Source: Candidatus Saccharimonadota bacterium (lineage in GTDB: Bacteria > Patescibacteriota > Gracilibacteria > BD1-5 > UBA6164). From it: a stretch of DNA of 32,000 nucleotides. Location of the stretch: positions 120,001-152,000 of the forward strand of contig OZ245768.1 of NCBI GenBank assembly GCA_965227835.1. Direction: 5' to 3'. The notes below the pieces were generated by a model, which was not told the origin of the DNA, did no database searches, and was given only the letters and a program-made list of their open reading frames with translations. Made by a program: the position numbers and the translations under genes. Positions 1 through 32,000 of the stretch are shown here, piece by piece; positions within the stretch are counted from its first letter, which is position 1; each line of letters begins with the position of its first letter.

Positions 1-1
1 G

Positions 2-547
2 ATATCACCTTTGGTTGAAGAATCAGAAAAGATAGATTTAGCTAATGCAATAAATACACATAGTTATTTAGAAAATATCTTTTTCCCTTACAAGGTCTGA
101 CTTCTACATGGTAAAATGAAACCCAAGGAAAAAGAGGAAATTATGCTTAGTTTCAAGAAAAATTATATTAATGTTTTATCTTCCACATCTGTTGTAGAAG
201 TCTGAGTTGATATAGCTAATGCTTCTGTTATTTGTATAGAGTGAGCTGAAAGGTTTGGTCTTAGTCAGCTTCATCAATTTAGATGAAGAGTAGGTAGAGG
301 AGATTATAAATCTTATTGTTATTTATTTCCTAGTTCTTGAAATTATACAGATAGGCTGAAAGCTATGGAAAAAACTAATAATGGTTTTGAATTATCAGAA
401 ATAGATTTAGAAATAAGATGACCTTGAGAAGTTTATTGAGTGAGACAATCATGACTGCCAGATTTAAAAATTGCAAAACTTACAGATTTGGAGTTAATTT
501 CAGAGATTAGGGAAGATATAGAAGATTTGATGTTAAACGGAGAGTAA
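2..547 (+). CDS. recG: ATP-dependent DNA helicase RecG, C-terminal fragment (5' end outside window)
   Basis: Frame 2 with TGA=Gly reads ...[79 protein letters not shown]. These match RecG helicase motifs V/VI and the C-terminal TRG-like segment. TAA stop at 545-547. Confidence 0.9.
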
Positions 548-659
548 AATATTTAAGTTAATTTTTATATATAGATAATTAATGAACTCAAAAAATATAG
601 ACTTTTTTACCTAGCTCAATATATTATCAAATATAAAATTACAGTATAATAATGAATAT

Positions 660-1379
660 ATGATAAAAAAAATCGTTGAAAATCCTTTTTTTGAGAAATT
701 TATTATAACTATAATCTTAATAAATTGAATAACTATTTGACTTGAAACATCAAAAACAATTATGCAAAATTATTGAGTTTTTTTGCATTTATTTGATAAT
801 ATAGTAATAGCTATATTTACTCTAGAAGCCATTTTAAAAATATATACATATAGATTTAATTATTTCAAAAGTTGATGGAACTTGTTTGATTTTTCAATTG
901 TTGTTATTTCACTGATACCTACTAGCTGACCTTTCCAAATACTTAGAATATTTAGAGTATTTAGGATTTTAAGACTTATAACAGTTATTCCTTCTATAAG
1001 AAAAATAGTCTCTGCTCTTTTGAGTGTAATCCCATGAATATTATCCGTTTTGGTTTTGATATTAATAATATTTTATGTTTTTGCTATAATGGCTACTCAA
1101 TTGTATTGAGAGAATTTTCCAGAATGGTTTGGTAGTATTTGAAGTTCATTTTTTACTTTGTTTCAAATAATGACCTTAGAATCTTGGTCAATGTGAATAG
1201 TCCGTCCTATTCTAGAAATTCATCCCTATGCTTGGGTATTTTTTGTTATTTTTATATTAATATCAACTTTTGTGATGATAAATTTAGTTATAGCTATAGT
1301 TGTGGAAGCAATGAATAAAATTAGTGATACTCAAGAAGAACATTACAAAAAAGCAAAAATGCCTCAAAATCTGATTTAA
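660..1379 (+). CDS. Voltage-gated sodium channel, NaChBac/BacNav family (single 6-TM domain)
   Basis: ATG 660, TAA 1377-1379, checked codon by codon. S4 voltage sensor has Arg every third residue ([22 protein letters not shown]). Pore is [19 protein letters not shown], the TLESWS selectivity filter. The C-terminal coiled coil appears to lie in another frame (see findings). Confidence 0.85.
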
Positions 1380-1448
1380 AAAAATTAGAAAAAAATGTAA
1401 AAGAATTAAGGGATTTATTAAATAAAATAGATAATAACTAACTTATTT

Positions 1449-2480
1449 ATGAGTTTACTTCAATTTTTCTTTATAATATCAGGTATTATTATATTAATAC
1501 TTTCTTTTGATATTTCAAAAAAACAAAAATTCAATGCACTACATTTTATTATTTTTCTGTGAGTAGGTTCTGGGCTTTTGATATTTAGTTTTTTCCCAAA
1601 TGTGTTATCTAAAGTTTGAAGTATTTTTTGAGTAGCTAGATGAGCAGATGTTTTGGTTTATACTTCTATTGTTTTTCTTCTTTATTTTGTTCTTCTTCTT
1701 TTAGCTAAACATGTAGATAATAAAAATTCTATAACACAGCTTGTAAGAGAAATAGCTATAGATTCAAGTTTAAAAAAGAAAATAAACTGAAAATTAGTCT
1801 TTATTATAAGAACATACAATGAAGCAGAAACCTTATGAAAAGTAATAAAAGATATAATATCTAGTTGATATAAAAATATATTGGTTGTTGATGATTGAAG
1901 TTTTGATAGCACTAGTAAAATTTTAGAGAAAAATTCAAAAAATATTGTTGTTGTTAGACATTTAAAAAATAGATGAGCTTGAGCTGCTTTGGAAACTGGA
2001 TTTGAGTATTTAAGGAGATTTTGAGATGTAAAATATATTGTTATTTTTGATGCAGATTGACAACATTCTATAAAAAACCTCCCTAGGTTTATAAATTTAA
2101 TGGAAAAAGACAAAAATATTTGAGCTGTTTTTTGATCAAGATTTATAGAAAAAACCAAATCAAATGTTCCTTTTCCTAGGAAAATAGCTTTATTTTTAGG
2201 TAGAATATTTACTCTTGTTATCAGTAATGTTTATCTTACAGATGCACATAATTGATATAGAGTTTTTAGAATGGATGTTATAAAGAAAATAAAACTTACT
2301 ATTGATTCAATGGCTTATGCTTCAGAGCTTATAGAAGAAATAAGAATAAAAAAAATAAAGTTTAGTGAAGTTCCTGTGGATATATTATATACTCCTTATA
2401 GTATAAAGAAATGACAAAAAGGTGCTTGAAATGCCATAGATATAGCTCTTAGATTTATTTGGAACAAGTTTTTTAAATAA
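1449..2480 (+). CDS. Fusion of a DUF2304-like small membrane domain and a family-2 glycosyltransferase (DPM1/GtrB-like)
   Basis: 343 codons, verified free of TAA/TAG. N-terminus has 3-4 TM helices with the GVARGADVLVY motif. It is followed by GT2 motifs VVDDGSFDST, IFDADGQH and LTDAHNGYRVF. Confidence 0.8.
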
Positions 2481-2556
2481 TTTTTTATAAAAATTAATGT
2501 CATATTAATATTAGATTATTAAAAAGTATATTATTTTTTAATAATTCTTAATAAGA

Positions 2557-5500
2557 ATGAAAAAATTATTTCTTTTTTCACTTCTTTTTATTTTCTTTAA
2601 TTTTTACACGGTTTTTTGAAATTCGTGATCTATAAATGATTCTAAAACTTATAACATTGAAGATATAAATGATGAAAAAATAGAGGATATAGATTCTTGA
2701 AATTTGAATACAGAAGAAAACATCCCAAAAGATTTAGAAAATGAAGATAATTTAATAGATTCTTGAAACTTAAATGAGCAAGATATTGAAGAATCAGATG
2801 AATCAATAGAAACCTCAAATTCTGAAAAGTTGGATGAAGATAATATTGAATCTTCAAGTGAATCTCAAGATTTAGAAAATTGAGATTTGGAAGAAGTCTC
2901 AAATAATTTTGATTGAAACTACGAAGATGGTGAGTCTTCAACAAATTCTTGAAGTTTAGATGATTGAGATTTAGAAGAAAATTTAAACGATACTGACTGA
3001 AACGATGAAAATGAAGAAATTCCAACAAATTCTTGAAGTTTAGAAAATTGAAATGAGAAAATAGAAGATAATCAAAATGACGACGAAATTTCAGACAATA
3101 CAGAAATAAACTCATCAAATTTAGATATCCCAGATATAGTTATAGAAGTCCAAAGCTGACTTGATTATGTTTGAGAATGAGAATACAAGTGTAAGAAAGA
3201 AGAGTGCAAAATAAATCTAAGTTTAGAAGAAATATTTACCTGATCATATGATAAAAATAATTATGAATGTGTTTGGGATTTTTGAGGTTGAATATTTTCA
3301 ACTATTTGAACAGACTTAAAATGTAACCCATGATATGTTAGCTATGGTACTTGAATATTTGATCTTTGAGTTAGAGTTTTAGAAAAAAATAACAGCGAAA
3401 ATTATAAAGAAAAACCTTTTAGAATAATAAATTATATTGAAGAAGAAACAAATTGAGATTTAAGTGATGAAAATGATAGTGGGGATTCAACAAATACTTG
3501 AAGTTTAGAAAATGATGAAGAAGTAGAAGATAATAAAGATGACAACGAAATTTCAGATAATACAGAAATAAACTCATCAAATTTAGAAATTCCAGATATA
3601 TTTATAGAAGTTCAAAGCTGACTTGATTATATATGAGAATGAGAATACAAGTGCAAAAAAGAAGAATGTAAGATAAATTTAAGTTTAGAAGAAATATTTA
3701 CTTGATCATATGATAAAAATAATTATGAATGTGTTTGGGATTTTTGAGGTTGAATATTTTCAACTATTTGAACAGACTTAAAATGCAACCCATGATATGT
3801 TAGCTATGGCACTTGAATATTTGATCTTTCAGTAAAAGTTTTAGAAAAATATAATACCCAAAATTACAAGGAAGAGCTATTTAGAATAATAAACAGCACT
3901 GAAACTGAACAAACAAATTGAGATTTGAGTGATGAAAATGATATTGAGGATTCAACAAGTTCTTGAATTTTAGATGATTGAGATTTAGAAGAAAATTCAA
4001 ATGATACTAATTGAGATGATGTAGATGAAGAAATTCCAACTAATTCTTGAAATTTGGAAAATGAAGAAGAAATAGAAGATAATCAGGATTATGATGAAGA
4101 TTCAAATAATACAGAAACAAGCTCATCAAATTTAGAAATTCCAGATATAGTTATAGAAATTCAAAGCTGACTTGATTATATATGAGAATGAGAATATAAA
4201 TGTAAGAAAGAAGAATGTAATATAAATTTAAGTTTAGAAGAAATATTTACCTGATCATATGATAGAAATAATTATGAATGTGTATGGGATTTTTGAGATT
4301 GAATATTTTCAACTATTTGAACAGATTTAAAATGTAACCCATGATATGTTAGTTATGGCACTTGAATATTTGATCTTTCAGTAAGAGTTTTAGAAAAAAA
4401 CAATAACCAAAATTACAAGGAAGAGTTATTTAGAATAATAAACGATATTGAAACTGAAGAAACAAATTGAGATTTAGAAGAAAATGATATTGAAGATTCA
4501 ACTAATTCTCAAAATCAAGATACTTGAAGTTCAGATGAAAACCAAATAGAAGCTCCCTCTATTTTTTGGAGCTTTCAAAGGCCTAGTTATATATTTGATT
4601 CTGATAAAATTCTTTCAAAATACATTTGTGATAAATCCAAAGATGAATGTAAAATCAACCTAGATTTAAGAGATAGCTTTGTATGAGATTTCAAAGAAAA
4701 AGATTTTTTTTGTGAAATTGATTTTGGGCTTTGAAATTCGACATGACAAGAAGATAAATGTAATCCAAATACTGTTATTTTTCCTATTTGAGATTTTTAT
4801 ATTAACTTCAAAATAATCTCAAAACTAGATAATTCTGTGTATTCCAACCTATGATTTTACCTTGAAAATAAAGAAAAAATTATAAATTCTATAAATGATT
4901 CAAGTACATCTACAAACTCTTCTGATTTCAAAGCAAAACAAACTATTTCCCTAAAAGAAATAATTATTCAAAGCTGACTAAAAAAGGACTGAAATCAAAA
5001 CTACTTTTGTAACAAAGAAATATGTAGTATAAACCTAATTTATTTAAATGAAAATCCAGACTTACTATGTAGCTGGGATTTTTGAGAAGGTTTCTTTAAA
5101 ACAAAAAATACTGATAAAAAATGTAATCCTTGATATGTGAAATATTCTTCTTGAAAACATAAAATTAAGCTGACCATATATGATAAAAATTACCTAGATA
5201 ACTATAAAGAAACTTTTTTAAGTTTTGATAATTTGGGTTCTGACCTATTTGTGTCTGAAGAAAATGATTTATCTCAAGAAATAGAAGAGGACATAGTTTT
5301 TGATTTTGATAATTTGGCAAATTTAAAACTTTGAAATATATCTGTAAATCCTAGAGGTAGTGATAAACTTGAATATATAGAGATTATAAATAATTGAGAT
5401 AATCTTATAAATTTGAGATGATGTTATATTGATGATATTCTAGATTGATGAAGCAAGAGATATATTTTTAAAAAAGACTATTTTATATTCCCCAAATCTT

Positions 5501-7086
5501 CCAAAAAATTATATAAAAAAGATACTAAACTAAATCTAAACAATAATTGAGATGAGGTAAATTTTTTCTGTTGAGAGAAACTTATAGACAAAGTTAAATG
5601 GAATTTTACTGTCAAAAGCTGATTTTTGCTAAATCACAAAAATACTGAAATAAAAAGTTCTTTTGTGGAAGTGGTGAATGTAGTGGATTGAGATACTTTT
5701 GTAATAAAATTTGATAGTTGAAATACTGAGAAAATTAGGCTTATATGAATTGATACACCAGAAACCAAAGATCCTAGAAAACCTGTTCAATTTTTTGGAT
5801 ATAAGGCTTCAAATTATAGTAAAGAAAACCTTTTATGAAAAAGAGTATATCTAGAAATTGACCCAGAAAATTATAGAGATAAATATTCCAGACTTCTTTG
5901 ATATATACACCTAAATTGAGAGAGCTTTAATATGAATTTAGTTAAAAATTGATATGCTAGAGTTTATGATAAGTTTGATTTTAAATATTTGAATTTTTAT
6001 AGAAAAGCTCTTGAATATGCCAAAAATAACAAGCTTTGAATGTGGGCTTTTTTAAATTCTGATATGGAAAATAAGCTTTTTTTAAAATATCAAAAAGAGA
6101 TAAAACAAGACCAAGATTTTATACAATTGGAGGATAGTTTAGACATAGATATAGAGGAAATAAAAGAAGTTCAAATTCAAAATAAATCTTATAACGATCT
6201 TATAACAAATATTGATCAAATTTATCTAAATCAAAAAAGTCTTTTGTCTCACAATGTATCTTGAATTCCCTCTGATTTTTTAGTCTATGAAAAAATAGAT
6301 CCTCTTCTTACAAATATTAATCAATTGCCAAAAGAAAAGCAAAAAATTATATGAGATTACAGCTTTTTATTAAACGAACAAAAGTCTATGGATAGTTATA
6401 AATATTTCATAAATAATTCTTTCAGTATTGGTATTTCTAAACTTAAATCAGGTTTAAAAATTTATTGAAAAACCTCTAAAAATTCTAAAGTTTATTTTAA
6501 CCTTTGAAATGAGATTCATATTTTGAATTCTGATTCAAATTGAGATTTTGTAACAAAAATAACAAACCCTGATAAAATTATATCATGAGATTTTGAGATA
6601 AAAACAAAAATAATAGATGAGTTTTGAAATATTTTTGATATAGAGGATTCAAAAACATTTAATATTCAAGAAAATTACATATCAGAACTAAAGCTTAAAA
6701 TTATTGAGGATGAAAAGAAGGATTATTTGCAGACTTTTACATATCTTGATAAAAATATATTGAGTTTAGAGAAAGATTTTGATAAAAATATCAAAAAACT
6801 CTTGAAAAGTGATGCTAAAAATTCTAATAATCTAAGTTATATGAAAAAATCTTCTTATAAAGATGATTTATTAAATTTATGAGAAAAGCTTTCTAAGGTT
6901 CAAATTTATTATAAGGATGTTTGATATTTAAATTCTAGTAATCAAAATAAAGTTATTTATTATTTTTATATAATGATTTTTAGTTTTACTTTGTTTTTTA
7001 TCCTTATTAAAAGATATTTATCTCAAAACTCCCCAGTTTTTTTAATAAAAAAGTCTAAAAAAAGCTTGACAGAGGGGATAATCTAA
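2557..7086 (+). CDS. Giant (1509 aa) secreted, C-terminally anchored surface nuclease: signal peptide, acidic linkers, five PKD-like Cys-rich modules, lamin-tail-like domain, staphylococcal nuclease (SNase) domain, TM anchor
   Basis: Every line checked in frame 1: no TAA/TAG from ATG 2557 to TAA 7084-7086. Signal peptide MKKLFLFSLLFIFFNFYTVFG. PKD-like WDFG(G/D)G..KCNPGYVSYGTG modules. LTD-like NISVNPRGSDKLEYIEIINNGDNLINLRGCYIDD (about 5330-5620). SNase domain VVDGDTFVIKF..IRLIGIDTPETKDP..FFGYKAS..RVYLE..DKYSRLLGYIH..NLVKNGYARVY..AKNNKLGMW (about 5656-6050). TM anchor VIYYFYIMIFSFTLFFILI (about 6952-7010). The last 22 codons are IS-derived. Confidence 0.85.
3118..4560 (+). repeat. Three near-identical in-frame tandem repeats (unit starts 3118, 3580, 4129; periods 462 and 549 bp), each a PKD-like Cys module plus acidic linker
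   Basis: Long stretches are nearly identical, e.g. ccagatata(g/t)ttatagaa(g/a)t(c/t)caaagctgacttgattat..gaatgtgt(t/a)tgggatttttgag. Two degenerate copies follow (about 4560-4860 and 4960-5230). Linker 2935-3117 resembles linker 3955-4128. Confidence 0.85.
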
Positions 7087-8306
7087 TAATTGAAGTAATA
7101 TATTATTATTACTTTTTTTTATGCAAGAAATACAAAAAATAATAAACAAAGAACTATGATATTTAATGAAATATGAATGCAAAAATGATAAAAGATTTAT
7201 TAAAGAGTTTTTTTGAGATATAATAAAGCTAAGAACAACAATAATGAACAAATTATGATTTTGAAAATATAAAAATCCTAACAAAATGAGTGAAAAAATA
7301 AAACATTTCTTTGAAAAAGATAGTTTTAAAAATTTTAACCTAAAAGTAGAAAAAAGATGTTTTTCTATGTTATGAAAAATAAATAAAAATGATTATATAG
7401 TTTTTGATGAAGTTGATATAGCAAAACAATACTCAAAGAAGCTAGAAAATTTATCTAAAGTAAGAGATTGAAGTACTTGAAATATAGTTTCTTGATATAT
7501 GTATCATTGAGTAAGTATAAATTGAATTCCTGTAATACTTGAGTATGAAGATTTAACTAATAAATTTAAATCTGAATATTTTTGAAAATTAATTAAAAAA
7601 GTAGAAGATTATACTAAATGAAAGTGAATATATGTATATGATGCTTGATATGATATAGCATCATATATAGAGTTTTTAAATAATAGTGTAAATAGATGGA
7701 TAATAAGAGCTAAAAAGAATAGGATATATTTTGATTTAAAAACCAATAAATATTTGAAATTAAAGGAATTTAAAGATTGAGTTCATAAGGTAAGAATTAA
7801 TTCAGTTAATGAATCAATATATCTTCATATTAAATCAAATCCTAAATTTCCTGAACCAATGAGGATATTATCAAATTCAAGAAAAACAGATATAGAAGAA
7901 TATAAACAAAGACGGGAAATAGAGACAATATTTAAAACTATGAAGCAGGAGTTTCAGCTTGAGAAACTTCAAGCTAAGAGTTTAATAGTATTTAAAAATT
8001 TTGTTTCTACTATACAGTTGGCTATGGCTTTGACTAGGACTATATATAAAAAGAATAATTCTTTTTGTGAGAATCAGAGGTTTATACTTTCTTCTAGATT
8101 TAAATCTAGATTTAGAGATTATACAAAATCTCGATGAATAACTATGAATTCTAATTCTATTGTTAAATTTATATCTTATTGTTTAACAAAGTTGTATAAA
8201 CCTCCTAAAAAACATATTAAAAATTTAAATAATAAAAACAACCTACATTTCCCTCAGTTATCCTTATTCTCATATGTCGATTTTATAAAAAGTGGGTAGT
8301 TTTGAG
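7022..8306 (+). mobile_element. IS4-family insertion sequence (1285 bp) with terminal inverted repeats and a 6-bp target duplication
   Basis: IRL ctcaaaactcccca (7022-7035) versus the reverse complement of 8293-8306, ctcaaaactaccca (13/14). Direct repeat atttat at 7016-7021 and 8307-8312. A single DDE transposase ORF lies inside. Confidence 0.8.
7121..8299 (+). CDS. DDE transposase, IS4 family
   Basis: 392 aa, frame checked. DDE residues in IVFDEVD, YVYDAGYD (the Gly is TGA) and YKQRREIETIFKTMK, the Y(2)R(3)E(6)K signature of the IS4 family. Confidence 0.85.
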
Positions 8307-8427
8307 ATTTATATGTTTAAGTTTTTTATATTTTATTAATAAAATACTGAAATAAACTTTCTATTTTACTAAAAAGGGAGCTAAATTTTTTTGTTGAAAG
8401 AGTATGATTTATCAAAATTAAAAGTTA

Positions 8428-10590
8428 TTAAGATTTTTCAATTGAAAGCATATATAATCTAATTCATTCAAAGTCCTCCATTTCAAATAGTCTCCTGATT
8501 TCTTTTTTCTCTTTTCTATAAATTAAATCAAAATCAAAAGTTCAGTCTTTTCAATATTTAAGCAGATTATATATAAACATGTTAATGTTATGGAGTTTTG
8601 GATTAATCATCTCTTCAAAAATAAGTCATTTATTTAAATAAGAACGACCATAATTAGGATTAATTTCTAAAGCTTTATCAAGAATTTTAATAGCTTGATC
8701 AAAATCTCATTTTTTAAATAAAGCATTTCATTTGTTATTATATGCTTCTTCATAACTAGGATTAAGTTGAATTGCTATATCATACATTTTAATAGCTCAA
8801 TCAAAATCTCATTTACTAGATAAGGCACTTCATTTGTTATAATATGCTTCTTCATAATTAGGATCAAGTTGAATTACTATATCATACATTTTAATAGCTC
8901 AATCAAAATCTCATTTACTAGATAAGGCACTTCATTTGTTATAATATGCTTCTTCATAATTAGGATCAAGTTGAATTACTCTATTATACATTTTAATAGC
9001 TCAATTAAAATCTCATTTTTCAAATAAGGCATTTCATTTTTTAAAATAAGCATCGGTAAATTTAAAGTTAATTTGAGTTGCTAAATTATACATCTCTATA
9101 GCTTTATCAAAATCTCATTTTTTAAGTAAAGTATTTCAATTACTACAATAAGCATGTTCAAATTTAGGGTTAATCTCAATTGCTCTATTAAACATTTTAA
9201 TAGCTCAATCAAAATCTCATTTTTTGAGTAAAGTGTTTCACTTGTTATTATATATCATTTCATAATTAGGATTAAATTGAATTGCTGAATTACAAATTTT
9301 AATAGCTCAGTCAAAGTCTCATTTACTAGATAAATCACATCACTTGTTATTAAGAATTTGGGACAATAATATTTTTTCTGGATCTCAAGATAAGGCTATT
9401 TTATAATTCATAAAATAATTAGATTTTTCATTTATAGAAATACCAAAGTTTTTATAAATTCATTTTTTACCGTCAAATTCTACATTTCTTCACCATTTCA
9501 ATTTATATATTTCTACACAAGAAGTAGGGTCAAAATAATAGCCATCATCTCATATAAAAATCTCTAAAGCTGAATGTTCAGGAATAGCTAATCAATTATG
9601 TTTTATTCATAGTTCAGATAAAAAACAGTGTCCTACCAATGAGAATCATACACAATACAGTTCTTTATACCTAAGTATTTTATTGGGTTGGTATCAATAA
9701 TCATCTGATGTTAATTGATATGGATATTTAGTATGAAGTATTCATATCATTTGATTTGTAGCTTTTTTTTCTAACTTTACTATTAATTCTTTATCATTAG
9801 CTTTTCTTGCTTCTTCTAGTTTCTTCTTAAAATCATCTATTCAAATTTTTTCTCTAAGTTTTTGTTCTTCAATATCCAAAAATTCTGGCAAAATTTTTGA
9901 TGTAATAATCTTTTCTCCTTCTTTCCTAGGTCTAGATTTTATTTCTTCAAATTCTTTTCTAGTAAGAGTCATAAGACCATATCTAAGCATATCCATTGAT
10001 TTTCTAAAGAAACTTAAATCAAACTCCGTAGTATAAAGAGACTCTATTAAATCATCTAAATCATCTATATCTTTTAACCTCTTAGTATTCTCTTTTTTAT
10101 CTACCTCATTTTTTTGATTTTTATAACCTTTTATTTCTCTAATAGATTTTCTAAGAGAGAATATACTAGAATCTATTTCTTGCTGATATTTAGAAAAAGA
10201 ATCTACAGGCAAAGAATTTTCTAAAATTATCATTTCTATCTTTTCTTCATTTTCTTTTTTAAGATTTAAAATTTCTTCATTAGAAATACCTTTAGTTCAC
10301 AATCTCACATATCATATAAATTTTTTTATATCTAATCACAGACTAAATTTTTCATTTAAAAGAAAAACTACTTGAAATAAATCTTTATTGTTTAAGTCTA
10401 CAGGTAAATAAAGATCATAAAATTTTCAAAACTTATCTTCTCAGTTTTCTAAAAGAAACCTTCATTTCATAGAATCAAATTCTTTTCTATCTACAAACAC
10501 AGGATTTATATGATCTAGAGTTTCTAAGATTTCTTTAAAAGCTTCTCTTGAATTACTATTCTCAAATAATTTACTGTTTAAATTTATCAT
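8428..10590 (-). CDS. SirB1/transglutaminase-like (Transglut_core2-type) + TPR-repeat protein, paralog A (720 aa), with an uncharacterised ~290-aa N-terminal region
   Basis: Minus-strand frame checked line by line (no tta/cta in frame). Core is LYCVGFSLVGHCFLSELGIKHNGLAIPEHSALEIFIGDDGYYFDPT. About 7.5 TPRs of 34 aa follow (..AIKMY..AIQLDPNYEEAYYNKG..). The tail is FEGIRLYMLSIEKS*. Confidence 0.75.
8779..8982 (-). repeat. Two tandem 102-bp (one TPR = 34 codons) units, 101/102 identical
   Basis: 8779-8880 and 8881-8982 differ only at the penultimate base (at versus ct). Flanking 102-bp units are progressively more diverged. Confidence 0.9.
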
Positions 10591-10619
10591 ATTTATGAGA
10601 TTTATTTTTGTTTTTCTTT

Positions 10620-10647
10620 ATTTTAACATATTTATTTTTTAATGTAA
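10620..10647 (-). promoter_or_regulatory. Candidate sigma70-type promoter of paralog A (TTACAT-N16-TAAAAT on the minus strand)
   Basis: atgtaa at 10642-10647 and atttta at 10620-10625, 16-nt spacer, about 30 nt upstream of ATG 10590. The same sequence precedes paralog B. Confidence 0.35.
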
Positions 10648-10705
10648 AAAAAGCCCCCTATATTTTTACAGGAAACCATATATTTTATAATATTTCAATA
10701 AACCA

Positions 10706-12853
10706 TTAAGAATTTTCAATTGAAAGCAAATATAATCTAATTCATTCAAAGTTTTTTTCTTTAATAAGTTTTATAATTTCTTCTTTCTCTTTTTTATAAA
10801 ATAAATTAAAATCAAAAGTTGTATTTTTTGGAGATTCAAGAAAATTGCATATTGATATGTTGATAAAAAATAAATTAAAATTTATGAATAGACCTTCTCA
10901 TTTTTTTTCAAGGAGGTTATACAAAAATAGATTGATGTTAGATTCTTTTGATTTACCTAATTTTTTTAAAGCTTGTCATTTTTCAAAATAAGCTCTTGAA
11001 TTCATAGAATTAGTCTCTATAATTTTATTATAAATCTTTATAGCTCAACTATAATCTCATTTATCAAATAATAATCTTCACTCATTGAAATAAGATTCTG
11101 CTTCAATTCATAATACATACAACCTAATTCATTCAAAATCTTGTTTTTCAAATAGTTTTATTATTTCTTTGGCTTCTTTTTCAAAAAGTATTAAATAATG
11201 ATCTGAAACTCACTCTTTTCAATTCTCAAATAAATCATGTACGAATTTGTTTATATCAGACTCTCTGTATTTTTTTAGAGCTCTTAATGTTACTGACTTG
11301 CAAAAATAAGCACCTTCAATCTTAGGATTGATTTCTATTGCTTTATTGTAATTTTTTATTTCCTTATTATAACTATTTTTATGATATAAATTAATTCATT
11401 TTCTAATATAAAAATATTCATTTTTAGGGTTAAGTTCTATAGCTTTATCTAAGTTTTTTGTTGCTTCATCATGGTTTCACTGTTCCTCTAGATAAATTCA
11501 TTTAAAATAATAATAAAGATCTGAATTTCCAAGGTCAATTTCTATTAATCTATCAAATATTTTCATCGCTTTGTCAAAATATCATTTTCTCTTTAAAGAA
11601 ATTCATCTATTATAAATTACATGTCATAATAATATTTTTTCTGGGTCTCAAGATGTTGCTATTTCATTATCTATAAAATAATTTTTATCCCCATTTATAG
11701 AAATACTAAAATTTTTATAAATTCATTTTTTTCCATCAAATTCTAAATTTTTTCACCATTTTAATTTATGTATTTTTCTACTATATGTAGCATCAAAATA
11801 ATAGCTATCATTTCATATAAAAACCTCTAAAGCTGAATGTTTAGGAATATTTAATCAATTATGTTTTATTCATAATTCAGATAAAAAACAGTGTCATACT
11901 AACGAAAATCATACACAATATAATTCTTTATACCTAAGTATTTTATTGGGTTGATATCAATAGTGATCTGATGAGACTTGATATGGATATTTAGTATTAA
12001 GTATTCATATTATTTCATTTGTAGCCTTTTTCTCTAACTTTATTACTAATTCCTTATCATTAGCTTTTCTTGCTTCTTCTAGTTTCTTCTTAAAATCATC
12101 TATTCAAATTTTTTCTCTGAGTTTTTTTTCATTGATATCCAGAAATTCTGGCAAAATTTCTGATGTACTAATTCTTTCTCCTTCTTTCTTAGGTCTAGAT
12201 TTTATTTCTTCGAGTTCCTTTCTAGTAATAGTCATAAGACCATATCTAAGCATATCCATTGATTTTCTAAAAAAACTTAAATCAAACTCCGTGGTATAAA
12301 GAGATTCTATTAAATCATCTAAATCATCTACATCTTTTAATTTTTTATTTTTCTCTTTTTTATCTACCACATTTTTTTGATTTTTATAACCTTTTATTTC
12401 TCTAATAGATTTTCTAAGAGAAAATATACTAGAATCTATTTCTCCTTGATATTTAGAAAAAGAATCTACAGGCAAAGAGTTTTCAAAAATTATCCTTTCT
12501 ATTTTTTCTTCATTTTCTTTTTTAAGATTTGAGATTTCTTCACTAGAAAGATCTTTAGTTCACAATCTCACATATCATATAAATTTTTTTATATCTAATC
12601 ACAGACTAAATTTTTCATTTAAAAGAAAAACTACTTGAAATAGATCTTTATTATTTAAATCTACAGGCAAATAAAGATCATAAAACTTTCAAAACTTATC
12701 TTCTCAGTTTTCCAAAAGAAACCTTCATTTCATAGAATCAAATTTTTTTCTATCTACAAATACAGGATTTATATGATCTAGAGTTTCTAAGATTTCTTTA
12801 AAAGCCTCTCTTGAATTACTATCCTCAAATAATTTATTGTTTAGATTTAGCAT
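10706..12853 (-). CDS. SirB1/transglutaminase-like + TPR-repeat protein, paralog B (715 aa), with a chimeric C-terminus
   Basis: Frame checked line by line. The N-terminal ~400 aa are very similar to paralog A. The TPR region is strongly diverged. The FEGIRLY(V/L)L tail motif occurs twice (internal, about 11100-11190, and terminal). Confidence 0.75.
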
Positions 12854-12882
12854 ATTTATGAGATTTATTTTTGTTTTTCTTT

Positions 12883-12910
12883 ATTTTAACATATTTATTT
12901 TTTAATGTAA
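12883..12910 (-). promoter_or_regulatory. Candidate promoter of paralog B (duplicate of the paralog A promoter)
   Basis: atgtaa 12905-12910, atttta 12883-12888, 16-nt spacer. The ~70-bp upstream block is near-identical to 10591-10660. Confidence 0.35.
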
Positions 12911-12951
12911 AAAAAGAGACAAGAAATTAATTTAATTTTTTGTCTCTTTTT
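12911..12951. terminator. Bidirectional intrinsic terminator-like hairpin (downstream of pheT)
   Basis: aaaaagagacaa (12911-12922) pairs with ttgtctcttttt (12940-12951). A-run and T-run flank it on opposite sides. Confidence 0.6.
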
Positions 12952-13047
12952 AATTTAAACTACTTTTATTCTAAATAAGCAATCTTCATCACCTAAATTA
13001 TTTTTAAACTACATTCTTCAACATATTTCTAAATTCTAATTTTCATC

Positions 13048-15384
13048 TTATCTATGTATAGCTCATGATTTTACAGCTCTTTTAATAATATCATCTATAA
13101 GTTCGTTTTTTTCTTTATCATTTATTTCACTATCTATTTTTTGTAGGAAAATCTTGAAGGATAAACTCCTTTTGTCTCAAAGCTTTTCTTTATCTTCATA
13201 TATATCAAAAAGCTCTACTTTTTCTATTATATTTGGATTTGTTTTTTTAATAAGCCTTTTTAAATTAGATCAAGAATTATCTTTGTTTATCAAAAAACTT
13301 ATATCAAAACTACTTGCTTGGAATTCAGACATTTGTTTTGTTTTAATTATACTTTCTGTTGATTCTTTTATTTTTTCTAAGTTTATTTCAAAAAATCAAA
13401 TCCTATTTTTTATATCAAAATTTTTTGTAACTATAGGTTTTATTTCTCATAAAAATCAAACTGGCTTTCATCTTACTATTATAGTTGATGTTCTTGTTTT
13501 ATGTGCATATTCTGGTATTTTTTCAGGGGTTTTAAATTCATAGTTATCAATTCATACATACTTAAAAAACCTTAAAACTATATCTTGTATCTCATAATAA
13601 ACTATATCTTTTTCAGATTCTATAACACCTGATATATCGTAGTTTTCTGTTATATCTATTCAATCTTTTTCAAACCTAAATACCTTTTCTACCTCAAACA
13701 ATTTTAAATTCCTAAAGTTTATTCTATTTTTTTCCAAAGACATAAGTAAATTTGGTATCAAACTTGATTTCATATGAGTTAAATCCTCACTTAAAGAATT
13801 TTTCAAAGGTATTAAATTTTTTAATGACATTTCACATTTTCTTGCCAAATCTTCTCAAACAAAGGAATATGTGTACATATCATAAAATCATTCTCACACA
13901 AAAAAACTTCTTGATAGTTTTTTTGTTTTGTACGTATTACCTTGTATTATGGCACCAAGTTCTATATTTGGTATTTGAGATTTTACATTATTATATCAAT
14001 CTATTCTTGCAATTTCTTCTGCTATATCAGCTTTATTATTTAAATCTTTTCTCCAGACAGGTATTATCAATTTATTATTCTCTATTTTTATTCATATATT
14101 TTCCAATATATTTTCCACATCTTTATAATCATTTCAAATTAATCTATTTATGAAATCTAAATCATAATCTATTTTTTTCACTAATTCGTCTCATTTGTAA
14201 CAATCTTTGTAAGAAATAAATTTTAGATTTTTAAAAGCTTTTTCCAGCTCTGAAGCTATTAAACTAACTCACCATTTTGCCGAAACTTTCAATATATCTT
14301 TTTCAAATATATTTAAAGCATCTGTTCTAATTCAAAGTCTTTTCCCAGATATTCTAACTAAACAATGATCAAAATTAGCTGATTCTATTATTATATTTTT
14401 TGTATTATCATCTACACATGAGTTTTTTCATCATATAATTCAAGCTATAGCTACTACTTTTTCTTCATCAGCTATTACCATATCTTTGTCTATAAGTTCA
14501 TATTCTTTGTTATCTAGGGCTAAAATTTTTTCTCATTTTTTTGCATATCTTATAATCAAACCTCATTTTATCTTATCTGAATCAAATATATGTGTTGGTT
14601 GTCCATAAAAGTAAAGAGAATAGTTTGATAAATCTATCAATAATCATTTGGAAGAACAATCTGAAGCTTGTAATACTTCTTTTATATAAAAAGGGCTATC
14701 TGTATTTTCTACATTTTCTACTTTTAATCCTATATATCTAGGTACTACTTCGGGTATTTCGTTTTTTATACTAAGTTCTTTAAGTCAAGAAAAATCTTTA
14801 TCTTCATAGTTATATTCAAATTTTTCTTTTCAAATAGCATATATTTCTCTTAATATTCAAATATGGCTAAATAAATCAGGTCTATGATTTATAGCCTTAT
14901 TATCAACCTCTAATATTGCTTCATTTTTACCTAAATAATCTCTCATAGAAATTCATAAAGGTGCATCTTTTGGAAGTTCTAATATTTTATCTTGCCTTTC
15001 TTCCACAAGTCATAGTTCATCTTCACTACATATCATTCATTCACTAACTTCTCATCTTATTTTTGTTTTTCATATTATTAAATTTTCTTTCAGCTTTGTA
15101 CCTACTAGAGCTACTGCTACCTTTAGACCTTCTTTTACATTAGGAGCACCACATACTATTGGTAATATTTTTCAATTTACTTCTACTTGTGTGCAGTTTA
15201 GCCTGTCACTATTAGGGTGTTTTCTAGCACTTTTTATTAATCATATAAAAACATCTTTTAAATTTTCTTGAGGGTAGTGTATTTTTTCTACTTCGGCTGT
15301 GTGCATTATCAAGTCATTTGTAACATCTTCTGGTGATTTTATGTCTTTTTTCAGTCTTTTTAGACTATTGTATGATATTTTCAT
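13048..15384 (-). CDS. pheT: Phenylalanine--tRNA ligase beta subunit
   Basis: 778 aa, frame verified across all lines. N-terminal tRNA-binding OB region (HPNSDRLNCTQVEVNGKILPIVCGAPNV..IRGEVSEGMICSEDELGL), then B3/4 and B5 regions, and a C-terminal anticodon-binding-like domain. Confidence 0.9.
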
Positions 15385-15459
15385 TTTTTGTTTATTTTAA
15401 AAAATTTTAATTTTCAATTATATCTAGATTTTTATTCTTTCAAGTTAGTGTTTTTTAAT

Positions 15460-16383
15460 TTATATAAAATTTTTGATTTTTCTCAAAAAAATAATAAAAA
15501 AATATTTTACTTTTTTATGGATATACATTTTAGAACCACTTACTTTCCTTATATCTTTTGTTAGTTTGTTTTTAAAGTCACTAACCTTTTTAAGTTTACA
15601 ATTCTTAGAATCTGGATCGCTAACTCACATTAAATCATATATTTTACAACCAATACTTTTAGCATATTTTATAGCTTCCCATTGAACCAAATAGGGAGAC
15701 ATAATATTTCTATATTTTTCCTTACTAGTACTTGCTCAATAATAATAAATAGATATTTCTTTATCAAATATAAATATTCAACCTGATATTATTTCTTCAT
15801 CTTTTTTAGCTAAAATAAGCTTAGAATGATCAATAGTTTTAAGTAAGGTTTTATAATATTTAAATGTATTTCAGCTGAATTTATTCCTGTTTGTTGTTTC
15901 TAAAATCAAATTATAAAATTTTTCTATATTTTCATCATTTTTTTCTGCCATATATACTCTAACTCATTTTTTTTCTGCCAGTTTTATATTGTATCTTCAT
16001 TTTTGTTTCATATTTTCAAGTATTTCCTCATTAGTTTTTTTTAAATCTACTAAGGCAGTAAAAGGGGTTATAAATTTTTTGTAATATCATTTTTTAAAAA
16101 ATTTATCATTGTTTTTTTCTGTGTTTAATAAATCTTTTTTGCTATTATCATAGCTTATTGATTCAATCTGCACAAACAGGCAATTTTCTTTTTTACATAT
16201 ATTTATTAATTCACTAAATATTTTTTTTTCTTGCGATTTTGTAAATTCTTCTAGTCAGTATCATATAACAAAGAGACCATATTCTCAAAATCATATAGAT
16301 CTTTTTTCTACATATGTTTTCTTTTTTGTTTTAATCGTGTTTAACTCAAAAAAATCTGAAGTTTGTTCAGATTTTTTAAGCAT
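15460..16383 (-). CDS. FemAB-family aminoacyl-tRNA-dependent peptidoglycan peptidyltransferase (FemX-like)
   Basis: 307 aa, frame verified. Motifs KGRYNIKLAEKKGVRV, IYYYGASTSKEKYRNIMSPYLVQWEAIKYAKSIGCKIYDLMGV. Confidence 0.7.
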
Positions 16384-16444
16384 TTCTTGCCATATTTTAG
16401 TTTGCCAAATCAATTTTTTTAAAAATTAGTTTAATAATAAAGGG

Positions 16445-17461
16445 CTATTCACCTTTCAAATGATTTATTCAAGCTCCTGTTATTTTTCTTCCTCTTGGTG
16501 TTCTTTCTATAAAACCTATTTGCAACAAATAAGGTTCTACTACATCTTCCAAGGTTGCTTCTTCTTCTCATATGGATGATGAAAGTGTATTAAGTCATAC
16601 AGCTTCACTTGCAAATTTATTGTATAAAGTTTCTAAATATTTCCTATCTAAATAATCAAGTCATATATTATCTATTCATACACCACAAAAAATATTTTCC
16701 AAAGTATTTATGTTTCTTATATCTTTTCAAATAGAGCTATAGTCTCTAACTATTTTTAGTAATCTGTTTGCAACTCTTGGTGTTCATCTGGATTTTTTTG
16801 CTACTACTTTTAGAGTATCTTTACTGAAATCTATACCTAGTTTTTTTGCATTGTTTTCTATTATTTTTGTTATTTCTTCTTCTTTATAAAAATCTAGTTT
16901 TAGTATATTTCAAAATCTATCTCTAAGAGGGCTTGATAATGATGATAGTCTAGTTGTAGCTCATACCAAGCTAAATTGTTTTAAAGGCATTTTTATACTC
17001 TGGGCACCCGTTCAGCTTCAAACCATTATATCAATTACAAAGTCTTCCATAGCAGTATAAAGTATTTCTTCCACTTGAGGTTTTAATCTGTGTATCTCAT
17101 CTATAAATAGTATATCACCTTCTTCTAAGTTTGAAAGTATTGAAACTAAATCTGATTGTTTTTCTATAGCTGGTCAGCTACTTGATTTTAATGAAGCTCA
17201 CATTTCATTTGCTATAATTCCTGATATGGTTGTCTTTCATAATCCTGGAGGTCAGTAAAAAAGCATATGATCTAGATTTTCTTTTCTTATTTTACTTGAT
17301 GCTATTGAAACAGAAAGATGTTTTTTTATCAAATCTTGTCATATATAGTCTTCTAAGCTTAGAGGTCTTAATATATTATTAAAATTTCATCTAGCGTCTT
17401 CTTTTTTTTCACTAGTGCTTACTATTCTTTTTATATCTTGTTTTTTTGATGATTTTAGCAT
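16445..17461 (-). CDS. ruvB: Holliday junction branch migration helicase RuvB
   Basis: 338 aa, frame verified. Walker A LFYGPPGLGKTT, Walker [11 protein letters not shown], sensor GATTR, and PRGRKIT in the C-terminal winged helix. Confidence 0.95.
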
Positions 17462-17981
17462 AGATTTTTTCAATATAGTTTTTATTAATTTAAAATATAT
17501 TCTCTTTAATTTAAAATTCAAATAAGTAAATATTGACTTTATTATCTGTACCAGTAGATAGGTACCACTATTTATTGATATGGAATTGTGTAAAAAAGAG
17601 GATGAGGATATAATAGATTTTGTAAAAAATTTTATTTTATAATCCCAAACCTCTTATGAAATGATTATATGAAAAAATGTGTACTAAGCAAGGAGTAGAA
17701 TCAGCAAGAATCCTCGCGAGGTCGATACTTGAAGAAAACAAAGGAAACGTAAGTAAAACAGCTTATATATTATGATGTTCTCGTAAAACAGTAAGAAGAA
17801 GTAGAGATGGTCCTATAGAAAATATATCAAGAGCTCCTAAGACTCCTCATAATAAAAAAACATCTTCTGATTTAGAATGACTTGTATTACAAGAACGAAA
17901 TAAAACAAAATATTGAAGAGTACGTCTAGCAAAGTATTTATTCCTCAGATATGGAATAACATTCTCTTCCTCTACTATATG

Positions 17982-19184
17982 GATCTGTTGCGTTTTGATT
18001 TTAAAAAGAGTTTTAATTAAGAAATGTACTAAAATAGATGAAAGATTTATAAAATTCATCTATTTTTTGTTAAATTATAGCCATTTTTATATATAATTTA
18101 GGATTTTAGACGCAATCCACCTAAGGAAACTAATCTAAACTATTGGGACTTCCTCTAAAACAACTAATCTTTTGAGATTAAAAGATATAGCTTCCATAAA
18201 TGCAGTAAACTGATTTTTTACTACAGACTTATACCTCACTCTATGATTCATTTTTGAAAATACCCTCTCATAAGGAGATCTAAGTTTAGAATAAAACTTA
18301 TCTTTATCCTTGTTCTTATCTTTCATATTATTTTTCTTTATTGCACATAGATGTAATCACTTCTTTTTTGTTGATATTACAGCCGGTCAAATACAATATC
18401 ACTTATCAGCATATACTGCTCATGAACTTGGTAATACATGCTTCATTCACTTTGCATCTGTTACATTAGCTTGAGTTATAGCTATCTTGTTTATCATTCA
18501 AGATTGCATATCAACACTAGTATGTTTTTTATATCCATACCAAAATTTATTTTTTCATTTAGATCAAATTTTAGCTTCCTTATCATTAGCAACTTTTGGA
18601 AGAGTTTCATTATTCATTTTTTCATATCATTCTTTTATTCATTTATCTCTTTCTTCCCATAAATTAGCTTTAGTAACTAAATGAGAAGCATCTACAAATG
18701 TAAACACTTCACTCATATACCCCTTATTTGATAATTGATTTTTTAAATCTTCAAATATCTTTGATAGTTCATTTGTTCATATCTTTTTTCTTGCTCTTGA
18801 GAATATACTATAATCTGGAGTTTTATCTGTTAATTTAAATCAGCAAAACCATTTACCAGCTAGATTTTCTGCAAGATATTTCTCTAACTCTCTATCTGAT
18901 AAATCTTCCATAAACTGGATTAGTAAACATAGAAATAATTTTTTTACTCAATATCATACATGAGTTTTTCATAGATCTATATTTTTTAGTATTTTATTTA
19001 CTCAATCAAAGTTCCACAATTTCTTAAATTTACGATATTGATGATTTTCTGGAATTAGCTCGTTTAGGATAACAAAACTTATTTGATTTGATTCTCACAT
19101 AGGTATTTTCTTAGAATATAATTACTATCTAATTATATCTCTTTTTTCTCTTTTTAATAGTCAAAGTTTAATTTACAACAGGCT
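17982..19184 (-). mobile_element. IS5-family insertion sequence (about 1.2 kb) nested inside the IS481 transposase gene
   Basis: Flanked by the direct repeat ctatatg (17975-17981 and 19185-19191). Weak terminal IR (..ctgttg at both ends). Contains an intact transposase ORF. Confidence 0.7.
18135..19100 (-). CDS. IS5-family DDE transposase (DUF772-type N-terminus + DDE_Tnp_1)
   Basis: 321 aa, frame checked codon by codon. Motifs FTFVDASH, AVYADKGY (the Gly is TGA), SKLRSPYERVFSKMNHRVRYKSVVKN. Confidence 0.85.
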
Positions 19185-19935
19185 CTATATGAAATATACT
19201 AAAAAGAAACAAAGTAAAAAAGCATCATTATTCTCGTAGAAAATGAGATAGTAAACCTCTATACGATTATCAAAATATTCTTCCCTTTGAGTATGGTCAA
19301 GTAGATACAAAGCATATAGAAGATTTTGAAGCTTTATGAGAACTTTGTTTTATACTAAGAAAATATAATCTTCCTTTATATCAATGGACATATATATGTG
19401 CTAAAACAAAATATAAATTTATAGCTTATTCTCATAGTCTTTCTTCTGAATTTGGTCTTATGTTTATACTTACTATAGCTACATATCTTAGGAGTATGTG
19501 AATATATTATCATATGGAATTTCAATGAGATAATGGCCCTGCTGATTTTTGTGGATGAAGTAAGAGAAAGGAAAATCAGTGGAATGCTATATTAAATAAT
19601 ATAAATTGCTGTTTTAAGAGTATTCCTGCTTGAAAAAAATATCTTCAATGAATTGTAGAGAGATCTCATAGAACTGATGATGAAGAATTATATAGACCTT
19701 ATCTTGATCGCATGAAATCTCTTCCTAATTTTTTAAACCATAGTAGTAAATATATTTATACTTATAATAATTATAGACCTTCTTTTTGAATAGGTATGAA
19801 CGGTTTAAGTCCTATTGAAAAACTTAGAAGTTGTAATATAATTCTTCCTACAAAATTTAATAATTTCCCTGTCCTTATCCTAGATAATCTTGCTAAAATT
19901 GGTGGTACCTATCTAAAGGACCATTACCGTAAATA

Positions 19936-19963
19936 TTGACTTTCTTTTTAATATTTATATTAT
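19936..19963 (+). promoter_or_regulatory. Candidate promoter TTGACT-N16-TATTAT for the downstream membrane-protein gene
   Basis: ttgact at 19936-19941 (inside the right copy of the 15-bp direct repeat), tattat at 19958-19963. Confidence 0.4.
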
Positions 19964-19994
19964 ACTCAAAGTCAATTTTTCTAATTTTAAACTA

Positions 19995-20001
19995 AAGGAG
20001 G
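19995..20001 (+). promoter_or_regulatory. Canonical Shine-Dalgarno (AAGGAGG), 5 nt upstream of ATG 20007
   Basis: ctaaaggaggatattATG. No comparable purine-rich SD was seen upstream of the other start codons I inspected in this window. Confidence 0.7.
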
Positions 20002-20006
20002 ATATT

Positions 20007-20831
20007 ATGGAAAATGACAAAACCGTAGGGGTTAACAAGGAAGTAAGGCATATATTTAATATTAATAAGGTACATATTGGAATATGTATTATTATATATT
20101 TAATTTTGTGGCTTTGTAGTGCTCTTTTCTTTTTGCTATCTATTTTTATGGGTTTAGAGGAAAGACCAGAATATTCAACTGTTGAAGCTTTTTTTATAAA
20201 TCTATTTCCTATTTTAACTATACCTCATATTTCAATATCTTTTATTTTGGCTTTATGTCTGTATTTAGACATTTTTAATAAAGATTCATTTATAGTCAAA
20301 TTCTTGATGTTTGTAGGTATGGATCAAAAAGAAAAGAATGTAATATATCAAATGAATTTATGTAGTTGTTTGTACTATCCTGTTTCTTTGTTTATAGCAC
20401 CTCTTGTTGTTGCATTCTACATACTGTTTTTTCTGTTTTTTTTGATTAATAGAACTATATATCCTATAGGAAAATTAATCCTTGGTTTTCTTTTTCTTGG
20501 TAGATATAAGTTAAGTAATAATAATCTAGATGTCTTTGATATGCCTTTTAATTTGAAGGTTTATCAATATAAACTGGATGGAGAATCTGCTTTTAAAGTT
20601 CATATTCCTTTTATATGTGATGAAAAAACAGATAAAGTAAGTATAATTGCTGTTTTTACTTATCTTTTTATTTATTCTTTTTTACTTTATAATTTTCCTA
20701 AGACTATGGGAGTTATTACTGCTATTTTCATAGCTTTGTTTTTAATCCTTTCTTATAATCTAGGACCTAAGTTCAAAGATTTTATTAAAGTACTGAGTTC
20801 AAGAGTATGTATAATACGTAATATACAGTAA
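20007..20831 (+). CDS. Multi-pass membrane protein of unknown function; the only long gene here with no TGA codon
   Basis: 274 codons, intact even under the standard code. All 10 Gly are GGN by hand count. About 7 hydrophobic segments. SD upstream and a strong terminator downstream. Confidence 0.75.
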   Translation: MENDKTVGVNKEVRHIFNINKVHIGICIIIYLILWLCSALFFLLSIFMGLEERPEYSTVEAFFINLFPILTIPHISISFILALCLYLDIFNKDSFIVKFLMFVGMDQKEKNVIYQMNLCSCLYYPVSLFIAPLVVAFYILFFLFFLINRTIYPIGKLILGFLFLGRYKLSNNNLDVFDMPFNLKVYQYKLDGESAFKVHIPFICDEKTDKVSIIAVFTYLFIYSFLLYNFPKTMGVITAIFIALFLILSYNLGPKFKDFIKVLSSRVCIIRNIQ

Positions 20832-20850
20832 CTTCCCCATAAAACTTTAC

Positions 20851-20881
20851 AGGTATGCACCTTTGGTGCATACCTTTTTTT
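20851..20881 (+). terminator. Rho-independent terminator
   Basis: aggtatgcacc (20851-20861), loop ttt, ggtgcatacct (20865-20875), then a T-run to 20881. An 11-bp perfect, comparatively GC-rich stem. Confidence 0.85.
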
Positions 20882-20981
20882 ACGAGGCAATTATTTCAAA
20901 CTAAAACAATTTGAAAATAACTTTTATTTTTTTATAATTTTTAAAATTTTATATTTTAATAAAAAACTTATGAATCTATAC

Positions 20982-21497
20982 CATGATATACCTCTTGGAA
21001 ATAGTGATTTTTCTGAAATAAATGCTGTAATGGAAATACCAAAATGATCAAAAGTAAAATATGAATTTGACTATAAAACAGGTTGCTTATGGGTTGATAG
21101 AGTTTGAAAAACTCCTATAAACTATACTTTTAACTATTGAGATTTACCTCAAACATGGAATAAAGGAGATAGTGATCCTCTGGATGTAATTATCCTTTGT
21201 AGTGAAAGTTTAACTCCTTGAACTGTTGTGCCTCTTAGAGTTATTTGATGATTAAAAATGATAGATAGTGGAGAAGATGATTATAAAATATTAGCTGTAG
21301 CAGATGACAAATATTATTCAAATGTTAATGATTTAGATGATGTAAATAAAAAAGAACTTGAAGATATAGAATATTATATGCTTCATTATAAAGATTTGCA
21401 TGGCAAAAAAGTAGAATTAAATTGATGGGATAATAAAGATAAAGCTCAAGAAATATTGAAAGTATGTCATGAAGAATATAAGAAAAAATTTCTTTAA
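20982..21497 (+). CDS. ppa: Inorganic pyrophosphatase (family I)
   Basis: 171 aa from ATG 20982: ..EINAVMEIPKGSKVKYEFDYKTGCLWVDRV..NYGDLPQTWNKGDSDPLDVIIL..VIGGLKMIDSGEDDYKILAV..HYKDL. The canonical N-terminus MNLYHDIPLG lies in another frame starting at 20969 (see findings). Confidence 0.85.
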
Positions 21498-21534
21498 AAT
21501 GTTTTTTTTTTGCAATTTAGTTTTTTTGCAAATT

Positions 21535-21568
21535 AAACTAACTTACAAAATGTTTTACTATATATAAT
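21535..21568 (+). promoter_or_regulatory. Promoter-like conserved block, copy 1 (aaactaacttacaaaatgttttactatatataat)
   Basis: Repeated at 21717-21750 with 3 mismatches. Contains a ttacaa and tata(t/a)aat pair. Its 5' part (21538-21548) forms an 11-bp perfect inverted repeat with 21577-21587. Confidence 0.3.
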
Positions 21569-21716
21569 AAACTAAATTGTAAGTTAGACTATTTTAAAAT
21601 GCAACTTTAATTGAAAAAACAATTTTTACTTTTTGTCAACAGAGGGCTTTAGCCCTTTGATATTGTAAGAAGTTTCTATTTTTGAAAAGAGCCTATCTAG
21701 TTTGTTTATCAATACT

Positions 21717-21750
21717 AAACTAATTTACAAATTGTTTTACTATATAAAAT
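21717..21750 (+). promoter_or_regulatory. Promoter-like conserved block, copy 2 (aaactaatttacaaattgttttactatataaaat)
   Basis: 31/34 identical to 21535-21568. No ORF follows either copy. Confidence 0.3.
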
Positions 21751-22009
21751 GATAAATAACAATTAAATAAAAAACTCCTTGATTAAACAAGAGAGTTTTT
21801 TTAAAAAGAGAAACTCCCTACAATAGCAAAGCAAAAATCTTTTTTTATGAATATATAAGATCAAATAACTAAATATCTCTGCCTAAAAAAACAAAAAACA
21901 ACAAGGCTAAAGTCTTCTGTTGAAGAAGATATAATATCAAAGGAATAAAGCTCTCTATCTACTAAAAATAAATTTATATATTTAAGAATTAATTCTTCAA
22001 TCTCTCATT

Positions 22010-22041
22010 AAAAAACCATTTCCAATTGGAAATGGTTTTTT
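22010..22041. terminator. Bidirectional intrinsic terminator (perfect palindrome)
   Basis: aaaaaa-ccatttccaattggaaatgg-tttttt. Lies immediately downstream of the minus-strand ATPase gene and at the end of the non-coding island. Confidence 0.7.
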
Positions 22042-22044
22042 AAG

Positions 22045-23241
22045 TTATATGATTTTTAGCAATTCATCAAAACTAACTATTTTTATATTTTTTGAATTTC
22101 AAATCTTACTTCAAAATTCACTTTTATTATCTAAAACTATATATTTGTAAAAGCTAGATTTTACATTTAAGTCTTTATTTTCTTCTTTAGTAATAATTTC
22201 AGGAACTTTTATTAATCTATTTATAGATTTTTTAATATTTCATATATCTTTACTTTTACAAATATCTATAAATATTGTTACACTTTCTAAATCATTATTT
22301 CATTTTTTTACTGTTTTATTTCCATAAAACAAAAATTCATAAACACCATTTATTCAAGAATTTATTTTATATCAACTTTTTTCCAACTCATTAAATAAAA
22401 AGTTTTCTTTAATTAAGCTTAAATCTAAACTGAAATTATATAAACTATTTCTAAAGTCACTACTTGAAAAATAATACTTTACTCTAGTATTTATTTCTTT
22501 TTTCTTTTTAAAATCAAAAACATAAACTGGTTTTAATATCTTTGCATTTATAGAATATTTTAAATAATCTATCATTGTAATAAGAGATACTTTTATGCTA
22601 TTATTTATTTCTTTATTTAATTCTCTTAAAGAAACATTTCTGTTTAAATTACTTAAATATGTCAAAGTATAAATATACAAATATATATTTTTTACATTAT
22701 ATATTTTTATTATTTCTTCAAAAATAGTATTTTTAGTTTTTAAATCTTCTAGATATTTATTTTTGTTATTATAAACTATATCAAATTCTCTTTTTTTATC
22801 GCTAAATATTTCAAATTCTTTTTTGTTTCATATCTTTATACTATTTGATATTATTATAGTTATATAAGAATTATTATATAAATATTTTATATATTCTTTT
22901 ATGTTTTTTACTCAATCTAGGTTCTCCAAAATTATCATTTTAGGATTATTATATTTACTTTTATATAACTCTAATATATCTTTTAAGCTATTTTTATCTT
23001 CTAAAATATTATTTAAATCTAAGGATTTATTCAAATACAAAAAATAATCTTTCAAATTACTATTTGATATTATATAGCTTATAACAGATGTTTTTCACAC
23101 ACCTTTAATTCAAGATATAACTATAATTTTTTCTTTTTTGATATATCAAACTATATCATTTATTGTATTTTTTGAGACATCTTCTCTGTATCATTTTGAA
23201 TCCAGAAAATATTTTTTACTTCTTTCTATTAGATTTATCAT
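22045..23241 (-). CDS. AAA-superfamily ATPase (AAA_14 + DUF4143-like architecture)
   Basis: 398 aa, frame verified. Walker A ISGIKGVGKTS, Walker B-like MIILENLD. The C-terminal half resembles DUF4143-type proteins. Family assignment is from motif and architecture only. Confidence 0.6.
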
Positions 23242-23447
23242 ATTTTTGTTATTTTATAATTATACATTTTCTAAATTATTATAATAATTATTTACATTTA
23301 ATCAAATTATATTTAAAAGTATTTTTGAAATAAAGTGTTAATTTAGGATTTTGTTTTTTGTATTTTTTAAAAAATTAATAGTATATATAAAATTACAAAA
23401 TTAAAAATTTTTGACATATAAAAACTTAACTTATTAAAAATTTATTG

Positions 23448-25274
23448 ATGGATAAAATTGAAAAATCTTTGATAAACTTAATCAAACATATTTTAGAAAA
23501 AAACTACAGTCTAAATATAGAAAATCTAAAGCTTTTAAAACCACCAAAAGAGTTCTCATGAGACTTCTCATTTAATACCTGATTTCTTTCTAGTTATTTA
23601 AAAAAAGATCCAAAATTAATTTGTACAGAATTAAAAAATTTTATAGATTCTTTGAAGCAAGATAATTTAGAAAAAGAATATGAAGCCTATTTTAATTTAA
23701 TTGATGAAACTGAAGTATCTTGAATTTATCTTAATATAAAAATTGTTGAAAACTTATTCTTGGAAGAGTTTTTGAAACCTTCAAACTTTTTTAGTGAAAC
23801 AAGACTAAAAAATTCTTCTAAAAATATAGTTATAGATTATATATGAGCTAATGTATGAAAACCTCTTCATATTTGACATATATGTACACCAAATCAAGGT
23901 GAAACTATGGCAAATATATATAAATATTTATGATATAATGTTATAACAGATTCTCATATTTGAGATTGGGGAATTATTTTTTGAAAATTAATTTTTGGTT
24001 ATAAAAAATGGTGAGATGAAAATAAATTAAAACAAAATGCTGTTGATTATCTTTTGGAACTTTATGTGAAATCTACCGCTGAAGCTGAAAAAGATATTTT
24101 AATTGAAGAAAGATTTAGAGAAGAATTTAGACTATTATCTCAAGGTAATAAAGACTCCATAAAACTTTGGAATCTTTTTACCAAGGAGTCTATAGAATCA
24201 ATGAATACTCAACTTTTTAGATTAAATGTAAAACCAAACTTTAACATTTGAGAGAGTTTTTATGAATGATTAAACTTACCAAAAATGGAAAACTATCCTG
24301 ATTTAGAATACAATATGAAAGAAATTGTTTTAGAACTTATAGAAAAATGAATTGCTAAAAAAAATCAAGATAATTCCGTTTGAATTGAATTTCCTGAAAA
24401 TACAAAAATACCTAGCTGTATACTCCAAAAAAGAGATTGAACACATTGATATCTAGCTTCTGATTTAGCTTGTATAAAATATAGAATGGCTAACTGGCAA
24501 CCAGAACATATAATTTATTTCGTAGACTCTAGGCAAAAACTTCACTTAAGCCAAGCCTTTGAAATATCAAAAATGGCTTGATGGCTTGAATATCAAGATA
24601 ACTCAAAACAAAATCTAAGCACAAATCTTTTTCATGCATATAATTGATTTATAAGTTTGAAAGATTGAGCTATGTCTACTAGAAAATGAAAAATTATAAA
24701 ACTTTCCAAACTTTTGGATGAAGCAGAAGACAGAGCAAAAAAAATTATACTTGAAAAAAGAAGTGATATATCTTGAAGTGAACTTGAAAAAATATCTAAG
24801 ATTATAGCATCAGGAGCTATCAAATATTGATACCTAAAAAAATCTAGAGAAACAGATGTTGTATTTGATTGGGATGATTTTATGAATTTTGAATGAAATT
24901 CTTGACCATACATACAATATGCTTATGTAAGATCAAAAAGAATTTTTGAAAAAGAACCAAAAATACTAAAAAATTTTGATATATCCAACTTAAAGATAGC
25001 AAAAGAATCTTTATCTTTGATAAAAATTCTTCTTAAATACAATTCAAGCTCATCTCCAATTTTGGAAACTATAATTAAAAATATGCCACATATTTTAGCT
25101 TCTTATTCATATGAACTCACAAAATCTTTCAACAATTTTTATAACAATGTGGAAATACTAAATGAAAAAAATAGTAATCTTAGAAATTTATATCTTCTAA
25201 TAAACAAGAGTTTTCTTGAAACAATAGAAAAATGTTTTGAACTTTTAGGTATTTCTATGCCAGAAAAAATGTAG
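23448..25274 (+). CDS. argS: Arginine--tRNA ligase
   Basis: 608 aa, frame verified. Motifs ANVGKPLHIGH (HIGH, with Gly = TGA at 23874-23876), SHIGDWG, AMSTRKG, and the C-terminal DALR-type anticodon-binding region. Confidence 0.95.
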
Positions 25275-25294
25275 AAATTAATTTTTTTAAATAA

Positions 25295-25957
25295 ATGCCA
25301 ACAGATTACAATTCTTTTGCAAATACTTTTTCTAATTCTAGGAAAAATATGAAATGGGAGGAGCTATACTATTTTTTAGATAAAAGTAAAAATTATTTCA
25401 AAAAAAAAGATTTAAGTATTCTTGATGTTTGATGCTGAAATGCTAGGCTTTTATCTCACATTAAAGAACTTGATTTTCAATTTAAAAACTATCTTTGAAT
25501 AGACTCTTCAAAAGCTTTATTAAAAGAAGCTAAGATTTATCACCCAGAAGTTAGTTTTCTTAATCTAAATATGCTTAACCTAGAAACAATAAAAGAAAAA
25601 TACAATCTTATATTTTTTATAGCATCTTTTCATCATTTAGATAAACTTGAAGACAGAATTGAAGTCTTACAAAAAACTTATGATAAAATTAAGTCTTGAT
25701 GATTACTTTTTATTACAAATTGGTCTCTTAGAAGCGAAATTAACTATGAAAAATATAAAAATTCAATTATTCCTTGAAGTGAAAATGAATTTTGAAGTTT
25801 TGATTATGAAATAAAAATATGAGAATATAAAAGATATTATCATTGTTTTAATTTAAAAGAATTAGGCTTTATATTTAGAAAAACACATTTTGAAATCATT
25901 GAAAACAGAGAGTTTGAAAATAAAAAGAATTTTTTATCAATACTAAAAAAAAGATAG
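25295..25957 (+). CDS. Class I SAM-dependent methyltransferase
   Basis: 220 aa. Motif I is ILDVGCGNARL, post-I is LGIDSS, and motif II-like is LIFFIASFHHL. Confidence 0.7.
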
Positions 25958-25978
25958 AGTTTAACTCTATCTTTTTTT
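25945..25978. terminator. Bidirectional terminator between convergent genes
   Basis: agatagagt (25952-25960), loop tta, actctatct (25964-25972), flanked by an A-run and a T-run. Confidence 0.65.
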
Positions 25979-26753
25979 ACTCAAAATCAGATACAGGGTA
26001 GGGAATTCATTGGTTTTCACTGCTAGAATTTGAAGTTATGATTTGTTCATCTCAATCTTCCAGTATGGATCATGATGCAGATCATATTAGAGTTTCTGGA
26101 CAATCATCTGGTTCTCAATAACAAGACTGTTTATCATACGATCAAGATATCTTAGTCATATACTTATCACTTCAATCTTTTTTTATTGTGTATGCTATGT
26201 TATAATCATTTCACCTACTTGTTCAGTCTGTTTTTATATTTTTTTTGTAAATGGCATAAATATATCTACCTATTCAATAATCTATCATTTTCTCGTTACT
26301 TCCTGTAAGATTTATATCTCAAAGTTCTGGATCATACAAATCTTTAGTAAGATATTTTTTTCATAGAGTATTTTGTGATATAGTTCATTTATATCATATA
26401 TCCAAACTTGATCAGCTCGCAACTATTAGTCATCATCAACTACCACTTTCTATTCTTTCTATTTCTTGATCATCATACTTTACATTAAGTGTATTTGATC
26501 TATTTGCTGTTGAACCTGTATATCACCACAAATTATTATCTGAATATAAATCTGTAGGAGGATAATAATTTTTATCAGCTTTATATTGCTGTAGAGCTGT
26601 TTCTATTGTAGAAACATCACTTATCTTTCTTCATGACATAGCCTTATCTACTGCTCATCCAAAATTTTGATAAGCAACTACTGATATTATAGCTAAAATA
26701 GTTATTACTACCAAAAGCTCAACTAGTGTAAAAGCATTATTTTTTTTCTTCAT
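25977..26753 (-). CDS. Type IV pilin / pseudopilin with N-terminal prepilin methylation motif
   Basis: 258 aa, frame verified. MKKKNNAFTLVELLVVITILAIISVVAY class III signal with the conserved Glu at +5. The variable C-terminal globular part is Gly-rich. Confidence 0.8.
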
Positions 26754-26836
26754 AATTATTTTTATATAAATTTTAAAATTCATTGTTACAATAGTCCTTT
26801 ATAATTAAAAGTAAAGTACATTCAACTAAAATCACT

Positions 26837-26864
26837 TTACAAATTATGCTTGGTCAATTATAAT
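26837..26864 (+). promoter_or_regulatory. Candidate promoter TTACAA-N16-TATAAT for rel
   Basis: ttacaa 26837-26842, tataat 26859-26864. Its position argues that ATG 26898, not TTG 26850, is the start. Confidence 0.45.
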
Positions 26865-26897
26865 GATAAGTATTCAATTTTTTATTTTTCAAAATTA

Positions 26898-29147
26898 ATG
26901 ACTCATACAAAAAGTAAATCAACTGACTATAGTGAAATTGATAAAAAAGTTAACTCAATTATAAAAGAAGCCCAAAGCTATATAGAAAATCAGAGTGACT
27001 CTTTTATTGAATCAGAAATATATAAAGCATATAAATATTCTCGTAGTTCCCATGAGTGACAGCTTAGATTATCTTGAGATCCATATATTCTTCACCCAGT
27101 TGAAGCTACAAAAGTACTTTTATATCTTAAACCTGATATAAAAGCTATACAAGCTTGTTTGCTTCATGATGTTATAGAAGATACACCAAAAACTTCCCTT
27201 GATATATTAGAAAATTTTTGAGAAGAGGTAAAAATACTTTGTGAATGAATGGAAAAACTTTGAAAAGTTAGATTTGTTTGAGAGGATAGGGATATTTGAA
27301 GTCTTAGGAAAATGTTTATTGCTATGGCTGATGATTTGAGAGTTATTTTTATAAAGCTATCTGATAGGATCCATAATATGCGAACACTCAGATATCATCC
27401 TAAACCAGAAAAAAGAGAAAGAATAGCACTTGAAACATTAAACATATATGCTCCTATAGCAGATAGGTTATGACTGTATCATTTTAAAAATTACCTAGAA
27501 GAAGAGAGTTTTAAAATACTTGAACCTGAAGATTATAAGAAAATACTTAGGGAGTTAAAAAGTATGAGTAACTACATGAAACTTTTCTCTAAACATATAG
27601 AAAAAGAAATATCAAAACTTTTAGATGAAAACTGAATAAAAAATTACAAAATAGATTATAGAATTAAATCTATATATTCTGTATACAAAAAAATGCAAAA
27701 AAAAGATCTAGATTCTATAAAATCTCTATATGATATATTTTGAGCTTTAATAATAGTTCCAGATGAAGCAACTTGTTATAGAGTACTTGGATTAATACAT
27801 AAAAATTGGAATCCCATACCCAAAAGACTAAAAGATTATATAGCCTTACCAAAACCAAACTGATATAAATCAATCCATACAACTGTAATATGACTTTTAA
27901 AAGATTATAGGAAACAGCCCACTGAAATTCAAATAAAAACTTATAAAATGAAAGAATTCTCTGATATGGGTATTGCTGCACACTTTGAATATAAGGAAAA
28001 AGGTAGTGTTAAGTCTAGCGAGATAGACTGGGTAAAAGAATTAAAAGATATAACCCATGATTTGAATAACAATGATAACGAATTTGTTAGTTCTCTTAGA
28101 ATAGATATTTTCAAAGATAGAATTTTTGTTTTTACTCCAAAAGGGGATTTAGTAAATCTTCCTTCCTGATCTACCCCTATAGATTTTGCTTACTATGTAC
28201 ACAGTGATCTTTGAGACAAAATAAACATAGTAAAAATAAATTGAGAATTAAAAACTCTAGACAAAGAACTACAAAACTGAGATGTAATTGAAATATCTAT
28301 TGATAAAAATAAAAAACCAAATCCCTTTCGGTTATCATTTGTAAAAACAAACAAGGCAAAAAATAGGATAAAAAACTTTTTAAAAACAGAAAATAAAGAC
28401 TTATACAGGGAAAAGGGGAGAGAAATACTTGAGAGATATTTGGAAAAAACTGGTATATTTACTCTAGACAAAGATTTATCAATATTAAAGGTTTTAGAAT
28501 GAAGGGAAAATAGTATGGAAGATAGACTTCAAATCCTTGAGCAAATATGAAATTTTTCTATTCCTGCTTCTGTAATTTTTAAAAGAATTTTAAAAACAAA
28601 AAAGATAAATTTAGATAATAATAAAATTTCAAAAACTAAAAATGATTTAGAAACAAATAATGATAATACTAAAAAGAAAAAATTGATTATTGGTTGAGAA
28701 GAAAATTTAGACTATAATCTTTGACACTGTTGTTGTATATGAAATAAAATTCCTAAAAAAATGGTAGCTCACATAAATAGAGATTCTAAAATAACAATAC
28801 ACAAGAGAAATTGTTATATAATAGAAAAATCTAATAAAGATAGGTTACTTTCTGCATATATAGCTTCTGATAGAAATGATTTTATAGAAATAAAAATAAT
28901 TTTAACGGTTGTAAATAAAAAATGAATATTAAAAGCAATTTCAGATATTATGTATATAATGGATATTAATATTGAGGAGGTTTCTTATGTGGCAACACGC
29001 AAATATAAATGAGATATACATTTGAAATTAGAGATACCAGATTATGATTATTTACTTGTTGATAGATTAATTTGAAGAATAGAAAATGGTTTATGATCTG
29101 ACTTGCTTAAGTATAAGGTTGAAAATAGCAAATTAGTTGAAAGTTAG
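26898..29147 (+). CDS. rel: Bifunctional (p)ppGpp synthetase/hydrolase (long RSH: HD, synthetase, TGS, ACT)
   Basis: 749 aa, frame verified. HD region [32 protein letters not shown]. Synthetase region [29 protein letters not shown] region [34 protein letters not shown]-like C-terminus. Confidence 0.9.
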
Positions 29148-29212
29148 TTTAGAGTTTCTAAATGTTATTATTTAAGAATGATTTAGGTATATTTTAAAAT
29201 ATTAAATTTTAT

Positions 29213-29249
29213 AAAAAAACTTTAGCCTTTTTTCGGGCTAAAGTTTTTT
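29213..29249. terminator. Bidirectional terminator between convergent rel and rpsO
   Basis: aaaaactttagcc pairs with ggctaaagttttt, 8-nt loop. Overlaps the rpsO stop codon. Confidence 0.65.
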
Positions 29250-29514
29250 ATTTTCTAATAGATAATTTTTGTAATATCTCTGCATGTTTTTCTGGATTTT
29301 TTCTTTTTAAGTAAGAAAGCATCTTTCTTCTTTTTGCAACCATAAGCATTATTCATCTTCTAGAATGGTTATCTTTTTTATGAAGATCTAGGTGTGTTTT
29401 TAAATTTTCTATCTCAGCTGTAAGTATAGCTATTTGTGATTCCGGAGCTCAAGAATTTCCTTTTCAGGCAAATTCTTCTATAAGCTTCTTTTTTTGTTCT
29501 TTGGTAACTGCCAT
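29248..29514 (-). CDS. rpsO: 30S ribosomal protein S15
   Basis: 88 aa: [88 protein letters not shown]. Confidence 0.95.
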
Positions 29515-29900
29515 AAGTATTTTTTATTAAATTAATATATCTAGGTTTCAAAAATTTTGTTTTTGTTTATCTAAGAAAACCCTGAAAAACTCATTTAAAA
29601 GAAAAACAATTCTTTTTTGTTAATTTTATTCGTAAAAATCACCTAAAAAATTTATTATTTTGTCAAAATTAAAGAATTATTCATATTTTCCTTAAACTAA
29701 ATTTTCTTATATCCCTATAAAAATAAACCAGAAAATACACCAGTTTATATATCAAATTATATAAACAAACCATGTAATAACAAATTTTTATTTGAGATTT
29801 TATAAAAATCTTTGATAATTAATTTATGTTTATAAATATTAAATTTTTTCTTTTCCAAATAACTTAAATTATTTCCAAAATTATTTTTTTATAAAAATAA

Positions 29901-31265
29901 ATGCAAAAATTTGATGTATTTTATTTTGAAAGTTTTTCTTTTGATAAACATTCACTGAAATCTAAATTTATATATAGTTTTGATAATAAAAAATACTTTG
30001 AAGAAGAAATAGATTTCATTTCAAAAGAATTTTTTATCAGAGACGATATAGATTTTGGAATAATAAAAAATATATTATTCCACATTCATATAGCTTTTTG
30101 AATAAGTTACTATAAGCTATTTCCTACAAAAAATCTCGTTGTCAAAACTTGAATTTTAAATGAAAATCAAATTAATTTTTGGAAAAAATTTTATCTAAAT
30201 GGTCTTTGAGAGTTTTTTTATAGAAATAAGATATTACCCATATGATTATGTAATTTCATTAATGGCTCAGATATTTTTTTCCAAAAAAAAGAATTTGAAA
30301 CTAAACCTAAATCTTTAGTACCAATTTGATGATGAAAAGACTCTATTGTTTCAATTGAGTTGTTGAAAAAGGATTCCTGTAGCTTTGATTTATTCACTTT
30401 CTGACCTAAAGACAATATATTATACAAAAAAACTCAAGAAATATCTGGTAAAAATAGGCTTTTTATAAAAAGATATATTCCTGACCTTTCAAATTTTAAA
30501 AATGGTGGGTATTATAACTGACATGTTCCTATAACTTGATTGATAGCCTTTGCAATGATGCTAGTTTGATATTTATATTCATATAAATATTTGATATTAT
30601 CAAATGAAAGATCTTCCAATTTTTGAAATATTAAATGGAAATGAATAGATATAAATCATCAATATTCCAAAAGTTTTGAATTTGAAAAAGACTTTAAATC
30701 ATATACTCAAAAATATATAACTAAAAATATTTTTTACTTTTCTCTTTTAAGATGATTTTACGAAATTAATATAGCACAATTATTTTACCTTTTATGAAAA
30801 AAATACTTTTCTTTTTTTTCTAGTTGTAATTATAATTTTAAAATATTTTCTTCTTTAGATAAAAATAAAATCTCGAAGATATATTGGTGTAACTCTTGCC
30901 CAAAATGTCTTTTTGTTTTTGCCATACTTAGACCTCATTTATCAACTAAAGAAGTTTTACAAATTTTTTGAAAAGATTTATTTGAAGATAGAGAGTTAGA
31001 AAATGGTTTTAGGGAACTTTTGTGAATATCTTGAATTAAACCATTTGAATGTGTATGAGAAAAACAAGAAGTAATATTTTCTATGTACAAAAGTCTAGAT
31101 AAATACAAAAATCTACCTTTTATTTTAAAAATGTTTGAAAAAGAAGTTCTTCCAAAATTTACTCATAGCCAGTTTCTAAAAATGGAAGAAAAGCTATACA
31201 AAATATATAAAGAAAATATTATACCAAAAGACTTTGAAAAAATATGAGAAAAACTTTTTTTTTAA
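29901..31265 (+). CDS. PP-loop (adenine nucleotide alpha-hydrolase) superfamily protein; possibly MurL-type UDP-MurNAc-L-Ala-L-Glu epimerase (tentative)
   Basis: 454 aa, frame verified. PP-loop-like LVPIGGGKDSIVS. C-terminal Cys motif YWCNSCPKCLFVF. The size, ATP-pyrophosphatase-type motif and adjacency to a PBP gene suggest a cell-wall role. The specific assignment is from memory, not a search. Confidence 0.5.
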
Positions 31266-31340
31266 CTAGAAACTTAAAAATTAAATTCTATGAAAAAATA
31301 ATAAACTTTTAATAATTTTTTGCTAACTAATTTTTAAAAA

Positions 31341-32000
31341 ATGAGAAAAAATATAGAGGAACAATTAAAAAATATTTTGCTTTTAAAAAGAGAAATTTTT
31401 GTATTTTGGTTTTTTTTGATATCTTTTTTTATAATAATAACAAAAGTATTCTCATACACAGTACTTGATTATGAATATTATAAAGACTTAGCAGATAAAC
31501 AACAAATATGAAAAGTTGAAATACCTGTAACTAGATGAAATATATACACAAAAAATGGTAGTGTAATAGCTACTTCTGTAAGTTTAAATGATTTAGCAAT
31601 TGATCCTGTTTCTTATTGAGATAAAGCAAAGCTTATAGTATTCCTTAGAGATATTATTTTTGAAGAAATTTGCTTTTGAGAAAACTCAAGTGTATGTAAA
31701 AATAACCTACTTAAGTTTTTGAAGGTTCTTGATTTAGAAAACTTTAAACTAGAAAATGATTATGTCAAAGATATGATAGTGAAACAATTAGAAGAAAAAT
31801 TAAAAGAAACCAAGATAAGATCAGTTTTAGTTTATGAAGGTCTTTCAAAATTACAGATATTGGAACTTAAAGATATGAATTCAAAATGAGTTTATATAAA
31901 TAAAAATAATCTTTACATAAATCCTGAAGAAGTGTTAAATGAAAAACTACTTGCATTAAAAATTTCAAAAATTCTTCCTATAATAGAAACAAAAATTGAG
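31341..32000 (+). CDS. Penicillin-binding protein (PBP2/FtsI class), N-terminal fragment (3' end outside window)
   Basis: N-terminal TM anchor FVFWFFLISFFIIIT, then the PBP dimerisation-domain pattern YYKDLADKQQ..IPVTRGNIYTQNGSVIATSVSLNDLAIDP. Confidence 0.7.

Follow-up and report, generated by a model that had tools for sequence, protein, structure and literature searches.

A predicted cell-surface staphylococcal-type nuclease with a C-terminal membrane anchor and a modular ectodomain in Candidatus Gracilibacteria

What could carry out the extracellular cleavage step of nucleic acid scavenging in bacteria that do not make their own nucleotides? Gracilibacteria are tiny, probably host-dependent bacteria, and CPR bacteria such as these are inferred to lack nucleotide synthesis; discussion of their nucleotide supply has centered on pili and ComEC. 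A large gene in a 32-kb stretch of DNA (here called the window, at its full length) suggests a candidate for that step. The reading we favor, at somewhat better than an even chance, is that it encodes a Ca2+-dependent staphylococcal nuclease (SNase) held at the cell surface by a C-terminal anchor and feeding nucleotide and phosphate acquisition. The relatives of the organism's RuvB are all Gracilibacteria, which places the source in Candidatus Gracilibacteria. An earlier note on this DNA, made from the letters alone, had taken the lineage to be one commonly inferred to rely on external nucleotides; this fits the RuvB placement and the literature on the sister lineage Absconditabacteria, which lacks nucleotide synthesis and is proposed to live on host DNA (PMC8080830).

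The gene is intact and is readable solely with TGA as glycine. From its ATG start to its TAA stop it contains 83 in-frame TGA codons and no in-frame TAA or TAG, and under table 11 there is no long ORF at 2557-7086. The 1509-aa frame given in the earlier note is real: a run of 1509 codons free of TAA and TAG has a chance of about 1e-55 at this composition, and 50 shuffles of the window yielded no such run longer than 167 codons. TGA accounts for 83 of the 98 Gly codons and is found at the invariant Gly of DGDT, RLIGIDTPE and WDFGxG; the code is therefore table 25, as had been proposed. Table 4 was rejected for this ORF because TGA falls on invariant Gly. All other genes in the window also have in-frame TGAs. 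Wrong translation tables scatter the family in databases, where many copies carry Trp at every TGA. The features of the gene and of the insertion at its 3′ end are as follows.

2557..7086, + strand: whole ORF, 1509 codons under code 25 (TGA = Gly)
2557..2619, + strand: signal-peptide-like N-terminus, aa 1-21 (MKK, hydrophobic core, then VFG followed by NS), from hydropathy and a motif check
2620..3123, + strand: acidic D/E/N/S-rich low-complexity region, aa 22-189, net charge -52
3124..3426, + strand: Cys-rich PKD-like module M1, aa 190-290, 4 Cys, with WDFGGG and CNPGYV
3589..3891, + strand: module M2, aa 345-445, 90% identical to M1
3427-3588 and 3892-4137, + strand: acidic linkers flanking M2
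4138..4440, + strand: module M3, aa 528-628, 89-92% identical to M1 and M2
4441-4548, + strand: acidic linker after M3
4549..4881, + strand: module M4, aa 665-775, "FQxPSY...CNPNTV" subtype, 36-40% identical to M1-M3
4945..5241, + strand: module M5, aa 797-895, short "IIIQSGL...WDFGEG" subtype
5323..5604, + strand: lamin-tail domain (LTD), aa 923-1016, Pfam PF00932
5665..6051, + strand: SNase/thermonuclease domain, aa ~1037-1165, Pfam PF00565 and PDB match
5692-5694, 5737-5739, 5752-5757: SNase Ca2+/catalytic residues D1046, R1061 and D1066/T1067
5761-5763, 5884-5886, 5890-5892: SNase Ca2+/catalytic residues E1069, Y1110 and R1112
6052..6411, + strand: acidic, poorly conserved, probably helical spacer, aa 1166-1285
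6412..6681, + strand: Ig-like beta-sandwich spacer domain, aa ~1286-1375 (LKSGLKIYGKT...EFGNIF)
6682..6948, + strand: Lys-rich juxtamembrane segment, aa 1376-1464, from composition; a Lys-rich helix in the proxy model
6949..7020, + strand: C-terminal TM helix (aa ~1465-1484), then KRYL, from hydropathy; a TM helix in the proxy model
7021..8307, + strand: 1287-bp insertion sequence (IS) with terminal inverted repeats
7121-8299: DDE_Tnp_1 transposase gene within the IS
7017-7020 and 8308-8311: TTTA target duplication of the IS

Profile searches confirm the catalytic part. PF00565 matches over model positions 1-106 of 107 with E 1.8e-24, scoring 86.7 bits where the cutoff is 21. Pfam places the domain at aa 1059-1164, and the NCBIfam models widen it to aa 1029-1165 (nt ~5641-6051), in agreement with an earlier SNase call at about 5656-6050. 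S. aureus nuclease in the PDB matches at E 7e-19, and its D21, R35, D40, T41, E43, Y85 and R87 align with D1046, R1061, D1066, T1067, E1069, Y1110 and R1112, all invariant in 12 diverse family members. In the S. aureus enzyme D21, D40 and T41 are Ca2+ ligands, and R35, E43 and R87 are catalytic. Of its substrate-contacting tyrosines, Y85 corresponds to the conserved Y1110; assignment of the Y113/Y115 stretch is uncertain because it aligns across a gap (ARVYD.KFD). Directly upstream of the SNase lies an LTD, as had also been called: PF00932 scores 33.7 bits in the full protein and 38.0 bits with the segment alone (cutoff 34.3), relatives carry it at homologous positions, and the LTD is conserved in the family. 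The earlier note had staked its reading on profile matches to both domains and on the catalytic Arg, Glu and Asp residues: both domains are matched and the residues are intact. Two NCBIfam equivalog models were not reached, NucI (NF047694; 117.4 against a cutoff of 250) and EcnA (NF047969; 84.1 against 180), and with scores so far under the cutoffs, substrate and cofactor details are not transferable from NucI or EcnA.

N-terminal to these domains lie the five Cys-rich WDFGxG modules and acidic linkers that had been described before. Each module is ~100 aa long with exactly 4 Cys, and the resulting 20 ectodomain Cys, as five sets of four, would fit a location outside the cytoplasm. M1-M3 share 89-92% identity among themselves; M4 and M5 have 32-46% identity to the other modules. 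Repetition is also visible in the DNA: a 462-nt tandem duplication (3023-3981) includes M2, and an 84-nt tandem repeat at 2871-3051 lies inside the acidic low-complexity region. The label "PKD-like" holds in part. M1, M4 and M5 give no match to Pfam PKD (PF00801 / PF18911) even at E <= 10, and the equivalent modules of one homologue, P0008, reach 16-19 bits against PKD cutoffs of 23.5 and 27. When hhalign was used to compare 205 Cys-rich modules with 35 modules from the family that do match Pfam PKD, the probability was 98.3% (E 1.9e-14). Searched against PDB sequences, the module profile returned PKD domains alone (ColH at E 7e-6 for its whole chain, a weak similarity). The fold model is that of P0008 residues 213-318 (48% identical to M1; pLDDT 95.4), not of the window protein; its top Foldseek matches were the PKD domains of ColH, ColG and PrtV at E ~1e-2 (TM 0.5-0.58), with zero matches at E <= 1e-3. 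The modules thus appear to be remotely PKD-like, a relationship detectable profile-to-profile alone. The PKD domains of the clostridial collagenases ColG/ColH and Vibrio PrtV (4JGU, 4U6T, 2Y72, 4L9D), their best profile and fold matches, have a motif of the WDFGDG type in common with them and, judged by the proxy model, probably also a similarly sized beta-sandwich, but the window modules add two Cys pairs and the CNP motif. The Cys-rich module, which Pfam does not recognize, is now defined and helps to annotate large surface proteins of these lineages.

How the protein sits at the cell bears directly on what the nuclease could do. Hydropathy gives only two hydrophobic segments, aa 3-22 and ~1465-1488. 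The signal-like N-terminus and C-terminal TM helix noted earlier are conserved across the family: homologues show the same N-terminal pattern, and nearly all of 57 end in a TM helix and short basic tail, of which KRYL is the start here. There is no lipobox by motif check (the first Cys is at aa 212), no LPXTG-like sorting motif near the C-terminal helix (the sole loose match, NPRGS at aa 931, is inside the LTD) and no GG motif (GlyGly-CTERM) before the TM, where the sequence reads ...NSSNQNK. Hydropathy, the cleavage-like site (VxG followed by N) and family conservation together point to export and anchoring. For the segments before the helix, the structural proxy is again P0008 rather than the window protein. 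The helical spacer (aa 1166-1285) has no Pfam match, is conserved in the closest relatives alone and appears as low-confidence helices in the proxy; the Ig-like spacer is conserved family-wide and modeled at pLDDT 96-98, with a sub-threshold Big_13 match in P0008 and generic bacterial Ig-like domains from Foldseek. The juxtamembrane segment is much more basic in homologues than in the window protein. Its position, on the outer side of the membrane, runs counter to what a simple positive-inside rule would predict for a Lys-rich stretch.

Because the TM helix is C-terminal, the nuclease would be membrane-proximal (~300 residues from the membrane in the predicted topology) and the acidic and PKD-like array would project outward. 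The earlier picture of an N-terminal stalk carrying the nuclease is therefore inverted: the ~900-aa array would be the distal part, and would not hold the nuclease away from the cell. This geometry also suits a competence-type nuclease, which would nick or degrade one strand of captured DNA while the other enters via ComEC, making the protein part of a DNA-import machinery instead of a bulk digestive enzyme. Pneumococcal EndA and B. subtilis NucA are competence nucleases of this type, but EndA is a His-Me finger nuclease, and the fold and chemistry of an SNase differ from it. Import of host DNA via type IV pili, ComEA and ComEC has been proposed for CPR relatives (PMC8080830), and the authors of work on the Shewanella nuclease ExeM likewise consider control of DNA uptake (PMC6085458). 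Two relatives add to this: P0243, with the same module and LTD scaffold, carries ComEA-type helix-hairpin-helix (HhH) DNA-binding domains, and P0017 is encoded within 8 kb of PilC and pilin genes. However, among the neighbourhoods examined, nucleotidase, transporter, ComEC/ComEA and pilus genes are not consistently adjacent to family genes; no com or pil gene lies near the window gene, L001, L082 or L083, and ComEC was not seen in the 32-kb window. The pilin gene (~26 kb) to which the earlier note had drawn attention is 19 kb away and not linked, and no com/pil partner is conserved. A dedicated role in import is thus unlikely.

The 3′ end of the gene raises the question of whether it is decaying. 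The IS lies in the last codons, supplying the final 21 (7021-7083) and the stop codon; the native gene ended at codon 1488 plus two lost codons. A 95%-identical allele in L001 has no IS and ends ...RRYLYV*, and it is split by a frameshift. Together with the absence of an SNase from 113 of 136 carriers of the module and LTD scaffold, which implies that the scaffold can function without a nuclease, these observations might suggest a pseudogene or a purely structural surface protein that has lost its activity. But the window ORF is uninterrupted over 1509 codons, and the IS, though it altered the cytoplasmic tail, substitutes only the last two native residues, with the TM helix and KR retained. 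The L001 frameshift lies within a poly-A run of a contig covered 4.8x and so most probably reflects a sequencing error. The catalytic residues are all present and invariant, and pN/pS between the window gene and the 95%-identical allele is 0.30: the gene is under purifying selection. Decay is accordingly highly improbable.

The domain combination, which the earlier note did not recognize as a characterized protein, has relatives. Public databases contain at least 57 proteins of similar build (57 homologues of 850-1600 aa with a common plan of modules, LTD, SNase, Ig-like domain and TM), and those with organism names come from Candidatus Gracilibacteria; NCBI calls some of them "thermonuclease family" or "PKD domain-containing" proteins. 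P0008 ("PKD domain-containing protein", Ca. Gracilibacteria bacterium 28_42_T64) and P0017 and P0018 ("thermonuclease family protein", Ca. Gracilibacteria) are 29-43% identical to the window protein and share its plan of signal peptide, modules, LTD, SNase, Ig-like domain, Lys-rich segment, TM and basic tail. Unlike the window protein, they have a canonical, Pfam-recognized PKD domain immediately ahead of the LTD, and their long acidic linkers are fewer or absent. No description of this SNase family was found in the literature searched, and the word "nuclease" is absent from the Vampirococcus genome paper (PMC8080830). The protein is a member of an experimentally uncharacterized Gracilibacteria family, not a new kind of system.

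Variation within this family invites a different emphasis, in which the distal PKD-like and acidic array binds a host or prey surface or matrix and the nuclease degrades nucleic acids released by host lysis or the extracellular DNA of host biofilms, so that the protein is mainly a factor for interaction or attack. PKD-containing giant surface proteins have been proposed as host-recognition factors in the predatory relative Vampirococcus (PMC8080830). Between two close strains the array is the most variable part (90-96% identity, against 100% in the catalytic core), and homologues have anywhere from 2 to 8 modules, a kind of variation common in interaction surfaces. On the other hand, the array has a pN/pS of 0.27, which indicates no net positive selection, and the module sequences allow no inference of binding specificity. 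A membrane-proximal nuclease would be poorly placed against another cell; the window has no sign of a predatory or episymbiotic lifestyle, and for the "prey attack" idea of the earlier note there is no specific evidence. We regard a mainly host-directed role as quite unlikely.

A broader view takes the scaffold as its starting point. The Cys-rich module occurs in 889 cluster representatives among 1.84 billion and is found with an LTD far more often than with an SNase. One proposal, quite doubtful at this point, makes the protein the nuclease carrier of a modular surface system specific to Gracilibacteria, Peregrinibacteria and related CPR: the shared scaffold may be the Cys-rich PKD-like array, LTD and C-terminal anchor, and the DNA-handling heads on it may differ (SNase here, ComEA-like HhH in P0243, none in most). 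If this were true, these proteins would act outside the cell as the first stage by which nucleotide-auxotrophic episymbionts acquire DNA and nucleotides, capturing DNA, cutting it and passing it to pili and ComEC, and the near-identical catalytic half in strains otherwise 5% apart would reflect cassette exchange by recombination.

For the favored reading, a surface nuclease in nucleotide and phosphate acquisition, the following mechanism can be outlined. A type-I membrane protein would be exported through its N-terminal signal peptide and would then stay in the cytoplasmic membrane, fixed there by its single C-terminal helix, with the short basic tail in the cytoplasm. From the membrane outward would come the Lys-rich segment, Ig-like spacer, helical spacer, SNase, LTD and the five PKD-like modules, the last probably disulfide-stabilized and separated and capped by disordered acidic linkers. 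SNase-family enzymes cleave DNA and RNA to 3′-phosphorylated mono- and oligonucleotides, and the domain here, predicted to be an active, Ca2+-dependent, sugar-non-specific endo/exonuclease, would do the same; its substrates are most likely extracellular DNA and RNA. Since the enzyme stays on the cell, nucleic acids would be degraded at the cell surface, and the cell's own uptake systems would have access to the products or DNA ends, supplying nucleotides and phosphate to an organism that presumably does not make nucleotides. As in ExeM, the LTD probably helps to handle the substrate; the distal array most likely serves for binding, for spacing or to span the envelope. As a membrane-anchored nuclease of an uncharacterized Gracilibacteria family, the protein is a good candidate for a nucleotide acquisition route, and its conserved, tethered SNase with an intact active site can be assayed: the catalytic domain is small and could be expressed with TGA recoded.

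The closest characterized analogues are ExeM/Xds and the mycoplasma surface SNases. ExeM/Xds of Shewanella and Vibrio (PMC6085458) have the same order of parts as the window protein, whose overall logic they match: signal peptide, LTD, nuclease, linker, C-terminal TM and basic tail (RRRR in ExeM). They are cell-associated, act on extracellular DNA and depend on Ca2+, all of which is predicted here as well; ExeM needs Ca2+ plus Mg2+/Mn2+, stays membrane-associated and loses its activity when the LTD is removed (PMC6085458). The catalytic domain differs, being an EEP (exo-endo-phosphatase) fold with OB folds in ExeM/Xds and an SNase in the window protein, in which a profile search found no EEP match. 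ExeM also has a GlyGly-CTERM/rhombosortase signal that the window protein lacks, has no PKD-like array or acidic linkers, and is found in Gram-negative hosts. S. aureus nuclease A or thermonuclease (Nuc; PDB 1EY0 and 1STN among others) has the homologous catalytic domain with the seven key residues kept, but Nuc, NucI and EcnA are small secreted or N-terminally anchored single-domain enzymes, whereas the window SNase is embedded at aa ~1037-1165 of a C-terminally anchored protein of 1490 aa. The mycoplasma enzymes, such as MAG_5040 of M. agalactiae (PMC3585158; reviewed in PMC9740415), resemble it in their setting: they are surface-bound in genome-reduced nucleotide auxotrophs with recoded UGA (Trp in mycoplasmas, Gly in the window organism). 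They are small lipoproteins attached by an N-terminal lipidated Cys, unlike the window protein with its missing lipobox, and lack an LTD and a PKD-like array; MAG_5040 is reported to be Mg2+-dependent (PMC3585158). These membrane SNases are thought to supply nucleotide precursors (PMC3585158, PMC9740415).

The nuclease gene (window 2557-7086, +) is legible under one genetic code only. Read with table 11, the region yields no ORF longer than 158 aa, and that reading was rejected. The frame from 2557 runs for 1509 codons, with 83 TGA and no TAA or TAG before the TAA at 7084-7086. At the gene's composition (A 42%, T 33%), so long a run without TAA or TAG has a probability of ~1e-55, and shuffling the window 50 times produced none longer than 167 codons. 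In-frame TGAs occur in all other long reading frames of the window, which is densely coding once TGA is taken as sense. Because TGA sits on obligatory glycines (those of DGDT and RLIGIDTPE in the nuclease and of WDFGxG in the modules) and accounts for 83 of the 98 Gly codons in the gene, the gene is translated with genetic code 25, as the earlier note had read it. Table 4 (TGA = Trp) is ruled out by TGA at the invariant Gly of DGDT, GxDTPE and WDFGxG. In NCBI homologues that were translated correctly, those positions are Gly; many database copies of the family were translated with TGA as Trp, and those with W there are mistranslations. As for lineage, the named relatives of the window's RuvB are Candidatus Gracilibacteria proteins only (71-76% identity); the entry for the window itself sits on a contig of 1.49 Mb.

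The table-25 translation gives the following domain anatomy:

aa 1-21: signal-like segment (MKK, hydrophobic core, VFG|NS)
aa 22-189: acidic region, rich in D/E/N/S, net charge -52, with an internal 84-nt repeat
aa 190-895: five modules (M1-M5) with acidic linkers between them, each ~100 aa long and containing exactly four Cys, whose spacing is nearly constant
aa 923-1016: lamin-tail domain (LTD, PF00932), 38.0 bits alone and 33.7 bits in the full protein (cutoff 34.3)
aa ~1037-1165: staphylococcal-nuclease domain (SNase, PF00565), Pfam 86.7 bits, E 1.8e-24

These scores bear out an LTD upstream of the SNase. Modules M1-M3 are mutually 89-92% identical, the product of a 462-nt tandem duplication, and M4 and M5 share 32-46% identity with the other modules. 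A Pfam search of aa 1166-1509 returned no matches; homologues and a proxy model indicate that it consists of a poorly conserved helical spacer, an Ig-like sandwich (seven-strand and confidently modelled in the homologue P0008), a Lys-rich helix and a terminal TM helix. A specific function was sought for these C-terminal 345 aa and dropped, the only features found being the generic sandwich, the helices and the TM segment. The protein's only hydrophobic stretches are the N-terminal segment and aa ~1465-1488, and a motif check found no lipobox, LPXTG or GlyGly-CTERM anchoring signal.

The nuclease domain aligns to structures of S. aureus nuclease A (E 7e-19), with these correspondences:

D21 of S. 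aureus nuclease A: D1046 of the window protein
R35: R1061
D40: D1066
T41: T1067
E43: E1069
Y85: Y1110
R87: R1112

The catalytic Arg, Glu and Asp residues are thus kept, and none of the seven matched residues varies when 12 diverse members of the family are aligned. Across the Y113/Y115 stretch the alignment crosses a gap, and assignment there is uncertain. From this conservation we infer that the window protein would be a catalytically competent SNase-family enzyme. Equivalence to NucI or EcnA is excluded by scores far under the equivalog cutoffs (117 vs 250 bits and 84 vs 180 bits).

The modules are harder to place. No Pfam PKD model matches those of the window even at E <= 10, so a direct Pfam assignment was given up for profile-profile and fold tests. 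The equivalent modules of P0008, a correctly translated homologue from Candidatus Gracilibacteria bacterium 28_42_T64, reach 16-19 bits against cutoffs of 23.5 and 27. Where relatives do match PKD significantly, the match is to a canonical PKD domain immediately upstream of the LTD, which is missing from the window protein. Three profile comparisons connect the modules with the PKD superfamily: an HMM of the five window modules alone matches the relatives' canonical PKD domains (25-34 bits), a comparison by hhalign of 205 Cys-rich modules with 35 canonical PKD domains gives a probability of 98.3% (E 1.9e-14), and a module profile retrieves only PKD domains among PDB sequences (ColH, E 7e-6). 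As a structural proxy, P0008 213-318 (48% identical to M1) gives an all-beta model with pLDDT 95.4; its best solved-structure matches, the PKD domains of ColH, ColG and PrtV, are weak (E ~1e-2, TM 0.5-0.58), none at E <= 1e-3. The verdict is that the modules are divergent, disulfide-reinforced and PKD-like, tied to the PKD superfamily and outside the Pfam PKD families. The earlier note's PKD-like label holds as a remote relationship.

An insertion sequence lies at the very end of the gene:

7017-7020 and 8308-8311: TTTA target duplications
7021-8307: 1287-bp insertion sequence bounded by imperfect terminal inverted repeats and located in the nuclease gene's final codons
7121-8299: its DDE_Tnp_1 transposase gene

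The syntenic contig L001, which carries a 95%-identical allele, lacks the transposase gene found after the nuclease in the window, and this element-free allele ends in ...RRYLYV*. The window ORF ends in ...KRYL followed by 21 residues encoded by the element, which replace the native YV*. Because the TM helix and KR are intact, the window protein is probably still functional; a pseudogene was rejected, just the last two codons having been replaced. Between the two alleles, pN/pS is 0.30. In L001 the gene is split into two ORFs (988 + 454 aa) at L001 ~12960-13120 (window ~5474) by one extra nucleotide in a poly-A run within the LTD. This frameshift is most likely a sequencing error, since the contig's coverage is 4.8x. 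The two sequences are also nearly identical at window 5236-6424 and 6528-6988 (LTD, SNase and helical spacer), and the flanking genes and module array differ by ~5%. One stretch of 1.19 kb holds two differences, one of them a 1-nt indel, and its synonymous sites are identical too; the chance of such near-identity is ~1e-21, and it reflects either recent recombination over this tract or a chimera in a low-coverage assembly.

The earlier note did not recognise this domain combination as a characterised protein, but at least 57 proteins share the plan, some of them already named by NCBI ([quoted passage not shown], [quoted passage not shown]). These 57, from a full-length search, are 850-1600 aa long with 2-8 modules each, and nearly all have a C-terminal TM helix and short basic tail. 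In a subfamily (P0021, P0028, P0029, P0032, P0035, P0036 and P0050) the helix and tail are directly preceded by (S/T)PLQ(K/Q)L, a motif reminiscent of a sorting or processing signal that the window protein lacks. Every MAG in which a reference-genome scan matched LTD and SNase together was labelled Gracilibacteria, Peribacteria, Peregrinibacteria or Patescibacteria group, apart from two whose titles give no lineage. The scan pattern, with GGN or TGG at the Gly of RLIGIDTPE, misses TGA-coded copies, and with that blindness it found no close genome. Beyond the family, the nearest 120 SNase proteins are small enzymes that stand alone and lack an LTD; no LTD-SNase fusion from outside the lineage is among them.

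The Cys-rich module is more widely used than the nuclease. An exhaustive profile search found it in 889 cluster representatives (E <= 1e-3) among 1.84 billion. LTD is present in 97 and SNase in 23 of 136 additional carriers, and other architectures place an N-terminal LTD before modules or PKD. Because of these counts and architectures, the modules, LTD and anchor are a lineage-specific scaffold, and SNase is one of the payloads it carries. Carriers noted in the profile search include P0183, P0186, P0192, P0213 and P0243, some of which consist only of an N-terminal LTD and modules; P0243 combines ComEA-type HhH DNA-binding domains with modules and LTD.

With the N-terminal signal cleaved and the anchor C-terminal, the polypeptide would be extracellular up to a C-terminus embedded in the membrane. 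The SNase would then be membrane-proximal, ~300 residues away, and the ~900-residue acidic/PKD-like array distal, which reverses the earlier picture, where a stalk carried the nuclease away from the cell. Given this topology, the likenesses to ExeM and to mycoplasma SNases, and the auxotrophy of Absconditabacteria, the protein most likely breaks down extracellular DNA and RNA right at the cell surface, as a source of nucleotides and phosphate. The main rival is a competence-type role, in which the nuclease would process DNA for ComEC; a host-directed adhesin-nuclease is a weaker one. Gene neighbourhoods do not decide among the three. The closest clade keeps the order RecG - GT2/DUF2304 - nuclease, and no conserved operon partner (com, pil, nucleotidase or transporter) was found in the window, L001 or the loci of three other family members (L082, L083, L084). 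The P0008 gene lies downstream of anaerobic and class I ribonucleotide-reductase genes, the only nucleotide-metabolism neighbourhood among the loci compared (L082, CP042461.1, 1-3974: NrdD, activase, NrdR and small subunit, 4-8 kb upstream). The P0017 gene lies near PilC and pilins, a feature not common to other loci, and these loci have no neighbour in common. The window has its own type IV pilin-like gene 19 kb from the nuclease gene, with no pilus-assembly genes near it in the window; its true start is likely the second Met at 26753, as first placed. Other features of the window are:

8428-10590 (-) and 10706-12853 (-): adjacent paralogues of ~720 aa, N-terminal ~400 aa near-identical, TPR-repeat C-terminal halves of different length; pair also in L001
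17656-19951: second patch of mobile-element remnants
17656-18096 (+): HTH_8 protein
18135-19100 (-): IS5-like DUF772/DDE_Tnp_1 transposase
19460-19951 (+): rve_3 integrase-core fragment
22045-23241 (-): AAA_14/STAND-like ATPase gene, GC 17-19%, overlapping the window's lowest-GC kilobase bins (22001-24000); may be a foreign or defence-related island
25977-26783 (-): type IV pilin-like gene, N_methyl motif at aa 12-38

Every building block is known already, as are the logic of LTD, nuclease and C-terminal anchor and the surface SNases of auxotrophs, and the family is in databases, partly named; specialists would find it unsurprising. Particular to this family are an LTD scaffold that bears SNase as its payload, Cys-rich PKD-like modules that escape Pfam and are joined by very acidic linkers, and a distribution limited to the Gracilibacteria/Peregrinibacteria part of the CPR. 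A literature search on nucleases of CPR bacteria or Gracilibacteria turned up nothing specific. Absconditabacteria, the sister lineage, lack nucleotide synthesis and have been proposed to feed on host DNA via pili, ComEA and ComEC (PMC8080830); the present family is a concrete, testable candidate for a step of CPR nucleotide acquisition that this paper and the others consulted leave unaddressed. Membrane-bound SNase homologues are known from nucleotide-auxotrophic mycoplasmas (PMC3585158, PMC9740415). ExeM of Shewanella, a Ca2+- and Mg2+/Mn2+-dependent endonuclease retained at the cytoplasmic membrane, loses activity when its LTD is removed, and it is like the window protein in having signal, LTD, nuclease, linker, TM helix and basic tail in matching order (PMC6085458).

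Follow-up and report, generated by a model that had tools for sequence, protein, structure and literature searches.

How does a gene without a single TGA codon come to lie in a genome in which TGA encodes glycine, and what does this say about its origin? The gene in question occupies 20007..20831 on the (+) strand of the DNA analysed here, a 32-kb stretch (the window) of a Gracilibacteria genome that has ~24% GC and uses code 25. Bacteria with this code are often portrayed as being behind a genetic-code firewall. Since a TGA-free, TAA-terminated gene sits, and presumably works, in this recoded genome, the barrier would be a one-way one. The explanation that we favour, with slightly better than even confidence, is that the gene is a single-gene cassette recently acquired from AT-rich DNA, either standard-code or code-neutral and mobile.

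Glycine codons and the product of the gene

The reassignment of TGA to glycine is directly visible in the window, because TGA stands at glycines of the Walker A motif of RuvB (GPPGLGKT, encoded by TGA CCT CCA GGA TTA TGA AAG ACA). The ruvB gene (16445..17521, (-) strand; Pfam RuvB_N E=2e-71, RuvB_C and AAA_lid_4), whose true start is likely an ATG ~60 nt within this ORF, is one of two native genes flanking the locus and contains 17 TGA and 10 GGN glycine codons. The other, ppa (20970..21497, (+) strand; Pfam Pyrophosphatase E=9e-49), encodes an inorganic pyrophosphatase (PPase) with 83-86% identity to Candidatus Gracilibacteria proteins, contains 7 TGA and 5 GGN, and has a separate promoter-like site at 20911-20938. 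Together, the 20 native ORFs of the window contain 413 TGA and 121 GGN codons, or 77% TGA, with a per-gene TGA fraction of 0.50-0.94. Thus a preliminary description of this DNA was right in calling TGA the dominant glycine codon of the neighbouring genes, although its count for ppa, 7 of 11, should read 7 of 12.

The membrane-protein gene deviates sharply from this pattern. As first noted in that description, all ten of its glycine codons are GGN (5 GGA, 4 GGT, and 1 GGG), and, with TAA as its stop codon, it yields the same 274-aa protein under code 11 and code 25. Taking the 20 native ORFs of the window as the reference set, 0/10 against 77% gives a Fisher p of 5e-7, and a beta-binomial model that allows for the spread between genes gives P(0 of 10)=8e-7, so that the gene is an outlier among the genes of the window in its per-gene TGA ratio. 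The other two reading frames of the same stretch are not depleted, with 5 TGA each. A table-11 ORF scan also bore out the claim that it is the only long gene intact under the standard code: in the window, no other real ORF reaches 150 aa, the two further ones above this length being 158-aa antisense shadows, and it is the sole table-11-intact ORF of at least 180 aa when the window is combined with five loci from relatives (L001-L005; ~75 kb in all, with three near-identical loci counted once). At four further loci (L078-L081), screened for ORFs of at least 80 aa, the longest TGA-free code-25 ORF is a 226-aa antisense shadow.

The codon usage of the gene is unusual beyond glycine. At two-fold purine sites, its G-ending fraction is 0.35, compared to 0.07-0.29 in the native genes (pooled 0.16; p=0.0014), and its codon log-likelihood per codon is the second worst of 21 genes. 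Its GC content (25.2%) and GC3 (17.5%) fall inside the range of the native genes or at its margin, and therefore any donor would need to be equally AT-rich.

The product has five strong hydrophobic segments and one or two weaker ones, which agrees with the polytopic membrane protein described previously, except that about six transmembrane segments are predicted from the sequence rather than seven. By the positive-inside rule, both termini would lie inside, and a beta-rich loop of ~45 aa is predicted at residues 165-209. An AlphaFold2 model built from the single sequence has a pLDDT of 55, which is low confidence. Membrane-protein composition as the reason for the absence of TGA was considered and rejected, as native membrane proteins are TGA-rich (9 TGA and 1 GGN in an Ion_trans protein, and 17 TGA and 6 GGN in a GT2 protein).

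Expression signals

The gene is preceded by a Shine-Dalgarno (SD) sequence, AAAGGAGG (19994..20001, (+) strand), located 5 nt 5' of the ATG. Its duplex with the canonical anti-SD CACCUCCUUA has an energy of -11.6 kcal/mol, which is unique among the 21 genes of the window; the best value for the 20 others is -5.3 kcal/mol, and most are close to 0. This bears out the previous observation that no other gene here has a textbook SD. AGGAGG has five copies in the window, where chance would give 3.6, and the copy belonging to this gene is the sole one to precede a start codon. Among ~100 called genes sampled from relatives no SD was found, so that the lineage sample (20 window genes plus these) holds none in ~120 genes besides the one studied here.

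Further upstream, a consensus scan detected a putative sigma-70-like promoter, TTGACT-16 nt-TATTAT (19936..19963, (+) strand; 10/12 matches), which would leave a leader of ~35 nt. Because such matches are no commoner here than in shuffled sequence, the promoter is called from its position only. A perfect 9-bp inverted repeat, ATTGACTTT ... AAAGTCAAT (19935-19943 and 19968-19976; part of repeat I9), brackets the -35 and -10 hexamers and, from this arrangement, 19935..19976 could be an operator. Downstream of the gene lies an intrinsic terminator (20851..20882, (+) strand) with an 11-bp stem (20851-20875) that includes 6 G-C pairs, a 3-nt loop, and T7. Its folding energy of -18.1 kcal/mol (z=-4.2) is reached by none of 200 shuffles, and thus its description as a strong, GC-rich 11-bp terminator holds. 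It is not unique, and native terminator-like hairpins also exist at 29214-29249, 10652-10677, and 22008-22043.

A possible native orphan as an alternative

Among the competing explanations, the one that survives best, though we consider it unlikely, is that the gene is a native, lineage-specific orphan from which TGA has been excluded by selection inside the code-25 cell, for example because the UGA-reading tRNA-Gly becomes limiting or error-prone during very high or burst expression, the SD being an extra native initiation device. Selection against TGA is indeed real in particular native genes, as three lineages of Gracilibacteria share an RRM RNA-binding gene (RRM_1) with 8-9 GGN and 0 TGA, and the PPase genes of two relatives are down to 2-3 TGA among 12-13 glycine codons. 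TGA is thus also avoided by native genes with high expression, RRM among them, and its absence alone does not make a gene foreign. Moreover, the GC content of the gene is host-like, its putative promoter, SD, and terminator would fit strong expression, and orphans are common in CPR genomes; in Vampirococcus, 48.9% of the proteins fall into no COG class and contain no conserved domain (PMC8080830).

However, the native genes with less TGA (RRM, PPase, and ATP synthase beta) have a G-ending fraction of 0.00-0.12 and no SD, whereas the gene studied here combines 0.35 with a perfect SD. Its pattern is thus the reverse of what highly expressed native genes show, G-ending codons being enriched rather than avoided. 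High expression does not by itself remove TGA either, as the ATP synthase c subunit, which is highly expressed, retains it at 39 of 51 glycine codons, and the lack of a second SD in ~120 genes speaks against a native initiation device. The closest native counterpart is the RRM_1 gene, which adjoins ppa in relatives and likewise has zero TGA despite 8-10 glycine codons. Unlike our gene, however, the RRM genes use hardly any G-ending codons, have no SD, contain a Pfam domain, and show conservation across lineages. The preliminary description had named many native TGA-free genes of similar length that carry an SD as one observation that would count against acquisition; RRM supplies the first half of that combination but not the SD. 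Three independent oddities, namely no TGA, a canonical SD, and enrichment of G-ending codons, argue for a foreign origin, and this reading is supported in part.

The adjoining IS cluster

The region between ruvB and the gene is filled by an IS481-like element (Pfam HTH_8 and rve_3) that would extend from 17541 to 19928 on the (+) strand, its exact ends being placed from the repeats. Its terminal inverted repeat core lies at 17555-17573 / 19897-19915 (repeat I16, 89% complementary). The N-terminal HTH part (17656-18096) is separated from the C-terminal rve frame, which resumes at ~19180-19951, by an IS5-family insertion at roughly 18000-19150. The transposase ORF of this nested element (18135..19100, (-) strand; Pfam DUF772 and DDE_Tnp_1) contains 17 TGA and 3 GGN, and its product is 69% identical (210/306) to that of an IS from a Rickettsia endosymbiont, in which glycine aligns with 10 of the 17 TGA codons. 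A contig search with this transposase returned standard-code relatives, mostly from one Rickettsia endosymbiont. TGA accounts for 17/20, 16/17, and 11/21 of the glycine codons in the three transposases, and consequently their history differs from that of the membrane-protein gene; mobility by itself does not hold a gene TGA-free.

Direct repeats of 15 bp flank the IS481-like element, the left copy, GTAAATATTGACTTT, at 17526..17540 and the right copy at 19929..19943, and are probably its target-site duplication. They belong to a slightly longer repeat family, D12 (17526-17543 vs 19929-19946), which is 94% identical along 18 nt, with 15/15 matches in its core. As the right copy of this apparent duplication includes the -35 hexamer of the putative promoter, the IS481-like element probably inserted after the gene was in place. 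The adjacency of the gene to a nested IS481/IS5 cluster, on which the preliminary description had drawn, is thus real, but the duplication and the TGA-rich transposases deprive it of value as evidence for joint transfer. Although the gene resembles IS-associated passenger genes or IS-activated genes in directly adjoining the cluster, it differs from passengers in its location beyond both the inverted repeats and the apparent duplication, and in retaining its -35/-10. A passenger gene was rejected as the ORF starts 64 nt past the right copy. An assembly chimera was also rejected, because native genes begin 139 bp away on the downstream side and the upstream region of the gene is linked to the ruvB side through the duplicated target site. 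An IS-free 'empty site' sequence had no match in metagenomes.

Searches for relatives or a donor

In agreement with the preliminary description, in which no family was recognised, the protein proved to be an orphan in profile, sequence, and structure searches. Pfam, PHROGs, NCBIfam, and PADLOC profiles gave no family at E values up to 10, and both a word-indexed search of 5.8e9 proteins and an exhaustive phmmer search of 1.84e9 representatives returned only the protein itself. A PDB sequence search gave no match, tblastn against INPHARED phages and PLSDB plasmids gave nothing, and neither did scans of IMG/VR and JGI metagenome contigs. With the pLDDT-55 model as a query, the best Foldseek E values were 0.85 (PDB) and 0.18 (BFVD). 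Altogether, ~15 billion proteins plus phage, plasmid, viral, and metagenome DNA were covered, and neither a homologue nor a donor was found.

A phmmer search of the window and loci L001-L005, translated in every code-25 frame, gave no relative. Neither the window nor nine loci taken from relatives contain a paralogue or an orthologue, and none adjoins ppa. The neighbours of ppa vary among the relatives examined, the closest of which have 83-86% PPase identity, the recurring exception being the ppa-RRM pair, and synteny is uninformative for this reason. Insertion scars or flanking repeats around the gene were not significant (best 15/18, equalled in 19/300 shuffles). There are no phage genes in the window, no phage or plasmid genes adjacent to the gene, and no mobility genes linked to it; it is surrounded by ruvB, the IS elements, and ppa. 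Rfam gave nothing for the window and the locus, and the terminator hairpin had no match in viral contigs.

Origin of the gene

The proposal of recent acquisition from a standard-code donor stands as far as composition is concerned (TGA, SD, and G-ending codons), but a donor or homologue was not found, and for this reason transfer is argued from composition only. In the scenario we favour, the locus would be an autonomous one-gene expression cassette, consisting of promoter, leader, SD, TGA-free ORF, TAA, and terminator, that entered the Gracilibacterium fairly recently from AT-rich DNA in which TGA was not a sense codon. The donor could have been a standard-code bacterium, its plasmid or phage, or a 'code-11-compatible' phage or mobile element of the kind predicted to infect Gracilibacteria. 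The cassette would have settled in the intergenic region between ruvB and ppa, with the IS481-like element arriving afterwards immediately 5' of the -35 box, and would not yet have undergone the drift from GGN to TGA that is seen in native genes and resident transposases. Its product would probably be an accessory inner-membrane protein of the moron type, with a role in, for example, exclusion, immunity, or transport.

Known mobile DNA offers partial parallels. Of 38 predicted Gracilibacteria phages longer than 20 kb, 34 have no in-frame TGA, whereas the integrated Gracilibacteria prophages reported so far all use code 25 (Liu et al. 2023, mBio, PMC10746230). Like the genes of code-11-compatible phages with Gracilibacteria and Absconditabacteria as predicted hosts (PMC10746230), our gene has no in-frame TGA and is readable in both codes. 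Unlike those phages, which are whole genomes whose link to a host comes from CRISPR spacers, it is a single chromosomal gene without phage neighbours, and no phage similarity was detected in INPHARED, IMG/VR, PHROGs, or BFVD. It also resembles phage morons and other single-gene cassettes in having a promoter-like site and a terminator, atypical codons, and an orphan membrane protein as its product, and in lying between unrelated conserved genes, but it differs from morons in being outside any prophage, and in its unexceptional GC content, and no donor was found for it.

The combination of TGA-free status, SD, and odd synonymous usage could flag recent imports in recoded genomes and would help with orphan genes, for which no phylogeny can be built. 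TGA-free status alone would be insufficient in such a screen, because highly expressed natives of the RRM type avoid TGA too. Legible under either code, the natural promoter-SD-terminator unit of the cassette could also serve as a basis from which to develop genetic tools for uncultivated Gracilibacteria.

A different and, in our view, improbable explanation is that the gene is actively kept code-neutral for translation where or when TGA does not mean glycine; the preliminary description had raised decoding outside the code-25 cell as its more speculative reading. Possible settings are an element shuttling between the Gracilibacterium and a standard-code host, expression after transfer of DNA into a host cell, or a fail-safe effector, for example of abortive infection, that would stay translatable if an invading standard-code phage restored termination at TGA. 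Membrane proteins are common as abortive-infection or exclusion effectors. The identical product under both codes (0 TGA and a TAA stop) would suit such a role, as would an SD and a G+C-rich terminator legible to standard-code, SD-using bacteria. Furthermore, spacers that target code-11-compatible phages occur in Gracilibacteria as well as in standard-code bacteria (PMC10746230). Against this, the gene has no linked mobility genes and no PADLOC or PHROG matches, no second copy or relative appeared in any database searched, neither transfer nor a phage-encoded RF2 was in evidence, and with a single sequence selection and recency are inseparable. The stronger claim, that selection rather than recency keeps the gene code-neutral and SD-led since it is needed where UGA is not glycine, either in the standard-code host bacterium of this episymbiont, once a cross-code mobile element had carried it there, or as a fail-safe membrane effector under a UGA stop re-imposed by an invading standard-code phage, is in our judgement more doubtful still. 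If true, it would make this a first instance of chromosomal gene adaptation to a genetic-code boundary.

Finally, it is scarcely credible that the frame is open by chance or is a relic without function, its signals being coincidental. Conservation is not demonstrable without a homologue, the structural model is of low confidence, and shuffled sequence contains promoter-like hexamers just as often, but the SD, start codon, periodic hydrophobicity, and terminator all fit one another in register, and a chance ORF was rejected on these signals and on the stop load of the other two frames, which hold 21-25 TAA/TAG, so that 274 codons without TAA, TAG, or TGA at 25% GC are not due to chance (estimate ~1e-9).

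Genetic code of the source genome

Under table 11, TGA interrupts almost every gene of the 32-kb window (GC 20-28%), and with TAA and TAG as the only stops the genes are intact. The Walker A motif of RuvB, GPPGLGKT, is encoded as TGA CCT CCA GGA TTA TGA AAG ACA, and TGA makes up the majority of the Gly codons of the inorganic pyrophosphatase (PPase) gene ppa, as described previously, although our recount gives 7 of 12 rather than 7 of 11. Since TGA encodes glycine and the PPase is 83-86% identical to Candidatus Gracilibacteria MAG proteins, the source is a Gracilibacterium using code 25. The membrane protein discussed below is present in a public protein collection, which lists the source contig with a length of 1,489,121 bp, while the window's own PPase was absent from the returned matches, which suggests that the genes of the source genome were called with the standard code, with only TGA-free ORFs surviving intact. 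If so, some databases would show recoded genomes only through their TGA-free genes, a form of mis-annotation.

Code use and expression signals of the membrane protein gene

The ORF at 20007-20831 (+), located between ruvB and ppa, runs for 274 codons from ATG to TAA. As stated in the preliminary description, it is the sole genuine long ORF of the window that is intact under the standard code; the two others that reach 150 aa are antisense shadows. The gene encodes glycine ten times, with GGA (5), GGT (4), and GGG (1) but never with TGA, whereas the 20 other ORFs of the window contain 413 TGA and 121 GGN codons (77% TGA pooled, 0.50-0.94 per gene; Fisher's exact p=5e-7). A beta-binomial fitted to these native genes gives 8e-7 for 0/10 TGA, and the other two frames of the ORF show no TGA depletion. 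The textbook Shine-Dalgarno (SD) sequence is also unique to this gene, as had been claimed: AAAGGAGG (19994-20001, +), 5 nt 5' of the ATG, scores -11.6 kcal/mol with the canonical anti-SD, compared with +2.8 to -5.3 kcal/mol, mostly near zero, for the 20 other genes. Of the five AGGAGG occurrences in the window, this is the only one in front of a start codon.

GC (25.2%) and GC3 (17.5%) of the gene are already host-like. However, its G-ending fraction at two-fold purine sites, 0.35, is the highest of the 21 genes (0.07-0.29 among natives and 0.16 when these are pooled; p=0.0014). AAG encodes 7 of its 18 lysines, its Leu codons include 9 TTG and 5 CTG, and its synonymous-codon likelihood without Gly is the second worst of the 21. 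The window's only other SD-like sequence, AAAGGA (-5.3 kcal/mol), belongs to the gene at 25977-26783 (-), which has a relatively high G-ending codon fraction (0.29); its product is pilin-like and carries a methylation motif at the N terminus (N_methyl). The terminator of the membrane protein gene, in which a T7 tail follows an 11-bp stem including 6 G-C pairs, is strong (-18.1 kcal/mol, z=-4.2). Native intrinsic terminators exist as well, at 29214-29249, 10652-10677, and 22008-22043, so that this terminator is real yet, contrary to the preliminary description, no discriminator.

The predicted protein

That the product belongs to no recognisable family was borne out across family, sequence, and structure searches. 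Pfam, PHROGs, NCBIfam, and PADLOC gave no family even at E up to 10, and a PDB sequence search gave no match. A set of 5.8 billion clustered proteins and one of 1.84 billion representatives (exhaustive phmmer) yielded nothing but the protein itself. A tblastn search of 50,697 phage and 72,556 plasmid records found nothing. IMG/VR and JGI metagenome contigs contained no relative, and the window and the loci L001-L005 of relatives, translated with code 25, no paralogue. The single-sequence AlphaFold model was poor (pLDDT 55), and Foldseek with this model returned nothing below E=0.18. The protein is a membrane protein as described, with about six rather than seven transmembrane helices judging from its hydrophobic segments (five strong and one or two weak). 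From the hydropathy profile and the positive-inside rule, both termini are predicted to lie inside (N-in, C-in), and a charged, beta-rich loop of ~45 residues (165-209) is predicted between helices.

Relation to the IS cluster

An IS481-like element (inverted-repeat cores 17555-17573 and 19897-19915), whose transposase is interrupted by an IS5-family element nested inside it, has ruvB (-) on its left; ppa, to the right of the membrane protein gene's terminator, has a promoter-like site of its own (20911-20938). A 15-bp direct repeat, GTAAATATTGACTTT, with two perfectly matching copies (17526-17540 and 19929-19943), flanks the IS481-like element, and we read it as the element's target-site duplication. 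The promoter-like site of the membrane protein gene (19936-19963, TTGACT-16-TATTAT) has its TTGACT -35 hexamer inside the right copy. Because this copy includes the -35 hexamer, the element would, on this reading, have entered a pre-existing ruvB/membrane-gene intergenic region. Thus, the adjacency of the IS cluster noted previously stands but is probably incidental, and the gene as an IS passenger was rejected. A perfect 9-bp inverted repeat, ATTGACTTT / AAAGTCAAT (19935-19976), encloses the -35 and -10 boxes and is a possible operator for an unnamed regulator; with its left arm within the duplicated IS target, a second copy of the arm lies upstream of ruvB (17532-17540).

The window contains three different IS-type transposases within 32 kb. 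All three are TGA-rich: TGA accounts for 17 of 20 Gly codons in the IS5-family transposase (18135-19100, -), 11 of 21 in the IS481-like halves, and 16 of 17, with one GGN, in a 392-aa DDE_Tnp_1 protein (7121-8299, +). The IS5 transposase shares 210 of 306 residues (69%) with that of a multicopy IS in the standard-code Rickettsia endosymbiont of Nabis limbatus, and ten of its 17 TGA codons align with glycines of the Rickettsia protein. Therefore, neither mobility nor standard-code relatives guard a gene against TGA in this genome, where an IS family common to both sides of the code boundary is fully 'TGA-ised'.

Origin of the gene

At the scale of the 32-kb window and the sampled loci, the observation is genuine and has strong statistical support. 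Its best explanation, which we consider somewhat probable, is that the gene arrived recently, as a one-gene cassette, from AT-rich DNA without TGA as a sense codon. An origin in a standard-code source, proposed in the preliminary description, thus remains the best reading on the basis of composition, although no donor or relative was found in any collection searched.

The absence of TGA does not by itself prove foreign origin. Native genes without TGA, which were expected to argue against import if they also carried an SD, do occur among relatives, and they carry none. The 86-aa RRM_1 RNA-binding protein gene adjoining ppa (L005:8732-8992, L078:10732-10992, L079:4201-4461) has 0 TGA and 8-9 GGN, with G-ending purine codons at 0-3%; TGA falls to 2-3 of 12-13 Gly codons in the PPase genes of two relatives, and accounts for 23 of 43 in ATP synthase beta. 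Native, presumably highly expressed genes can avoid TGA, and these three cases indicate that translational selection against UGA-Gly seems to exist in highly expressed native genes of code-25 bacteria. With the RRM gene as precedent, the membrane protein gene could be a native orphan under such selection, but this is unlikely given its SD and G-ending codons. Native low-TGA genes have a G-ending fraction of 0.00-0.12 and no SD, a signature that this gene reverses. Moreover, native membrane proteins of the window are TGA-rich (Ion_trans, 9 TGA and 1 GGN; GT2/DUF2304, 17 and 6), and in a relative the ATP synthase c subunit, although highly expressed, keeps TGA at 39 of 51 Gly codons. None of about 100 called genes around the ppa genes of relatives has an SD, so that initiation without SD is the lineage norm; according to the literature, anti-SD loss in CPR is limited to some Parcubacteria (PMC9297842). 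The gene therefore shows three independent departures from native style and does not match the native high-expression pattern.

Alternatively, code neutrality may have been selected for translation where UGA is not Gly, as in a standard-code host, a cross-code element, or under a phage re-imposing termination. This alternative is appealing, but nothing supports it beyond the features already counted; we see a small chance that the gene is an adaptation to a boundary between genetic codes. That the ORF is dead or arose by chance is highly improbable, because the other two frames hold 21-25 TAA/TAG codons over the same stretch.

For recent acquisition, the host-like GC and GC3 and five GGA codons, each one transversion from TGA, imply that the donor would have been equally AT-rich or the residence short; after long amelioration from a GC-richer donor, TGA codons would be expected. 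Possible donors are low-GC, SD-using standard-code bacteria, or their plasmids or phages, and the 'code-11-compatible' phages predicted for Gracilibacteria, where in-frame TGA is missing in 34 of 38 predicted phages over 20 kb (Liu et al., PMC10746230). Against import, integrated prophages use code 25 (PMC10746230), and around the gene there are no insertion scars and no mobile-element genes except the later IS. Synteny is uninformative, since ppa neighbours differ among the relatives examined except for the ppa-RRM pair (three loci, two lineages). Taken together, the gene appears to be an orphan accessory gene that was probably acquired horizontally and is conspicuous against a recoded background.

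Other features of the window

A 547-bp gap between ppa and an ATPase gene (21498-22044) has no ORF. A 46-nt promoter-like repeat is present there twice (21523-21568 and 21705-21750, 83% identical), and the two arms of a 43-nt inverted repeat, the core of which is G+C-rich, lie far apart (21625-21667 / 21930-21972). A palindromic terminator with perfect 18-nt arms is located at 22008-22043. The gap has no match in Rfam and may be a source of unannotated small RNAs. The adjacent AAA_14 / STAND-like ATPase gene (22045-23241, -; 398 aa) has a GC of 16.7%, with 22-24 kb at 15-19%, well under the window average. It may belong to a separate island, or its product may be an NTPase of the defence type. 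Finally, tandem paralogous TPR-repeat proteins of 720 and 715 aa (8428-10590 and 10706-12853, both -) share 476 identical residues and identical 30-nt upstream regions, which looks like a recent tandem duplication with diverging C-terminal repeat regions.
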